Positions 1-64,000 of a DNA stretch of 64,000 nucleotides are shown in pieces. This stretch comes from Verrucomicrobiia bacterium. GTDB taxonomy: Bacteria; Methylomirabilota; Methylomirabilia; Rokubacteriales; CSP1-6. Position 1 is the stretch's first letter. Every line of letters begins with the position of its first letter. The position numbers and the translations under genes were made by a program. The stretch is taken from assembly GCA_035495415.1 (NCBI GenBank), contig DATJFY010000071.1, forward strand, positions 1,257 to 65,256. Direction: 5' to 3'. The notes under the pieces were generated by a model. The model did no database searches, was not told the DNA's origin, and saw only the letters and a list, made by a program, of their open reading frames with translations.

Positions 1-110
1 GGCCGGTGCGCCCGAATGGACGTTGCTCGATCATGAGACACCTCCTCCGCCTGGAGGATACCGCAGGCGGGCCGGACGAGGTGCCGGTGCGCGGGCTCGC
101 GCTCCGCGCT

Positions 111-722
111 ATGATCTGGCCCGTGCTTCGGATCGCGGGGTCGAGCGTGGCTCTCGTGATGATCCTGGTCAATGTCGCCCTCGCCCAGACGACCGTCCGC
201 GTCCGCGGCGCCGTGGTCGATCTCACCGGCCAGATCCTCACCGTGAAATCCCGCGAAGGCGCCACGGTTTCCGTACGCCTCGCCGACAACTACGCGCTGA
301 TGGAGGTCAAGAAAGCGAAGCTCACCGAGGTCAAGGTCGGTGACTACGTCGGCACCGCGGCGCTCCGCCGGCCCGATGGCACCTTCCGCGCGCAGGAGGT
401 CTTGATCTTCCCCGCGTTCGCACGGGGCAGTGCCGAGGGCCACACCCCCTGGGACCTTACCCCCGACAGCACCATGACCAACGCCACCGTCGCCCAGGTC
501 GAGGCCAAGGGCGATGGGCGCACGCTCACGCTCAAGTACAAGGGCGGGGAGGCGGTCGTGTACGTCCCGGCCGCGGCGCCCATCGTGACGTTCGGCATCG
601 GCCACATCTCCCAGCTCGTGCCGGGAGCGCATATCTTCGTCCAGGGAACCCGCTTGCCGGACGGCACGATCACCACCACGAGCGTGCTGGTGGGCCGGGA
701 CAAGCTGGTCCCACCCATGTGA
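111..722 (+). CDS. Secreted/periplasmic hypothetical protein (beta-rich)
   Basis: ORF 6..722. Internal ATG at 111 gives a signal-like N-terminus MIWPVLRIAGSSVALVMILVNVALAQ. GC3-biased codons. Family not recognised with certainty. Confidence 0.55.
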   Translation: MIWPVLRIAGSSVALVMILVNVALAQTTVRVRGAVVDLTGQILTVKSREGATVSVRLADNYALMEVKKAKLTEVKVGDYVGTAALRRPDGTFRAQEVLIFPAFARGSAEGHTPWDLTPDSTMTNATVAQVEAKGDGRTLTLKYKGGEAVVYVPAAAPIVTFGIGHISQLVPGAHIFVQGTRLPDGTITTTSVLVGRDKLVPPM

Positions 723-750
723 GGCCATTCGGCCCCCAAAGGGAGCGCGC

Positions 751-1563
751 ATGTCTCCGACGCCACGCGGTCGCCAGCACTCCACCGTCACTCGACGTGA
801 TTTCTTGCGCTGGAGCGCGCTGGCCTCGGGCGGCCTCACCGCCCCGTGGGCGATCCGCGCCGCCGGCGCGCAAACCGCGCCCAAGCGGGGCGGCACCCTC
901 CGTGTCGGCTTCGCATCTGTCCCGCAGCAAGATCGACCGGCAGATCTACCACAACATCTACGAGCCACTCCTGACGCTGGACGCGAATCTTGGCATCAAG
1001 CCGGGGCTCGCCGAATCGTGGCAGCTGGTGGACGCGAAGACCCTGGTGTTCAAGCTGCGGCGCGGCGTCAAGTTCGACGACGGCACCGACTTCAACGCGG
1101 AGGCGGCGAAGTTCAACTTCAACCGCATGAAGACGGAACCCAAGTCGGTGCGCAAGGGTGAGACCGCGAGCATCGAGACCGTGGACGTCGTCGACGCCTA
1201 CGCGATTCGCATGAACCTCAAGCGGCCGGACGCCGCGCTTCCCGCCACCTTGACTGACCGCGCGGGAATGATGGTGTCGCCCAAGGCCATACAGGAGCGC
1301 GGCGCAGAATTGGAGCGCAACGCCACCGGCGCGGGCACCGGCCCCTTTCAGTTCGCGGAGTGGGTCAAGGACGACCACCTGTTGATCAAGAGAAACGACA
1401 ACTACTGGAACAAGCAGGGGGCCCTATCTCGACCAGATCCGCTACCGGCCCATCCCCGACGACACCGTGAAGTTGCAGAGCCTCCAGGCGGGCGAGATCC
1501 AGGTGATGGACTACGTGCAGCCTCGCGACGTCGCCGCGGTAAAGGCGGACAAGAACGTGGTGG
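751..1563 (+). pseudogene. Family-5 (peptide/nickel, DppA/OppA-type) ABC substrate-binding protein, disrupted and 3'-truncated
   Basis: Tat-like start MSPTPRGRQHSTVTRRDFLRWSALASGG...KRGGTLRVGF in frame 1. SBP5 sequence (IDRQIYHNIYEPLLTLDANLGIKPGLAESW...GTGPFQFAEW...NDNYWNKQG) continues in frame 2. PYLDQIRYRPIPDDTVKLQSLQAGEIQVMDY continues in frame 3 after a GGGGG/CCC run near 1420. It ends at about half the expected length. Confidence 0.7.
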
Positions 1564-2166
1564 GTGCCGGTGGGCGTCCTGTCCGCGGCGCGCCGGAACG
1601 GGCCGGTCGACCGGGCGGGCACCACCTTCGCGCTCTTCGGCATCTGCATGCCGAACTTCCTCCTCGCCCTCCTTCTGATCTTCTTCTTCGGGGTGACGCT
1701 GCGCTGGCTGCCCATCTCGGGCTACGTCGATCCGCTGGAGGAGCCGTGGGACGGCCTCCGCTCGCTGCTGCTGCCGGCGGTGACGCTGGGGCTGGCCCTC
1801 GCCGCGGTGGTGACGCGGACGCTCCGTGCGAGCATGCTCGAGGCCCTCGCGGAGGACTACGTCCGCACCGCGCGGGCCAAGGGGCTCTCGGAAGGCGCGG
1901 TCATCCGGCGCCACGTCCTCAAGAACGCGCTGATCCCGGTGGTCACGGTGCTGGGCCTCCAGCTCGGCACCTTGATCGGTGGCGCGGTGATCACGGAGTA
2001 CGTGTTCGCGCTGCCTGGCGTGGGTCGCCTCGTCGTCGACGCGGTGTTCGCGCGCGGCTATCCGCTCGTCCAGGGCGTGGTGCTGCTGATCGCGGTGGGC
2101 TTCATCCTGAGCAACCTCGCGGTGGATCTCCTATGGCTGGATCGACCCCGGATCCGGCCTCGCTGA
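1564..2166 (+). pseudogene. DppB/OppB-type ABC permease, C-terminal about two thirds only (5' part deleted)
   Basis: ORF 1564..2166 starts mid-domain (PVGVLSAARRNGPVDRAGTTFALFGICMPNFLLALLLIFFFGV...LPISGY...ARAKGLSEGAVIRRHVLKNALIPV). The N-terminal ~100 aa typical of this family are absent. It abuts the truncated SBP. Confidence 0.7.
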
Positions 2167-2200
2167 GGGCGCGCCGGCGCGCGCGCTCGCCTCGGCGCCG

Positions 2201-3020
2201 GTGGCCTCGCCGCGGTGGCGCGCGCTCCGGCGCGCGGCGTGCGCGCGCCTGGCGCCGTTCGGCGTGGCGGTGCTGCTCGCCGCGCTCGCGGTGGCGATCT
2301 TCGCGCCGGCGATCTCGCCGTACGATCCCCTCAAGCAGGATCTCGGCCGCGCCCACCTGCTGGGCACCGACAATGTCGGTCGCGACGTGCTCTCCCGCAT
2401 GGTGTGGGGCACGCGCGTCTCGCTGGTGGCGGGCTTCGTGTCGGTGGCCATCGCGATGACCGCGGGCGGTGTGCTGGGTCTCGCCGCCGGCTACGCGGGC
2501 GGCCGCGCCGACGGGCTCGTCATGCGGTGCATGGACGCGGTGCTGTCGTTTCCCCCGCTCGTGCTCGCTCTCGCCCTCGGCGCGGTCCTGGGCGCCGGGC
2601 TCACCGGCGTGGTCATCGCGCTCGGGGTCGTCTACGTGCCGGCCTTCGCGCGGCTCATGCGCGGCCAGGTGCTCACCATCACCGCGCGGGAATACGTCCA
2701 CGCCGCGCGCGCTAGGGGCGACGGGCTGGCGCATCGCGGTGACTCACGTGCTGCCCAATGCCCTGGCTCCCATCGTGGTGCAGGCATCCCTGAGCGTCGC
2801 CTTCGCGATCCTCGCCGAAGCCTCGCTCTCCTTCCTCGGGCTCGGCATCCAGCCGCCCGCCGCGTCATGGGGCAGCATGATCAACGCCGGGCGCGGCTAT
2901 CTCCAGCAGGCGCCGTGGATCGTGTTCGGGCCGGGCGTGGCGCTGTTCCTCACCGTGGTGGGGCTCAATTTCGTGGGCGACGCCGTGCGCGACGCCCTGG
3001 ACCCGCGCCTGCTCGACTGA
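2201..3020 (+). pseudogene. DppC/OppC-type ABC permease with a single frameshift near 2710
   Basis: ORF 2201.. reads ...FAPAISPYDPLKQDL...GTDNVGRDVLSRMVWGTRVSL...REYVHAARA. The family sequence (LGATGWRIAVTHVLPNALAPIVVQASL...FVGDAVRDALDPRLLD) then continues in ORF 2469..3020. The shift lies in a GCGCGCGC run. Confidence 0.65.
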
Positions 3021-3023
3021 CGA

Positions 3024-4133
3024 TCAGCGGCGGGCGCGGCTCAGCTCGCGCACCTTCGTGACGAAGGCGTCGGCCTCGAACGGCTTGGCGAGGAAATCCG
3101 CCTCCTCGCCCTCGATGGCCTCGCGCGCGCTGCCCTCGTCGACGATGCCCGACACGTAGAGCACGCGCACCCCGGGCCGCAGCTTGGTGAACCGCTGCGC
3201 GAGCTGCCGCCCGTTCATGCCCGCCATCATCATGTCGGTCACCAGGAGGTCGATCTGGGCCGCCTGAGCACCTGCCTGATCCAGCGCGGCCTGGCCGCTC
3301 TCGGCCTCGATCACGCGGAATCCGGCGGGGCGCAGGATGTTGGCCGCGACGAAGAGGAAGCTCGGATCGTCGTCCACCAGGAGCACGGTGCCCACGGCCG
3401 AACCGGGCGGCGGGTCGGGCTCACGCGTGCCGATTGGCGGCGCAGCGAGCGCGGGCTCGGACGCGGGGCGCTCCACCACGGGAGCGGGCGCGGGTTTCGG
3501 CGGCGCAGGCGGCGGGACGGGGGAGGCCGCGGGCTTGGGCGGCGCGGTGGGCGCGGGCGCCGGCTTGGGCGGCGCAGGCGGCGGGGCGGGGGTGGCCGCC
3601 GGCTTGGGCGGGGCAGGCGGTGTAGCCGCCGGTACCGAAGGCGGCGTGGGCCGCGTGGCGGGCGATGGCGCGGGGCCGGCGGGCGCTCCGGGAGGAGTGG
3701 TGGCCGCGGCCACCGCGGCGTCCGCGGCCTTGCGGCGCGCGTGATCCAGCTCCCTGCGCATGCGCTCGAGCTCAGCCCGGTTCTCCCGCAGCGCGCTCTC
3801 GTGCTGCTTCTGGCGCTCCGCGGCGGTGGCGGCGACCGAGCGCGCCTGCTCATCGGTCTCGCGCTGCCGCGCGCTGGCCTGCACGAGGTCGTCGCGGAGC
3901 CGCTCGATTTCCGCCTGCAGACTCCCCAGGCGTGTTTCGCGCACGTTGGCGGTGGCCCGGAGCCGGCCGGCGTCCGCGGCGGCCCCGCTGCGCGCCCAGA
4001 AGATCAAGCCGATGCCGATCGCGCCCAGCGCGCCAACGACCCCGAGCACCGCGATGTCCTGGGTCCCGTCGTAAACGAGGAACCCGATCCCGAGCGTGGT
4101 GACGAGGGCCATGACGAGTGCAGGCATGGGCAC
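3024..4133 (-). CDS. Membrane-anchored response-regulator receiver protein (TM hairpin, coiled coil, Pro-rich linker, C-terminal REC)
   Basis: 369-aa ORF. N-terminus has two hydrophobic segments (ALVMALVTTLGIGFLVY, VLGVVGALGAIGIGLIFW), then heptad-like charged helices and PPAPPKPA repeats. C-terminal REC motifs: VLLVDDDP, DLLVTDMMMAGMNG, YVSG, LAKPF. Confidence 0.8.
   Translation of the reverse strand: MPMPALVMALVTTLGIGFLVYDGTQDIAVLGVVGALGAIGIGLIFWARSGAAADAGRLRATANVRETRLGSLQAEIERLRDDLVQASARQRETDEQARSVAATAAERQKQHESALRENRAELERMRRELDHARRKAADAAVAAATTPPGAPAGPAPSPATRPTPPSVPAATPPAPPKPAATPAPPPAPPKPAPAPTAPPKPAASPVPPPAPPKPAPAPVVERPASEPALAAPPIGTREPDPPPGSAVGTVLLVDDDPSFLFVAANILRPAGFRVIEAESGQAALDQAGAQAAQIDLLVTDMMMAGMNGRQLAQRFTKLRPGVRVLYVSGIVDEGSAREAIEGEEADFLAKPFEADAFVTKVRELSRARR
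3493..3630. repeat. Imperfect tandem 30/39-bp coding repeats (GGCTTGGGCGGCGCAGGCGGCGG-like units) encoding the PPAPPKPA linker
   Basis: Repeat units begin near 3493, 3532, 3562 and 3601 on the + strand. They lie inside the receiver-protein CDS. Confidence 0.6.
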
Positions 4134-4238
4134 GCGGCCTCCCCTGGATGCGCGTGATGGCAGCGAGCCACGTTAGCGCCCCCGCCGCGGAAGGTCAAGA
4201 ATTGGCGCGCGCCGATTGGGGTAGAATGCCCCCGGCGA

Positions 4239-5027
4239 ATGATCACCTCGTGTCTGCTCATCTTCGTGCTCGTTCCCGCCTCGATCGGACTCGCCACCAC
4301 CATCTGGCACTGGGCGCCGCCGCTCGACTTGCTGCTGCGTCGCCCCGCCCCCGGGCCCACCCTGCGATTCGGCGTCGACACCTTCGCGTTCCGGAACGAC
4401 AGCCGCATCCACCATCGGGGCAAGCCGGATCTGTACGCGAACTGGTGCTTCGTGATGGCGCGCGCGGTGGTGCAGTTCACGCGCTTCGCGCGCTTCGAGC
4501 CGACGCTGCCCCGCCTCGCGCCCGAGGCGTACACGGAGCGGGTGCGACGCATCACCCGGCGCGCGCCCTGGCGCCCGGCGCTGCCATCGGACGCGCGCGT
4601 GGTGATCCCGGGCTTCGCGTCACTCCACGAGCTCACGTGCGAGCTCGAGGCCGCCGTCAAGGCGGGACTCTCGCGTCGTTTCTGGAGCATCGTCCGCGTC
4701 TCGAACTGGCGCATCGTCTATCCGCATCCCCGTGTGCACCAGGCGCGCGTCGCCACGGAAATCGTGGCCGAGCTCCAGGCCGGACGCCCCACCCAGCTCC
4801 TCATCTCGGACTTTCCCCGCGTCGGGCTCAACCACTCCGTGCTCGCCTACGCCTACGCGGACCTCGGTGACACGGTGGAGCTCACCGTCTACGACCCGAA
4901 CGACCCCACCGCCCCCGGGATCATTCACTTCGACCTGGGCGACTGTCGTTTCCGTCCCGCGCCCCTCTGCGGCGTCGATGCGCCCCACTTCCGCGCGTAC
5001 CGGCAGTATTGCTCGCCCCTCATCTGA
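4239..5027 (+). CDS. Hypothetical protein, possible papain/transglutaminase-like Cys-His fold
   Basis: 262-aa ORF with an N-terminal hydrophobic segment. Candidate Cys (YANWCFVMARA) and His (GLNHSVLAYAY) motifs. GC3-biased. No firm family call. Confidence 0.55.
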   Translation: MITSCLLIFVLVPASIGLATTIWHWAPPLDLLLRRPAPGPTLRFGVDTFAFRNDSRIHHRGKPDLYANWCFVMARAVVQFTRFARFEPTLPRLAPEAYTERVRRITRRAPWRPALPSDARVVIPGFASLHELTCELEAAVKAGLSRRFWSIVRVSNWRIVYPHPRVHQARVATEIVAELQAGRPTQLLISDFPRVGLNHSVLAYAYADLGDTVELTVYDPNDPTAPGIIHFDLGDCRFRPAPLCGVDAPHFRAYRQYCSPLI

Positions 5028-5052
5028 TCCCGCACCGCGAAAGGATCTCGAC

Positions 5053-5859
5053 ATGGGCTCACTCGACGGCAAGGTGGCGCTGGTGACCGGCGCGGGCCGG
5101 CTGCGGGGGATCGGGCGGGCCACCGCGCTCGCCCTCGCCGACCTCGGCGCCGACGTGGTGGTGACGGGCACCGGCCGCGATCCCGCTACCTATCCCGAGG
5201 ACGAGAAGAAGATCGGCTGGCGCGACGTCGAGAGCACCGCGGAGCAGATTCGCGGGGCGGGCCGCCGCGCCCTCACCTTCGTGGGCGACGTGAGCCGGGC
5301 CGAGACCATCCAGCGTCTGGTGCAGTCCACGATGGAGGCGTTCGGGCGCATCGATATCCTCGTCAACAACGCCGCCTATCCACGCGGCAACGACCGCGTG
5401 CCGCTCCCCGATCTCGACGAGGCCATCTGGAGGAAGGTGCTCGACATCAAGCTCACCGGCGCCTTCCTCGCCTGCAAGCAGATCGTGCCCCTCATGGTGA
5501 AGCAGAAGTGGGGGCGCATCGTGAACATCTCCTCAATCGCGGGGAAGCGGGGCAGCGCCAACACCGCCGCGTACAACGCGGCCAACTTCGGAATCCAGGG
5601 CCTCACCCAGTCGCTCGCCCAGGAGATCGCGCGGCACGGGATCACGGTGAACGCGGTGTGCCCCGGCACCATCGCCACCGCGCGCATGGACGTGCTCGGC
5701 CGCGGCGAGGGCTGGCAGAAGCACCTCGATCGCATTCCGGTGGGGCGCGCCGCCACCGACGAAGAGGTTGCCGGCCTCGTGGCGTTCCTCTGCTCGCCCG
5801 CCGGCGCGTTCATCAACGGACAGTCCATCAACATCTGCGGCGGCGTGGTCATGTGGTGA
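5053..5859 (+). CDS. Short-chain dehydrogenase/reductase (SDR) family oxidoreductase
   Basis: GKVALVTGAGRLRGIGRA Rossmann motif, NNAA, NISSIAG...AAYNAANFG, VNAVCPGTIAT. ATG at 5053 within ORF 4732..5859. Confidence 0.9.
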   Translation: MGSLDGKVALVTGAGRLRGIGRATALALADLGADVVVTGTGRDPATYPEDEKKIGWRDVESTAEQIRGAGRRALTFVGDVSRAETIQRLVQSTMEAFGRIDILVNNAAYPRGNDRVPLPDLDEAIWRKVLDIKLTGAFLACKQIVPLMVKQKWGRIVNISSIAGKRGSANTAAYNAANFGIQGLTQSLAQEIARHGITVNAVCPGTIATARMDVLGRGEGWQKHLDRIPVGRAATDEEVAGLVAFLCSPAGAFINGQSINICGGVVMW

Positions 5860-5867
5860 GCGGGCGG

Positions 5868-5886
5868 CCCTCGTCTCGGCCATCTG
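5868..5886. repeat. Left copy of 19-bp direct repeat CCCTCGTCTCGGCCATCTG (putative target-site duplication)
   Basis: Identical 19-mer occurs at 7335..7353, immediately outside both IS termini. Confidence 0.75.
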
Positions 5887-7334
5887 TCGCTGCTCAGTGA
5901 CTAGGTCCTCCCTCGCTGCGACGTGAAAAGGTCCTCCCGGTTCGCAGTGCGTGCAACTGAATGTCGCGCGCCTTCTCGCGCACCCAGGGATGGGTAGGCA
6001 GCGGGCGACGGCCAGTGTGCCTGGGGGGCGCCAGCCGGGGCAAGCGCTGGGGCAGTCCACGCCGCCGCCGCGCGGCGCGGGGCCGGCGGCGGTCGTGACT
6101 GGGGGACCGGCGGGGCTTGAGGACGAAGTCAGGCCCTGGGGAGGGCGTCTGCCCGCGCAGCACCCCGTCGTGGACGACGATCAGGCGGCCATCGAGGAGT
6201 TCGCGCACTTCGACGGTGACGCCGGCGTAGGCGCGCCGGCCAGGGAGCTGCACGAGGCGGGCCCCGAGCCGCACCGTGTTATCCCGCGCGACGACCCGGC
6301 GATAGCCACAGCCCAGGAGGAGGGCCAGATCACGCGGTGGCCGGCGCCACACGGCTCGGGGCTGCGCGGGCGGTTTGCCGAAGCGGCGATTGAAGTCGGC
6401 GATGAAGGCGGGCAGGTAGGCCTGCGCCGCCGTCACGGTGCGAATGTCGCGGAGGCGCAGCTCGCTCACCAGCCGATCTTGCAGCGTGCCCCAGAGGCGC
6501 TCGATGCGGCCCTTGGCTTGGGGCGAGTGCGCGGCGATATAGCCGATGGCCAGCGTCTGCAGCATGCGGCCCAGATGGGTCGGGGCCTGGGCCCCCGCCA
6601 GCTGCTCCTCCACCGACCAGTGCAGGTCGTTGCGGACTAGCAGATTGAGCCGATCGCCATAGACGGCCAGCGGCAGGCCGTGCGTGGTGAATACGTCCCG
6701 GAAGAGCGTGGCGTAGCCGTGCACATCCTCGGCCGGCCGAAACTGCAAGGCCAGGATCTCGCTCGTGGCGTCATCCACGGCCCCGAGCAGCACCAGGTCG
6801 GGGCCGCGCGCCTCGAGCCACCGGAAGGGGCTGCCGTCGATCTGGATCAAGGCGCCGCGGACGGCGGCGGGCACGCGCCGATGGCGGGCCCGGCGGGCCT
6901 GTCGCGGCCGGGCCGGGGCCAGCCCCAGGTGCCGCCGCAAGCGCCGCACCGACTCCCTCGACACGGTCAAGCCGTGCTCCTCCCGCAGTTTCTCGGTCAG
7001 GTGGGTGTCATTGAAGCCCACGTAGTGGGTCGTCATCAGGCGGTGGACGGCCGCCCGCACCGTCAGCGGCAAGCGCTGGGGCGAGGGGCGTCCCCGATTG
7101 CCGTGCGTGAGGGCGGCCGCGCCGCCCGCCTCGAAGCGACGTTTCAGACGCCGGACGTGTCTCACCGTCAGCCCCAGGGCCGCGGCCACCTGCGCGTTCG
7201 TCAACCGCCCGCTACACAGCCCCTTCAACAGCCCCGGTCGATGCAGTTCCTTTCGGCTCAACGTGAAGGTCTCCATGGTGAGAGGACCTTTTCACGGAGT
7301 AGTTAGGGGAGGACATTTTCACGTTGCAGCAGCA
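5887..7334 (-). mobile_element. Intact insertion sequence (~1.45 kb), rve/DDE transposase, IS481/ISNCY(IS1202)-like
   Basis: Imperfect ~50-bp terminal inverted repeats. Each holds two GTGAAAAGGTCCTCC-like subrepeats: left GCTGCTCAGTGACTAGGTCCTCCC..GCTGCGACGTGAAAAGGTCCTCCC; right reverse complement GCTGCTGCAACGTGAAAATGTCCTCCCC..CCGTGAAAAGGTCCTCTC. A single transposase ORF fills the element. Flanked by a 19-bp direct repeat. Confidence 0.8.
5894..7276 (-). CDS. DDE (rve/integrase-core) transposase with N-terminal HTH
   Basis: 460-aa ORF. HTH region LTNAQVAAALGLTVRHVRRLKRRFEAGG. DDE candidates IQIDGS, AVYGDRLN, SPQAKGRIERLWGTLQ. Confidence 0.85.
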   Translation of the reverse strand: METFTLSRKELHRPGLLKGLCSGRLTNAQVAAALGLTVRHVRRLKRRFEAGGAAALTHGNRGRPSPQRLPLTVRAAVHRLMTTHYVGFNDTHLTEKLREEHGLTVSRESVRRLRRHLGLAPARPRQARRARHRRVPAAVRGALIQIDGSPFRWLEARGPDLVLLGAVDDATSEILALQFRPAEDVHGYATLFRDVFTTHGLPLAVYGDRLNLLVRNDLHWSVEEQLAGAQAPTHLGRMLQTLAIGYIAAHSPQAKGRIERLWGTLQDRLVSELRLRDIRTVTAAQAYLPAFIADFNRRFGKPPAQPRAVWRRPPRDLALLLGCGYRRVVARDNTVRLGARLVQLPGRRAYAGVTVEVRELLDGRLIVVHDGVLRGQTPSPGPDFVLKPRRSPSHDRRRPRAARRRRGLPQRLPRLAPPRHTGRRPLPTHPWVREKARDIQLHALRTGRTFSRRSEGGPSH

Positions 7335-7353
7335 CCCTCGTCTCGGCCATCTG
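7335..7353. repeat. Right copy of 19-bp direct repeat CCCTCGTCTCGGCCATCTG
   Basis: Exact match to 5868..5886. Confidence 0.75.
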
Positions 7354-7434
7354 GACAGCCGCGGGCGGGGGACTTAAAGTAGTCGGGCCGCGTCAATCTC
7401 CGCCAGCTGTTCGAGCGCGACAAGGAGAAGTGTC

Positions 7435-8496
7435 ATGCCAGGCAAGTTCAAGGTCGTCGTCCAGAAGCCCGCCAGTGGGATCACCTACGACTTCGCCGAT
7501 TCCACCTACAGCATCGAGCGTGAGGCCCTCGACCCCATCGGGGCGGAGATCGTGGAGGTGCCCGCGAAGAACGAGGAAGAGTTCATCGCGGCCGCCCGTG
7601 ACGCCGACGCGGTCATCGCCCGCAATCGCCGGATCAGCGCCGCCATCATCAAGGGGCTCAAGAACTGCAAGGTGATCGGCCTCGGCAGCGTGGGCGCGGA
7701 CACCGTGGACGTGGACGCCGCCACCGAAGCGGGGATCGTGGTGACCAACGTGCCCGACGTGTTCATCGACGAGGTAGCCGACCATACGCTGGCGATGTTC
7801 CTCGCCGCCCATCGCCGCCTCCGGCTCATGCACGAGCTCACCACCCAGGGGAAGTGGTCGGAGGGGCGGCCCCACTTCAGGGAGATCCCGCGTCTATACG
7901 GGCAGACCTTCGCGCTCATCTCGTTCGGCAACGTGGCCAAGGCGGTGGCGCGCCGTTGCCACGCTTTCGGCCTTCGCGTCATCGCTTACGATCCGTATCT
8001 CGCCGAGCTCGAGATGACGGCGGTGGGCGTGGAGCCGGTGACGAGCCTCATCGAGCTCTGTGAGCGGGGGGACTTCGTGTCGATGCACGCGCCCCTCAAC
8101 GCTGAGACCCACCACTTGATGAGCACCGCTCAGTTCCGGGCGATGAAGCGCACCGCCCTCTTCATCAACAATGGCCGCGGCCCGACGGTGGACGAGGCCG
8201 CGCTCATCGAGGCCCTTCGACACGGGCAGATCGCGGGGGCCGCCCTCGACGTCTTCGAGGTGGAGCCGGTGGATCCGACGAACCCGCTCCTCGCCATGGA
8301 CAACGTGATCGTCACGCCGCACATCGCCTCGGCCACCGCGCGGATGGCGCCCGAGACCCGACGCCGGCTCGGCCGCGAGATCGCCACCGTGCTCCAGGGA
8401 AAGTGGCCGCGCTCGGCGGTCAACCCCGGCGTGCTTCCGCGCACCGGTCTCATCCGCTGGCAGCCGTATCCCATGGGCCGCGGGCCCAATCGCTGA
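7435..8496 (+). CDS. D-isomer-specific 2-hydroxyacid dehydrogenase family (CtBP/glycerate DH-like)
   Basis: 353 aa. VGADTVDVDAATEAGIVVTNVP, ISFGNVAKAVARR NAD motif, NNGRGPTVDE, TPHIAS. Confidence 0.9.
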   Translation: MPGKFKVVVQKPASGITYDFADSTYSIEREALDPIGAEIVEVPAKNEEEFIAAARDADAVIARNRRISAAIIKGLKNCKVIGLGSVGADTVDVDAATEAGIVVTNVPDVFIDEVADHTLAMFLAAHRRLRLMHELTTQGKWSEGRPHFREIPRLYGQTFALISFGNVAKAVARRCHAFGLRVIAYDPYLAELEMTAVGVEPVTSLIELCERGDFVSMHAPLNAETHHLMSTAQFRAMKRTALFINNGRGPTVDEAALIEALRHGQIAGAALDVFEVEPVDPTNPLLAMDNVIVTPHIASATARMAPETRRRLGREIATVLQGKWPRSAVNPGVLPRTGLIRWQPYPMGRGPNR

Positions 8497-8505
8497 GGAG
8501 GCGCC

Positions 8506-9498
8506 ATGCAGCACGTTCGCCTCGGCCGCACCGGTCTCACCGTCTCGCGCCTCTGCCTCGGCACCATGACGTTCGGGCTCCAGTGCGACGAGCCCACCTC
8601 GGTGGCCATCCTCGATCGCGCCGCCGCCGGCGGTATTACCTTCCTCGACACCTCCGACGTGTACCCGCTGGGCGGCGGCCTCGACACCGTGGGCCGCACC
8701 GAGGAGATCCTCGGGCGCTGGCTGGCCGGGCGGCGCCACGAGTTCATCGTCGCCACCAAGTGCAATGGCGCGATGAGCGCGAAGCGCTGGGATCGCGGCC
8801 TCTCGCGCAAGCACATTCTCGACGCCATCGAAGGCTCGCTGCGCCGCCTGCGCACGGACTACGTGGATCTCTATCAGTGCCATGCCCCCGATGACGAGAC
8901 GCCGATCGACGAGACCCTGCGCGCCTTCGACGACGTCGTGCGGGCGGGCAAGGTACGCTACATCGGCACCTCGAACTTCGTCACCTGGAAGATCGTGCGC
9001 GCCATGGGGCGGAGCGAGCTCCTCGGCGTCCCCCGCTTCGATTCCGCGCAGCCCCGCTACAACCTCCTCTTCCGACAGATCGAGCGCGATCTGCTCCCCA
9101 TGTGCAAGGAAGAGGGCGTGGGCGTGATCCCGTACAACCCGCTCGCGGGTGGGCTCCTCTCGGGCAAGCACCGGAAGGACGGCGGGCCCACCGCGGGCAC
9201 GCGCTTCACCCTCGGGAATGCCGCGCGCCGCTACCAGGACCGTTACTGGCACGACCGGGAGTTCGCGACGGTGGAAGCGCTGCGGCCGCTCGCCGCGGAG
9301 GCCGGCCTGTCCCTCGCCCGCATGGCGGTGGGCTGGGTGCTCGCGCATCCCGCGATCACCGCGCCCATCATCGGAGCCAGCCGCCCCGAGCAGCTCGACG
9401 ACGTGCTGCCGGTGGCCGAGAAGGGCATCGACGCCGAGCTCAAGGAGCGCCTCGACACCCTCACTTCCGAGTACCGACTCGGCGACGACGCCCGGTGA
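8506..9498 (+). CDS. Aldo/keto reductase
   Basis: 330 aa. LGRTGLTVSRLCLGTMTFG, DTSDVYP, DYVDLYQCHAPD, IPYNPLAGGLLSGK. Confidence 0.9.
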   Translation: MQHVRLGRTGLTVSRLCLGTMTFGLQCDEPTSVAILDRAAAGGITFLDTSDVYPLGGGLDTVGRTEEILGRWLAGRRHEFIVATKCNGAMSAKRWDRGLSRKHILDAIEGSLRRLRTDYVDLYQCHAPDDETPIDETLRAFDDVVRAGKVRYIGTSNFVTWKIVRAMGRSELLGVPRFDSAQPRYNLLFRQIERDLLPMCKEEGVGVIPYNPLAGGLLSGKHRKDGGPTAGTRFTLGNAARRYQDRYWHDREFATVEALRPLAAEAGLSLARMAVGWVLAHPAITAPIIGASRPEQLDDVLPVAEKGIDAELKERLDTLTSEYRLGDDAR

Positions 9499-9503
9499 CG
9501 GCC

Positions 9504-10457
9504 ATGACCCGCGTGGCCATCCTCGACGACTATCAAGACGTGGCGCTCGGGCTCGCCGACTGGAAGACTCTGCCCGCCGGCACCGAGGTGGTGGCGTTCC
9601 GCGAGCACCTGCACGAGCTGGACGCGGTGGCCAAGCGCCTCGCCGACTTCGACGTGGTGGTGGCGATGCGCGAGCGCACGGCGTTTCCGCGCCCGCTGCT
9701 GGAGAAGCTCCCCAAGCTGCGCCTGCTCGTCACCACCGGCATGCGCAACGCGTCCATCGACATGCAGGCCGCGGCGGACCGAGGCGTCACGGTGTGTGGG
9801 ACCTCGGGACTGCCGTATCCCACCGCGGAGCTCACCTGGGGCCTCGTCCTCGCGCTGTTCCGGCGCATCGCCGTCGAGGATCGGGCCACGCGCGAGGGAC
9901 AGTGGCAGACCACCCTGGGGCTCGGGCTCAACGGCAAGACGCTCGGGGTGATCGGGCTGGGCACGCTTGGCTCGCGAGTGGCGCGCTATGGGAAGGCGTT
10001 CGAGATGGAAGTGCTGGCGTGGAGCCAGAACCTGACCGCCGAGCGCGCGGCGGAGGCGGGCGCGACGCTGGTCGGCAAGGAGGAGCTGCTGCGACGTTCC
10101 GACGTGGTGAGCCTCCACCTCGTGCTGAGCGATCGCACGCGGGGCCTCCTCGGCGCCCGGGAGCTCGGTCTCATGAAGCGCACCGCGTATCTCGTCAACA
10201 CCTCCCGGGGGCCCATCGTGGACGAGGCGGCCCTCGTCCGGGCGCTCCAGGACGGCGCCATCGCCGGCGCCGGCCTCGACGTGTTCGAGCCGGAGCCGCT
10301 GCCGCTCGACCATCCCTTCCGCAAGCTGCCGAACACCGTGATCACCCCGCATCTGGGTTACGTGACCGAGGAGACCTACCGCGTGTTCTTCGGACACGCC
10401 CTCGAGGACGTGCAGGCCTTCCTGCGCGGGGCGCCGGTGCGGGTGCTCAAGCCGTAG
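9504..10457 (+). CDS. D-2-hydroxyacid dehydrogenase family protein
   Basis: ATG at 9504 inside ORF 9102..10457. GVIGLGTLGSRVARYG, NTSRGPIVDE, AGLDVFEPEP, TPHLGY. Confidence 0.9.
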   Translation: MTRVAILDDYQDVALGLADWKTLPAGTEVVAFREHLHELDAVAKRLADFDVVVAMRERTAFPRPLLEKLPKLRLLVTTGMRNASIDMQAAADRGVTVCGTSGLPYPTAELTWGLVLALFRRIAVEDRATREGQWQTTLGLGLNGKTLGVIGLGTLGSRVARYGKAFEMEVLAWSQNLTAERAAEAGATLVGKEELLRRSDVVSLHLVLSDRTRGLLGARELGLMKRTAYLVNTSRGPIVDEAALVRALQDGAIAGAGLDVFEPEPLPLDHPFRKLPNTVITPHLGYVTEETYRVFFGHALEDVQAFLRGAPVRVLKP

Positions 10458-10474
10458 CCGCGCTGCCGGCCCTC

Positions 10475-11098
10475 GTGCCCGCGTCCGCGAACGGCTGGGG
10501 CTTCACCCCGCGCGAGCTGCGCGCGCTCCGCGCGCTGCGCGATCCCGCAGGCGTGCAGCGCGTGCTTGACGCCATGCCGTATCACCTGTCGGCCACCGCG
10601 TGGTCGCCCCGCCGCGTGCTCCACGAGCGCACCGCGCACTGTCTCGAGGGGGCGATCTTCGCCGCCGCCGCCCTCCGGGTGCTGGGTTTTCCGCCGCTGC
10701 TGCTGGATCTCGAGGCGGTGCAGGACTCCGACCACGTGGTGGCGGTGTTCCGCGTCCGCGGCCACTGGGGCGCCATCGCCAAGTCGAACTTCTCGGGCCT
10801 GCGCTATCGAGAGCCGGTGTACCGCACGCCGCGCGAGCTGGCGATGAGCTACTTCGAGGACTACATGAACTTGCGGGGCGAGCGCACGCTCCGCGCGTTC
10901 TCGCGCCCGGTTGATCTCGCCGCCTTCGACCGCCGGCACCCGGGCTGGATGACGAGCGGCGGGGAGCTGTGGTGGATTGCCGAGCACCTGGTGGGCGTCC
11001 CGCATACGCGCCTGCTGAGCCGCTCCATGATTCGTGGGCTCTCCACGGTGGGACGCCGCTCGCTACGCGCCGGCCTCGTCGGGTACCGCACGCGCTGA
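10475..11098 (+). CDS. Hypothetical protein, transglutaminase-like/cysteine-peptidase-like fold
   Basis: Only the last ~207 codons of ORF 9149..11098 lie outside the upstream gene. GTG at 10475. Candidate Cys (RTAHCLEGAIFAAAALRVLG) and His (DSDHVVAVF) motifs. Confidence 0.5.
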   Translation: MPASANGWGFTPRELRALRALRDPAGVQRVLDAMPYHLSATAWSPRRVLHERTAHCLEGAIFAAAALRVLGFPPLLLDLEAVQDSDHVVAVFRVRGHWGAIAKSNFSGLRYREPVYRTPRELAMSYFEDYMNLRGERTLRAFSRPVDLAAFDRRHPGWMTSGGELWWIAEHLVGVPHTRLLSRSMIRGLSTVGRRSLRAGLVGYRTR

Positions 11099-11104
11099 AG
11101 CCGC

Positions 11105-11521
11105 TCAGAGCTCCATCGGCGGCCGTCTGAACCGGGCGCGCAGCCGGTTGATCGCGCCGAGCACCGCGGGGCGCCCCACCAGCCGCTGCACGAGCGCGCG
11201 CTTGCCCGGGAAGTCGAGCAAGATGATGCCGATCAGGATGGTGAGCAGCCCCTGCCCGGGCACGCCGGGCACGGAGAGGACCACGCCGAGCGCCACGAGG
11301 ACCAGGCCGAGCAGGTTCTTGCCGACCCGCCACGCCGCGCGCACGAGCGGGGAGCGCGGCCCCGCCGCCGCGGGGGCTCGGTGCGCGAAGTAGTCGGCGG
11401 GGAGCGAGACGAGCACCGCGGTGACCGCGGCGAGGCTCAGCAGGGACGAGGCGGCGAAGACGGCGGCGCCCCAGAGCACGCGCTCGGTCAGCGTGGTGCC
11501 TTCGAGCAGACCGCCGAGCAT
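11105..11521 (-). CDS. Small integral membrane protein (PGPGW-type)
   Basis: 138 aa with three or four hydrophobic segments and a VPGVPGQG motif. Confidence 0.6.
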   Translation of the reverse strand: MLGGLLEGTTLTERVLWGAAVFAASSLLSLAAVTAVLVSLPADYFAHRAPAAAGPRSPLVRAAWRVGKNLLGLVLVALGVVLSVPGVPGQGLLTILIGIILLDFPGKRALVQRLVGRPAVLGAINRLRARFRRPPMEL

Positions 11522-11542
11522 CGCGAGCGGGCCGCGACCGCC

Positions 11543-13573
11543 TCAGCGGGAGGCGGCCGCGACCTCGACGCGCGCGTCGTTGTAGCAAGCGCCGCCCGCG
11601 AGATCCGCGTGATGTGCAGGCGCGAGGGCGGACACCGTCTGGCCGTTGTCGCTGCTGCGGAGCCAGGCCCCCTTGAGCGACGAGACCACGCCGGGACGGA
11701 CCGCCTCGGTGATGCGCAGGGGCAGGCGCACCTCGCCAAGATCGTTCCACATGCGGACGAGGACGCCGTCGACGAGCCCGCGCGGCCGCGCGTCGTCGGG
11801 GTGCATCTCGATCGGCGGCGTGCCGTCGTTGGTGGAGAGGCCCCCGAACGTCGAGGTGATGCGCCGGTCCGACGCCGGCGTGATCAGAGCGAGCGGGTAG
11901 GCGCTCGCCACGGGGCGGAAGCTCGGGAGGCGCGCACCATACTTGCCCTCGAGGTACGGCGAGGCGAGCTCGATCTTTCCCGACGGCGTGCGCGGGGCCA
12001 CGTTGTGGAACATGCGGGCGGGCTCGCCCGCCACGTCCATCGATAGGGCGCGGTCGGGCGCCACGCGGCTGCCGACGAGGCCGCCCATGCGCGGGTCGGC
12101 GGCGTCGACGGCGTCATCCATGAGCGCTCGATCGTCGGCGCGGAAGATGAGATCGGTGAAGCCGAAGCGCGCGGCGAGCCGGCGGAAAATCTCCGTATTG
12201 GGGAGGGACTCGCCCTGAGGCGGGATCACCGCCTCCGCCCGCTGCAGCCAGTGCTGTCCGTAGGCGGGGTAGAGATCGCCGTACTCGAAGTGGCTGGAGG
12301 CGGGCAGCACGATGTCGCAGTAGGCGAGGCTGTCGGTCATGACCACATCGGCGCCCACGGTGAAGAGATCGTCGCGCGCGAGACCGCGGCGCATCCGGTT
12401 CTGGTCGGGATGGACGATGAGCGGGTTGTGGTTGTAAATGAACAGCGACTCGATGGGCGGGGCGAACGCGGGATCGAGGAGATGCCGGCCCACGTCGATG
12501 ATGTTCAGGGTGCGCGTGCCCGCGGGCACGAGGTCGGGGCGCTGGAGGCGGGCCACCGTCTTGGGAAACGCCTGGCTCGCGCCGTTGACCAGCCCGCCCC
12601 CGGGCGTGCCCCACTTCCCGGCGAGCGCGGGCAGGGCGAACACCGCACGGCAGCCGCTGCCGCCGTTCTGATTGCGCTCGAGCCCGTTGCCCACGCTGAT
12701 CGCCGCGGGGGAGAACGTGTGATACCACTCCGCGAGCCGGCGGATGTCCGTCTCCGCGACGCCGCAGATCCCCGCCGCGACCTCCGGCGGATAGCGCCGA
12801 GCCTCGGCCATGAACGCGTCGAAGCCCTCGACGTGGGCGGCGATGAAGTGCCGGTCGAGACCGCCGCGCCGCTCCAGCTCCACCGCGAGGGCCCAGGCGA
12901 GCACGACGTCGGTGCCGGGACGCAGCGCCACGTGGAGATCGGCCTGCTCGGCGAGCTTGATCCGCTTGGGATCGACCACGACGAGGCGCGCGCCCTGCTT
13001 CCGCGCCGCGTTGATCACCGGAGTGAGGTGGAGGTTACACCAGGTGACGTTGTTGCCCCAGACGATGATGAGACGGGCGTCGCGCGCCGCTTCCGGCCGG
13101 ATGCCGGGCACCGCGCCGTACGTCCCCATCCACGCCTCCGCGCGGACGCCGCCGCACAGGGGCTTGCGATCCAGGAGGGACGCTCCGAGCCGATGGAAGA
13201 ACCGCAGATCCATGGAGCCGCCCGCGAGCATGCCGTGCGGCCCCGCGTAGTTGAGGGGCAGGATCGCCTCGGGGCCGTGCGCGGCGATGATCGCGCTCCA
13301 GCGCTCGTGGATGACGTCGAGCGCTTCCGCCCAGCCGATGCGCTCGAACCGCCCCTCGCCCTTGGCTCCGGTGCGCCGGAGTGGCGTGAGCAGACGGCCC
13401 GGCCCGTGCACCCACTCGGGATAGGCGGCGGGGACCTTGGCGCACACCACCCCGGCGGTGTAAGGATTCGTCTTGGAGCCGCGGACGGCGACGACCCGCT
13501 CACCCTCCACCGTCACGGTGAGGCTGCAGGTGTCGGGGCAATCGAGGGGGCAGACGCTGGCGAGCTCGGGCAT
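11543..13573 (-). CDS. Molybdopterin (MopB superfamily) oxidoreductase, cytoplasmic
   Basis: 676 aa. N-terminal 4Fe-4S motif CPLDCPDTCSL. MopB-like sequence throughout (GPEAILPLNYAGPHG, IIVWGNN, VVVDPKR). SD GGAGGT upstream of the ATG. Confidence 0.9.
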   Translation of the reverse strand: MPELASVCPLDCPDTCSLTVTVEGERVVAVRGSKTNPYTAGVVCAKVPAAYPEWVHGPGRLLTPLRRTGAKGEGRFERIGWAEALDVIHERWSAIIAAHGPEAILPLNYAGPHGMLAGGSMDLRFFHRLGASLLDRKPLCGGVRAEAWMGTYGAVPGIRPEAARDARLIIVWGNNVTWCNLHLTPVINAARKQGARLVVVDPKRIKLAEQADLHVALRPGTDVVLAWALAVELERRGGLDRHFIAAHVEGFDAFMAEARRYPPEVAAGICGVAETDIRRLAEWYHTFSPAAISVGNGLERNQNGGSGCRAVFALPALAGKWGTPGGGLVNGASQAFPKTVARLQRPDLVPAGTRTLNIIDVGRHLLDPAFAPPIESLFIYNHNPLIVHPDQNRMRRGLARDDLFTVGADVVMTDSLAYCDIVLPASSHFEYGDLYPAYGQHWLQRAEAVIPPQGESLPNTEIFRRLAARFGFTDLIFRADDRALMDDAVDAADPRMGGLVGSRVAPDRALSMDVAGEPARMFHNVAPRTPSGKIELASPYLEGKYGARLPSFRPVASAYPLALITPASDRRITSTFGGLSTNDGTPPIEMHPDDARPRGLVDGVLVRMWNDLGEVRLPLRITEAVRPGVVSSLKGAWLRSSDNGQTVSALAPAHHADLAGGACYNDARVEVAAASR

Positions 13574-13645
13574 GCACGAACCTCCGTTCTGTTACCGCGC
13601 TTCAGAGTACACTAAGGTCACCAATCGTTGATGGGGGGTGCCGGC

Positions 13646-14662
13646 ATGCCTCAACCTCTGGTCACCATCGTCGTCGTGCCGCGCGAGCGGTTCAGCGTCA
13701 GCCAGCGGTCGCTCGAGGCCATCTACGCAAACACTGCACCCCCGTTCGACCTAGTGTACGTCGACGGCGGCTCGCCGTCGCGGATCCGCCGGTATCTCGC
13801 CGATCAGTCCCGGGCCCGAGGCTTCACGCTCGTACGCACTCCGCACCATCTCGTCCCCAATGCCGCGCGGAACCTCGGCGTACGCCACGTCCGGACGCGC
13901 TACGTCGCGTTCATCGACAACGACGCCGTGCCCGCGCCGGGCTGGCTGCCGGCGCTCGTCGAGTGCGCGGAGAGCACCGGCGCCTGGGTGGTGGGCCCGC
14001 TCTACTTCATCGGCGAGCCCGAAGCCCAGAGGATCCACATGGCCGCCGGCGATGCGCGCATCGAGGACCGGCCGAGCGGCCGGCGCTTCATCGAGCGCCA
14101 TCGATTCGCGGACAAGCGGCCCGACGAGGTGCGCGCTCAGCTGGTCCGTCAGCCCTGCGAGCACGTGGAGTTCCACTGCATGCTCGTGCGCACGGAGGTC
14201 TTCGAGCGGCTGGGCCCGCTCGACGAGCAGCTCAAGAGCATCGCCGAGCACACCGATCTCTGCCTGCTCGTGCGCCGTGAGGGCGGCACGGTGTACTTCG
14301 AGCCGGCGTCGGCGGTGACCTACATCACGAGCGGCGGCTTCACCGCGGCGGACTACGCCTACTTCGCCCGGCGCTGGAGCCGCGCCTGGAACCAGACGTC
14401 TCTCGAGCACTTCCGCACCAAGTGGGATCTGCCCCCCGGCGAGGCAGGGCTGGCCTCGATCGCGCGCTGGTCGGAGGCGCACCGCCACATCCCACTTCGG
14501 CCGATGCTCCGCGCGCTCGAGCGCGGGCTCGGGTGGCGATGCGGAGGCTGGCTGGGGCGTCGGCTCCTCGCCGTGGAGGGCCAGCTGAACCGCTGGTGGG
14601 AGCCGATTCCGGGCGGCGCCTCCCGCTCGGCCGGCCCCGTCGCGGAGCGCGCGAACGTCTGA
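13646..14662 (+). CDS. Glycosyltransferase family 2
   Basis: VTIVVVPRERFS..., VYVDGGSPS, AFIDNDAVPAPGWL (DxD-like). Alternative starts at 13628 and 13631. Confidence 0.8.
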   Translation: MPQPLVTIVVVPRERFSVSQRSLEAIYANTAPPFDLVYVDGGSPSRIRRYLADQSRARGFTLVRTPHHLVPNAARNLGVRHVRTRYVAFIDNDAVPAPGWLPALVECAESTGAWVVGPLYFIGEPEAQRIHMAAGDARIEDRPSGRRFIERHRFADKRPDEVRAQLVRQPCEHVEFHCMLVRTEVFERLGPLDEQLKSIAEHTDLCLLVRREGGTVYFEPASAVTYITSGGFTAADYAYFARRWSRAWNQTSLEHFRTKWDLPPGEAGLASIARWSEAHRHIPLRPMLRALERGLGWRCGGWLGRRLLAVEGQLNRWWEPIPGGASRSAGPVAERANV

Positions 14663-14665
14663 GCC

Positions 14666-15394
14666 ATGTTCACCTACGCCCAGACCAACCTGCAGCTCTA
14701 TCGGCAGCTCGAGGCGGAGGGCTACGCCGCCGTCGACGTCGAAACGGTGGCGCGGGCCCACGAAATGGCGCTGCGCCTCTTTCCCGGCATCTACCGCGGC
14801 TCCGGCAAGCCCTTCCTCTCCCATCTCGTGGGCACGGCGAGCGTGCTCGCGTCCCTTCGCGCGCGCGTCCCCCTGGTGATCACCGGCCTCCTCCACGCCG
14901 TCTACACCCATGGGGAGTTCGGCACTGGCTGGCGTGGCATGAGCGAGGTCAAGCGGGCGAAGGTCCGCGGGGACGTCGGGGAGGAGATCGAGGATCTGAT
15001 CGCGCGCTATACCCGGCTCACGTGGAAGCCGAAGACCCTCCCGGCCATTCGCGCGGGGCTCGACGCGATGAGCCCGCTCGAGCGGGACGTGGTGCTGGTG
15101 CGGTTGGCCAACGAGCTCGAGGATCACCTCGACCTGGGCATCCTCTATGCGGCGGACTACGAGCGCCGCCGCGCCTTCATGCAGACCGACCTCCCCGCGG
15201 TCGTGGAGATGGCGGAGCGCCTCGGCGCGCCCACCCTTGCCAAGGCGCTCGTCCAGACCTTCGCGGATGTTTCGAGCGCCCGCGTGAGCCTGGCGCTCCG
15301 CCGCCCGCACGACGAGTCGTTCCAGATCCCGCTCGCCTCGCATCGGCCCCGGCTCCGCGTGGCGTTGAGCCATCTCCTCGCCCGCTGGCGCTGA
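14666..15394 (+). CDS. Hypothetical protein with degenerate RelA/SpoT-type HD-domain-like N-terminus
   Basis: 242 aa. GSGKPFLSHLVGTASVL ... GLLHAVYTHGE resembles the SGEPY..HP..VA / LLHD pattern, but with HA in place of HD. Confidence 0.55.
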   Translation: MFTYAQTNLQLYRQLEAEGYAAVDVETVARAHEMALRLFPGIYRGSGKPFLSHLVGTASVLASLRARVPLVITGLLHAVYTHGEFGTGWRGMSEVKRAKVRGDVGEEIEDLIARYTRLTWKPKTLPAIRAGLDAMSPLERDVVLVRLANELEDHLDLGILYAADYERRRAFMQTDLPAVVEMAERLGAPTLAKALVQTFADVSSARVSLALRRPHDESFQIPLASHRPRLRVALSHLLARWR

Positions 15395-15408
15395 CCGGCT
15401 CGCCGAGC

Positions 15409-15438
15409 TTGACGCAGCGGGACGGCTCGGTCGATGAT
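15409..15438 (+). promoter_or_regulatory. Candidate sigma-70 promoter for the nitrile hydratase genes (TTGACG-N18-GATGAT)
   Basis: TTGACG at 15409..15414 and GATGAT at 15433..15438. SD GAGGAG lies 6 nt before the ATG at 15457. Confidence 0.3.
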
Positions 15439-15456
15439 GCCTGACGAGGAGAGCCC

Positions 15457-16146
15457 ATGGACGGCGTCCACGATCTCGGCGGCATGCACGGATTCGGCCC
15501 GGTGGAGCGAGAGGCGAACGAGCCCCCGTTCCACGAGCCGTGGGAAGCCGCCGTCTACGCCATCATGCGCGCGAGCCTGAGCACCGGGCAGTACAATCTC
15601 GACGAATTTCGTCATGGCGTCGAGCGGATGGACCCCGCGCACTATCTCCGCTCCGGTTACTACGAGCACTGGCTGGACGGTATCGCCCGTGTCCTGGTCG
15701 AGAAGGGCGTTGTGGCCAGCGACGAGCTCGCCGCGCGCACTGCGTTCTTCGCGGATCATCCCGACGCCCCGGCGACCGCGGCGGTGCGGGCCATGCCCGC
15801 CACGCCGCCTCCGCGCATCCGGTGGCTCGCCCTCGACTCCGAGCGCCCGGCCACGCAGGCGCCGCGCTTCGCGGTGGGCGACGCCGTCATCACGCGCAAC
15901 ATCCATCCGACCGGACACACGCGGCTCCCACGATATGCGCGGGGCAAGCGAGGCATGATCCACCGCCAGCACGGCGCCCATGTCTTCCCCGACAGCAACG
16001 CGCACGGCGGGGGCGAGCAGCCGCAGACGCTCTACAGCGTCCGCTTCGACGCGCGGGAGCTGTGGGGGCCCGCGGCGGAGCCGAACCAGCACGTCTACAT
16101 CGATCTCTGGGAGCCGTATCTCGAGCCGGGAGCCGCCCGTGGGTAA
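15457..16146 (+). CDS. nthB: Nitrile hydratase beta subunit
   Basis: 229 aa. Hallmark N-terminus [16 protein letters not shown]. Followed directly by the alpha subunit. Confidence 0.9.
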
Positions 16147-16735
16147 GAACCATCCGAACGTCGACAAGTACGTGGTCTCGCGCGTGCGCGCGCTGGAATC
16201 CATCCTCCTCGAGAAAGGCATCCTGCCGCCCGACGCGGTGGACCGCGTGATCCAGCGCTACGAGGCCGACACCGGGCCGATGATCGGCGTGCGCGCGGTG
16301 GCCCGCGCGTGGATAGACCCGGCCTACAAGCAGCGGCTGCTCCAGGACCCGCGAGGCGCCCTCAAGGACTTCGGGCTCGACTACGAAGCGCTGCGCGTGG
16401 TCGAGAACACCCCGGCGGTGCACAACGTGGTCGTCTGCACCCTCTGCTCGTGCTACCCGTGGGCGGTAATGGGCCTTCCGCCCACCTGGTACAAGATGCC
16501 GGCCTATCGGTCCCGTACCGTGGCGGAGCCTCGCCGGGTACTGGCCGAGTTCGGGCTGAGCATTCCCGAGTCGCGCGAGATCCGCGTGTGGGACTCGAGC
16601 GCGGAGCTGCGCTACATGGTGCTGCCGGAGCGGCCCGCGGGCAGCCAGGCGATGGGCGAGGCGGAGCTGATCCCGCTCATCACGCGAGACGCCCTCATCG
16701 GCGTCGCCGACGTCCGGCTGTCCTCTCCGGCCTGA
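16139..16735 (+). CDS. nthA: Nitrile hydratase alpha subunit, cobalt type
   Basis: Metal-site motif [11 protein letters not shown] (Thr and Tyr variant is typical of Co-type). GTG at 16139 overlaps the beta stop (GTGGGTAA). Confidence 0.9.
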
Positions 16736-16746
16736 TCGCGCTCCCG

Positions 16747-17613
16747 ATGGGCTACGAGCGCCGCCGCAACCTCGTCATCCGTCCCGACGGCCGCCTCGTC
16801 AACGTCGCGCGGCCGCGCGGGCAGCTCTTCGTGTGCGCCAGTGGCTGCTGCTGCGGGCGCACCGAGGATGGCTTCGCCCCCGTCCCGACCGCGCTGTTCC
16901 ACGGCGAATGGGAGCGGCGGCGCCTTCGGAATCTCGTGCATCTCACCCTCGGCGGCTGCCTGGGGCCCTGCGCGCTCGCCAACGTCGCCCTGCTGCTGTT
17001 CGACGGCCAGGCGCAGTGGTTTCACTCGATGAATCGCGACGCGCTCGTCCTCGAGCTCTACGATCATGTGGAGCGGATGCTCGACGCGGACGGCGTGCTG
17101 GCCCCGCCGCCCGCCCTCGCCCCGTATCACTTCAGCGGCTCGGCGTGGCAGCCGCGGCCGGACGGGCTGCCCGTCGACGACCATCGCCCGCGGCGCCGGC
17201 CGTGCCCGTCCGAGCGTGGGAGCTCGAGCCTCGCCGAGCACACCTGCGCCGCCGGGCCCCCCGCGGACGAGTCCGGCGAGGGACGCGTCGAGCGGCTCAT
17301 CGCGGACATGAGCGGTGCGGCCGCGATGCCGCGCCGGAACGGTGAGCTGGTGTTTGCCGAGCCCTGGCAGGGGCGGGCATTCGGCATGGCGGTGGCGCTG
17401 TCCGAGAATGGCGCGTTCTCCTGGGAGGAGTTCCGTCAAGCGCTGATCGCGGAGATCGGCGTCGCCGAGCGCCGCGAGGGGCCTTTCGAGTATTACGAGG
17501 TGTGGCTCGCGACGTTCGAGCGGCTCCTTGCCACGAAGGGCCTCGTTTCCAGCGGCGAGCTCGACGAGACCGCATATCAGTTCGAGTTCGGCGAGCGCGA
17601 CGAGGTCTTCTGA
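16747..17613 (+). CDS. Nitrile hydratase accessory (activator) protein fused to an N-terminal Cys-rich thioredoxin-like-ferredoxin-type domain
   Basis: 288 aa. N-terminal part: GQLFVCASGCCCG...LTLGGCLGPCALANV. C-terminal part: ELVFAEPWQGRAFGMAVALSENGAFSWEEFRQALIAEI...YYEVWLATFERLL, resembling NHase beta-homolog accessory proteins. Confidence 0.75.
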   Translation: MGYERRRNLVIRPDGRLVNVARPRGQLFVCASGCCCGRTEDGFAPVPTALFHGEWERRRLRNLVHLTLGGCLGPCALANVALLLFDGQAQWFHSMNRDALVLELYDHVERMLDADGVLAPPPALAPYHFSGSAWQPRPDGLPVDDHRPRRRPCPSERGSSSLAEHTCAAGPPADESGEGRVERLIADMSGAAAMPRRNGELVFAEPWQGRAFGMAVALSENGAFSWEEFRQALIAEIGVAERREGPFEYYEVWLATFERLLATKGLVSSGELDETAYQFEFGERDEVF

Positions 17614-17733
17614 CGCGCGCCTCGCGGCCGTGTGGGCCGAGCAACAAAGCTGGAGGCCCAGGCAGCAGGGGCAGATTCTCCCCAACCTACGCTTGGCCTC
17701 GTGGACTCGCGCACTTGGCCGCGGGCGCCGCCG

Positions 17734-17749
17734 TGGCACCCCGCTTGCT
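17734..17749 (+). promoter_or_regulatory. Sigma-54 (-24/-12) promoter TGGCACCCCGCTTGCT
   Basis: Matches TGGCAC-N5-TTGCW with exact GG-to-GC spacing. Lies 49 nt upstream of a small ORF with a strong SD. Confidence 0.6.
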
Positions 17750-17797
17750 CCTCCTGGGGGCATGTGGCAGTCAACCGGAACCCCCAAGGAGGCCGTC

Positions 17798-17899
17798 ATG
17801 GCCAAGAGAATGAACGTCGCGAAGCTCTGCTGGACGGTGATGGCGCTGGGCGCGGTGATGTTCCTCACGCACTCGGCCATCCTCGCCTTCGCTCGCTAA
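17798..17899 (+). CDS. Small (33 aa) single-TM membrane protein
   Basis: MAKRMNVAKLCWTVMALGAVMFLTHSAILAFAR. SD AAGGAGG lies 7 nt upstream of the ATG. GC3-rich codons. Followed by an intrinsic terminator. Confidence 0.55.
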   Translation: MAKRMNVAKLCWTVMALGAVMFLTHSAILAFAR

Positions 17900-17943
17900 G
17901 ACCACTCCGGGTCGCGCCACCGCCGCGTGACCTGCGCTCGATA

Positions 17944-17989
17944 CCAGGCGCCGACCACTCGCCACAGAGTGGCGGCGCCTGGACGTTTT
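17944..17989 (+). terminator. Rho-independent terminator-like hairpin
   Basis: ~16-bp stem with one bulged A (CCAGGCGCCGACCACTC / GAGTGGCGGCGCCTGG), 6-nt loop, then ACGTTTTA. Confidence 0.6.
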
Positions 17990-18049
17990 ACGGCGCTGGA
18001 ACCCCGACAGCAACATTGGCAACTCCCTGGAATCGTTGGACGCCCTCTC

Positions 18050-18065
18050 TGGAACGCCACTTGCT
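18050..18065 (+). promoter_or_regulatory. Sigma-54 (-24/-12) promoter TGGAACGCCACTTGCT
   Basis: Correct GG-N10-GC spacing with TTGCT at -12. The motif ends 26 nt upstream of the kinase ATG at 18092. Confidence 0.5.
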
Positions 18066-18091
18066 GCCGATAGGTCGATAGGACAGCCTCC

Positions 18092-19552
18092 ATGCGTCTG
18101 GCGCCCAAGATCTTTCTCGTGTCGGTGCTGGCGATCCTGCTTCTCGGCGGGGTGTCGGCCTGGAGCATCGTCGCGGTGAGCCGGCTCGTCGAGGTGAACC
18201 GTGACATCGCCACCCGCGCGGTGCCGGCCATCGAGATCGCGAGCGGGCTGCCCGAGGCGTTCCGCCGCCTCGTGCGCCTGGAGGCCAAGTACCTCGTGCT
18301 GCGCGACCGCGCCTATGCCGACCTGTGGAACGAGCGGGCCACGCGTGTGGCAAGCGAGCTCGACCGGCTCGGGACCCTGCTCGTGACGCCCGAGGAGCTC
18401 ACGTGGCAGCAGAGCGCGGCGTCCGCCTTCGCGGCCTACCGCGAGCACGTGAGCCACGAGCGCGTGCTCGTGGGCCGGGGCGAGATCGAACGCGCCCAGC
18501 AGCTCTCGGAGCGCGCCGCCCGGGAGGCCGCCGAGCTGGCGGAGACGAGCGTGGTCAAGCTGTCCGCGGCGTCGAACGCGGGGCTCGGGCGCGCCCAGGC
18601 CGATGCCGCCGCCCTTGCCTCGCGCACCTGGACCACGGTGATCATCGCCTTCATCGCGAGCCTCGCGGTGGCGATCATCGCCACCGCCATCGTGGCGGTC
18701 CGCATGACGCGCTCGCTGCGCCAGCTCTCCACCGCCACGCGCCAGCTCGCCGAGGGCGCTGCGACGGGGCCGCTGCCCATCGACCGCGGCGACGAGATCG
18801 GCGACGTCGGTCGGGCGTTCAACCGCATGGCGGAGCGGCTGAAGGAGGTCGACGCGCTCAAAGAGGATTTCTTCTCGCAGATCTCGCACGATCTCCGTAA
18901 CCCGTTGACGGGCATGCGGGGAGCCGCCCAGCTCCTGATTCAGGGCCGGACCGGGGGCGCCCTCCCGCCCCGCCAGCTCCAGATGGTCCGGGTCATCGAC
19001 GACAGCGCCGGGCGCATGCTGGCGATGGTCAACCAGATCCTCGAGTTCACCCGACTCCGCGCGCACTTGATGCCGCTCGAGCGGAAGCCGGTGGACCTCG
19101 CCAAGCTCGTGGCGCGCGCGCTCGACGAGTTCCATCCGCAGGCGGAAGCGGCCGGGGTCGCGCTCTCCACCACCACGAGCGGCGCCGACTTCACCGTGTA
19201 CGGTGACGAGGCGGGCCTCATGCGCGTGGTCACGAACCTGGTGGGGAACTCGCTCAAGTTCACGCCGCGGGCGGGGTCGGTGACCGCCCAGGTGCGGGAC
19301 TGGGACGCAGAGGTCGAGCTGCGGCTGACCGACACCGGCGAGGGAATTCCGGCGGACGCCCTGCCGCGCATCTTCGACGCCTACCGACAGGCGCACGCGG
19401 GCCGCAAGGGCTCGGGGCTCGGCCTCGCGGTGGTGAAGGGCTTCGTCGAAGCACACGGCGGCCGCGTCGAGGTCGAGTCCGATCTGGGCAAGGGAACCAC
19501 GTTCGTGGTGACGCTGCCGCGCTCCCTGCCGCACCTGGAAGCCGCCGCGTGA
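18092..19552 (+). CDS. Sensor histidine kinase (TM, helical periplasmic domain, TM, HAMP, HisKA, HATPase)
   Basis: 486 aa. Two TM segments. HAMP (RQLSTATRQLAEG...GDEIGDVGRAFNRMAERL). H-box FFSQISHDLRNPL. G-boxes DTGEGIP and GSGLGLAVVKG. Confidence 0.9.
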   Translation: MRLAPKIFLVSVLAILLLGGVSAWSIVAVSRLVEVNRDIATRAVPAIEIASGLPEAFRRLVRLEAKYLVLRDRAYADLWNERATRVASELDRLGTLLVTPEELTWQQSAASAFAAYREHVSHERVLVGRGEIERAQQLSERAAREAAELAETSVVKLSAASNAGLGRAQADAAALASRTWTTVIIAFIASLAVAIIATAIVAVRMTRSLRQLSTATRQLAEGAATGPLPIDRGDEIGDVGRAFNRMAERLKEVDALKEDFFSQISHDLRNPLTGMRGAAQLLIQGRTGGALPPRQLQMVRVIDDSAGRMLAMVNQILEFTRLRAHLMPLERKPVDLAKLVARALDEFHPQAEAAGVALSTTTSGADFTVYGDEAGLMRVVTNLVGNSLKFTPRAGSVTAQVRDWDAEVELRLTDTGEGIPADALPRIFDAYRQAHAGRKGSGLGLAVVKGFVEAHGGRVEVESDLGKGTTFVVTLPRSLPHLEAAA

Positions 19553-20100
19553 GCCGCGCGCGTCTCGGGATCGCGCTTGCGCTGATCGTCACCGCCGGCG
19601 GGGGCTGCGCGAGCTGGGCCGCACGCCCGGCCTGGGTGCCCGTCGTTTCCTGGGAGCCCCGCCCGACTCCGACCGCCGCCCCGCCCCCCGCCGCGACCGC
19701 GAGCGTACCCGCGCCTTCACCCGTGCCCCGAGCCGAGCCGGCGCGGCTCGTCGAACGCGCCGGCGAGCTGGCCCATGACGGCCGGCCGGTCGCCGCGCGT
19801 GACCTCTACGAACGCGTGGTGCGCGAGTACCCCGGCGATCCCGCGCGCGCGGCCGCGCTCTACGGCCTCGGGCAGCTCCAGTGCGACCCGGCCAGCCCCT
19901 TCCGCGACTATCGCGCCGGCTACACCACCTTCGGCCGCCTCCTCGCCGAGCATCCGCGCAGCACCTTCGAGGCGGACGCCCGGCTGTGGCGCGCCACGCT
20001 GAGCGAGCTGCTCGCGCGCGACGAGGAGATGGCCCGCATGCGCAGCCAGCTCCAGCGCCTCAAGCGGATCGAGGTGGAGCTGGAGCGGTCGCCGCGCTGA
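19549..20100 (+). CDS. Lipoprotein with TPR/YbgF-like helical domain and C-terminal coiled coil
   Basis: GTG start overlaps the kinase stop (GTGA). Lipobox LIVTAGGGC. Pro-rich linker, then a helical repeat region. Confidence 0.7.
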   Translation: MSRARLGIALALIVTAGGGCASWAARPAWVPVVSWEPRPTPTAAPPPAATASVPAPSPVPRAEPARLVERAGELAHDGRPVAARDLYERVVREYPGDPARAAALYGLGQLQCDPASPFRDYRAGYTTFGRLLAEHPRSTFEADARLWRATLSELLARDEEMARMRSQLQRLKRIEVELERSPR

Positions 20101-20107
20101 TCGCCCG

Positions 20108-20764
20108 CTATCGGAGGGAGTGCGCGAAGGCCAGGTAGCGGAAGCTCACTTCCTCCGCGTAACGATCCCCCGGGCGGTTCTCGGTGGCCTTGTCGGGATT
20201 GCGGTTGTACGCGCGAAGGGCGGTCGCGTTGAACCCGTAGCGCGTGATCTGCCAGCGGAGGTAGGCGGTGCCCACCCGCACGTTGAACTTGGGATCGGCC
20301 AGTGAGCCCAGCGAGGCGTAGGTGCCGTTCTTGCCCATCTCGGGCGGGGTGTAGTCGAGGCCCAGCCGCTTCACCACGAGCTCGGCGGTGGAGGGCATCA
20401 GCTGCATCAGCCCGATCTCGCCCGACTTGCCGATCGCGCCGGGGTTGAACTGGCTCTCCTTGTCGGCGATGGCCAGGATGATGCGGAAATCGATGTCGGC
20501 GGCCTGGCTCACCTCCAGCAGCGTGTGCGGAAAGCCGGCGAACTCCCGGATGGTCGCCTGCGGGTTGCGCTCCACGATGAGCGCGGTGATCTTCTGCTCC
20601 ATCTCGGCCCGGCCCTGATCGGCGCGTTCTTGAGCGAGGCGGCCCTGCGTGAGGCCGCCCATATAGAAGAGCGGGACGGCGGCGACGAGAAGCACAACGC
20701 CCAGCGCCTGCAGCCACGTCCCGCGAGTCTCGACGAACCGACGAGCCAGCGCGATAGCCTGCAT
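20108..20764 (-). CDS. Membrane-anchored lytic transglycosylase (SLT domain)
   Basis: AIADKESQFNP ... GEIGLMQLMPSTA ... AYNRNP. AGGAGG lies 10 nt upstream of the ATG at 20764. The longer ORF start at 20800 lacks an SD. Confidence 0.85.
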   Translation of the reverse strand: MQAIALARRFVETRGTWLQALGVVLLVAAVPLFYMGGLTQGRLAQERADQGRAEMEQKITALIVERNPQATIREFAGFPHTLLEVSQAADIDFRIILAIADKESQFNPGAIGKSGEIGLMQLMPSTAELVVKRLGLDYTPPEMGKNGTYASLGSLADPKFNVRVGTAYLRWQITRYGFNATALRAYNRNPDKATENRPGDRYAEEVSFRYLAFAHSLR

Positions 20765-20839
20765 GATCACGAGTCCTCCTGCCGACTGGATTTTGTTCAT
20801 GGTGTGCGCGGTGTTACCGAGCTGTCAGTCCAGTAGAGT

Positions 20840-20855
20840 GGCAAGCGGTGTGCCA
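20840..20855 (-). promoter_or_regulatory. Sigma-54 (-24/-12) promoter TGGCACACCGCTTGCC, minus strand
   Basis: Perfect TGGCAC-N5-TTGC. Lies ~75 nt upstream of the SLT start. The site is near-palindromic, so the + strand reads TGGCAAGCGGTGTGCC at 20839..20854. Confidence 0.55.
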
Positions 20856-21159
20856 CGGAGAGGCCGCGGCTGGGAGGCTGGAAGAATCACGAGATGACAG
20901 TGCGCAACCATTTCGCGCTCGCGAGTTGTCAGGATCTCCGACAGCGTCACGCAGTGTCAGAGCCCACTAAAGGTTCTATGGCGCTCAGGCCACGAGGGCA
21001 AACCGGCGGCGACCGAGGCCTTCACATTCGGGGGGGACTCTGCTCGCGTCGGCGCGTCGGCATCCTCCGCGGAAACGATGCGCTCAATCAATTCACGCGC
21101 TTGACACTGACGGGGTGGGGCGGCCACTCGATCCGGCGGGGATTGAGCAGCCGGGTACA

Positions 21160-21951
21160 ATGAGTGCGATGGCGCTCGTGCTTGCGGCGATGCTGCTCGC
21201 CACGCTCCTCCTCGAAACCGCGCCCGCGGACGCCCAGGGTCGCGCGCCGGCGACGAGCCCCACCGGCCGTTCCCCGAACTTCTCGCGGCAGGCCGCCGAG
21301 GCGGACCGCATGGCCGCCGAGATCGTCCGCACGAGCCGTGAGTACATCGCGAGTCTCGAGCGGATGCGCGCCGCCTATCAGCAGGATGCCGCCGCGCTCG
21401 CCGAGATGGTCGAGGTGCGCCGCGATCTCTACCAGCGGCAGATCATCTCGAAGCGCGAGGTCGAGATCGCCGAGGAAGCCCTCGCCGCGGCGAATCGCAA
21501 GGTCGAAGAGGCCGACCGCGCGATCAGGGACGCGAGCACCATCCGCGAGTCGATACTCGGCGAGGCCGCCCTCCATGCCGAGATCGCGAAGACGGCGCTG
21601 CCCGCGGGCGGTTACCTCGCCACCGGCGTGTTCATCCGCTTCAACGGCACGGCGGCATTCACGCTCGCTGATCTCCCGAAGGTCGAGCGCTTCTTTGGTT
21701 ACCGCTTCGGTCGCGGCCTGCCCGTCAGCGCGCTGGGCCAGAGCGCGGTGCATGACCGCATCGGCTTCGACCATCGCAACGCGGTGGACGTGGCCCTGCA
21801 CCCCGACAGCGCCGAAGGGCAGGCGTTGATGAGCTATCTGCAGAGCCAGAACATTCCGTTCATCGCGGTGCGGCAGGCGGTGCCGGGCTCCTCCACCGGC
21901 GCCCACATCCACATCGGGCAGCCGTCGCGGAGATTCACGGCGCGTCACTGA
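21160..21951 (+). CDS. Secreted coiled-coil protein with C-terminal LAS-like (H-x4-D ... H-x-H) putative metallopeptidase motif
   Basis: Signal peptide MSAMALVLAAMLLATLLLETAPADAQG. Central heptad-rich segment. C-terminus has FDHRNAVDVAL and TGAHIHIG. Start could be 21169. Confidence 0.6.
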   Translation: MSAMALVLAAMLLATLLLETAPADAQGRAPATSPTGRSPNFSRQAAEADRMAAEIVRTSREYIASLERMRAAYQQDAAALAEMVEVRRDLYQRQIISKREVEIAEEALAAANRKVEEADRAIRDASTIRESILGEAALHAEIAKTALPAGGYLATGVFIRFNGTAAFTLADLPKVERFFGYRFGRGLPVSALGQSAVHDRIGFDHRNAVDVALHPDSAEGQALMSYLQSQNIPFIAVRQAVPGSSTGAHIHIGQPSRRFTARH

Positions 21952-22002
21952 CCGCTTTCCTGTATAGTTGCGGCGACGCGGGCCCAGTCGACCGGAGGAC
22001 AT

Positions 22003-23403
<1,401 letters not shown>

Positions 23404-23622
23404 CACTGCACTTCCCTCTGCCGATGCACTGCCAGCGGGGCAGGTGCCTCAAGTACGGTTCATCATTGGCGATTTTGCCTCCGAGCCCCCCTCTTCTCTC
23501 GCGACCTGCCCCGCCGATCGTGCAGGGAGGGCGGCGGACTCGCGACTCCGCGTCGAGAAAGGTGTCGGGAAAGGCGCACGGAAACGCGGAGTTTTTTCGC
23601 CTCGGGCCGACGGCCGCGCTCA

Positions 23623-23638
23623 TGGCGGCCGAATTGCT
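23623..23638 (+). promoter_or_regulatory. Sigma-54 (-24/-12) promoter TGGCGGCCGAATTGCT
   Basis: Correct GG-N10-GC spacing with TTGCT at -12. Lies ~80 nt upstream of the small ORF at 23717. Confidence 0.55.
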
Positions 23639-23716
23639 CTATTCTCCCCCTCGGGCAGTGGATCTCATTGGGAGGTCTCCTCGCCCGGCGACTCATTCCT
23701 CATGGGAGGGAACGCA

Positions 23717-23854
23717 ATGACGAAGCTCGTGGCCGTGCTGGCGATTCTCGCGTCGTTCCTGCTGGTGGCGCCGGTGATCGAGTCGGGTACGTCGGAGTCC
23801 AGCCAGATCTTCCTGGCCATCGGTAATGCGGACGGCGGCGCCGGAGGGGACTAG
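23717..23854 (+). CDS. Small (45 aa) protein with N-terminal hydrophobic segment (signal peptide or TM) and acidic/Gly tail
   Basis: MTKLVAVLAILASFLLVAPVIESGTSESSQIFLAIGNADGGAGGD. SD GGGAGGG lies 6 nt upstream. GC3-rich codons. Confidence 0.55.
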   Translation: MTKLVAVLAILASFLLVAPVIESGTSESSQIFLAIGNADGGAGGD

Positions 23855-25523
23855 TCTCACGCCACCTCGTCGGGGAGCGGCCGGCCATTCCCCTCGGGCC
23901 TCCGCACGAGCTTGGAGGGGCTTCGGCCCCTCTCTGCTCTTGATGACCCTCGTGCTGCTGGCCGGGCCCGCGGCGCCGCCCGCGCACGCCGAGGAGCCGA
24001 CCGAGAACGCGGCTCGTGAAGTCGGCGTTTACCGGAGACCGCTCGGGAACGATCCCGCCACGCTCGATCCGGTCCGGGTCAGCGATCTCTACGGGCGCTC
24101 CGTCACCGAGCAAATCTTCGACGGCCTGGTCCAGTTCGACCAGACGCTGACGATCACCCCCGCCCTCGCCCGCTTCTGGCGGGCCTCGCGGGACGGGCTC
24201 GTGTGGACGTTAACGCTACGCCAGGGCATCAAGTTTCACCATGGCCGCGAGCTCACGTCCGACGACGTCGTGTTCTCGCTCAGCAGGATTCTGGACCCGA
24301 AGTCTCAGAGCGGCGCGGCCGATCTCTTCTCGAGCATCGAGGGCGCCCAGGAATTTCGCGAGGGGCGAGCGCCCACGGTGAGCGGGCTCCAGGCGCCCGA
24401 CCGCTACACGGTGCGGGTGATATTGCGCGAGGCGTCCACGCCCTTCGTGTCCGTGCTGGCCCTCGGGCACGCCAAGATCGTCCCGCGCGACATGGTCGAG
24501 AAGCAGGGCGCCGCCTTCGGCCAGCATCCGGTGGGGACAGGTCCGTTCAAGTTCGTCCGGTGGGAGCGCCGCAAGGAGATCGTGCTGTCGGCGAATCGGG
24601 ACTACTTCGAGGGCCCGCCCCGGCTCGCCCGGGTCATCTATCGTATCTTTCCCGGCGAGCTCAGCGACGTGATGTGCCGGGAGTTCGACCGGGGCGAGCT
24701 GGACGAGAGCCCGGTTCCCCCCGTCTGCCGGAACAAGGTCAATGACGCGCGGTATCAGTACGTCCGCCGCGTCACGTTCAGCGTCCGCTTCTACGGTCTG
24801 CAGACCCGCATGAAGCCGATGAGCGATGTCCGGGTGCGCCGCGCCATCGCCCACGCCATCGATCGGAACGCGCTTCTCGACGACGTGTTCACCGGCCGCT
24901 TTCAGCCCGCGCCCGGAATCTTGCCGCTGGGACTGCCGGGCTACAATCCGAACTTGAAGCCGCTCGGCTACGCCCCCGCGCGGGCGCGCGAGCTCCTTCG
25001 CGAGGCGGGACATCCGGACGGGCGGGGACTGCCGACCATCGTGTTCTGGTCGGGGGCGAAGAGCGAGCGGCTCGAGCGCGAGCTGGACACGGTGTCGCGG
25101 CAGCTCGGCGCCGTCGGCATCCGGACCGAAACGCGCTACGAGACCGATTGGCCGACCTTCTCGCGAGAGGTGAACGAGGGCAAGCTGCCAATGTTCATCT
25201 ACGCGTGGTACGCCGACGTGCCCGACCCCGACAACTTCCTCTTCCGGCTCTTCTACTCGCGGAGCCCGCGCAACCTCACCGGGTACTCCAACGCGATGGT
25301 GGACGGCCTGCTGATCCAGGCGCGGGGCGAGAAGGAGCTGGCCCGACGGATGGATCTGTACCGGCGGGCCGAGCAGACGATCCTGAACGACGCACCCATC
25401 ATCCCCATCTGGCACTACCCGTTCGAACGGCTCTTCCAGGGCTACGTGCGCAGCGTGGAGGTGAACGGGCTCGGCGATCCCTATATCCCACTGAGGAAGA
25501 TATGGTTGGAGGAGCGGCGATGA
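23826..25523 (+). CDS. Family-5 (peptide/nickel-type) periplasmic substrate-binding protein, no adjacent permease
   Basis: SBP5 pattern (DPATLDPVRVSDLY, FDGLVQFD, GIKFHHGRELTSDDVVFS, GTGPFKFVRWE, ANRDYFEG, VRRAIAHAID). Signal-like LLLMTLVLLAGPAAPPAHA. Start is uncertain: 23826 overlaps the small ORF; the alternative is 23943. Confidence 0.85.
   Translation: MRTAAPEGTSLTPPRRGAAGHSPRASARAWRGFGPSLLLMTLVLLAGPAAPPAHAEEPTENAAREVGVYRRPLGNDPATLDPVRVSDLYGRSVTEQIFDGLVQFDQTLTITPALARFWRASRDGLVWTLTLRQGIKFHHGRELTSDDVVFSLSRILDPKSQSGAADLFSSIEGAQEFREGRAPTVSGLQAPDRYTVRVILREASTPFVSVLALGHAKIVPRDMVEKQGAAFGQHPVGTGPFKFVRWERRKEIVLSANRDYFEGPPRLARVIYRIFPGELSDVMCREFDRGELDESPVPPVCRNKVNDARYQYVRRVTFSVRFYGLQTRMKPMSDVRVRRAIAHAIDRNALLDDVFTGRFQPAPGILPLGLPGYNPNLKPLGYAPARARELLREAGHPDGRGLPTIVFWSGAKSERLERELDTVSRQLGAVGIRTETRYETDWPTFSREVNEGKLPMFIYAWYADVPDPDNFLFRLFYSRSPRNLTGYSNAMVDGLLIQARGEKELARRMDLYRRAEQTILNDAPIIPIWHYPFERLFQGYVRSVEVNGLGDPYIPLRKIWLEERR
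23915..23932 (+). other. GC-rich stem-loop GAGGGGC-TTCG-GCCCCTC (UUCG tetraloop)
   Basis: Perfect 7-bp stem, followed by TCTGCTCTT. Lies 60 nt after the small-ORF stop. It would be inside the SBP CDS if that gene starts at 23826. Confidence 0.35.
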
Positions 25524-27430
25524 GCGCGCGCGCCCTCTTCGACCGGGTGGGCCGCCGCTTCAACTCTCTCCACGCCCGGCTGCTCGCCGGCACCATCCTC
25601 ATCCTCCTCGTGGTGATGGCCGGGGTGATCGCGGTCGTGGAGTACCGGCAGCGCGTGGCCATCATCGGCGAAGTGCTCCGGCGGGGCGAGGTCATCGTGC
25701 GCGACCTCGCGGCGATCTCGTCCACCCCGCTGCTCCTCTACAACTTCACCGCCCTCGAGCAGAACGTGGATCGCGTGCGGGGGAACACCGACGTGGTCTA
25801 CGCGGTGGTGCTGGACGCCGACGGGAAGGTGGCGGCCCACAGCCGCCGCCCCGACCTGGTGGGGAGCGTGCTCGCCACGCCCCTCGATCGGGCCGCCGCC
25901 GCGAGCGAGACCCTGCTCGTCCAGGAGAGCCAGAGCCGAGGCGCCGCGGTGTACGACTTCGCGGTGCCGGTCCTGATCGGCGCCCAGCGCTGGGGCACCG
26001 CGCGCGTCGGGCTCTCCAAGAAGCGGATGGAGGCGCAGATCCGCCGGACCCGTATCGAGCTGGCGGGCCTGACCGTGGTGACGCTGCTCGTGAGCGGTCT
26101 CGCCGCCGCGCTCGTCGCCCGCGCCATCTCCCGGCCGGTGCGGGAGCTGGCGGCGGGCGCGGAGGCCATCGCGCGGGGTGACCTCGACCAGCGCATCGCG
26201 GCGACCGGGTTCGGGGAGATCGGCCAGCTCGCGGTGGTCTTCAATCACATGACGGCGCAGCTCCTGCAGCAGCGCCACGATCTCGAGGCCACCCACGAGT
26301 CGCTCCGGGAGCGCTTCGAAGAGGTCGCCGACCTCAAGAGCTACACCGACAGCATCCTGGCCTCGATCACGAGCGGCATCGTGACCCTCGACCTCGATGG
26401 CCGGGTCGCCACCGTGAACCCCGCCGCCGAGCTCCTCACCGGCCTCTTCGCCGGCGAGATCGTGGGCCGGTACTGCACCGAGGTCTTCGCCCACACCCCC
26501 GGGGTCTCGGAGATCCTCATGGAGGCGCTCGCGAGCCGGGCGGGACTGGGCCACGTGTCCCTGAGCCTGCGGCGCCGGAACGGTACCGCGGTACCGGTGG
26601 AGATGAGCACGGCCCCGCTGCGTGGGCTGGAGGGGAAGGACCTCGGCGTGGTCGGGGTGTTCCGCGACGTGAGCCATGTTCGCGAGCTGGAGGGCCAGCT
26701 GCGCCGCTCCGACCGGCTCGCCGCCCTCGGCACCCTCGCCGCCGGGCTCGCCCACGAGATCAAGAATCCCCTCGCGTCACTGCGCACCTTCACGCGGATC
26801 ATCCCCCGCAAGTTCGAGGACGCCCGCTTCCGGGAGACGTTCATGCGGGTCGTGCCCCACGAGCTCGAGCGGATCAACGGCATCGTGGAGCAGCTTCTCG
26901 AGCTGGCCCGGCCGATCCGACTCCGGCCGGCTCCCCTCACCGTGCCGGGCGTGCTGGACCGGGTCCTCGAGCTGTACGCCAACGAGCTCGAGGCCAAGGG
27001 GATCGTGGTGACGCGGGAGTACGCGCGCGAGGTGCCGTCGATCACCGCCGATCCCGAGCGTCTCTACGAGGCGTTCGTCAACCTGGTCAGCAACGCCATC
27101 GCCGCCATGGCGCCGGGGGGTCGGCTCACCGTGCGCACCGCCTGGCACCGCCCGGGAGAGCCCGTGGGGCGCGGCACGGCGGGGCGCCGTGTGCGCGTCG
27201 AGATCGAGGACACGGGCAGCGGCATCTCAGCCTCGGAGGCCGACAAAGTGTTCGATCCCTTCTTCACCACCAAAGCGGAGGGCACGGGCCTCGGCCTCGC
27301 CCTCACGCACAAGATCATCGAGGATCACGGCGGAAGCATCGGCTTCCGGAGCGCGCCGGGCGTGGGCACGGTGTTCACCGTGCTCCTGCCCTTGGCCTCC
27401 GAGCGCGCCGCCGGAGAGCGCGATGTCTAG
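25520..27430 (+). CDS. Sensor histidine kinase, NtrB/AtoS-like (TM, periplasmic domain, TM, HAMP, PAS, HisKA, HATPase)
   Basis: 636 aa. ATG overlaps the SBP stop (ATGA). H-box LAAGLAHEIKNPLASL. PAS (ILASITSGIVTLDLDGRVATVNPAAELLTG). DTGSGI, GTGLGLALTHKII. Confidence 0.9.
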   Translation: MSARALFDRVGRRFNSLHARLLAGTILILLVVMAGVIAVVEYRQRVAIIGEVLRRGEVIVRDLAAISSTPLLLYNFTALEQNVDRVRGNTDVVYAVVLDADGKVAAHSRRPDLVGSVLATPLDRAAAASETLLVQESQSRGAAVYDFAVPVLIGAQRWGTARVGLSKKRMEAQIRRTRIELAGLTVVTLLVSGLAAALVARAISRPVRELAAGAEAIARGDLDQRIAATGFGEIGQLAVVFNHMTAQLLQQRHDLEATHESLRERFEEVADLKSYTDSILASITSGIVTLDLDGRVATVNPAAELLTGLFAGEIVGRYCTEVFAHTPGVSEILMEALASRAGLGHVSLSLRRRNGTAVPVEMSTAPLRGLEGKDLGVVGVFRDVSHVRELEGQLRRSDRLAALGTLAAGLAHEIKNPLASLRTFTRIIPRKFEDARFRETFMRVVPHELERINGIVEQLLELARPIRLRPAPLTVPGVLDRVLELYANELEAKGIVVTREYAREVPSITADPERLYEAFVNLVSNAIAAMAPGGRLTVRTAWHRPGEPVGRGTAGRRVRVEIEDTGSGISASEADKVFDPFFTTKAEGTGLGLALTHKIIEDHGGSIGFRSAPGVGTVFTVLLPLASERAAGERDV

Positions 27431-28580
27431 GCCGATCATCGACGATCCGCGCATCGAGCGGCACATCGTCCGGTCGGAGGTCATCAGCAAGGTCGCGGGT
27501 GGGGTGGTTCACAACTTCAACAATATCCTGTCCGTGCTGCTCGGGCGCGTGGAGCTCCTGCTCGGGCAGGTTGACAAGGGCGCGGTGGACGCCGGCCAGC
27601 TCCGCAAGGGACTCGTCTCCATCCAGAAGGGGGCCCTCGACGCGGCCGAGCTGCTGAAGCGCCTGCGCGACATCGCGCGGCCCCCGCAAGACGTCGCGTG
27701 CTCCGTGTTCGACTTGAACGCCGCGGTGGCCGACGCGGTGGAGTTCATCCAGCCCCACCTCGTCACCGTTGCCCAGGGCCAGGGGATCTCGGTGCGCGTG
27801 ACCTCGCGCCTCTCCACCGTCGCGGTTCTCATCTCCGGCCAATCGAGCGCGCTCCGCGAGGTGCTGGTCAACCTGATCCTCAACGCCATCGAGGCGATGC
27901 CCGAGGGGGGTGAGGTCAGCGTGGAGACCGCGCGCGAGGGGAGCCAGGCGGTCCTCCGCGTCACCGACACCGGCGTCGGCATACCGGAGGAGGTGCGCTC
28001 GCGCGTCTTCACGCCGTTCTTCACCACCAAGCCGGCGGGAAACACCGGGCTCGGGCTCTCGTCGGCGAAGGATCTCGTGACGAGCCACGGCGGCACCATC
28101 GCGGTGGCGAGCGAGCTCGGCCGAGGCACCACCTTCACCATCGTCCTGCCCTGCGCGGAGAGCCGTCAGCCGCGGGCAGTGGCGCCCGCGGCTCTGCGGC
28201 TGCGCGCGGGCCTGCGGGTCCTCGTGGTGGACGACCAGCGCGAGCTGCGCGACATCCTGCGCGAGTTCCTGAGCGAGCTCGGCTGCCAGCCGACCCTCGT
28301 GGGCAGCGGGAAGGCCGGCCTCGACGCCGTGGAGAGGGAGATCTTCGACGTGGTCCTCACCGACCTGCTCCTGCCCGGGGCGAGCGGGTGGGAGATCGCG
28401 CGCGCGGCCAAGCGGAGGTCGCCCGGCTGTCGTGTGGTGCTCATGTCGGGCAAGGCCATCCCCGACGGGCTGCGCGTGGAGGCCCTGGTGGACGCCACGC
28501 TCATGAAGCCGGTCGACCTCGGCCACCTTCGCACGGTCATCGCCGAAGTGCTCGACGAGCCCTCGCCCTCGCTGAGTTGA
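27423..28580 (+). CDS. Soluble hybrid histidine kinase (HisKA, HATPase, REC) without a recognisable sensor domain
   Basis: 385 aa. Overlaps the upstream kinase by 8 nt. H-box VVHNFNNILSVLLG. DTGVGIP, NTGLGLSSAKD. REC: VLVVDDQ, DVVLTDLLLPGASG, LMKP. Confidence 0.9.
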   Translation: MSRPIIDDPRIERHIVRSEVISKVAGGVVHNFNNILSVLLGRVELLLGQVDKGAVDAGQLRKGLVSIQKGALDAAELLKRLRDIARPPQDVACSVFDLNAAVADAVEFIQPHLVTVAQGQGISVRVTSRLSTVAVLISGQSSALREVLVNLILNAIEAMPEGGEVSVETAREGSQAVLRVTDTGVGIPEEVRSRVFTPFFTTKPAGNTGLGLSSAKDLVTSHGGTIAVASELGRGTTFTIVLPCAESRQPRAVAPAALRLRAGLRVLVVDDQRELRDILREFLSELGCQPTLVGSGKAGLDAVEREIFDVVLTDLLLPGASGWEIARAAKRRSPGCRVVLMSGKAIPDGLRVEALVDATLMKPVDLGHLRTVIAEVLDEPSPSLS

Positions 28581-28642
28581 GTTCCGCGCCGCGAGGCCAT
28601 ACACTGGCCCGCGATGCGCGACCACGCCGAACCCGCGCCCCG

Positions 28643-29404
28643 ATGATCCTCGTGTCGTGGAACGTCAACGGGCTCCGCGCCGCCTGGAAGAAGGGCTTCG
28701 TGGATTTCCTGGAGTCCCAGAAGGCGGACGTGGTCTGCGTGCAGGAGACGAAGGTGCAGGCCGAGCAGCTCACCGAGGAGATGCGCGCGGTGGGCGGCTA
28801 CCGCTCGTACTGGAGCTTCGCCGAGAAGAAAGGCTACAGCGGCGTGGCAACCTACCTCCACGAGGAGCCCGTCCACGTCGGGACCACCTTCAGCTCGCCC
28901 GCCCTCGATGTCGAGGGCCGCGTCGTGCACCTCGAGCTGCGGGACTTCCACCTCCTGAACGTGTACTTCCCCAACGGCGGGATGGGGCCAGAGCGGCTCG
29001 CCCACAAGCTCACGTTCTACGACGAGTTCCTCGTGCTGACCGAGGGGCTCCGCAAGGGGGGCAAGGGCGTCATCGTCTGCGGGGACGTCAATACCGCCCA
29101 CACCGAGATCGATCTCGCCCGTCCCAAGGAGAACGAGAAGACCTCGGGCTTCATGCCGGAGGAACGGGCCTGGGTGGCCAAGTTCATCGCGACGGGTTAC
29201 TGCGACACCTTCCGACTCTTCAGTCAGGAGTCGGGGCACTACACCTGGTGGGACATGAAAACGGGCGCGCGCGCCCGGAACGTCGGCTGGCGCATCGACT
29301 ACTTCTTCGTCTCGGAGGAGCTTCGCGGGCGGGTCAAGGCCGCCGGCATCCTGCCGGCGGTCCAGGGCTCGGACCACTGCCCCATCACGCTCGTCCTGGA
29401 CTGA
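28643..29404 (+). CDS. xthA: Exodeoxyribonuclease III
   Basis: 253 aa. ILVSWNVNGLRA, VVCVQETK, NVYFPNGG, CGDVNTAH, WRIDYFF, SDHCPI. Confidence 0.9.
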   Translation: MILVSWNVNGLRAAWKKGFVDFLESQKADVVCVQETKVQAEQLTEEMRAVGGYRSYWSFAEKKGYSGVATYLHEEPVHVGTTFSSPALDVEGRVVHLELRDFHLLNVYFPNGGMGPERLAHKLTFYDEFLVLTEGLRKGGKGVIVCGDVNTAHTEIDLARPKENEKTSGFMPEERAWVAKFIATGYCDTFRLFSQESGHYTWWDMKTGARARNVGWRIDYFFVSEELRGRVKAAGILPAVQGSDHCPITLVLD

Positions 29405-29425
29405 GCGTGAGGGGCCGGGTCGCCG

Positions 29426-30040
29426 CTAGCGGACGGCGGCGGCGCGCTCGAGACGGTCCAGGGTGGCCCCTTCGAGGCCACCCGTCTTCAGCTTCCGCAC
29501 GAGGTCCTCGTAGGACCCCTTCGAGATGATGCGGTTGAACTGGCTCCGGTAGTTGCCCACGAAGCTCACACCCTCGATGAGCACGTCGTAGACCGCCCAC
29601 CGCGAGTTGACGAGATGGAGGCGATAGGCGAGCGCCATCTCGGTGCCGCGCCCCATGATCTTGGAGCGCACGGTGGCGTACTCGCCGTCCACCGTCTCGC
29701 CGAGATAGATGATCCGCTCGCCCGTGTAGTTCTCGAGCTTGGCGATGTACGAGCGCTCGAGGAGATCGCGGAAGAGCGAGACGAACTCCTCGCGCTCGCC
29801 CGGCGTGCGCTCACTCCAGTGACGGGCCAGGGTCCGGCGGGCCATCTCCGGAAAGTCGAAGAGACGGCCGGCCACCCGCCGGATCTCACTGCGCCGCTTC
29901 TCGGCGCCATCGGGATGACCCGCGTCGTAGTCCTGCACGACCTGCACCACCTGCTCGATACCCGACTGCACCACCTCGGTCGGACTCGGCGTGGCCATCG
30001 GCGCCATCGCCAGGAGCATCAACGCCAGGGCCTTCTGCAT
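29426..30040 (-). CDS. MlaC/Ttg2D-family periplasmic lipid-binding protein
   Basis: ATG at 30040. Signal peptide MQKALALMLLAMAPMA. FDFPEMARRTLARHW, REEFVSLFRDLLERSYI, WAVYDVLIEGVSFVGNYRSQF. Confidence 0.8.
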   Translation of the reverse strand: MQKALALMLLAMAPMATPSPTEVVQSGIEQVVQVVQDYDAGHPDGAEKRRSEIRRVAGRLFDFPEMARRTLARHWSERTPGEREEFVSLFRDLLERSYIAKLENYTGERIIYLGETVDGEYATVRSKIMGRGTEMALAYRLHLVNSRWAVYDVLIEGVSFVGNYRSQFNRIISKGSYEDLVRKLKTGGLEGATLDRLERAAAVR

Positions 30041-30269
30041 GACCACCCTCCCCGGGTTCTGTGTCGGCGGCCCTGCGAGCGGCGCCGCCGCCGCACCTAT
30101 GGGAGAGCACGAGGGATGCCAGGCCGCCGGTTGATCCAAGATATTGGAAACACGCGGGTTTTCGGGCCTGTCCCCGCGGCGTCCCGTCATCCCCGGGACA
30201 GCTCCCGTCAGACCGCGGACAGCCCGGCGGACCGCGGTTGCCGCCCCCCTCGCGTGCTATTGTGCGGGG

Positions 30270-31478
30270 ATGCCCCAGACCGCGGACGTCACCATCGTCG
30301 GCGCCGGCATCGTCGGCCTCGCCACTGCCGTGAACCTGACCGAGCGGCATCCGCGGGCGCGTGTGGTCGTGCTCGACAAAGAGCCGCAGATCGCCACCCA
30401 TCAGACCGGTCACAACTCGGGCGTGATCCACTCCGGGATTTACTACAAGCCCGGCTCGTTCAAGGCGCGCCTCTGCGTCGAGGGCGCGCGGCTCATGACC
30501 CAGTTCTGCGACGCCCATGGGATCGGCTATGAGCGCTGCGGCAAGGTCATCGTGGCCACGAGCGACGAGGAGATCCCGCGCCTCGATGCGCTCCATGAGC
30601 GCGGCACCGCCAACGGCGTCCCCGGGCTCAAGCTGGTCTCCGGCGACGAGATCCGCGAGTGGGAGCCACATGTCCGCGCGGTGCGGGGCATGCTCTCGCC
30701 TGCGACCGGCATCGTCGACTACACCGAGGTCGCCAAGCGCATGGCCGCCCTCATCGGCCAGCGGGGCGCCGAGGTGAAGACGGGGGCGGGCGTCCGGGCC
30801 ATCCGCCGGGATGGCGGCACGCTCGTCCTCGAGACCGAGGCCGGCCCGGTGGCCACGAGCTATCTCATCAACTGTGCGGGACTTCATTCCGACCGTGTGG
30901 CCGCGCTCATGGGCATCCGCCCGGAGGTGCAGATCATTCCCTTTCGCGGCGAGTACTACATGCTCCGGCCGGAGCGCCGCTCGCTCGTGCGCGGGCTCAT
31001 CTACCCCGTCCCGGACCCGCGGTTCCCGTTCCTCGGGGTCCACTTCACCCGCACCATCCACGGCGACGTCGAGGCCGGCCCGAATGCGGTGCTCGCGCTC
31101 GCGCGCGAGGGCTACACGATGCGCACGGTGCGGATCGGGGAAGCCCTGCGCACGTTCACGTATCGCGGTTTCTGGCACATGGGCCGGCGCTACTGGAAGA
31201 TGGGCGCCTACGAGGTCTACCGCTCGATGAGCAAGGCCGCCTTCGTGGCCTCCCTCCAGCGGCTCGTGCCCGCGATCCAGGCCACCGACATCGCGCCCGG
31301 CGGCGCGGGGGTGCGCGCGCAGGCGGTGAGCCCGGACGGCTCGCTGGTGGACGACTTCAAGATCAGTCAGACCGAGGGCGCCATCCACGTGTTGAATGCG
31401 CCCTCGCCGGCGGCCACTGCGTCGCTCGCCATCGGCCGGCACATCGCGGGTCTCGCCGCGGAGTCGTTCCGCCTCTAG
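30270..31478 (+). CDS. lhgO: L-2-hydroxyglutarate oxidase (FAD-dependent)
   Basis: DVTIVGAGIVGLATA, HQTGHNSGVIHSGIYYKPGS, INCAGLHSD, HVLNAPSPAATAS. Confidence 0.85.
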   Translation: MPQTADVTIVGAGIVGLATAVNLTERHPRARVVVLDKEPQIATHQTGHNSGVIHSGIYYKPGSFKARLCVEGARLMTQFCDAHGIGYERCGKVIVATSDEEIPRLDALHERGTANGVPGLKLVSGDEIREWEPHVRAVRGMLSPATGIVDYTEVAKRMAALIGQRGAEVKTGAGVRAIRRDGGTLVLETEAGPVATSYLINCAGLHSDRVAALMGIRPEVQIIPFRGEYYMLRPERRSLVRGLIYPVPDPRFPFLGVHFTRTIHGDVEAGPNAVLALAREGYTMRTVRIGEALRTFTYRGFWHMGRRYWKMGAYEVYRSMSKAAFVASLQRLVPAIQATDIAPGGAGVRAQAVSPDGSLVDDFKISQTEGAIHVLNAPSPAATASLAIGRHIAGLAAESFRL

Positions 31479-31518
31479 TGCCGGCGGCCACGCGCGGCCG
31501 CGGATGCCGCGTCGGGCT

Positions 31519-31920
31519 TCACTCCTTCGGCGGCTGCTTCGCGCGGTCCTCGGCGGTGCGCGCTCGATCCTCGGCCTCGAGCATCCGGGCGGCGAGCTGC
31601 TTGATCAGCGCGAGGGCGAGGGCGGGATTCGAGCGCACGAGGTGCTCGAGCCGGTTGGACGGGATCAGGAGAAGGGTGACGGCGTCGACGGCGACCGCGT
31701 CGGCCGAGCGCGGCGCGTTGCGGAACAGCGCGAGGTCGCCCAGCAGATCGCCCTTGCCGAGCACGCGCAGCACGCGGTCTTGACCCCCGAACTGCCGCCG
31801 GATCTCGACCTTGCCCTCGTGGACCATGAAGGCCTCGCCCTTGGCGTCGTCTCCCTCGCGGAAGATGAACTCGCCGGGCTTGAAGGTCTTGGACGGGACG
31901 TCGCCGATCTGACGGCTCAT
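31519..31920 (-). CDS. Stand-alone cyclic-nucleotide-binding (CAP effector) domain protein
   Basis: 133 aa. FKPGEFIFREGD...GDLLGDLALF...RSADAVAVDAVTLLLI. Confidence 0.8.
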   Translation of the reverse strand: MSRQIGDVPSKTFKPGEFIFREGDDAKGEAFMVHEGKVEIRRQFGGQDRVLRVLGKGDLLGDLALFRNAPRSADAVAVDAVTLLLIPSNRLEHLVRSNPALALALIKQLAARMLEAEDRARTAEDRAKQPPKE

Positions 31921-31962
31921 GCGTGGCCCTCGGTCCTGAGGAGTGGTATAAGATGAACTGTC

Positions 31963-33594
31963 GTGGCCCCTATGGTACGCCTGATTACCCTGGTGGTGAC
32001 AAGCCTCCTGGGCCTTTTCCACGGGATTTCCTCGCCACTCGCTGCCGAACGGGGCCTCACCATCCAGGAAGTCTTCCTCCGTGCCAAGCCGGCGGTCGTT
32101 CTCGTGATCGCGGAAGTGAATGCGGAGGTCACGCTCGACTGCGGCGGCGGCACTCAGACCGTGACGCCGCCGGTGTTCCGCGAAACGGGCACCGGCTGGT
32201 TCGTCGACGGGCGCGGATGGATCATCACCAACGGGCACGTCATCCAGCCGGCGTATTCGCCCCCGCGCTGGCTGATCAACCAGCAAGCGCAGCGGGCGGT
32301 GTCCACCGCCTGCCTCCCGAAGGCTCTGGCGCAGAAGGGCGTGAACCCGGGGGAGCGGCCGGAGGTCGAGGACGCGATCAAGCGGAAGGTCCTCGACGCA
32401 GTGCTGCCCACGACGAAGGTGAAGCTGACGCCACAGGTCACCGTCCTGGTATCCAACGGTGCGCGGCTCAAGTCCGAGGTCGTGAAGTACAGTCCCCCCG
32501 TGAGCGCCGAGCCCGGCACCATGTCCGGCCGCGACCTGGCGCTCCTCAAGGTCCCCGGCGAGGTCTTCCCGGTCCTTCCTCTCGTCGATAGCCGCAACGT
32601 GCAGATCGGCGACCCGCTGCACATCCTGGGCTTCCCGGGGGTCGTGCTCTCTCACGAGCTCCTCAACAAGTCGGCCTCCATGGAGGCCTCCGTCACCAAC
32701 GGCGCGGTGTCCGGGCTCAAGGAGGACGTCTCGAATCAGCCGGTGATCCAGACGGACGCCCCGGCGGCCTGGGGCAACTCCGGCGGGCCGGCGGTGACTC
32801 AGCGGGGCCAGGTGGTGGGCGTGCTGACGTTCGTCTCGCTGGCGCCGGGCGCCGAGGGCTCCATCGTCCAGGGCTTCAACTTCGTCATTCCGGCCGACGC
32901 CGTCCGCGAGTTCGTGAAGGGGACCCCGGTGCAGCTCTCGGGCACGAGCAAGTTCAACGAGGCCTGGTACGCGGCGCTCCGCGGCTTCTTCACCGAGGAC
33001 TACTCGGGCGCCGTCCGCGAGATGGAACGCGCGAATCAGCTCGTGCCCAACCTTCCCGACGTCAAGCGTCAGCTCGTGGAGGCGCGCGAGCTGGTGAGGA
33101 ACCCGCCGCCCCGGCCCTTCCCTTGGTTCTGGGTGGCAATCGGCGTGACCTTCCTGAGCGGGGCCGGGTGGGGAGTCCAGTTTTTGCGACGCTGGCAGAA
33201 GAACCGGTACCGGGTCTCGCCGTCGGACGTCATCAAGTTCCTGGAGGATGGCAAGCAGCCCCAGATCCTCGACGTGCGGACGGCCGCAGCGTACGACACG
33301 CTGCCGCTCAAGATCCCCGGCTCCATTCGCCTCGCACCTGAAGAGCTCGCGAGCGGGGTGAGCGGGCTCGAGCTCGATCTCCAGCGGCCGGTCGTCGCCT
33401 ACTGCACGTCGCCCGACGAGCAGACGAGCTCCAAGGTCGCCAAGGCGCTGCGCAAGCTCGGCTTCAAGACCGTGCTGGTGCTCAGGGGCGGGCTCGGGGC
33501 GTGGACCAACGCGGGACTCCCCATCGAGAGCCGCTCGGACGTCTCCGCGGTGGGGCTGGAGCTCTACAAGGCACTGGCGGGCGGCAACGCGTAA
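31963..33594 (+). CDS. Trypsin-like (S1) serine protease, TM segment, rhodanese-domain fusion
   Basis: Signal peptide. Triad contexts IITNGHVI, GRDLALLKV, WGNSGGP. TM FPWFWVAIGVTFLSGAGWGVQFL. Rhodanese ILDVRTAAAY...VVAYCTSPDEQTS...GGLGAW. Start is 31963 (GTG) or 31972 (ATG). Confidence 0.85.
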   Translation: MAPMVRLITLVVTSLLGLFHGISSPLAAERGLTIQEVFLRAKPAVVLVIAEVNAEVTLDCGGGTQTVTPPVFRETGTGWFVDGRGWIITNGHVIQPAYSPPRWLINQQAQRAVSTACLPKALAQKGVNPGERPEVEDAIKRKVLDAVLPTTKVKLTPQVTVLVSNGARLKSEVVKYSPPVSAEPGTMSGRDLALLKVPGEVFPVLPLVDSRNVQIGDPLHILGFPGVVLSHELLNKSASMEASVTNGAVSGLKEDVSNQPVIQTDAPAAWGNSGGPAVTQRGQVVGVLTFVSLAPGAEGSIVQGFNFVIPADAVREFVKGTPVQLSGTSKFNEAWYAALRGFFTEDYSGAVREMERANQLVPNLPDVKRQLVEARELVRNPPPRPFPWFWVAIGVTFLSGAGWGVQFLRRWQKNRYRVSPSDVIKFLEDGKQPQILDVRTAAAYDTLPLKIPGSIRLAPEELASGVSGLELDLQRPVVAYCTSPDEQTSSKVAKALRKLGFKTVLVLRGGLGAWTNAGLPIESRSDVSAVGLELYKALAGGNA

Positions 33595-33602
33595 GCGGCC
33601 GA

Positions 33603-33755
33603 TCAGCCGCCCATGCGCTTCAGCAGCCCCTGCACATCGGCGTCAGCCGCGAGCTTCTGGTCCAGGCGGGTCGCGCGGAGCGCGCTGACCCGCGCGTCGT
33701 CCCGCCGCCCCATGCCCTCGTAGGTCAGCGCGAGATGGTAGTGAAACGTGCCCAC
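33603..33755 (-). CDS. Possible 50-aa TPR-fragment ORF or gene remnant
   Basis: GTG at 33755 lies 20 nt after the ggt stop. FHYHLALTYEGMGRRDDARVSALRATRLD resembles a single TPR. Weak support. Confidence 0.25.
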   Translation of the reverse strand: MGTFHYHLALTYEGMGRRDDARVSALRATRLDQKLAADADVQGLLKRMGG

Positions 33756-33775
33756 GCTGGGGGCGCGCGTCGCCG

Positions 33776-35416
33776 CTAATAGCCCAGCGCGCCGCCGTCC
33801 GCTCGGGGGTCGGAGCCGCCGCAGAGGCCGCCTTCGGCCTTGTCCAGCCAGATGGCGTGGGCATGGCCGAAGAGGTCGTCCCACTCCTCACCCCGCTTCA
33901 CGTCGTGGCCCCGCTCCGAGAGGTCCCGGGCGAGGGACACGGGGTAGCGGCCCTCGAGGCTGAGCGCGCGCGTCGCCACCCCCCATGTGCGCCCATAGAG
34001 CCAGCGCGGCGCCTCGACGCAGGCCTGGGTGCCATGGCCACGGCGGAGCCGGCGGGTGAGCAGCGCCGCCTGAGTCTGCGGCTGGCCCTCGCCGCCCATC
34101 GTGCCGTAGACCATGCGGGGGCGGCCGCCCTCGAGATACATCGAGGGGATCAGCGTGTGCATGGTGTGCTTGCGCGGCGCCAGCGCGTTCACGTGCCGCG
34201 GATCGAGGGAGAAGAACGCGCCGCGATTCTGCAGGACGATGCCGGTGTCCCCGGCCAGCAGACCGGAGCCGAACGTGTAGTAGAGCGACTGGATCACGGA
34301 TACCGCGTTGCCGGCGCCATCCGCGGTGACGATCGCGATGGTGTCCCCGCCCGCGGCGGCGGCGGCCTCCGGCGCCATCGCGCGCCGGCGCGAGATCCGG
34401 CCGCGAAGCCGCGCGAGGCGCTCGGGCGCGAGCAGCTCCGCCGGCGCCGCCGCCATCGCGGCCGGGTCCGTCAGGTGCCGGTCACGATCGGCGAAGGCGA
34501 GCTTGATCGCTTCCACCAGGACGTGGATGTAGTCGGCTTCCTCGAGCCCGGCGAGGTCGAAGCCCTCCGCGAGACCCAGGAGGGCGAGGGCCGACATGCC
34601 CTGGGTCGGCGGCGGGAAGCTCGCCGCCATGCCACCGCCGAAGGGCAGCATGAGCGGCTCTACCCACTCGGACCGATGCGCGGCCAGGTCCTCCGCGCTC
34701 AGCGGGCTGCCCGCGGCGGCGGCGGCGGCGGCCAGGCTACGCGCCAGCTCGCCTCGGTAGAAGCCCTCGGGCCCGCCGTCGCGAATCATCTCCAGCGAGC
34801 GCGCGAGATTCCTCTGCACAAGCGGCCCCCGCGCCAGCGCGTCGGGATGATAGAGCGGCCAGAGATCGCGCCGGATCTCGGCGCTGGCGCTGGGGCCGAA
34901 CAGGTCCGGCTCGCGGGGGGGAGGCCGCCGCTGGCCCGCCGAGGCGGAGAAGCCGCCCGCGGCGTAGGCGATGGCGTCGGCGAGGAGATCGTCCCAGCCG
35001 AGCGGCGAGCCCATGGCGGTCGCGCTATAGCGGTGCGCCTGCCACCAGCCATCCACCGCGCCGGGCACGGTGAGGGCGGCCAGTCCGCCGCGCGCGGGAA
35101 TGGCGTCGCGGACCCCGCGCGCGGCGTACCAGTCGATGCTGGCCGCGGCCGCCGAGCGGCCGGCCCCACCGAGCGCCAGCAGCCGCCCGGCCTTCGCGTC
35201 CCAGATCAGCCAGAAGTTGTCGCCGCCGATCCCGTTCATGTGCGGATACACCACCGCAATGGTGGCGGCGGCCGCGATGGCGGCGTCCAGGGCATTGCCG
35301 CCGGCGCGCAGCGCAGCGACGCCGGACTGGGAGGCGAGGAGATGCGGCGCGGCCACCATGCCGCGCGGCCCGCGCGCTTCGGGCCAGCGGGTAGGGGCGA
35401 GCTCGTCGGGGGACAT
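33776..35416 (-). CDS. ggt: Gamma-glutamyltransferase family protein
   Basis: ATG at 35416 within ORF 33776..35857. GGNALDAAIAAA, NGIGGDNF, nucleophile context GGDTIAIVTADGAGNAVS, MGGEGQPQ. Confidence 0.9.
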   Translation of the reverse strand: MSPDELAPTRWPEARGPRGMVAAPHLLASQSGVAALRAGGNALDAAIAAAATIAVVYPHMNGIGGDNFWLIWDAKAGRLLALGGAGRSAAAASIDWYAARGVRDAIPARGGLAALTVPGAVDGWWQAHRYSATAMGSPLGWDDLLADAIAYAAGGFSASAGQRRPPPREPDLFGPSASAEIRRDLWPLYHPDALARGPLVQRNLARSLEMIRDGGPEGFYRGELARSLAAAAAAAGSPLSAEDLAAHRSEWVEPLMLPFGGGMAASFPPPTQGMSALALLGLAEGFDLAGLEEADYIHVLVEAIKLAFADRDRHLTDPAAMAAAPAELLAPERLARLRGRISRRRAMAPEAAAAAGGDTIAIVTADGAGNAVSVIQSLYYTFGSGLLAGDTGIVLQNRGAFFSLDPRHVNALAPRKHTMHTLIPSMYLEGGRPRMVYGTMGGEGQPQTQAALLTRRLRRGHGTQACVEAPRWLYGRTWGVATRALSLEGRYPVSLARDLSERGHDVKRGEEWDDLFGHAHAIWLDKAEGGLCGGSDPRADGGALGY

Positions 35417-35422
35417 GACGGA

Positions 35423-35459
35423 AGAGGCCGGGCTCCGATGATAGAGGAGCCCGGCCTCT
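35423..35459 (-). terminator. Perfect 14-bp stem-loop between nrdJ and ggt (terminator-like, no U tract)
   Basis: AGAGGCCGGGCTCC, 9-nt loop, GGAGCCCGGCCTCT. Confidence 0.45.
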
Positions 35460-35483
35460 CTGGCTAGCGCGGAGGGGCGTCGA

Positions 35484-38400
35484 TCAGGAGCAGCCGGTGG
35501 TGGTGCCGCAGGTGATGCACTTGAGGCATGTCCCGTTGCGGACCATCGTGAACTGACCGCAGTCGCCGCAAGGATCGCCCTCGTAGCCCTTGAGCCTGGC
35601 CATGTCGGAGGCGGACAGCACCTTGAGCTCGGCGGCCGCCGCGCCGCTTCCGCCGGACACGGGCGCCGCCGCGCGCGCCAGGCTGGCCGGGTCCGGCAGC
35701 GTGCCGGCGAGAGCCGAGGGCGCGGGCGCCGGAGGCACCATCGCGATCGGGCCCTGGCCGATCTTGTTGCCGAGGGTGTCGCTGCGCAGGTCCTCGTCCG
35801 GCACGTGGGAGAGATCGGTGCGCCCGAGGTAGGAGATGGCGAGCTCGCGGAAGACATAGTCGATCACGGACGTCGCCATCTTGATCCGGTCATTGCCCAT
35901 CACCATGCCGTTCGGCTCGAAGCGCGTGAACACGAAGGCGTCCACGAACTCCTCCAGCGGGACGCCGTGCTGGAGGCCGAGCGAGATCGCAATGGCGAAG
36001 CAGTTCATCAGGCTGCGGAAGGCCGCGCCTTCCTTGTGCATGTCGAGGAAGATTTCGCCGAGCGAGCCGTCCTCGTAATTGCCGGTGCGGAGGTACACCT
36101 TGTGGCCGCCCACCACCGCCTTCTGGGTGTAGCCGGCGCGGCGGTCGGGGAGCCGGTGCCGCTCGCGGAGATACTTGGTCACGACGCGCTCGGTCATCTT
36201 CTCGGCCACCGCCTCGACACCGGCCGCTGCCGCCTCGTCCTCGTCGGTGGTGGCATTGAGCGGCTGCGACAGCTTGGAGCCGTCGCGGTAGAGGGCCACC
36301 GCCTTCAGCATGCTCCGCCACGAGGTGTAGTAGGCCTGCTTGACGTCCTCGATGGTCGCGTCGGACGGCATGTTGATGGTCTTGCTGATGGCGCCGGAGA
36401 GGAAGGGCTGGGCCGCCGCCATCATCCGGATGTGGGCGTCCACCGCGATGAAGCGCTTCCCCTTCTTGCCGCAGCGGTTGGCGCAGTCGAACACGGGCAG
36501 GTGCTCGTCCTTGAGATGAGGCGCGCCCTCGACGGTCATGGTGCCGCACACGTAGTCGCTGGCCGCCTCGATCTGCGCCGCAGTGAAGCCGAGGGCGCGG
36601 AGGAGATTGCCGTTCCACTCGGCGAGCTGCGCCTCGTTGAGGCCGAGATGCCGCTGCACGTAGCCGTCGCCGAGCGTCCACGGGTTGAAGGCGAAGGTCA
36701 GGTCGAACGCGCCCTCGAGCGCGGCCTCGATCCGCGTCAGCCCCGCCTGATCGAAGCCCTTGGCCTGCAGCGTCTCGGGATTGACGAAGGGGGCCCCTCG
36801 CAGCGTCTTCCGGCCCACGCAGTAGGCGACGACGTCGTCGATCTGATCGGGGGTGTAGCCCAGCGCGCGCAGCGCAATCGGAATGCTCTGGTTGATGATC
36901 TTGAAGTAGCCGCCGCCCGCGAGCTTCTTGAACTTCACGAGAGCGAAGTCCGGCTCGATGCCCGTCGTGTCGCAATCCATCACGAGCCCGATGGTTCCGG
37001 TGGGGGCGAGCACGGTGACCTGCGCGTTGCGAAACCCGTGGGCCTCGCCGAGAGTCAGCGCGCGATCCCAGGTCTCGCGCGCGGCCTGGACCAGCGCGTT
37101 CGGGCAGTGGGAGGGATCCACGCCGAGCGGCTTGATCGTCAGTCCCTCGTACACCGAGGGCGCGGCGTTGTAGGCCGCGCGACGATGATTGCGGATGACG
37201 CGCAGCATCGGCTCCCGGTTCCGCATGTAGCCGGGGAACGGCCCGAGGTCGCGGGCCATCTCCGCGGAGGTCGCATAGGCCTCGCCGTGCATGATGGCGG
37301 TGATCGCCCCGCAGATTGCCACCGCCTCCGGCGAATCGTAGGGGATGCCCTGCCGCATCAGCACCGTGCCCATGTTCGCGTAGCCGAGTCCGAGGGTCCG
37401 GTAGTCCCAGCTCTTCTGGGCGATGGCCGGGCTGGGATAGGCGCCCATCAGCACGCTGATCTCGAGCACGAGCGTCCAGAGCCGGCAGGCGTGGCGGAAC
37501 CCCTCGACGTCGAAGCTGCCGTCGGACCGCAGGAACTTGACCACGTTGATCGAGGCCAGGTTGCACGCGGTGTCGTCCAGGAACATGTACTCGGAGCACG
37601 GATTCGACGCGTTGATCCGGCCGTCGTCGGAGCAGGTGTGCCATTCGTTGATGGTGGTGTCGTACTGCACCCCTGGATCCGCGCAGGCCCACGCCGCGTA
37701 CGCGATCTCGTCCCACAGGCTCGCCGCGGGTATCCGCGTCGAGATCTTCCCGTCGGTGCGCCGGCGCAGCTCCCACTCCCCCCCGGCTTCCAGCACGTCG
37801 AAGAAGCCATTGGGCACGCGGATGCTGTTGTTGGAGTTCTGGCCCGCGACGGTGAGATAGGCCTCGGAGTCCCAGTCAGTGTCGTACTCGGGGAAAACCA
37901 GCTCGGTCACGCCCTGGGACGCGAGCTGGAGCGCCCGCTGGATGTAGGCCTCGGGCACCATGGCCGCGCGCGCCTCGCGCAGGGCGGCACGGAGCGCGGC
38001 GTTCCGCTTGGGATCGGCGTCGACCCGGTCGGGCTGGTGCGCGTCGGGCCGGCAGGCCGCCATCACCGCCTGCAGGCGCCGCTTGCCCAGGCGCGAGCCG
38101 GCCACGAGCGCCGCGACTTTTTGCTCCTCCACGACCTTCCAGCGGATGAAGTCGAGCACGTCCGGATGGTCGAGGTCGAGGCACACCATCTTGGCGGCCC
38201 GGCGCGTGGTGCCGCCGGACTTGATGGCGCCCGCCGCGCGGTCGCCGATCTTCAGGAAGGACATCAGGCCCGAGGACTTGCCGCCGCCGGACAGCGGCTC
38301 GTTCTCCCCGCGCAGGCTCGAGAAGTTCGAGCCCGTGCCCGACCCGTACTTGAAGATGCGCGCCTCGCGCGTCCAGAGGTCCATGATGCCGCCGTCGTTG

Positions 38401-38978
38401 ACGAGGTCATCGCTCACGGACTGGATGAAGCAGGCGCTCGGCTGCGGCCGCTCGTACGCCGACGTGGCGCGGGTCAGCGCGCTGGTGTCGGGCTCGACGT
38501 AGTAGTGTCCCTGGGCCGGCCCGGTGAGGCCGTACGCCCAGTGGAGTCCCGTGTTGAACCACTGGGGCGAGTTCGGCGCCGCGATCTGCGCGGCGAGCAT
38601 GTGGCAGATCTCGTCATAGAACGCCTTCGCGTCGATCTCGGTGTCGAAGTAGTGATGCGTGCGACCCCAGTGCGTCCACGCGCCGGCGAGGCGGTGGAAG
38701 ACTTCACGTGCATCCCGTTCACCGCCGAGCACCGGCCGTCCGTCGCGGTCGAGCACGGGCCGGCCATTCGCGCCGGTCTGGGGCACGCCCGCCTTGCGGA
38801 AATACTTCTGGGCGAGGATGTCCGTCGCCACCGCCGACCAGCCCGAGGGCACGGCGATGCCCTCCTGGCGAAAGACCGTGGACCCATCCGGGTTCTTGAT
38901 CTCCGATGTGCGGAGATCGAACTCGATCCCGGTGTATGGGCTGTGGCCTTCCTTGGTGTAGCGGCGGGAGATCTTCAT
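35484..38978 (-). CDS. nrdJ: Class II (adenosylcobalamin-dependent) ribonucleotide reductase
   Basis: 1164 aa. [32 protein letters not shown].... RNR core motifs ([28 protein letters not shown]). C-terminal Cys-rich tail GDPCGDCGQ...[18 protein letters not shown]. Confidence 0.95.
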
Positions 38979-39052
38979 GCTGCCCTCCTCACGGCGGTCG
39001 CGAACGGGCGCTGCTGAACGTTACCGGGAGATTACGGACTCAGGGGAACGAA

Positions 39053-39068
39053 GCCCAAGATATTGTGG
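39053..39068. promoter_or_regulatory. NrdR-box-like partial palindrome (GCCCAAGATATTGTGG) overlapping the putative nrdJ -10
   Basis: Reverse complement CCACAATATCTTGGGC matches about 12 of 16 positions of the acaCwAtATaTwGtgt consensus as I recall it. Only one box was found. Confidence 0.3.
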
Positions 39069-39086
39069 TGCGCGGGAACGAGTCAA
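39057..39086 (-). promoter_or_regulatory. Candidate sigma-70 promoter of nrdJ (TTGACT-N18-TATCTT)
   Basis: Minus-strand TTGACT at 39086..39081 and TATCTT at 39062..39057. About 70-nt leader to the ATG at 38978. Confidence 0.4.
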
Positions 39087-39128
39087 CCTTTATTTAGTGC
39101 TTGTGACCATCTTCTCAACCCAGCGGGC

Positions 39129-39220
39129 TGTGGACAATGTGGATAGCGGTGGACAACGCCGCGAGTGATGACCGTGTAGAGGCTTCCGTGGCCGCGGGGT
39201 GTGGATGACTCGGTGGACGC
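39129..39220 (+). promoter_or_regulatory. Array of five co-oriented DnaA-box-like 9-mers
   Basis: TGTGGACAA (39129), TGTGGATAG (39138), GGTGGACAA (39148), TGTGGATGA (39200), GGTGGACGC (39212), compared with TGTGGATAA. They have 1, 1, 2, 1 and 4 mismatches respectively. Confidence 0.45.
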
Positions 39221-39236
39221 GTACAATGGCCGCGCC

Positions 39237-39782
39237 ATGCATTGGATGGTGGACGGCTACAACGTCATCCGCCGCGACCCCGCGCTCGCCTCGCACGAGG
39301 CGCGGAGCATCGAAGCCGGCCGCGACGCGCTGTGTCGTCTCCTCGCGCGGACCGTGCGCGAGTCCGGCGAAACATTCACCGTCGTCTTCGACGGCGCGGG
39401 GAGCGGCGGCGCCGGCACGGGTCGCGGTGGCGTCCGCGTGGTCTTTTCCAGCGCGCGTGAAAGCGCCGACCGCGTGCTCGCCCGCCTGGCGACCCGCGGG
39501 GGCGCGGTGGTCTCGAACGACCGAGAAGTGCGCCGCGCGGCCGAGCGCGCCGGCGCCGTGGCGGTCACCACGGATCAGTTCCTCGCCCGGCTCGAGCGCC
39601 CGGGTAAGCAGGTGGTCGGGGCCGCCGAGGGCGACGATTCCTCTCTGGACGATTCCTCTCTGAAGGACGAGGAGCCCGATCCGCCTCCGCGCCCTCGGAA
39701 GGGCAATCCGCGGCGCGCTCCCCGGAAGGGCCGGGCGGCCACCCGCGCGCTCGACCGACTCGATCGGCGGCGGCTCAGCTGA
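39237..39782 (+). CDS. YacP/Rae1-like NYN (PIN-like) domain protein with basic C-terminal tail
   Basis: MHWMVDGYNVIRRD... hallmark DGYN. VVFDG, VVSNDREV. The ORF could start at 39201 (GTG). Confidence 0.75.
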   Translation: MHWMVDGYNVIRRDPALASHEARSIEAGRDALCRLLARTVRESGETFTVVFDGAGSGGAGTGRGGVRVVFSSARESADRVLARLATRGGAVVSNDREVRRAAERAGAVAVTTDQFLARLERPGKQVVGAAEGDDSSLDDSSLKDEEPDPPPRPRKGNPRRAPRKGRAATRALDRLDRRRLS

Positions 39783-39818
39783 CCCCGGCGACCTCACCTC
39801 AACCCGGAGACCCTGCCC

Positions 39819-40700
39819 ATGCATGTCGGCTTCGTCGGGACTGGAAACATGGGCCGCCCCATGGCGGCGAACATCCTCAAGGCCGGTCACGCGCTGACCG
39901 TGTTCGATCTGAATCCCGCCGCGACGGCTCCGCTCGAGAAAGCGGGCGCCGCGCGGGCCGCCGGCCTCCAGGCCCTGGCGTCATCGGTACGGGTGACCCT
40001 CATGAGCCTGCCCGATGCGAAGGCGGTCGAAGCGGCGCTGTTCGGGGCCGGCGGCGCGGCCGGCTTGATGACCGGCGCCCAGGCGGGCGATTTCATCTTC
40101 GATCTCTCGACGGTCGGGCCCGCCAGCACACGGGCCCTGGCTGCCCGGGCGGCCCAGCAGGGTGTGCGGCTGGTCGACGCGCCGGTGAGCGGCAGCGTGA
40201 GCGGCGCCGAGTCGGGGACGCTCGCGGTGATGATCGGGGCGCCCGAATCCGATGTGAAGGCATTCGAGCCGATCTTCCGCGCCATCGGCAAGAGCCTCTT
40301 CTTCCTGGGCGAGGTGGGGAAGGGGAACATCCTCAAGCTCCTCAATAACTACGTCGCCCTCACCAATCAAGCGGCGCTGTGCGAGGCCATGGCCCTGGCC
40401 GACCGTCTCGGCGTCTCCCGCCAGACCGTGGGCGACGTGGTCGGCAAGAGCTCCGGCGCCAGCTTCATCCTCGAGCGGAAGCTCGCGGCGCTGGTGAAGC
40501 ACGACTACCGCCCCGGCTTCTTCGTGGACCTGGCCCGCAAGGACCTCGGCCTCGGCCTCGACCTCATGGCAGAGACCAAGGGCGATAGCTCGGTGGGACG
40601 GGCGGCGTGGCAACTCTACGAGCGGGCGAGCGAGGCGGGGCTGGGGAAGCTCGACACGTGCGGCCTGCTGGGGCTGCTGGAGCCCCAGCCTACTCCTTGA
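39819..40700 (+). CDS. NAD(P)-dependent oxidoreductase, 3-hydroxyisobutyrate dehydrogenase family
   Basis: 293 aa. VGFVGTGNMGRPMAANI, DAPVSGSVSGAESGTLAVMIG, GKGNILKLLNN. Confidence 0.9.
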   Translation: MHVGFVGTGNMGRPMAANILKAGHALTVFDLNPAATAPLEKAGAARAAGLQALASSVRVTLMSLPDAKAVEAALFGAGGAAGLMTGAQAGDFIFDLSTVGPASTRALAARAAQQGVRLVDAPVSGSVSGAESGTLAVMIGAPESDVKAFEPIFRAIGKSLFFLGEVGKGNILKLLNNYVALTNQAALCEAMALADRLGVSRQTVGDVVGKSSGASFILERKLAALVKHDYRPGFFVDLARKDLGLGLDLMAETKGDSSVGRAAWQLYERASEAGLGKLDTCGLLGLLEPQPTP

Positions 40701-41769
40701 TCTGCCGCTCCCGTCGCTGGAGATAGGCATTGCGCACCGCGGTGTAGAGATCCACCGTGGTCTCCTCGACGCCCTCGAACGCTTCGAGGCTGAGCGACCG
40801 ATCATTGATGATGTTGACGACCTTGAGGATCAACCGCGTCGGGATGAATCCTACGATGTAGCCCAGCGGATCCATGGCGCTGTCCACGCCGATGCCGATG
40901 CCGTCGCGGACGGTCATGGGCGGTAGGAACGGTACGACTAGGTAGGGTCCCGGCCCCACCCCCCAGAGTCCGAGCGTCTGGCCGAAGTCCTCCTTGCTCG
41001 GCTCGATGCCCCATTCCTGCTTGGCCATGTCCCAGAGCCCGCCGATCCCGATCGTGGAGTTGATCAGGAAGCGCGCAACTTCGCGGCCGGCGCCCGCCCA
41101 CTTGCCCTGGAGGAGGTTGTTCACGAATCGCGGCACGAAGGTGACGTTCTGAAAGCCGCGGTCGATCATGCGCTGGACTTCATCCGGGACGATGAAGTTG
41201 TAGCCCTGCGCGATGGGCTTGAGCACGTACTTGTCGACTTTGTAGTTGAACGTGAACATCTTCTCGTTGAACTTTTCCCAGGGGTCGTACTCCTCGAGCG
41301 GCGGCTCCAGCGGCGGGCCACTCTCGCGACCGGTCTGGGCAACCGTCATCGTCTCGACGAGCGCCATCAGGTAGGGCGTCATCGACGTGTCGGTGATCGA
41401 GGCCATCGGCAGCAGCTCGGACTCGCGCTCGGTGGCGGCCGGGGCGCCGACGATGGGCTCGGCCGTCGCCATCACGACCTCGTCCCGCGGTGGCGTGGCG
41501 CCGCCCCCCACGAGGGACTCGGGATTCGCCGGCGCGGCTTCAACCGGGGGCCCGCCGACGGCCGGGTCGGGGGCGGCCTTGGACTCGGGGGCCACGACGG
41601 TCGCGGTCAAAAGGGCTTCCGTGCCGGCATGGAGGCCCCCCGACACCGAGCCGCAGCCACCGACCGAGAGGCCCACCAGGAGGAACAGCGTCCCCAGGAC
41701 GGCTCCGAGGGCATGTCGCCCGGGGATCTTTCGCTCAGCGATGACCGGTGCAGAAATGTCCGACTTCAC
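40690..41769 (-). CDS. mlaA: MlaA/VacJ-family outer-membrane lipoprotein with long low-complexity linker
   Basis: GTG at 41769. Lipobox LSVGGC. ~140-aa Ala/Pro-rich linker. VacJ core DPWEKFNEKMFTFN...FQNVTFVPRFVNNLLQGK...INSTIGIGGLWD...GPYLVVPFLPP. Confidence 0.8.
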   Translation of the reverse strand: MKSDISAPVIAERKIPGRHALGAVLGTLFLLVGLSVGGCGSVSGGLHAGTEALLTATVVAPESKAAPDPAVGGPPVEAAPANPESLVGGGATPPRDEVVMATAEPIVGAPAATERESELLPMASITDTSMTPYLMALVETMTVAQTGRESGPPLEPPLEEYDPWEKFNEKMFTFNYKVDKYVLKPIAQGYNFIVPDEVQRMIDRGFQNVTFVPRFVNNLLQGKWAGAGREVARFLINSTIGIGGLWDMAKQEWGIEPSKEDFGQTLGLWGVGPGPYLVVPFLPPMTVRDGIGIGVDSAMDPLGYIVGFIPTRLILKVVNIINDRSLSLEAFEGVEETTVDLYTAVRNAYLQRRERQIKE

Positions 41770-41833
41770 TCGCTCTCTGACTCTCCCACCATCCAGGCAT
41801 TCAGCGCCGGTCGCCCGGCGCAAACAAGCAACG

Positions 41834-41852
41834 GGGGTGCCCAGGGCACCCC
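41834..41852. repeat. Perfect 19-bp palindrome GGGGTGCCC-A-GGGCACCCC
   Basis: Located in the divergent mlaA / KAS III intergenic region, ~60 bp upstream of the candidate -35. Confidence 0.6.
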
Positions 41853-41913
41853 GCGGCGATACTCGCACCCATGCGGTCGACGTGGCAAGCGTTTTCCTGG
41901 TTGGGGAGCGGCG

Positions 41914-41942
41914 TTGACAGCCCCTGGAGCCGGCGGTAGGGT
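41914..41942 (+). promoter_or_regulatory. Candidate sigma-70 promoter TTGACA-N17-TAGGGT
   Basis: TTGACA at 41914..41919 and TAGGGT at 41937..41942. SD GGGAGG lies 7 nt before the ATG at 41970. Confidence 0.4.
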
Positions 41943-41969
41943 TCCGCCAGACGCGCCGGGAGGCCAGGC

Positions 41970-43826
41970 ATGAAGCCATTCGTCGTCAACCGCTACGGCC
42001 GGATCGTCTTCCCCGAGAGCTTCTTCCCCGAGCTCGACTTTTCGGTGTTCGAGACGCTCGAGCAGTTCGCGGCCGTCATCAAGCGCGACTTCGAGGAAAA
42101 GGCCCCCAGCGAGACGGACATGGTCGCGCGCATCGAGGCCCGGACCTACGGCGGGCGCTATGAGCTCTTGCGCGACCTCGCCCTGAACCTCTTCTGGGTG
42201 AATCGCTATGCGATGACGATGTACGAGAAGCGTCCCACACGCTGGCGCGACGTGGCCCGGCAGCGCGATGACGTGTTCCTCCCCGTCTTCAAGCCGTGGG
42301 ACGGGGCCGAGCTCACCGCGGCGATCGAGGCCGGCTACCGTGGGCTCGGGCCGTCGTGGGACGAGGGTACCGAGAACAAGATCTTCCGCATCCTCCTCGA
42401 TGTATTCCGCCACAAGAAGGGCGCGGGCGCGGAGCTTCCCGCCATCAAGCCCACGGTGGCCGAGCTCCTGGGGAGCCCCAAAAGCCTCACCTATCACCTG
42501 CTCGCGTACAATCCCGACTTCCCCGGCTATGGCTACAACGACATCATCGAGTACGCGCACACGGTGCCGGAGCTCGAGGCGGTGATGCGGCAGGCGATGG
42601 TGCTCCACAACCAGTACCGATGGGACCGCGCGCGCACGCGCCTCACCGAGGTCGGCCAGCTCCACGACGACGACTACGTGGTGGTGTTCCATCCCCGCAA
42701 CGACGACGTGCTCGACTTCATCCGGCGGGTCAAGACCGGCCGCCGCGGCCGCCCGCGCCGGCCCGCTCCCAGCGAGTCCCGCCCCCCGCAGTCGCCCTAT
42801 CCGCCGGTGACGGTGGCGAAGCGCTTCAGCGTCCTCCCGCGCCTGGAGGCGCTGGCCGTCTACAAGGGGGAGCGCGCGTGCACCAACGAAGACTTGATCC
42901 GCAACGCGGCCTACTGCTGGTCGCCGATGAGCGCGGAGGAGATCGAGCGCAAGACCGGCATCACCCAGCGGCTCTACACCGAGCTGGACCTCGACCACAT
43001 TGCGCTCCTCGCCGCCCGCCGGGCCCTCGAGAAGTCCGGGCGCCGGCCGGAGGAGATTGGCGCGGTGCTCTTCTGCTCGTGCACGAGCGTGAAGATGATG
43101 CCCTCGCTGGCGACCTGGCTGTCGAGCCAGCTCGGCATCTTCCAGACCCGGGCCTCGCTCGACATGGTGGCGGCCTGCGCGGGGCTGCCGTACGGCCTTT
43201 CCGAGGCGGTGCGCCTGCTCCAGGAGACGGAGCGGCCGGTGCTCGTCGTGTGCGGTGAGAAATTCTCCGACAAGATCGGAACCGTGCGAACGTCACGCAT
43301 GATCTTTGCCGATGGCGCGGCGGCGATGATCCTGGCGCCGGCGCCGCCGGGCGCGCCGTCGGACATCGAGGTCTACCAGACCTATGCGTCCGGGCCGGTG
43401 TCGGAGGTGGATTCGATCATCTGGCCCAATCCCGAGTTCGACAACAACATCACCGTGTTCGGCCCCCAGGTGCGCGCGCTCGCGAAGCGGTACTTGAGCC
43501 AGATGATCGACGAGATGCGCGAGCTTCCCAATACCGAAGGCGGCGCGGGGTCGCTGCTGGAGGCGGTGGATCTCATCGTGCCGCATCAGGCCAACAAGAC
43601 CATGGTGATCCATCTCGCGAAGGGCGCAGGGGTCGGCGCGGACCGCCTGTACTTCAACATCCGCTCGGTGGGCAACACCTCGTCGGCGAGCATTCCCATC
43701 GCCATTCACGACGCGGTGCAGGAAGGTGTCATCAACCGGCCCATGCGCATCTTTGCCCCGGGCTTTGGCGCGGGGGCGGTGGCCGGGTACGTGGTGATGC
43801 GGCTGGATCCCTCCGTGGTCGCGTGA
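41970..43826 (+). CDS. Fusion protein: ~290-aa domain of unknown function plus FabH-like 3-oxoacyl-ACP synthase III (KAS III)
   Basis: 618 aa. C-terminal half carries the KAS III triad contexts DMVAACAGLPYG (Cys), VPHQANK (His), VGNTSSASIP (Asn). I could not recognise a family for the N-terminal half (MKPFVVNRYGRIVFPESFFPELDF...). An Arg/Pro-rich linker (GRRGRPRRPAPSESRPPQSPYPP) joins them. Confidence 0.85.
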   Translation: MKPFVVNRYGRIVFPESFFPELDFSVFETLEQFAAVIKRDFEEKAPSETDMVARIEARTYGGRYELLRDLALNLFWVNRYAMTMYEKRPTRWRDVARQRDDVFLPVFKPWDGAELTAAIEAGYRGLGPSWDEGTENKIFRILLDVFRHKKGAGAELPAIKPTVAELLGSPKSLTYHLLAYNPDFPGYGYNDIIEYAHTVPELEAVMRQAMVLHNQYRWDRARTRLTEVGQLHDDDYVVVFHPRNDDVLDFIRRVKTGRRGRPRRPAPSESRPPQSPYPPVTVAKRFSVLPRLEALAVYKGERACTNEDLIRNAAYCWSPMSAEEIERKTGITQRLYTELDLDHIALLAARRALEKSGRRPEEIGAVLFCSCTSVKMMPSLATWLSSQLGIFQTRASLDMVAACAGLPYGLSEAVRLLQETERPVLVVCGEKFSDKIGTVRTSRMIFADGAAAMILAPAPPGAPSDIEVYQTYASGPVSEVDSIIWPNPEFDNNITVFGPQVRALAKRYLSQMIDEMRELPNTEGGAGSLLEAVDLIVPHQANKTMVIHLAKGAGVGADRLYFNIRSVGNTSSASIPIAIHDAVQEGVINRPMRIFAPGFGAGAVAGYVVMRLDPSVVA

Positions 43827-44455
43827 GTCCTGCGCGCGCGGGCGCCCGCTCGCTCCTCCTCGTCCACGGCGCGGGCAGCGGGCCGTGGGTGTTCGACAGC
43901 TGGCCCGCCTCCTTTCCCTCGGGGCAGCGTCTCGAGACGGTCGATCTGCACGAGGGCCTCGACCCTGCGCACGCGACGATGGCGCAGTACGCCGAGGCGG
44001 TCGCCCACGCCGCCGCGCGCCTCGACCGGCCCCTCGTCGTGGTGGCCTGGAGCATGGGCGGCCTCGCCGCGATGATGGCCGCCGACTGCGCGGACGGGCT
44101 GGTGCTGCTCGAGGCGAGCGCGCCCGCGGAAGTGCAGGGCGTGCACCGAGACCTGCGGCCGGCGCCCGGGGTCTTCGATCCCGAAGCCGAGTACGGGGCC
44201 TTTCCGGAGGGAGTCCGCGCGCGGCCGGAGTCGGCGCTCGCGCGAGCCGAGCGCAAGCGGGGCGTCTCGGTGCCGGAGCTCCCGTGTCCGACCCTGGTGG
44301 TGTACGGCGACGAGTATGCGGAAGAGCGCGGCCGTCGGCTCGTGGCGCGTTACGGGACGCACGAGCTGGCGTTGCCCGGCAAATCCCACTGGGATCTCGT
44401 GCGGGATCCCGAGGCGGTGCGCGCCATCGCCATGCGGATCGCGGCGCTCTTCTGA
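43823..44455 (+). CDS. Alpha/beta-fold hydrolase
   Basis: 210 aa. GTG overlaps the KAS III stop (GTGA). LLLVHGAGSG and nucleophile elbow AWSMGG. Candidate catalytic His near the C-terminus (GKSHWD). Confidence 0.8.
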   Translation: MSPARAGARSLLLVHGAGSGPWVFDSWPASFPSGQRLETVDLHEGLDPAHATMAQYAEAVAHAAARLDRPLVVVAWSMGGLAAMMAADCADGLVLLEASAPAEVQGVHRDLRPAPGVFDPEAEYGAFPEGVRARPESALARAERKRGVSVPELPCPTLVVYGDEYAEERGRRLVARYGTHELALPGKSHWDLVRDPEAVRAIAMRIAALF

Positions 44456-44475
44456 AGGGTGGGGAGACGACGCTC

Positions 44476-44516
44476 GGGGGGGCGGGAGACATGCTCCCGC
44501 CGGCCCCCCTTTGGTT
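44476..44516 (+). terminator. Rho-independent terminator
   Basis: GGGGGGGCGGGAG-ACATG-CTCCCGCCGGCCCCC (8 + 5 bp stem with a 2-nt bulge), followed by CTTTGGTT. Confidence 0.6.
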
Positions 44517-44736
44517 CGTGCGCGACATACCGTCGCGCGACCCGGCTAGCGTCGGGTTCGGCCTGTGGCCGTGCCGGCGTCACCGGGTCCGGAGTCGCGA
44601 CACATGCGCAACTAGCGCGGAGCCGGTGACGCAGCCATCGAGTCCGGCGGCGTCTCCATGGTGAATGCATCTGGCGCCCTCGCCGCTGCGGTGTCAAGGG
44701 GCTCATGCCGCGAAGCGGCGTAGTACACTCCCCGGC

Positions 44737-45726
44737 ATGCTCACCATGACCAAGCGCGCGCGTATTGCCGCCGCGATCGCGGGCCAGCCCGTGGACCGCG
44801 TGCCCGTGGCCTTCTGGCGTCACGTCCCCGACGTCGACCACACGGCGAAGGGTCTCGCCGATGCGATGCTGGCGTTTCACCGCCGCTGGGACCTCGATCT
44901 CATCAAGATCATGTCGAGCGGCGTCTACTGCGTGGAGGACTGGGGCTGCCGGGTCGCCTATCAGGGCTCGCCCAACGGCGCCAAGAGCTGCACCGAGCAC
45001 GCGGTGAAGACCACGGCCGACTGGGCGCGGCTCACGCTCCTGGATCCCGGCGCGGGCGCGCTCGGCCGCGAGCTGGAAGCCCTACGGCTGATCGTGAAGG
45101 GACGCGCCGACGACGCGCCGGCGCTTCACACGATCTTCTCGCCGCTCACGATCGCGCGGAAGCTCGCGGGTGATCGCCTCGATGCCGACCTCGCCGCCGC
45201 GCCGGCCGCGGTGGAAGCGGCGCTCGAGACGATCGCGACCACCGTGACGCGGTACGCGGCGGCCGCGCGCGCGGCGGGCGCGGACGGCTTCTTCTTCGCG
45301 ACTCAGCACGCGAGCCGGGACGCCCTCTCCGAGCCCGTCTTCCAACGTTACGAGCTGCCCTACATGCGGCGCATTCTCGAGCAACTCACGGCGGGCGGCG
45401 GGCTCACCATGCTGCACCTCCACGGCAGGGACATCTACTTCGACGCCTGCGCGGACCTGCCCGCCGCCATCCTCAACTGGCACGATCGTCTCACCGGTCC
45501 CGCGCTCGCCGAGGGCAAGCGCCGCGGCGCCGTGGCGGCGGGACTGGGCGAGGCGGGGACCCTCCGAAAGGGACCCGTGGAGTCGGTGCGTGCGGAGGCG
45601 ACCGACGCGCTCGCCCAGACGGGCGGGCGCGGCCACGTACTCACCACCGGATGTGTGCTCCCCCTCGACGTGCCCGACGCGCATCTTCAGGCGGTGCTCG
45701 ACGCCGCGCGGAGCTTCCGCGCATGA
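44737..45726 (+). CDS. Uroporphyrinogen-decarboxylase (URO-D) family protein (MtaA/CmuA-like fold)
   Basis: 329 aa. RVPVAFWRH, DLIKIMSSG, FFFATQHASRD, MLHLHG, VLTTGCVLPLD. Family-level call only. Confidence 0.7.
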   Translation: MLTMTKRARIAAAIAGQPVDRVPVAFWRHVPDVDHTAKGLADAMLAFHRRWDLDLIKIMSSGVYCVEDWGCRVAYQGSPNGAKSCTEHAVKTTADWARLTLLDPGAGALGRELEALRLIVKGRADDAPALHTIFSPLTIARKLAGDRLDADLAAAPAAVEAALETIATTVTRYAAAARAAGADGFFFATQHASRDALSEPVFQRYELPYMRRILEQLTAGGGLTMLHLHGRDIYFDACADLPAAILNWHDRLTGPALAEGKRRGAVAAGLGEAGTLRKGPVESVRAEATDALAQTGGRGHVLTTGCVLPLDVPDAHLQAVLDAARSFRA

Positions 45727-47213
45727 GGCGGTTCGTGGCCCGCCCCGCCGCGCTGCTCGTGGCGCTGCTCGTCGCCTCGCCGGCGTGGGCCCAGGGCGAG
45801 CTGCGTGTGGCTATTCCCTGGACACCCGAGAACCTCGACCCGACGATGAATCTCTCCTCGCTCCGCTCGCAGGTGGGCGTGAGCCTGTTCGACTCGCTGG
45901 TCGGACGGGACGCCGACGGCAAGATCGCGGGGGAGCTGGCGGAGTCGTGGCGGGCGCTTGACGACCGCACCTGGCAGCTCAAGCTCCGCCGCGGGGTCAC
46001 GTTCCACAATGGCGAGCCGTTCAACGCCGAGGCGGTGCGCTTCACGTTCCAGCGCGTGCTGAATCCGGAGCAGAAGTCGCCCAACCGCGCCACCGTCTCC
46101 GAGGTCGAGCGGGCGGACGTGGTGGACGACCTCACCGTGAACCTGGTCCTCCGCGCGCCGTACGCGCCGTTTCTCGCGCGGCTGATCGACTTCCCGATGG
46201 TGCCCCCGAAGTACACCACCGAGAAGGGCAATCAGGGCCTGGCCCTCCGGCCCGTCGGCACCGGCCCCTTCCGCTTCGTCGAGCTGGTGAAGGACGATCA
46301 CATGATCGTGGAGGCCTTCGACAAGCATTGGCGGGGGCAGCCGCGGATCAAGAAGATCGTCTTCAAGCCCATCCCGGAGCCTTTCACCCGCGCCGCCGCC
46401 TTGCGCAACGGCGAGATGGATCTCATCACCACGGTGCCGCCCAACATCGCGGCCGAGCTCGACAAGGTGGCGGGGGTGCGCGTGCAGCGCGTTCCCAGCA
46501 CCTGGCAGATCTACCTCGGGCTCAACGCCTTCAAGAAGCCGCTGTCCGATGTCCGCGTGCGCCAGGCCCTCAACTACGCCACCGATGTGGACGCCATCAT
46601 CAAGAACGTGATGGACGGCAACGGTCGGCGGCTGGAAGGCCCCTTCACCCCCAACGTCTTCGGCTTCGACCCCTCGGTGAAGGGCTACGCGTCCGATCCC
46701 GCGCGGGCCCGGCGCCTGCTCGCCGAGGCGGGCTATCCGGACGGCGTGGACGTGACGCTGGACGCGCCCACCGGCCGCTATCAGGGTGACAAGGAGATCG
46801 CCGAGGCGCTGGGCGGGCAGTGGCAGAAGGCCGGCTTCCGTCCGAAGGTGCAGGTGGCGGAGTGGGGCGCCTATTTCAAGAAGTACCTCGGCAAGCAGAT
46901 GCCGGACGCCTATCTCCTCGGCCTCGGCGGGCCCATGCAGGATGCCGACGAGCTCTACAACCTGGTCTCCTCCAAGGGCCGCGGGCTCTACTACAAGAAC
47001 GAGCGGGTGGACGAGCTCTTCGATCAGGGCCGCGCCACCACCGACCCCGCGCGCCGCCGCAAGATCTATGCGGACCTCGCCCGCGCCATGGTCGAGGACG
47101 CGAGCTGGGTGTTCCTGATGCAGCAGGTCGACATCTACGCCACGCGTGACCGCCTGGTCTGGACGCCCCGGGCCGACCAGTGGCTGCTCTTCCACTCGGC
47201 CACGCTCAAGTAG
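45723..47213 (+). CDS. Family-5 (peptide/nickel-type) ABC substrate-binding protein
   Basis: ATG overlaps the upstream stop (ATGA). Signal peptide MRRFVARPAALLVALLVASPAWAQG. GTGPFRFVELVKDDHMIVEAFDKHW, VRVRQALNYATD. Confidence 0.9.
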   Translation: MRRFVARPAALLVALLVASPAWAQGELRVAIPWTPENLDPTMNLSSLRSQVGVSLFDSLVGRDADGKIAGELAESWRALDDRTWQLKLRRGVTFHNGEPFNAEAVRFTFQRVLNPEQKSPNRATVSEVERADVVDDLTVNLVLRAPYAPFLARLIDFPMVPPKYTTEKGNQGLALRPVGTGPFRFVELVKDDHMIVEAFDKHWRGQPRIKKIVFKPIPEPFTRAAALRNGEMDLITTVPPNIAAELDKVAGVRVQRVPSTWQIYLGLNAFKKPLSDVRVRQALNYATDVDAIIKNVMDGNGRRLEGPFTPNVFGFDPSVKGYASDPARARRLLAEAGYPDGVDVTLDAPTGRYQGDKEIAEALGGQWQKAGFRPKVQVAEWGAYFKKYLGKQMPDAYLLGLGGPMQDADELYNLVSSKGRGLYYKNERVDELFDQGRATTDPARRRKIYADLARAMVEDASWVFLMQQVDIYATRDRLVWTPRADQWLLFHSATLK

Positions 47214-47217
47214 TAGC

Positions 47218-48009
47218 GTGCCGGCGCTTCTCGAGATCAGCGGCCTCCGCCGCGCCTTCTTTGGCGTCCAGGCCTTGACCGGCGCCGACCTGCGCGTGCG
47301 CGCGGGCACCATCACGGGCCTGATCGGCCCCAATGGGGCGGGGAAGACCACGCTCTTCAACTGCGTCTCGGGGTTGATTCCGCCCGACGCCGGCCGTGTC
47401 GTCTTCGACGGTGAGGACATCACGGGGTGGCGGGCCGACCGGGTTACGCGACGAGGGCTCGTGCGCACGTTCCAGATCGCGCGCGGCTTCCCGCGGCTGT
47501 CCGTGCTGGAAAACCTCATGCTCTACGGCGCGCAGCAGCCCGGGGAGTCACTGTGGCGCGCGCTCGCCCGGCCGCCCGCGGTCGCCGAGCGCGAGGACGT
47601 TCTGCGGGGGCGCGCCTTCGCGGTGGCGCGGCGCCTCAACTTGACGCCGGTGGTGAACGCGGCGGCGTCCGATCTCTCGGGCGGGCAGAAGAAGCTGCTC
47701 GAGCTGGGTCGCGCCCTCATGACCGATCCCAAGCTGATCCTGCTCGACGAGCCAATCGCGGGCGTTAACCCCACCCTGGCCGGCGACATCGCCCGGCATC
47801 TGGAGTCGCTGCGCGTCGACGGCATCACCTTCCTGATCATCGAGCATCATCTCGACGTGATCGCGCGTCTCTGCGACCCGGTGATCGTGCTCGCGGAGGG
47901 CCGTCATCTCGCGGAGGGATCTTTCGCGGCACTTGCCGCCGACCCGCGGGTCCAGGCAGCGTACATGGGGAGTAGGCGGGTTGGCGAGCCGCAGCCGCAG
48001 GCGAGGTGA
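47218..48009 (+). CDS. livG: Branched-chain amino acid ABC transporter ATPase (LivG type)
   Basis: GTG start. GLIGPNGAGKTTLFN, LSGGQKKLLELGRAL, LLDEP. Confidence 0.9.
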   Translation: MPALLEISGLRRAFFGVQALTGADLRVRAGTITGLIGPNGAGKTTLFNCVSGLIPPDAGRVVFDGEDITGWRADRVTRRGLVRTFQIARGFPRLSVLENLMLYGAQQPGESLWRALARPPAVAEREDVLRGRAFAVARRLNLTPVVNAAASDLSGGQKKLLELGRALMTDPKLILLDEPIAGVNPTLAGDIARHLESLRVDGITFLIIEHHLDVIARLCDPVIVLAEGRHLAEGSFAALAADPRVQAAYMGSRRVGEPQPQAR

Positions 48010-48046
48010 GCGAATCCATGATGGAATCCGAGCGGAGCGAGGCCGC

Positions 48047-48760
48047 GTGAGTCTCCTCGCGTGCGAGGGAGTCGTCGCCGGCTACAGCGCCGCCGACGAG
48101 GTGCTGAAGGGCGTGGACCTCACCATCGAGCGCGGCGAGATCGTGAGCATCATCGGCCCGAACGGCGCGGGCAAGTCCACCCTGCTCAAGGTGGTCGCGG
48201 GGATCCTGACGCCGAGCCGCGGCTCCGTCCGGCTGGGCGACCGCGCCATCCAGGGCCGCCCCCCGCGGGAGATCTCCGCGCTCGGCGTGGCGTTCGTGCC
48301 CCAGGAGCAGAACATCTTCCCCACGATGTCCGTCCGCGAGAACCTCGAGATCGGGGGCTATGTGGACCCCTCGGGCGCCCGCCGGAGGATCGACGCGATC
48401 TTCGCGCGCTTCCCCGCGCTCGCCGAGAAGCGCCGCCACGCCGCGCGCACGCTCTCGGGCGGGCAGCGGCAGATGCTGGCGATGGCGATGGCGCTGATGG
48501 TGGAGCCCACCCTGCTGCTGCTCGACGAGCCCTCCGCGGGCCTGGCCCCCCAGGCGGCGGAGCGCCTCTTCGAGACCATCGCCGCCATCAATGCGGACGG
48601 CGTGTCCATTGCCATGGTGGAGCAGAACGCACTCGAGGCCCTCGCCATCGCCCGGCGCGGTTATATTCTGGTGGACGGCCGGAACAGCCGGACCGGCCCC
48701 GCCGCCGAGCTGGCGGCGGACGCGGAGGTCCGGCGCATCTTCCTGGGAGGCTCACTATGA
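48047..48760 (+). CDS. livF: Branched-chain amino acid ABC transporter ATPase (LivF type)
   Basis: GTG start. IIGPNGAGKSTLLK, LSGGQRQMLAMAMAL, LLLDEPSAGLAP. Confidence 0.9.
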   Translation: MSLLACEGVVAGYSAADEVLKGVDLTIERGEIVSIIGPNGAGKSTLLKVVAGILTPSRGSVRLGDRAIQGRPPREISALGVAFVPQEQNIFPTMSVRENLEIGGYVDPSGARRRIDAIFARFPALAEKRRHAARTLSGGQRQMLAMAMALMVEPTLLLLDEPSAGLAPQAAERLFETIAAINADGVSIAMVEQNALEALAIARRGYILVDGRNSRTGPAAELAADAEVRRIFLGGSL

Positions 48761-49383
48761 CGTTCAAGGACGTGGTGACGTCGGTGGAGGAGCTGCGCGC
48801 GCTGATGGGCGAGCCGAGCGAGCTGGCACTGCGCAAGGACATCGGCCGCCTCGATCACCATTGCCGCGCGTTCATCACGCGCTCGCCGTTCGTGCTGATC
48901 GCGACGGCGGACCGGTCCGGCCGCTGCGACGTGAGCCCCAAGGGCGACGGGCCCGGGTTCGTCCAGGTGCTGGACGAGCGGCACCTGGTCATCCCCGACC
49001 GCCCGGGAAACAAGCGCTTCGACGGCATCCGCAATCTCCTCGAGAACCCCGGGATCGGCCTCATCTTCCTGCTGCCGCGCAGCGAGGAGACCCTGCGGGT
49101 GAACGGCCGGGCTCAGATCGTGCGCGACCCCGACGTGCTGGCGCGTTTCGCGGTCCAGGGCAAGCTGCCGCAGCTCGCCATCGCCGTCGAGGTGCAGGAG
49201 AGCTTCCTCCACTGCGCGAAGTGCGTGAAGCGCTCGGGGCTGTGGGACGCGGAGAAGTGGCCCGACCTCACCGGGCTGGCCTCGGCCGCTCAGATGCTCC
49301 ACGACCATGCCCGCCCGAAGGACATGACGGTCGAGGCCATGCAGGACCGGCTGCAGGACGGCTACCGAAAGAATCTCTACTGA
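48757..49383 (+). CDS. Pyridoxamine 5'-phosphate oxidase-family (split-barrel flavin-binding) protein
   Basis: ATG overlaps the livF stop (ATGA). FVLIATADRSGRCDVSPKGD, PGNKRFDGIRN, LRVNGRA. Confidence 0.75.
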   Translation: MTFKDVVTSVEELRALMGEPSELALRKDIGRLDHHCRAFITRSPFVLIATADRSGRCDVSPKGDGPGFVQVLDERHLVIPDRPGNKRFDGIRNLLENPGIGLIFLLPRSEETLRVNGRAQIVRDPDVLARFAVQGKLPQLAIAVEVQESFLHCAKCVKRSGLWDAEKWPDLTGLASAAQMLHDHARPKDMTVEAMQDRLQDGYRKNLY

Positions 49384-49414
49384 GCGCGGCCGCGGGCCGC
49401 GAGGAGACCTCACG

Positions 49415-50632
49415 ATGAGCGATGACTCGACCCGCATCTCCCGCCGCGCCGTGCTGGCCGGCGCTACCGCGCTGGGTGCGGCGGCCCTCGCGCCGCGGCT
49501 CGCGCGCGCGCAGGGCGGCGCCATCCGCCTCGGCACCTTGACCCCGCTCACCGGCGCCGGCGGACCGTATGGCCCGCCCATGCGCCGGGCGATGGAGTGG
49601 GTGGTCGGCGAGGTGAACGCCGCCGGCGGCGTGCTCGGCCGCAAGATCGAGCTCGCGAGCGAGGACGACCAGACCAACCCCGAAGCGGCGGTGCGCGCGG
49701 CGCGCAAGCTCATCGACGTGGACAAGGTCGCGGCGATCATGGGCACCTGGGCTTCCGCCGTCACCACCGCGGTGGCGCCGCTCTGCTGGGAGTCCAAGAC
49801 GTTCCTCACCACCGTGTCCGGGTCGGACACCATCACGCAGCTGCCGCACCAGGGCTATCTCGTCCGCACCCAGCCGAACACGCACCTGCAGATCGGCAAG
49901 CTCGGCGAGTTCATCCTCTCGCTCAAGTCCAAGCGCGTGTTCGTGCTGGCCGCGCAGACGCCGTTCGCGGTGCCGTCGCAGAAGCGCCTCGCCGAGGTGC
50001 TCGGCAAGGGCGGCGGCTCCGAATTGGCGGGCAGCGTGATCTACGACAAGGACAAGACGACCTTCCGGTCGGAGATCGACCAGGCCCTCAAGGCAAGGCC
50101 GGACATGATCTATCTCAATGGCTACACGCCGGACACCACCGTGGTGATGAAGGAGCTCTACAAGGCCGGTTACACCGGCGCCAAGATCGCCCAGGGCTAC
50201 GCGGTGAACCAGAAGCTGCTCGACTCCATGCCCGCAGAGGTGTCGGACGGCACCTACACCGCCACGCCGTCGCCCGCGGTCGACTCGGCGGGCTACAAGC
50301 GGCTGGCCAAGTTCCTGGGCAGCGCGGATCTCGATCCGTATTCCTGCCAGTGCCACGATCACGCCAGCCTGGTGATCCTCGCGATCGCCAAGGCCAAGGG
50401 CGAGGCGACCGGCGCCGCCATCAAGGACAACGTGCGGAAGATCTCCCAGGGCGGCGGCGTCAAGGTCGACAACGCGGTGGAAGGGCTCAAGCTCCTCGCC
50501 CAGGGCAAAGAGGTGAACTACGAGGGCGCCAGCGGGCCCTGCGACTTCACCGACACCGGGGACATCATCGACTGCAAGATCCGCTTCGACCAGGCCGAGA
50601 AGGGCAAGTTCAAGCCGGTGACCATTCTCTAG
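49415..50632 (+). CDS. LivK/LivJ-type (family 4) periplasmic amino-acid-binding protein with Tat-like signal
   Basis: MSDDSTRISRRAVLAGATALGAAALAPRLARAQ. IRLGTLTPLTGAGGPYG, VNAAGGVLGRKIEL, DDQTNPEAAV. Confidence 0.9.
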   Translation: MSDDSTRISRRAVLAGATALGAAALAPRLARAQGGAIRLGTLTPLTGAGGPYGPPMRRAMEWVVGEVNAAGGVLGRKIELASEDDQTNPEAAVRAARKLIDVDKVAAIMGTWASAVTTAVAPLCWESKTFLTTVSGSDTITQLPHQGYLVRTQPNTHLQIGKLGEFILSLKSKRVFVLAAQTPFAVPSQKRLAEVLGKGGGSELAGSVIYDKDKTTFRSEIDQALKARPDMIYLNGYTPDTTVVMKELYKAGYTGAKIAQGYAVNQKLLDSMPAEVSDGTYTATPSPAVDSAGYKRLAKFLGSADLDPYSCQCHDHASLVILAIAKAKGEATGAAIKDNVRKISQGGGVKVDNAVEGLKLLAQGKEVNYEGASGPCDFTDTGDIIDCKIRFDQAEKGKFKPVTIL

Positions 50633-50635
50633 CGC

Positions 50636-51499
50636 GTGAGCGAGGTCGCACAGCTCCTCGTCAACGGCCTGGTGGCCGGCACCATCCTCGCGGTGCCGGC
50701 CATCGGCTTCACCGCCATCTACGCGGTGCTCCGCTTCCCCAACTTCACGGTGGCCTCCCACGCGACCATCGGCGCCTTCGCCGGCTACGTCGCCAACACC
50801 GCGGGCGGCCTCCCCGCGTGGGCCGCGGTGGGCGTCGCCTTCCTGGTGGCGGGCGCGGCCGGCGTGGTGAACGACGAGATCGTCCTCAAGCCGCTGCGGC
50901 CCGCCGGCGCGCTCACCGCGGCCATTGCCGCCATCGCCCTCACCATCGTGCTCGAGAACGTCGTGCGCTTCATCTGGGGCAACGACCTCCGCGGCTACGA
51001 CCTGCCCATCCGCCGCGACTGGCAGTGGGCCGGACTGCGCATCGGCCCGCAACAGGTGGAGAACCTCGCCATCGCCGTCCTCGCCATGGCCGTGCTGTTC
51101 CTCTTCCTCGCCTTCACCCGCACCGGCAAGGCCATGCGTGCGGTGGCCGACAATCCCATGCTCGCGGGGATCAAGGGGATCAATGCCGACACGGTGGCGC
51201 GGCTGGTCAACTTCGTCGGGATGGGCCTGGCCGGGGTCGGCGGCATGCTGCTGGGGCTCGACACCAGCATCGACCCGCTCACCGGCTTTCGGGTGATCCT
51301 CTCCGTGTTCGCGGCCGCGGTGGTGGGCGGGCTCGGCTCGATTCCCGGCGCGGTGGTGGGCGCGCTCACCATCGGCGTGGCCGAGGAGCTCTCGCTCCTC
51401 TCCCTGGCGCCGGCCTACCGCACCGCGGTGGGCTTCGCGGCCATCCTGATGGTGCTCACGCTGCGTCCCCGCGGCCTTCTCGGCGAGCGGGCGTACTGA
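50636..51499 (+). CDS. livH: Branched-chain amino acid ABC permease (LivH type)
   Basis: 287 aa, multi-TM. LVNGLVAGTILAVPAIGFTAIYAV. Confidence 0.9.
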   Translation: MSEVAQLLVNGLVAGTILAVPAIGFTAIYAVLRFPNFTVASHATIGAFAGYVANTAGGLPAWAAVGVAFLVAGAAGVVNDEIVLKPLRPAGALTAAIAAIALTIVLENVVRFIWGNDLRGYDLPIRRDWQWAGLRIGPQQVENLAIAVLAMAVLFLFLAFTRTGKAMRAVADNPMLAGIKGINADTVARLVNFVGMGLAGVGGMLLGLDTSIDPLTGFRVILSVFAAAVVGGLGSIPGAVVGALTIGVAEELSLLSLAPAYRTAVGFAAILMVLTLRPRGLLGERAY

Positions 51500-51511
51500 G
51501 GAGGTCGGCTC

Positions 51512-52429
51512 GTGGAAGGCTACCTCGTCGCCATGGCCACGTTCGCCGCGTTCTACGCGCTCCTCGCGCTGGGGCTGAACCTCGTGTGGGGCATGACGGG
51601 CATGATCAACCTCGGCCTGGTGGGGTTCTACGCCGTGGGAGCCTACGTCTCCGCGCTCCTCACGAAGAAGGCGGGCTGGCCGATGCCCGCGGGGCTGCTC
51701 GCCGCCATGCTGATCACCGCCGTCGCCGGCACGGTCATGGCGCTGGTCACCGCGCGGCTGCGCGGCGACTACCTCGCCATCATCACGCTGGGCTTTTCCG
51801 AGGTGGTGCGCCTCGTCGCGGCCAACGAGATCTGGCTCACCAACGGCACCGACGGCATCTCGGGGATTCCGGGGCCGTGGCGCGGGCAGGTGACGCCGGC
51901 CACCTTCAATCTGATCTATCTCGGCCTCGCCACCGTCGCCGTCGCCGTCGTCTACCTGGCGATGCAGCGCGTGCGTCACTCGCCGTACGGCCGCGTGCTG
52001 CGCGCCATCCGCGACGACGATCAGGTCGCGGCGGTGGCGGGCAAGCCGGTGATCGCGTTCAAGGTCGAGGCGTTCGCGGTGAGCGCGGCGGTGCTCGGCC
52101 TGGCCGGCGCGCTCTACGGGCACTACACGTCCTACATCGCGCCGGAGGGCTTCGTGCCGCTCATCTCGATCTACATCGTGCTGGCCCTCACCGCGGGCGG
52201 GACCGGCAGCAACACCGGCGCGGTGGCGGGTGCCTTTCTCGTGGTGTTCTTCCTCGAATCCACGCGCTTCGTCACTGGCGCGCTGCCCGGCCTCAAGCCC
52301 GTGCAGGTGGCGGCGGTGCGTGAGTTTCTGATCGGCGCGAGCCTGATCGTCGTGCTCCGCATGCGCCCCTCCGGCCTCGTGCCCGAGCGTATGCCGCGCC
52401 ATGCGCCACCCGCGGGAGTCGCGAGTTGA
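51512..52429 (+). CDS. livM: Branched-chain amino acid ABC permease (LivM type)
   Basis: 305 aa, multi-TM. LALGLNLVWGMTGMINLGLVGFYAVGAY. Confidence 0.9.
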   Translation: MEGYLVAMATFAAFYALLALGLNLVWGMTGMINLGLVGFYAVGAYVSALLTKKAGWPMPAGLLAAMLITAVAGTVMALVTARLRGDYLAIITLGFSEVVRLVAANEIWLTNGTDGISGIPGPWRGQVTPATFNLIYLGLATVAVAVVYLAMQRVRHSPYGRVLRAIRDDDQVAAVAGKPVIAFKVEAFAVSAAVLGLAGALYGHYTSYIAPEGFVPLISIYIVLALTAGGTGSNTGAVAGAFLVVFFLESTRFVTGALPGLKPVQVAAVREFLIGASLIVVLRMRPSGLVPERMPRHAPPAGVAS

Positions 52430-52929
52430 CGCGGAAGCAGGCGGGCGTCGACCCCGCGCCGCATCTCGCGGCGGTGGCCGCCGCTCTCGCGCGCCCGGGG
52501 CAGCCCGAACCGCTGTGGGCCGCCCTCGACGCCGCGCTGGGGGCGGTCATCGGCCACAAGCTCTTCACCGTGCTGCGCTTCCACGCGGACTCACGCGAGT
52601 CAGAGCGCTGCTACACGAACCAGCCGGTGGCCTACCCGGTCGGCGGCCGCAAGACGTTCAACGAGAGCGCATGGTCGCGGCAGCTGTTCGTGGAGCGACA
52701 GCCGTACATCGGAAGAACCGCGGAGCACATCCGATCCGTCTTCTTCGACCACGCCCTGATCGCGTCGCTGGGCTGCGACTCGGTGTTGAACGTGCCGGTG
52801 GCGTACGACGGCCGCGTGCTGGGGACGCTGAATCTCCTGCACGAGGCGGGCTGGTACGACGAGGGAGACGTGCCGCCCGCGCTGCTCTTCGCCGCGCTGG
52901 CCGTGCCGGGCTATCTGACCCTGCCCTAG
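52426..52929 (+). CDS. GAF-domain-like small protein
   Basis: 167 aa. TTG start overlaps the livM stop. NVPVAYDGRVLGTLNLLH is GAF-like. Family call is tentative. Confidence 0.55.
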   Translation: MTRKQAGVDPAPHLAAVAAALARPGQPEPLWAALDAALGAVIGHKLFTVLRFHADSRESERCYTNQPVAYPVGGRKTFNESAWSRQLFVERQPYIGRTAEHIRSVFFDHALIASLGCDSVLNVPVAYDGRVLGTLNLLHEAGWYDEGDVPPALLFAALAVPGYLTLP

Positions 52930-55900
52930 CGCGGCAAGGCGGTCTCGACCTGCGCCAGCCAGTACGGCATGCCCAGCTCGCGGAACGTCGTCGCCGCCCG
53001 CGTCAGCTCGGTCCGCGCCGCCTCGGCGTCGCCCGTCGCCTCGGCGAGCCGCCCCAGCCCTAGCTGGCACTGCGCGACGAGCGGTCGAAGGCCGAGCGCC
53101 TCCGCGTGTGACCGCGCTTCGCGGTAGAGGGCGGCCGCCTCGCCGGCCTGTCCCTGGTGGGCGCGCACGGCGGCGAGCAGGCACAGCGCCTTCGCCTCGT
53201 GACTACGCTCGCCGAAGCGCCGGGCGAGCTCGACGGCCTGCTGCGCCTCGGTGCGCGCGTCGTCGACTCGGTCCAGGGCCAGGAAGCACTCGCCGCGGCT
53301 GACTTTCCGCGCGGAAACGTACGAGCGCGGCGGCAGCGCGCCGGGGTGGAGCAGCGCGCGCGCCTCCGGGAGGCGTCCGGCCAGGACATAGGCCCGCGCG
53401 AGATGGTCGGCGCATGCCCCCCGCATGAGGCCGATGTGCCAGGCTTCGGCGAGGGACGCGCTCCGCTCGAGCAGGGGAACGGCGTGAGCGGGCGCGCCCC
53501 GGCCCAGGTGGATCCGCCCGAGCTGGTAGATCGCGTAGAAGATCGTGTAGAGCTGTCCCGCCGCGTCCGCTTCCCGCCGCCCGCGCTCGCCGTGATCCAC
53601 CGCCTCATCGAACCGTCCGACCTCGGCGAGCGACAGGGCGAGCCATGTCCGGGTGATGACGGACGGCACGCCCAGCGAGCGGCTGGGATTGGTGTCGGTG
53701 ACGGGATCCGCCCGGAGTCCCCGCTCGAAGTGCTCGATGGCCCGCGCGTGATCGCCAAGCGCGTTGTGGGCCTGCCCCAGCTTGAGCAACGCGACGCCCA
53801 TCTGAGTCGCATCGCCGAGGCGCTCGCCGAGGGCGCGCACCTGCTCGCTGATCTCGATGGTCCGCGCCTGGTCGCCCAGTAGCCAGTGATTGTGCGCCAC
53901 CCGGTGGAGGACGTGCGCGAGGCGGCGCTCGTCGCCGGCCTGGCGCGCGAGCCGCTCCGCCTCGGCGAGGTGCTCGGCCGTGCGCGGGATCTCGCCCAAG
54001 GTGATGAGGAGATCGCGCGTCTCCAGCAGGAGGTCGACCACGCGCGCCATGACTGCCGAGGTCGGCGGCAGATGGCTCAACGCCTCGCGCGTGCTGTCGA
54101 AGAGCGTGACGGCGTCCCGGTAGGCGCCCCGCTCGGCCGCCTGGCTCGCGGTGGCGAGGAGATGCTCAACCGCCTTGTCCCAGGCCAGCGCGCGCCGGTG
54201 GTGCCCGGCGAGGGCGGCCCGATGCGCATCGAGGTCCTGCGCGTGCTCGCGCTCGATGGCCGCGGCGACCGCGGCGTGGAGCATGCGCCGCCGCGGCTCG
54301 CCGATCTCTTCGTAGGCGACGTCGCGCACGCGGTCGTGGGTGAAGTCGAAGTGCTCGCCGACCTGATGCAGGAGGCGTCGCCGCACCAGCTCCTCCATCG
54401 CATCCGCGAGCTCGCGGGTGTCGAGCCCGGCCGCCTCCCGGAGCACGCCGAGCTCGAACTCGCGCCCGATCACCGCGGCGATCCCCACCAGCTCGCGCGC
54501 GCGGCCGTCGAGGCGGTCGAGGCGCTCCCGCAGGATTCGGCGCACGCCGTCGGGCAGCGGCAGCGTCCCGTCGGCGCTCGCAAGTCCGCGCTCGTGGAGG
54601 GCGCGCAGCGTCTCCACCACCACCAGGGGATTCCCGTCGCTCGCGCGCCAGATGCGCTCCTCCAGCGAGGGATCGGCGGCGGCGGCAACTCGCCCGGCGA
54701 GCGCCCGTACGAGCTCGAGGGTCTCCGTCCTCCGCAGAGGAAGCAGGCGGACTTCCGTCAGACCCGGGTCCCGACCGAGCTCCGTGAAGATGCTGCGGGT
54801 GAACGGCACCGGATCGAGCTCCTCCACGCGGGCGGTCATGAGGAACGTGACCGCGGTGCCGACCAGCCGCCGAGCGAGGAAGGCGGTGAGGCGGAGGCTG
54901 GTCTCGTCGGCCCAGTGCACGTCCTCCAGCACGATCGCGAGCGGACCCTTTCGCCCCAGCGCGGTCAGGAGCTCTCCCACCGCCTGAAAGATGCGCAAAT
55001 GATCATCGATGCCGGCTCGCGCCGGGCCCAGGCGGCCGCCGATCTCCGGAAAGAGGCGGGCGAGCTCTTGCCGCCACGCAGCGCCGAGCCCCTTGAGCGT
55101 GTCCGTGTCGCTCAGCGCATGGCTGCCCCGGAGCGCGCCCGCCCAGAGCCCGAAGGGCAGGATGCGCTCGCTCTCGTGCGCGCGGCCCAGGACCAGCCGC
55201 AGGCCGTCGCGCTGGGCGTGCGCCACCACCTCCTCGACGAGCCGGGTCTTGCCGAGTCCCGCCTCGCCGAGGATCGCGACCACGCGCGCGTGGCCCTCGG
55301 CGCCGCGGGCGAGCTCGGCGCGCACGCGCGCGAGCTCGGCGTCTCGGCCGATGAGCGGCGGGTGGACGCTCGCCTCACCCGAGGGCGCCGCGGGGTGCGC
55401 GGCCCGCGCGGGCGGGAGGCTCTGCGTCGAGCGCTGGAGGAGGATCTCCCGGTAGAGCTGCTTCGTCTCCGGCTCGGGCTCGACCCGCAGCTCGCGCCAC
55501 AGCGCGTCCACGCACGCCTGGTAGCGTCGCAGCGCGATCGCGCCACGGCCCTGCGACGCGTACAGGCGCATCAGCGCGCGGTGCGCGGCTTCCTGAAGCG
55601 CATCGAGCGCGAGGATGCGGAGCGCGGTCTCGATCGCCCGCTCCGTCTGCCCGGCGCCGGCCTGCCGCACGAGCAGGGCGTGCAGCACCCGCAGGCTCAG
55701 CTCGCGCAGCCGCTCCCGCTGCCCGTCGAGCCAGAGCTCGAACGCGGGGTCCTTCACGGCGAGCCCGGCGAGGAGGTCGCCCCCGAGACGCGCGCCCGCC
55801 GCCTCGAGCGCCTCGAGGGTGTCCGCGCCGGCGAGGCGCTCGACCTCGAGGGCGTCCACCGCGAGGCCGGCGGGGTCGAGGGCCACCTGCTCGTGCTCGA

Positions 55901-56153
55901 CGATCAAGGCGCGCTCGCCCGACGGTCCGAGGGCGCGCCGGATCTCGAACAGGGCCTGCCGCAGGCTGTTCCGCGCCTGCTCCTCTCCCCGATCGCCCCA
56001 GAGAAGACCGGCCAGGCGAGCGCGTGATTCGGAATGGCCGGGCGTGAGCGCGAGATAGGCGATGAGGCCCTGGGCCTTCTTCGACAGGGTCACCGCTCGG
56101 TCGGCCTGCTGAGCGCGGAAGCCGCCCAGGAGGGTCAAGGTCAGACCGTGCAT
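52926..56153 (-). CDS. SARP/BTAD-family transcriptional regulator with AAA/STAND-type NTPase and TPR domains
   Basis: N-terminal OmpR-type wHTH plus BTAD (LTLLGGFRA..., LWGDRGEEQARNSLRQAL, LMRLYASQGRGAIALRRYQ). P-loop ILGEAGLGKTRL. Long C-terminal TPR-like helical repeats. ATG at 56153 has GAGGAGG 6 nt upstream; the ORF-track start at 56168 is a GTG that contains this SD. Confidence 0.9.
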   Translation of the reverse strand: MHGLTLTLLGGFRAQQADRAVTLSKKAQGLIAYLALTPGHSESRARLAGLLWGDRGEEQARNSLRQALFEIRRALGPSGERALIVEHEQVALDPAGLAVDALEVERLAGADTLEALEAAGARLGGDLLAGLAVKDPAFELWLDGQRERLRELSLRVLHALLVRQAGAGQTERAIETALRILALDALQEAAHRALMRLYASQGRGAIALRRYQACVDALWRELRVEPEPETKQLYREILLQRSTQSLPPARAAHPAAPSGEASVHPPLIGRDAELARVRAELARGAEGHARVVAILGEAGLGKTRLVEEVVAHAQRDGLRLVLGRAHESERILPFGLWAGALRGSHALSDTDTLKGLGAAWRQELARLFPEIGGRLGPARAGIDDHLRIFQAVGELLTALGRKGPLAIVLEDVHWADETSLRLTAFLARRLVGTAVTFLMTARVEELDPVPFTRSIFTELGRDPGLTEVRLLPLRRTETLELVRALAGRVAAAADPSLEERIWRASDGNPLVVVETLRALHERGLASADGTLPLPDGVRRILRERLDRLDGRARELVGIAAVIGREFELGVLREAAGLDTRELADAMEELVRRRLLHQVGEHFDFTHDRVRDVAYEEIGEPRRRMLHAAVAAAIEREHAQDLDAHRAALAGHHRRALAWDKAVEHLLATASQAAERGAYRDAVTLFDSTREALSHLPPTSAVMARVVDLLLETRDLLITLGEIPRTAEHLAEAERLARQAGDERRLAHVLHRVAHNHWLLGDQARTIEISEQVRALGERLGDATQMGVALLKLGQAHNALGDHARAIEHFERGLRADPVTDTNPSRSLGVPSVITRTWLALSLAEVGRFDEAVDHGERGRREADAAGQLYTIFYAIYQLGRIHLGRGAPAHAVPLLERSASLAEAWHIGLMRGACADHLARAYVLAGRLPEARALLHPGALPPRSYVSARKVSRGECFLALDRVDDARTEAQQAVELARRFGERSHEAKALCLLAAVRAHQGQAGEAAALYREARSHAEALGLRPLVAQCQLGLGRLAEATGDAEAARTELTRAATTFRELGMPYWLAQVETALPR

Positions 56154-56188
56154 GCACGACCTCCTCACGGAGTGACGCGACTATAGCA

Positions 56189-56217
56189 TTAACGGTTTTT
56201 TTCGACCTGTCTAACGG
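56189..56217 (+). promoter_or_regulatory. Two direct heptamers TTAACGG / CTAACGG spaced 22 bp start-to-start (candidate SARP site overlapping the -35 position)
   Basis: Heptamers at 56189..56195 and 56211..56217. GATAGT -10 candidate at 56235..56240, 17 nt after the second heptamer. SD AAGGAGGA precedes the ATG at 56263. Confidence 0.4.
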
Positions 56218-56262
56218 CGCCCGAACGACCGGGGGATAGTCCTGGGACAAGGAGGATCGACC

Positions 56263-57495
56263 ATGAAGAACGTCCGCTGGGCTGCGTTCTGCTGCTTCGC
56301 CGTCGCGGCGCTGCTGCTCGCCACGCCCGATGTCCGCGCCGACATCGTCACCGACGCCAACGCCCGGGCGGCCGACACCGTCTCGCGCTTTCCCGCGCCG
56401 CCCATCACCGTGCGGATGATGGCCATCGTGCAAGTGTCGGTGTTCGAATCGGTCAACGCGATCACCGGCCGCTATCCGGCGTACCGCGCGAAGCTCGCGC
56501 CGGCGCCCGGCGCCTCGGTCGACGCCGCCGTCGCCTCGGCCACGCGCACCGCGCTCCTCAAGCTCATGCCCGCGGCCCAGCACCCCGTGGTGGAGGCCGA
56601 CTATCAGGCGCTGATCGCCGGCGTGCCCGATGGCCCCGCGAAAGCGGCGGGCATCGCGCTCGGCGAGCAGGCCGCTGCCACGATCGTGGCGTCGTGCGCT
56701 GATGACGGCGCCATCGCGCCCGACGGATATCGGCCCCACGCCGCCCCCGGCGTGTACGTGCCCACGATGCTGCCGGCGACGCCCCACTGGGGGAAGCGCC
56801 GCCCGTGGACGCTGACGCGCCCTGACCAGTTTCGGCCGGGGCCGCCGCCGAGCCTGACGAGTGACACCTGGGCGCGCGACTACAACGAGATCAAGGCGCT
56901 CGGGGCACGCAACAGCACCGTGCGCACGGCCGAGCAGACGGCCATCGCGAAATTCTGGGAGGCGACGCTTCCGAGCGTCTACTGGCCGATCGCCCGCGCC
57001 GTCGCGGCCGCGCCCGGGCGCGAGGTGACGGACAACGCACGCTTCCTCGCGGTGGCGGCGATGGCCATGGACGACGCGCTCATCGCGGTGTTCGACGCCA
57101 AGTACATTTACAACTTCTGGCGGCCGGTCACCGCCATCCGTAACGGCGACCTGGACGGCAACGACGCCACCGAGCGCGAGGCCGGTTGGGTGCCGTTCAT
57201 CGACACGCCCATGCACCCGGAGTACCCGTGCGCGCACTGCATCGTGTCGGGCGCGCTGGGCGGGGTGCTGACCGCGGAGATCGGCGCGGGGCCGACGCCG
57301 ACCCTGCGTTCCACCAGCTACACGGCGGCCGGCGCGGCGCGAGGCTGGACGAGCGTGAGCGACTTCACCCAGGAGGTGTCCCTCGCTCGCATCCTGGACG
57401 GCGTGCACTACCGGAACTCGACCGCCGTCGGGTCCGAGATGGGGAGAAAGATCGGCGAGCAGGCGACCGCGACCTTTCCGAAGCCGATCCGCTAG
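56263..57495 (+). CDS. Secreted vanadium-dependent haloperoxidase / PAP2-superfamily protein
   Basis: Signal peptide MKNVRWAAFCCFAVAALLLATPDVRA. Motifs KYIYNFWRP (KxxxxxxRP), HPEYPCAHC (PSGH position), ARILDGVHYRNS (Rx5H). Confidence 0.8.
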   Translation: MKNVRWAAFCCFAVAALLLATPDVRADIVTDANARAADTVSRFPAPPITVRMMAIVQVSVFESVNAITGRYPAYRAKLAPAPGASVDAAVASATRTALLKLMPAAQHPVVEADYQALIAGVPDGPAKAAGIALGEQAAATIVASCADDGAIAPDGYRPHAAPGVYVPTMLPATPHWGKRRPWTLTRPDQFRPGPPPSLTSDTWARDYNEIKALGARNSTVRTAEQTAIAKFWEATLPSVYWPIARAVAAAPGREVTDNARFLAVAAMAMDDALIAVFDAKYIYNFWRPVTAIRNGDLDGNDATEREAGWVPFIDTPMHPEYPCAHCIVSGALGGVLTAEIGAGPTPTLRSTSYTAAGAARGWTSVSDFTQEVSLARILDGVHYRNSTAVGSEMGRKIGEQATATFPKPIR

Positions 57496-57852
57496 CTACC
57501 TGACCTTGGCCTCTGGGCCGGTCAGCGGCACGTAGTCGTACTCGCCGATGCCCTGCAGCACGAGGAAGGTTGCGGAGGATTCGCCCGCGTTCGTGACGAG
57601 GTGCGCCCGCCCGGGCCGGACGGTGTAGGTCTCGCCCGGCGCGAGGCGCACTTCTTCCTTGGGATCGCGCAGGAAGATGCGCAGGCGCCCCTCCAGCACG
57701 TAGAAGGTGTCCTGCACCCGGGTGTGGTAGTGCCACGGCACCTGCTGCGTGGGTGAGATCTGCAGCTCCGAGATGCGGAAGCCCGGCCGCTCGGCGTGGC
57801 GCGCCCGGCGTTCAACCTCGTAGAGATGACTCGAATCTTTGACCGCATTCAT
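57496..57852 (-). CDS. Cupin-domain protein
   Basis: 118 aa. VPWHYHTRVQDTFYVLEGRL...GRAHLVTNAG. ATGA overlap with the upstream gene. Confidence 0.8.
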   Translation of the reverse strand: MNAVKDSSHLYEVERRARHAERPGFRISELQISPTQQVPWHYHTRVQDTFYVLEGRLRIFLRDPKEEVRLAPGETYTVRPGRAHLVTNAGESSATFLVLQGIGEYDYVPLTGPEAKVR

Positions 57853-58292
57853 ACGCTGCCTCCTTCCCCGGCGGCGGCGCCGAGGCGTCTCACCCAGGTC
57901 TCGAATTCTTCTCCGAGGCCACCCCGACGCGCGGCCGCGCGCATCTCGGCGGTGGGCGCGCCCTCGTGCGCCAGCTCGAACAGGAGCAGGGAAGCCAGAT
58001 GCTCGCGGTGCCGCCCCACATAGCCTACAACTCCCGCGGCGTCGCGCGCCTTCCACACCTCGCCGAACCCGCCCACGATCGCGGTGACCGGCGCGGCGTG
58101 CGCGCTCAATCCCGCCTTGCGCAGCACGGCCGGCAGATGGCCGATCGCCTCCTCGTGGACGAGGGCGGCGATGCGAAGCACGCGGGTCGGCGTCCCGGCG
58201 GCGCGGCGCACGCGGGTGGCGACGGCGTCGATGTGCTCGCGCAGCGGGGCGGCGAGGGTGGGAGCCAGCAGACGGGTCGCCAGGACGTCCAT
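57849..58292 (-). CDS. Hypothetical protein (helical, 147 aa)
   Basis: ATG at 58292 within ORF 57849..58658. Translationally coupled to the cupin gene. No family recognised. Confidence 0.5.
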   Translation of the reverse strand: MDVLATRLLAPTLAAPLREHIDAVATRVRRAAGTPTRVLRIAALVHEEAIGHLPAVLRKAGLSAHAAPVTAIVGGFGEVWKARDAAGVVGYVGRHREHLASLLLFELAHEGAPTAEMRAAARRGGLGEEFETWVRRLGAAAGEGGSV

Positions 58293-58335
58293 CGCGGTGC
58301 CTGATTCTCTCACAAGGTGAGGGTAGAATGTCGCG

Positions 58336-59100
58336 GTGGACGCGACCCTGGCCGTCATGGTGGAGGCCGCGCGCGCGGGGGGCGCCATCGCGCGTGAGCG
58401 GCAGCGCCGTGGCTTCGACGTCATCATCAAAGGCGACGGGTCGCCGGTCACCGACGCCGATCGCGACGCGGAGGCGGCGGTGGCCCGAGTGCTCGCCGCC
58501 GCGTATCCCGAGTACGGCTGGCTCGGCGAGGAGACGGGCGCGCGCGGCTCCACCGCCTGCCGGTTCATCGTCGATCCCATCGACGGCACGCGTAACTTCG
58601 TGAAGGGCCTGCCCCAGTGGGCGACCTTGGTGGCGCTGGAAGAGGACGGCGTGGTCATGGCGGGCGTCGTCTACCAGCCCGTCCCCGACGTCCTGCACGT
58701 GGCCCGTCGCGGCGAAGGCGCCTACGCCGACGGCGCCCGGATTCACGTCTCCGCGGTCGGCGAGCTGCGGCAGGGCACGCTGCTCCACGGCGCGCTCGGC
58801 ATGCTGCGTCCGCCGGAGCTCTGGGACGGCTTTCTGCGCCTCGTCGACGCCACCACCTATCAGCGCGGCTTCGGCGACTACCTCTCGTTCACCACGGTGG
58901 CGGAAGGCAAGGGCGAGGTGGCCCTGACCCCGGGCGTGAAGCCCTGGGACCTCGCCGCGCTGCGCCTCCTCGTCGAAGAGGCGGGCGGGGTCTTCACCGA
59001 CTTCGAGGGCAAGCCCACCATCTACTCGTCCACCGCCTTCGCCACCAACGGGCGGTTGCACGCCGCCGCCCTCGCCCGCTTCCGAGGAGAGATGCCATGA
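58336..59100 (+). CDS. Inositol monophosphatase family protein (IMPase/HisN-like)
   Basis: PVTDADRDAE, GEETG, IVDPIDGTRNF, KPWDLAA. Confidence 0.85.
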   Translation: MDATLAVMVEAARAGGAIARERQRRGFDVIIKGDGSPVTDADRDAEAAVARVLAAAYPEYGWLGEETGARGSTACRFIVDPIDGTRNFVKGLPQWATLVALEEDGVVMAGVVYQPVPDVLHVARRGEGAYADGARIHVSAVGELRQGTLLHGALGMLRPPELWDGFLRLVDATTYQRGFGDYLSFTTVAEGKGEVALTPGVKPWDLAALRLLVEEAGGVFTDFEGKPTIYSSTAFATNGRLHAAALARFRGEMP

Positions 59101-60158
59101 CGCGCGTGAGCGAGCTGGATACCCCGGTCGTCACCATCCGCCTCGACATCATGGAGGCGAACATCCGCCGCGTGCAGGGGCTCCTCGACCGCCGCGGCAT
59201 CGGCAATCGCCCGCACATCAAGACCCACAAGATCCCCGCCATCGGCGCGCAACAGATGGCCGCGGGGGCGATGGGGATCACCTGTCAGAAGCTCGGGGAG
59301 GTCGAGGTGTTCGCCGACGCCGGCGTGGCTGACGACGTCCTTCTCACGTACAACATCCTCGGAGCGGCGAAGGCCGAGCGGCTCATGGCGGCGAACCGCC
59401 GCATCCGGCGGCTCACCGTCGCGCTCGACAACGAGGTGGTGGCACGGGGCCTCTCCGAGGCGGCGGCGCGGGCGGGCCAGGATCTGCGCTTCGTGGTGGA
59501 CTGCGACACCGGCATGGGGCGCACCGGCGTGCAGACGCCGCAGGCCGCGGTGGACCTCGCGCGCATGGCCATGACGCTGCCGCGTCTGCAGTTCCAGGGG
59601 CTCATGACCTTCCCCAGCCGGGATCCCGACACCCGGGTCTTCTTCGAGGCGGCGCTGGCGCTCTTCAAGCAGGCGGGGATCGCGGTGCCGGTCGTCTCGG
59701 GCGGCGGCACGCCCGCGCTCGCCACCGTGGACCGCTTCCCCATGCTCACCGAGCATCGCGCGGGGACCTGCGTGTTCAACGATGCGATGGTGGTGTCCAC
59801 CGGCACGGCGACGTGGGAGGACTGCGCGATGCGGGTGCGCGCCACGGTGGTGAGCCGGCCCACGCCCGAGCGTGCGGTGCTGGACGCCGGGTCGAAGGTG
59901 CTCACCTCCGACCAGTACTTCATGAAGGGCTTCGGCCACGTGATGGAATACGGGGAGGCCGCGATCACCCACCTCTCCGAGGAGCACGCGGTGGTGGACT
60001 TGAGCGCGTGCCCCGAGCGTCCGATGGTGGGCGACGTGGTGGAGGTGGTGCCGAACCACTGCTGCGTGGTCTCGAACATGGTGGACGAGCTCCACGGGGT
60101 GCGCGGCGGCGCCGTCGAGGTGGTGTGGCCGGTCGCCGCGCGCGGCCGGGTGCGCTAG
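59097..60158 (+). CDS. PLP-dependent D-threonine aldolase / DSD1-type D-serine dehydratase family (alanine racemase N-terminal fold)
   Basis: ATGA overlap with the upstream gene. PLP-Lys context RPHIKTHKIPAIG. C-terminal EEHAVVDL...VVPNHCC. Confidence 0.8.
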   Translation: MTRVSELDTPVVTIRLDIMEANIRRVQGLLDRRGIGNRPHIKTHKIPAIGAQQMAAGAMGITCQKLGEVEVFADAGVADDVLLTYNILGAAKAERLMAANRRIRRLTVALDNEVVARGLSEAAARAGQDLRFVVDCDTGMGRTGVQTPQAAVDLARMAMTLPRLQFQGLMTFPSRDPDTRVFFEAALALFKQAGIAVPVVSGGGTPALATVDRFPMLTEHRAGTCVFNDAMVVSTGTATWEDCAMRVRATVVSRPTPERAVLDAGSKVLTSDQYFMKGFGHVMEYGEAAITHLSEEHAVVDLSACPERPMVGDVVEVVPNHCCVVSNMVDELHGVRGGAVEVVWPVAARGRVR

Positions 60159-60160
60159 CC

Positions 60161-61792
60161 ATGGCCACGCGCACCGGCGCGCAGCTCCTCGTCGACGCGC
60201 TCGTCGCCGCGGGCGTCCCGCACCTCTTCTCCCTGTCCGGCAATCAGATCCTGTCCGTCTACGACGCGACCATCGAGCAGCCGATCTCCATCCTCCACAC
60301 CCGCCACGAGGCAGGCGCGGTGCACATGGCCGACGCCTGGGGCCGGCTCACCGAGCGGCCGGGCGTGGCGCTGGTGACGGCGGGTCCCGGTCATCTCAAC
60401 GCGATCTCGGCGCTGTATGGCGCGCTGATGTCGGAGTCGCCGATGGTGCTGCTCTCCGGCCACGCCCCCAAGGCCCAGGCGGGGCGCGGCGCCTTCCAGG
60501 AGATCGACCAGGTCGGCGCAGCGCGGCCGGTGACCAAGGCGGCATGGCGCGTCGAGAGCGCGGCGGGCATGGGCGACGACATGGCGCGCGCCCTCGTGCT
60601 CGCCGCGAGCGGGCGGCCGGGGCCGGTGCACCTGAGCCTGCCGGGCGATCTGCTCGACGCGAAGGTGGCCGAGGCGCCCGCCGCGGCGCCCGCCCCGTCC
60701 GGGCACGAGCCGACGCTCGTCCCCGAGGTCACGATCGCGCAGATCCTCGAGCGGCTCGAGTCCGCGCGCCGCCCGCTGATCGTGGTCGGGCCCGCCATGG
60801 CCCGCGCGCCGCGCGGCGCCGCGGTTGCGGCCCTCAGCCGCGCCACCGGTATTCCCGCCTTGCCCGTCGAGAGCCCGCGCGGTCTGAACGACCCGTGGCT
60901 TCACATGGCCGCGACGGTCTTCGCGCAGGCCGACGCGGTGCTGCTGCTGGGCAAGCGCCTCGACTACGGGCTGCGCTTCGGCGACGCCGGCGTCTTCGCG
61001 CCCGACCGCCGCATTCTGCAAGTGGACTGGGACGCCGCCGCCCTCGCGAATGACGCGCGCGTTGAGCTCTCGCTGGTGGCCGATCCGGCACGTGTGGCCG
61101 AGCGCCTCGCCGCCGAGGCGGCCGGTCGGCGGTGGAAGCACGCGGCCTGGGGCGACGAGGTGCGCGCCGCGCGCGAGGCCGTGCCCGGGGGCTGGGCCGC
61201 GCTGCGCGGCGCGACGTCACGCCCCATTCATCCGCTCCGCGTGGCGGCCGCCCTTCAGCCGTTGCTCGATCGCGGCGCCATCCTCGTCGCCGACGGCGGC
61301 GAGTTCGGCCAGTGGATCCAGGCGGGCTGCGAGGCGGGCACGCGCCTCATCAACGGGCCGTCAGGCTCGATCGGCAGCGCGATTCCGATGGCGCTCGGCG
61401 CCAAGGCCGCCCATCCCGACACCCTCGTCATCGCCGCGCTGGGAGACGGCACGTTCGGCTTCCACGCCTTCGAGCTCGACACGGCGGTGCGCCACGGCCT
61501 GCCCATCGTCGCCGTGGTGGGCAACGATGCGCGCTGGAACGCCGAGCATCAGCTCCAGCTCCAGCACTACGGCGCCGAGCGCACCGTGGGCTGCGAGCTG
61601 CGCCCCACCCGCTACGATCGGGTCGCGGCCGCGCTGGGCGCCCACGCCGAGCACGTCGAGTACCCGGGGGATCTGGACGGGGCGCTCGCGCGGGCCGTGG
61701 CGGCCTCCGCCTCCGGCCGTCCCGCCTGCATCAATGTGTTCATCGACGGCATCCCCGCGCCCACCTACCGCGCCGGGGCCGGCGCGCACTAG
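60161..61792 (+). CDS. Thiamine-diphosphate-dependent enzyme (acetolactate synthase large-subunit-like)
   Basis: GAQLLVDALVAAGVPHLFSLSGNQIL, HEAGAVHMADAWGRLT, ThDP motif GDGTFGF...NDARWN. Confidence 0.9.
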   Translation: MATRTGAQLLVDALVAAGVPHLFSLSGNQILSVYDATIEQPISILHTRHEAGAVHMADAWGRLTERPGVALVTAGPGHLNAISALYGALMSESPMVLLSGHAPKAQAGRGAFQEIDQVGAARPVTKAAWRVESAAGMGDDMARALVLAASGRPGPVHLSLPGDLLDAKVAEAPAAAPAPSGHEPTLVPEVTIAQILERLESARRPLIVVGPAMARAPRGAAVAALSRATGIPALPVESPRGLNDPWLHMAATVFAQADAVLLLGKRLDYGLRFGDAGVFAPDRRILQVDWDAAALANDARVELSLVADPARVAERLAAEAAGRRWKHAAWGDEVRAAREAVPGGWAALRGATSRPIHPLRVAAALQPLLDRGAILVADGGEFGQWIQAGCEAGTRLINGPSGSIGSAIPMALGAKAAHPDTLVIAALGDGTFGFHAFELDTAVRHGLPIVAVVGNDARWNAEHQLQLQHYGAERTVGCELRPTRYDRVAAALGAHAEHVEYPGDLDGALARAVAASASGRPACINVFIDGIPAPTYRAGAGAH

Positions 61793-61850
61793 GTCGAGCA
61801 GCCGGCGCCGGGGCGGGCCCCGGTGCCGGCTGCGGGAGTAGACGCGGCGA

Positions 61851-63038
61851 CTAGCGTGAGACGGTCAGGCGTTCGCGGCCGTAGTTGTCCGCGTCGACCC
61901 AGGGCTTGCCCTCGGCGAAGCGCGAGGCGCGGAAGGGCGTGAGGTCCATCAGGGCCGGCTTGCCCTCGGTGACCCACTCGGCGAGGCAGCGACCGATGGC
62001 GGGCGAGGTCTTGAACGAGGTGCCGGAGTCGCCGAGCATCACCCAGAGGCCGGGCACCGACGAGATCTGGTCGATGATGGCGCGGCCGTCCGCGGACATC
62101 ATGATCATCCCGGCCCAGCCGCCCCGCATCGTCGCCTCCGCGAACGCGGGCAGTCGTGCGGAGAGCTTCTCGCGGCAGAGGGTGACGTAGTCCGGGTCCA
62201 CGCCCTCGTTGTACTTCTCGGGATCGCCGTGGGAGACGCCCAGCTCCACCCCGATCAGCGTGGAGGCCGCGCCCTCCGGCCGTATCCACGCCTCGTGCGA
62301 GTCATCGCTGATCACGCAGTGGCGCCGGGTGAAGCCGGCCGGCCAGCGGAAGATGGACACCTGGATGCGGAACGGCGTGAGCGGCAGGCCGATTCCCAGG
62401 GGCTCCAGCAGCGTATGCGCCCACGCGCCCGGCACGAGCACCACCGCGGGGGTGTCGATGCGCCCGCCGGTGGTCTCCACCCCGGTGACGCGGCCGCGCT
62501 CGGTCACGACGCGCGTCGCCTCGCAGTGCGTGCGGATCTCGACGCCGAGGCGCCGGGCCGCCTCGGCGAGGGAGAACGTGGTGGCGTTCGGGTCGGCGTA
62601 GCCCGAGTCGGGCTCGTACGCGGCGCCCCCGAGGTCGTCCACGCGGCACTCGGGCAGGATCTCGCGCACCTCGTCGGAGGTGATCACGCGGGTCTTGATC
62701 CCGATCGCCTGCTGGGCGGCGACATTACGCTCCAACCGGTCGCGATGGCCGCGGGCCACCAGCTTCAAGTAGCCGAGCCGCTCGAAGCCGCAGTCGCCTC
62801 CGACCCGATGCTTCCAATCGTGGAAGTACTTGAGGCTCTCGTGAGCGAGGCGGGACTCGTGGGCGTTGGTGTAGTGCATGCGCACCAGCGAGCCCGACTT
62901 GCCGCTGGCCCCAGCGCCCAGCTGACGACGCTCCACCAGGATCACGCGCGTGACGCCACGCTCGGCCAGGTGAAATGCGGTGCTGCACCCGTTGACCCCG
63001 CCTCCGATGACGACGACGTCCGCAGTCTGATTGGCCAT
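61851..63038 (-). CDS. FAD-dependent oxidoreductase (DAO family, sarcosine-oxidase-beta-like)
   Basis: ATG at 63038. DVVVIGGGVNGCSTAFHLAERG. 395 aa. Confidence 0.9.
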   Translation of the reverse strand: MANQTADVVVIGGGVNGCSTAFHLAERGVTRVILVERRQLGAGASGKSGSLVRMHYTNAHESRLAHESLKYFHDWKHRVGGDCGFERLGYLKLVARGHRDRLERNVAAQQAIGIKTRVITSDEVREILPECRVDDLGGAAYEPDSGYADPNATTFSLAEAARRLGVEIRTHCEATRVVTERGRVTGVETTGGRIDTPAVVLVPGAWAHTLLEPLGIGLPLTPFRIQVSIFRWPAGFTRRHCVISDDSHEAWIRPEGAASTLIGVELGVSHGDPEKYNEGVDPDYVTLCREKLSARLPAFAEATMRGGWAGMIMMSADGRAIIDQISSVPGLWVMLGDSGTSFKTSPAIGRCLAEWVTEGKPALMDLTPFRASRFAEGKPWVDADNYGRERLTVSR

Positions 63039-63059
63039 AACGCGCGAATTCTCGCATGC

Positions 63060-63088
63060 TTGACAGGGCGAGGGGAAGGCCCTATAAG
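63060..63088 (+). promoter_or_regulatory. Candidate sigma-70 promoter TTGACA-N17-TATAAG
   Basis: TTGACA at 63060..63065 and TATAAG at 63083..63088. About 105-nt leader to the ATG at 63200. Confidence 0.5.
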
Positions 63089-63199
63089 GAGGACCACTCG
63101 AACCCTTCGGTCCCACGACCCGGAACCGGGGGTACCACGCAAGGCTGCGAGCTCAGGTCAGCGCCCAATCCCACATTTCTCGGTAAGGAGGAACGCAGC

Positions 63200-64000
63200 A
63201 TGACAGTGAGTCGTAGAGACCTACTCAAGGGCGCGGCCCTGGCCGGCGCGGCCGCCGCCTTGCCGGGCGGCCTGGCCGCTCCCGCCGCCGCCCAGACCTC
63301 TCAGAAGCGGGAGCTGGTGGTCGCCCAGGGCGGGGATATCGCCTGGCTCGACCCGCATATGAGCACGTCGTCGAACGACATCCGGATCTCGTTCAACATC
63401 TTTGACAACCTCACGAGCCGCCGACCCGACGGTAAACTGCTCGCCGGCCTCGCCACCGAGTGGAAGCTCCAGGGCCAGCAGGCGTGGATATTCAAGCTGC
63501 GTCAAGGGGTGAAATGGCACAACGGTGATCCGTTCACCTCGGCCGATGTCAAGTTCGCCATCGACCGAACTTACGATCCCGCCGCCAAGACACGCGTGAG
63601 CACAATTCTCACCACCATCGAGCGGATCGAGACGCCGGACGCGACGACGGTCGTGATGCATACCAAGAAGCCGGATCCGCTCCTGCCCGCACGCCTAGGT
63701 TTTTACGCCGGGCAGATCATGCCCAAGAAGTACTTCGAGTCGGTCGGCGCTGAGACCTTCAACCAGAAGCCCGTAGGCACCGGCCCGGTCCGCTTCGTGT
63801 CCTGGACCAAGGACGACAAGGTCGTGTTGGATGCCAACCCCGACTACTGGGGCGGCAAGCCGGACTTCGATCGTCTCATCGTGCGCGCCTTGCCCGAGAT
63901 GGCGCCGCGGATCGGCGCCCTACTCAAGGGGGAGATCGACATCGCCACCCAGGTCCCGCCGGACCAGGGGGAGAGGGTGCGGGGTAATGCGGGCACCACG
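63200..64000 (+). CDS. Family-5 ABC substrate-binding protein with Tat signal (3' end beyond the window)
   Basis: Not in the ORF track because it has no stop in the window. My manual translation from ATG 63200 (SD AAGGAGGA): MTVSRRDLLKGAALAGAAAALPGGLAAPAAAQ...LVVAQGGDIAWLDPH...GVKWHNGDPFTSADVKFAIDR...GTGPVRFVSWTKDDKVVLDANPDYWGG. Confidence 0.85.
   Translation, partial: MTVSRRDLLKGAALAGAAAALPGGLAAPAAAQTSQKRELVVAQGGDIAWLDPHMSTSSNDIRISFNIFDNLTSRRPDGKLLAGLATEWKLQGQQAWIFKLRQGVKWHNGDPFTSADVKFAIDRTYDPAAKTRVSTILTTIERIETPDATTVVMHTKKPDPLLPARLGFYAGQIMPKKYFESVGAETFNQKPVGTGPVRFVSWTKDDKVVLDANPDYWGGKPDFDRLIVRALPEMAPRIGALLKGEIDIATQVPPDQGERVRGNAGTT

Follow-up and report, generated by a model that had tools for sequence, protein, structure and literature searches.

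In the window – the whole 64,000-nucleotide stretch of DNA analysed – two genes follow one another on the forward strand: one encoding a 618-aa two-domain protein in which an orphan N-terminal domain (N-domain) precedes a KAS III condensing domain (positions 41970..43826, from the list of open reading frames, ORFs), and one encoding a 210-aa alpha/beta hydrolase (43823..44455; ORF and Pfam family Abhydrolase_6). Both ORFs are as an earlier note on this DNA had described them, including the 4-base overlap, GTGA, between the stop of the KAS gene and the start of the hydrolase gene. The promoter proposed in that note, TTGACA-N17-TAGGGT, is present at 41914..41946 on the forward strand, in the intergenic region that the 618-aa gene shares with a divergently transcribed gene for a 359-aa MlaA lipoprotein (40690..41769, reverse strand; Pfam MlaA, 3e-70). 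As read from the sequence, however, it is a weak candidate for a sigma-70-like promoter: only three of the six positions of the -10 element, TAGGGT, match the consensus, and a consensus promoter scan did not call it. Similarly, a GC-rich hairpin followed by TTTGGTT is found downstream of the hydrolase gene (44476..44516, forward strand) and, by sequence and folding, could plausibly terminate transcription of both genes intrinsically, but the description of it as a clear terminator is too strong: the fold (-36.5 kcal/mol over 75 nt) has no extra stability over shuffled sequence (z -1.27), and the element was missed by a terminator scan. Synteny of mlaA with the 618-aa gene is limited to the closest Methylomirabilota relatives, and on this ground we rejected a functional tie between the two. 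The earlier note had seen no ACP, other fab or PKS genes nearby, and indeed there are none within 8 kb on either side of the 618-aa gene.

The KAS III domain (residues 289-618; 42834..43823, forward strand) is supported by Pfam (ACP_syn_III at residues 397-458 and ACP_syn_III_C at residues 530-611), by alignment with FabH structures and by its fold. As the earlier note had stated, the catalytic Cys, His and Asn are all present: on the forward strand, Cys403 (43176-43178), His539 (43584-43586) and Asn569 (43674-43676) align with FabH Cys112, His244 and Asn274, respectively, and this triad is invariant in 68 homologous sequences. FabH is the best match both in sequence (FabH structures are hit at E 1e-33, with ~26-28% identity) and in fold (TM about 0.8 on target), and a Foldseek search with the model of the whole 618-aa protein returned FabH-type chains only. 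In addition to the triad, the two have in common the HQAN and GNTS(S/A)AS motifs and the equivalent of FabH Arg151, which is kept as Arg440. Unlike FabH, the fusion family carries an extra domain, has no fab neighbours and has replaced two further residues: the position of E. coli FabH Arg249, an ACP-docking residue, is occupied by Thr544 in the 618-aa protein, the residue there is T, A, P or S and in no case Arg among the diverse members that we inspected, and the equivalent of FabH Trp32 is likewise replaced in the 618-aa protein. Furthermore, the 618-aa protein falls far below the cut-offs of all of the FabH models tested (167.1 bits versus a cut-off of 249 for NF006829, and 136.8 bits versus 292 for TIGR00747), whereas the other FabH of the same genome scores 433 and 423 bits, respectively. 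A canonical plsX-fabH-fabD-fabG cluster lies elsewhere in this genome (contig C44), so the 618-aa protein is not the housekeeping FabH.

We judged the relations of the domain to the FabH, PqsD, OleA and DarB clades by profile scores and a PDB sequence search. Like the 618-aa protein, OleA, PqsD and DarB are thiolase-fold condensing enzymes that serve outside fatty-acid synthesis, and the earlier note had drawn on the PqsD and OleA types for its reading of the gene. This reading is not supported: the 618-aa protein is much closer to FabH (E 1e-33) than to PqsD (E 1e-14) or OleA (about 1e-6), it scores 16.5 bits on the DarB/StlD model against a cut-off of 450, and its neighbourhood lacks oleBCD, pqs and dar partner genes. 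Olefin synthesis of the OleABCD kind was rejected as well, given that there is no OleC or OleD and that the similarity to OleA is weak.

The N-terminal ~290 residues could not be assigned to any family in the earlier note, and our searches bear this out: residues 1-290 match nothing in Pfam even at E<=10, and a PDB sequence search returned no match. AlphaFold2 predicts a mixed alpha/beta N-domain of ~260 aa (residues 1-260; 41970..42749, forward strand) with good confidence (pLDDT 83.5, pTM 0.81), and comparison of this model with the PDB by Foldseek gave no fold match (best E 2.7). Seven residues of the domain, Arg39, Tyr64, Trp76, Arg79, Trp92, Asp94 and Arg207, are invariant. The Arg/Pro-rich linker that had been seen between the domains is ~25 aa long (residues 261-288; 42750..42833, forward strand, from the models and the alignment); it is modelled at lower pLDDT and without regular secondary structure, several of its Pro positions are conserved in the alignment, and it ends in a conserved PYPPV. 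The N-domain is present in 387 representative clusters, and every full-length member inspected is fused to KAS III, with no complete stand-alone N-domain protein among them.

Could the fusion be an artefact, with the N-terminal 290 residues belonging to a separate gene that ran into fabH only through a mistake in assembly or sequencing? Such an error, which the earlier note had raised against its own reading, is ruled out for all practical purposes. Assemblies from Methylomirabilota, Acidobacteriota and Actinomycetota, more than 100 in all, carry the fusion as a single ORF. At 80-100% identity to the 618-aa protein we found more than 100 proteins with a length of 618-619 aa, and the identical protein is called on at least 23 metagenome contigs. 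Among 80 related loci, which we collected with a five-sequence alignment of the N-domain, the fusion ORF is uninterrupted in 67, coming from independent assemblies of several phyla and including multi-megabase contigs, and it is also present in cultured Actinobacteria. Finally, the full-length model packs both domains together (pTM 0.81), and we found no point that supports a joining error. The length of the fusion varies by phylum: 618-619 aa in Methylomirabilota, about 650 aa in Actinomycetota and about 890 aa in Acidobacteriota. The fusion is thus a genuine, widely conserved and uncharacterised family: our literature searches found no description of it, and the name under which its members currently stand in databases, 3-oxoacyl-ACP synthase III, is probably misleading.

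The hydrolase behaves differently. It is an alpha/beta hydrolase with AWSMGG, as first described: it matches Abhydrolase_6 (44.6 bits versus a cut-off of 26.3), and its predicted nucleophile, Ser77, lies within this motif. The earlier note had suggested that the two genes could form a compact pathway for an undescribed lipid-derived metabolite; in such a scheme, KAS III would build a beta-keto thioester and the hydrolase would set it free as a new signal or metabolite. Three observations would suit this: the genes overlap by 4 bases, which hints at co-translation in this species; they stay together on contigs from the same species or a very close one; and the hydrolase weakly resembles thioesterases (PF00975, 21.8 bits; Pks13 and DEBS thioesterase domains, E 0.3-0.7). 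In 79 of the 80 loci, however, the hydrolase is not beside the fusion gene, and this includes relatives at 88-92% identity, where other genes fill its slot, such as those for an ADP-forming acyl-CoA synthetase or a TPR protein. Homologues of the hydrolase (62-65% identity) sit in unrelated contexts without KAS; those of Gaiellaceae, for instance, adjoin a lactamase_B-rhodanese gene. Nor is the window's hydrolase detectably related to the actinobacterial hydrolases that neighbour the fusion gene or PhaC: they share only the generic nucleophile-elbow region and therefore cannot be called the same partner. We conclude that the hydrolase is only a local, lineage-specific neighbour outside the conserved system, and consider the two-gene pathway very unlikely.

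Clustering of neighbouring ORFs over the 80 loci revealed no neighbour conserved at all of them, and the gene contexts of the fusion differ by phylum. In Acidobacteriota the fusion protein itself is extended by a C-terminal SDR, which scores 297 bits as a 3-oxoacyl-ACP reductase and 287 bits as an acetoacetyl-CoA reductase. A carboxyltransferase (of the PccB type) and a biotin carrier are encoded directly upstream of the fusion in 16 of 20 Acidobacterial loci, and PHA genes lie within 8 kb of it in 13 of the 20; one such locus reads carboxyltransferase, 133-aa protein, biotin carrier, fusion gene, PhaR, two small proteins and class III PhaC. The four Actinomycetota loci that we examined all have, within 10 kb, a single-chain acetyl-CoA carboxylase (1777-1840 aa, with an ACC_central domain), an SDR and a class I PhaC with a coupled hydrolase, in an order that is shuffled from locus to locus; the SDR of Geodermatophilus ruber has acetoacetyl-CoA reductase as its best model. 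In one lineage of Methylomirabilota, genes for a PhaJ-like MaoC, a 109-aa protein, the fusion, PhaC and PhaE follow one another on a single strand. No thiolase, ACP or FabD genes were found in any of these PHA-linked fusion clusters, and HMG-CoA synthase, HMG-CoA reductase and mevalonate kinase were absent from every fusion context examined. Taken comparatively, the gene context points to a role in PHA monomer supply.

The link is looser in Methylomirabilota, where neither the window nor 57 of 58 loci have PHA or carboxylase genes near the fusion. The frequent neighbours there encode aminotransferases, a TPP enzyme and an FGE-sulfatase, and look unrelated. In the window's genome, PhaC, PhaE and PhaR are encoded together with an SDR on another contig (C62), at a locus without a thiolase, and the genome carries ordinary thiolases. 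Among 251 genomes of the phylum, PhaC is found in 93 of the 99 with the fusion versus 94 of the 152 without it, counts that are weak evidence because the genomes include related ones and PhaC is itself a common trait (75%). Many PhaC-bearing genomes of the phylum have no fusion; one genus has PhaC in 19 of its 21 genomes but the fusion in none of the 21, and the fusion is therefore not needed for PHA there.

These contexts bear on whether the protein might be an ACP-dependent paralogue of FabH that initiates fatty-acid synthesis with a special primer, with the N-domain selecting the primer or acting as a regulator. In favour of this, the protein is nearest to FabH in both sequence and fold, its triad is complete and Arg440 is retained. 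Against it, ACP, FabD and other fab genes are absent from every context examined, whereas carboxylase and PHA genes do occur with the fusion; the fused or adjacent reductase comes without a dehydratase or enoyl reductase, which fits the product of a single round; and the Arg249 and Trp32 equivalents are lost from a protein that scores far below every FabH cut-off. We regard this explanation as unlikely.

A closer functional parallel may be NphT7 of Streptomyces sp. CL190 (EC 2.3.1.194), a KAS III-family enzyme encoded outside a fab cluster and proposed to condense acetyl-CoA and malonyl-CoA irreversibly to acetoacetyl-CoA (PMC5509993). On that proposal, NphT7 would stand in for a thiolase at the entry to its pathway. 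An enzyme of the NphT7 type is expected to use malonyl-CoA instead of malonyl-ACP and to lack thiolysis activity; for the fusion, the carboxylase genes next to it in relatives, together with the lack of ACP and FabD there, bear on this indirectly. What is shown for the family is its domain architecture, catalytic triad, conservation, gene contexts and orphan fold. By analogy, and with moderate confidence, we infer that the fusion is an NphT7-like, malonyl-CoA-dependent acetoacetyl-CoA synthase that feeds PHA, and infer likewise its substrates, its independence of ACP and the PHA link itself. Acetyl-CoA, or another short acyl-CoA, would load onto Cys403; malonyl-CoA would then be decarboxylated with the aid of His539 and Asn569, and a decarboxylative Claisen condensation would yield acetoacetyl-CoA, the product proposed for NphT7, or a different 3-ketoacyl-CoA. 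A reductase of the FabG/PhaB type would convert this product to the (R)-3-hydroxyacyl-CoA, to be polymerised by PHA synthase, and the ATP-driven route would replace or supplement the PhaA thiolase. In the window's genome, the fusion gene would have drifted away from the locus with SDR, PhaC, PhaE and PhaR and gained the small thioesterase-like hydrolase as a co-transcribed neighbour.

Compared by description, the two differ in architecture and surroundings. NphT7 is a single-domain enzyme from a mevalonate-pathway cluster, with HMG-CoA synthase and reductase as its context, whereas the fusion family has an obligatory orphan N-domain of ~260 aa, a fused reductase in Acidobacteria, and acyl-CoA carboxylase and PHA genes as neighbours. 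That NphT7 works without an extra domain counts against an NphT7-like reading of the fusion. The resemblance to the PhaA-PhaB-PhaC pathway is in the genes beside the fusion in three phyla, namely a FabG/PhaB-like reductase, PhaC of class I or III, PhaE, PhaR and PhaJ-like genes. The difference is that a carboxylase and the fusion condensing enzyme take the place of the thiolase PhaA; each monomer would then require one ATP, and the first step would become irreversible. In the literature searched we found no natural malonyl-CoA route to PHA, only an engineered pathway with NphT7.

Alternatively, the fusion could be a ketoacyl synthase that depends on CoA but makes something other than the C4 precursor of PHB, using propionyl-CoA or longer primers, or methylmalonyl-CoA, to provide monomers for copolymers of PHA or for a different storage or envelope lipid. 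The PccB type of the Acidobacterial carboxyltransferase would agree with this, as would the MaoC and enoyl-CoA hydratase genes near PhaC in Methylomirabilota and the presence of Met or Ile at the position of Phe87, which in E. coli FabH restricts the size of the primer. On the other hand, the single-chain Actinobacterial carboxylases with ACC_central resemble malonyl-CoA-forming enzymes, the best-scoring models for the reductases are those of acetoacetyl-CoA reductase and FabG, and PhaC is of class I or class III, which typically accept short-chain monomers. We therefore think a product other than the C4 precursor of PHB unlikely and retain the acetoacetyl-CoA synthase as our preferred reading.

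In its most general form, this reading describes a natural, thiolase-free and ATP-driven entry module for PHA, made up of acyl-CoA carboxylase, fusion synthase and reductase and spread over at least three soil-dwelling phyla. The N-domain, as a new fold, would tether or gate the condensing enzyme in this module; it might do so by attaching to the carboxylase or to the PHA granule, for instance, or by substituting for the surface with which FabH recognises ACP/CoA. We give this proposal as a whole roughly even chances. As to the N-domain alone, docking to carboxylase or PHA granule and binding of the CoA substrate are guesses. Textbook PHB synthesis begins with the thermodynamically unfavourable reaction of the PhaA thiolase. 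If the proposal is true, abundant uncultured soil bacteria – Rokubacteria, Acidobacteria and many Actinobacteria – would spend ATP to commit carbon irreversibly to a storage polymer, which would change both the modelling of carbon storage and the prediction of PHA potential for genomes without phaA. The family would then also offer ready-made enzymes for bioplastics, a natural synthase-reductase fusion among them, and a new protein fold with a testable function.

The fusion gene (41970–43826, plus strand), which encodes a 618-aa protein with a C-terminal FabH-like KAS III domain, is a solitary representative of an undescribed orphan-domain family. The gene for a 210-aa alpha/beta hydrolase (43823–44455) follows on the same strand, and the GTGA overlap between the stop of the one and the start of the other is indeed seen in the two ORFs; the genes are probably co-transcribed in the window species. 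The signals proposed to delimit the pair are less clear: both hexamers of the promoter can be read, but its -10 element is poor and the promoter scan made no call there, and the downstream hairpin with its T-tract makes a plausible terminator but is statistically ordinary. A perfect 19-bp palindrome, GGGGTGCCCTGGGCACCCC (41834–41852), lies between the divergent mlaA and KAS III genes; it was taken by the terminator scan as a minus-strand hairpin lacking a proper T-tract, and could be an operator.

As the earlier note stated, ACP, fab and PKS genes are lacking from the flanks. The flanking genes include those for a class II ribonucleotide reductase, an NYN protein and a 3-hydroxyisobutyrate-dehydrogenase-like protein, as well as the divergent mlaA (longest ORF 40690–41979, minus strand); also present are a URO-D/MtaA-like gene and ABC transporters. 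The MlaA lipoprotein carries an Ala/Pro-rich stretch, unusually long for MlaA, between its lipobox (LSVGGC) and the MlaA domain, the latter beginning near residue 231 of the longest ORF. The URO-D-fold protein (44665–45726, plus strand) scores better on MtaA/CmuA methyltransferase models than on HemE, yet remains under their cut-offs, and 3' of its gene lie SBP_bac_5, ABC transporter and PNPOx-like genes.

The hydrolase does carry the AWSMGG motif (AWS77MGG) and scores above the Abhydrolase_6 threshold, with only faint thioesterase- and BioH-like matches. The earlier proposal that the two genes form a pathway for a lipid-derived metabolite is, however, largely unsupported: in a tblastn search of 80 related loci the hydrolase was matched, and then partially, in a single one. 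Relatives with an 88–92% identical fusion have other genes in the downstream slot: in one locus a large TPR protein, in another an unassigned ORF, and in a third an ADP-forming acyl-CoA synthetase encoded on the opposite strand. At L004, the locus of an 88%-identity relative, a synthetase gene of this kind (10183–12375, minus strand) encodes CoA_binding, Succ_CoA_lig and ATP-grasp_5 domains and runs towards the fusion gene from the position that the hydrolase takes in the window. The hydrolase is one of a wide family of 200–230-aa enzymes, and its Gaiellaceae homologues (62–65% identity) are encoded 3' of a lactamase_B-rhodanese gene, in loci where no KAS lies close by. Near-absence beside the relatives' fusion, together with homologues elsewhere, indicates that the pair is a species-level juxtaposition and not the definition of a pathway.

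The fusion itself is real and old. Methylomirabilota (Rokubacteria) assemblies contain more than 100 proteins of 618–619 aa at 80–100% identity, and a query with the N-domain only against 1.84 billion representative proteins returned 387 clusters. Every complete N-domain protein inspected has a KAS III domain, and the short matches are fragments ending at contig ends or frameshifted reads. An assembly artefact is ruled out: among the 249 loci of a species-genome scan, 67 of the 80 kept have a single uninterrupted ORF over both domains, and the fusion occurs in several phyla, cultured strains included. The architecture is of ~618 aa in Methylomirabilota, ~650 aa in Actinomycetota (including the cultured Geodermatophilus ruber and Mycobacterium sp. 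SM1) and, with a FabG/PhaB-like short-chain reductase added at the C-terminus, ~890 aa in Acidobacteriota.

Residues 1–290 match no family, as reported before, with no Pfam hit at E ≤ 10 and no PDB sequence match. AlphaFold2 modelling with 68 homologues gave pLDDT 80.9 and pTM 0.81 for the full-length fusion, and 83.5 and 0.81 for the N-domain alone, which is confidently predicted to be a mixed alpha/beta domain of ~260 residues; the Arg/Pro-rich linker follows. Foldseek found no fold match for the N-domain in the PDB (best E 2.7, TM below 0.2). Across members at 27–59% identity, the invariant polar and aromatic residues are Arg39, Tyr64, Trp76, Arg79, Trp92, Asp94 and Arg207; our guesses are that the domain docks to a carboxylase or granule, or binds CoA.

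Pfam recognises only two KAS III domains, both in the C-terminal half, which is modelled as a standard FabH fold (Foldseek). The Cys, His and Asn noted earlier are all in place, Cys403, His539 and Asn569 aligning with the catalytic Cys112, His244 and Asn274 of solved FabH structures. The protein is not the housekeeping FabH, from which it differs in score, gene context, Arg249 and the single-domain architecture. All NCBIfam FabH models score far under cut-off (best 167 bits versus 249), and the same genome has a separate plsX-fabH-fabD-fabG cluster on contig C44 whose FabH reaches 433 bits on the same model. The ACP-docking residue of E. coli FabH, Arg249, is Thr544 in the fusion and Arg in none of the diverse members inspected; the Trp32 equivalent is acidic, Phe87 becomes Met or Ile in the family, and Arg151 is retained as Arg440. 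This mapping fits an altered substrate-carrier surface. PqsD, OleA and DarB lie much further away.

The link to the storage bioplastic PHA rests on comparative context and is invisible in the window itself. In one Acidobacteriaceae genome the gene order is carboxyltransferase (532 aa), 133-aa protein, biotin carrier (128 aa), tri-domain enzyme and PhaR, then two small proteins and, ~5 kb downstream, a class III PHA synthase (PhaC). Of 20 loci of the Acidobacterial type, the carboxyltransferase and biotin carrier stand immediately upstream in 16, and 13 carry PHA genes no more than 8 kb away. At the Acidobacteriaceae locus L087 (5490–7963), a PccB-like carboxyltransferase, the 133-aa protein, which has no assignment, and a stand-alone biotin carrier precede the tri-domain enzyme; the operon contains no biotin carboxylase, and either is served by housekeeping AccC or represents a transcarboxylase- or decarboxylase-type system. 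Between PhaR and PhaC (14355–15472) are 195-aa and 139-aa proteins without Pfam match, a pair conserved in 11 Acidobacterial loci, which may represent a phasin and a divergent PhaE.

All four Actinomycetota loci examined (two metagenomic contigs, G. ruber and Mycobacterium sp. SM1) have within 10 kb a single-chain acetyl-CoA carboxylase (1777–1840 aa; BC, BCCP, ACC_central, CT), an SDR and a class I PhaC whose gene is translationally coupled to that of a 250–285-aa hydrolase. The best score of the G. ruber SDR is on the acetoacetyl-CoA reductase model. The gene order varies, and persistence of the linkage despite rearrangement argues for shared function. The class I PhaC gene and that of a 250–275-aa alpha/beta hydrolase, which overlap by 4 bases (L094, 10950–13432; L096, 11489–13965; L097, 3215–5754), look like a conserved pair, the hydrolase being perhaps a depolymerase or synthase partner. 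One Methylomirabilota lineage, from another family, encodes on a single strand a PhaJ-like MaoC dehydratase, a 109-aa ORF, the 618-aa enzyme, a PhaC of class III and a PhaE-like protein. No thiolase, ACP or FabD was found in the clusters examined from these three groups.

Contig C62 of the window's genome groups enoyl-CoA hydratase, a FabG/PhaB-like SDR, PhaC, PhaR and a PhaE-like protein (58% identity to that of the linked Methylomirabilota lineage); this locus has no thiolase, and thiolases and several carboxyltransferases are encoded elsewhere in the genome. Of 251 genomes of the phylum, 99 have the N-domain and 187 a PhaC homologue: 93 have both fusion and PhaC, 94 PhaC only, 58 neither, and six the fusion only, five of these being less than 90% complete. 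This enrichment agrees with a role in PHA synthesis, but weakly, owing to the relatedness of the genomes and the wide occurrence of PhaC. One genus encodes PhaC in 19 of its 21 genomes but the fusion in not a single one, and so the enzyme is inessential for PHA in the phylum.

Beyond the domain architecture, we infer the mechanism throughout. The intact triad implies decarboxylative Claisen condensation; the recurrent carboxylase neighbour, the lack of ACP and FabD, and the fused or adjacent reductase point to a malonyl-CoA extender, a single condensation round and ketoreduction. The fusion would thus use malonyl-CoA to form acetoacetyl-CoA in one condensation, the reductase would convert this to (R)-3-hydroxybutyryl-CoA, and the PHA synthase would then take up the product. 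The precedent is NphT7, the acetoacetyl-CoA synthase of Streptomyces sp. CL190, which we read the fusion as resembling in action; we do not claim membership of the NphT7 family, as the gene lacks the mevalonate context and the two proteins have different architectures. The full-text literature searched does not describe the fusion family, and has NphT7-to-PHB routes only as engineered pathways. With moderate confidence, we consider the fusion most likely to be a malonyl-CoA-dependent acetoacetyl-CoA synthase for PHA.
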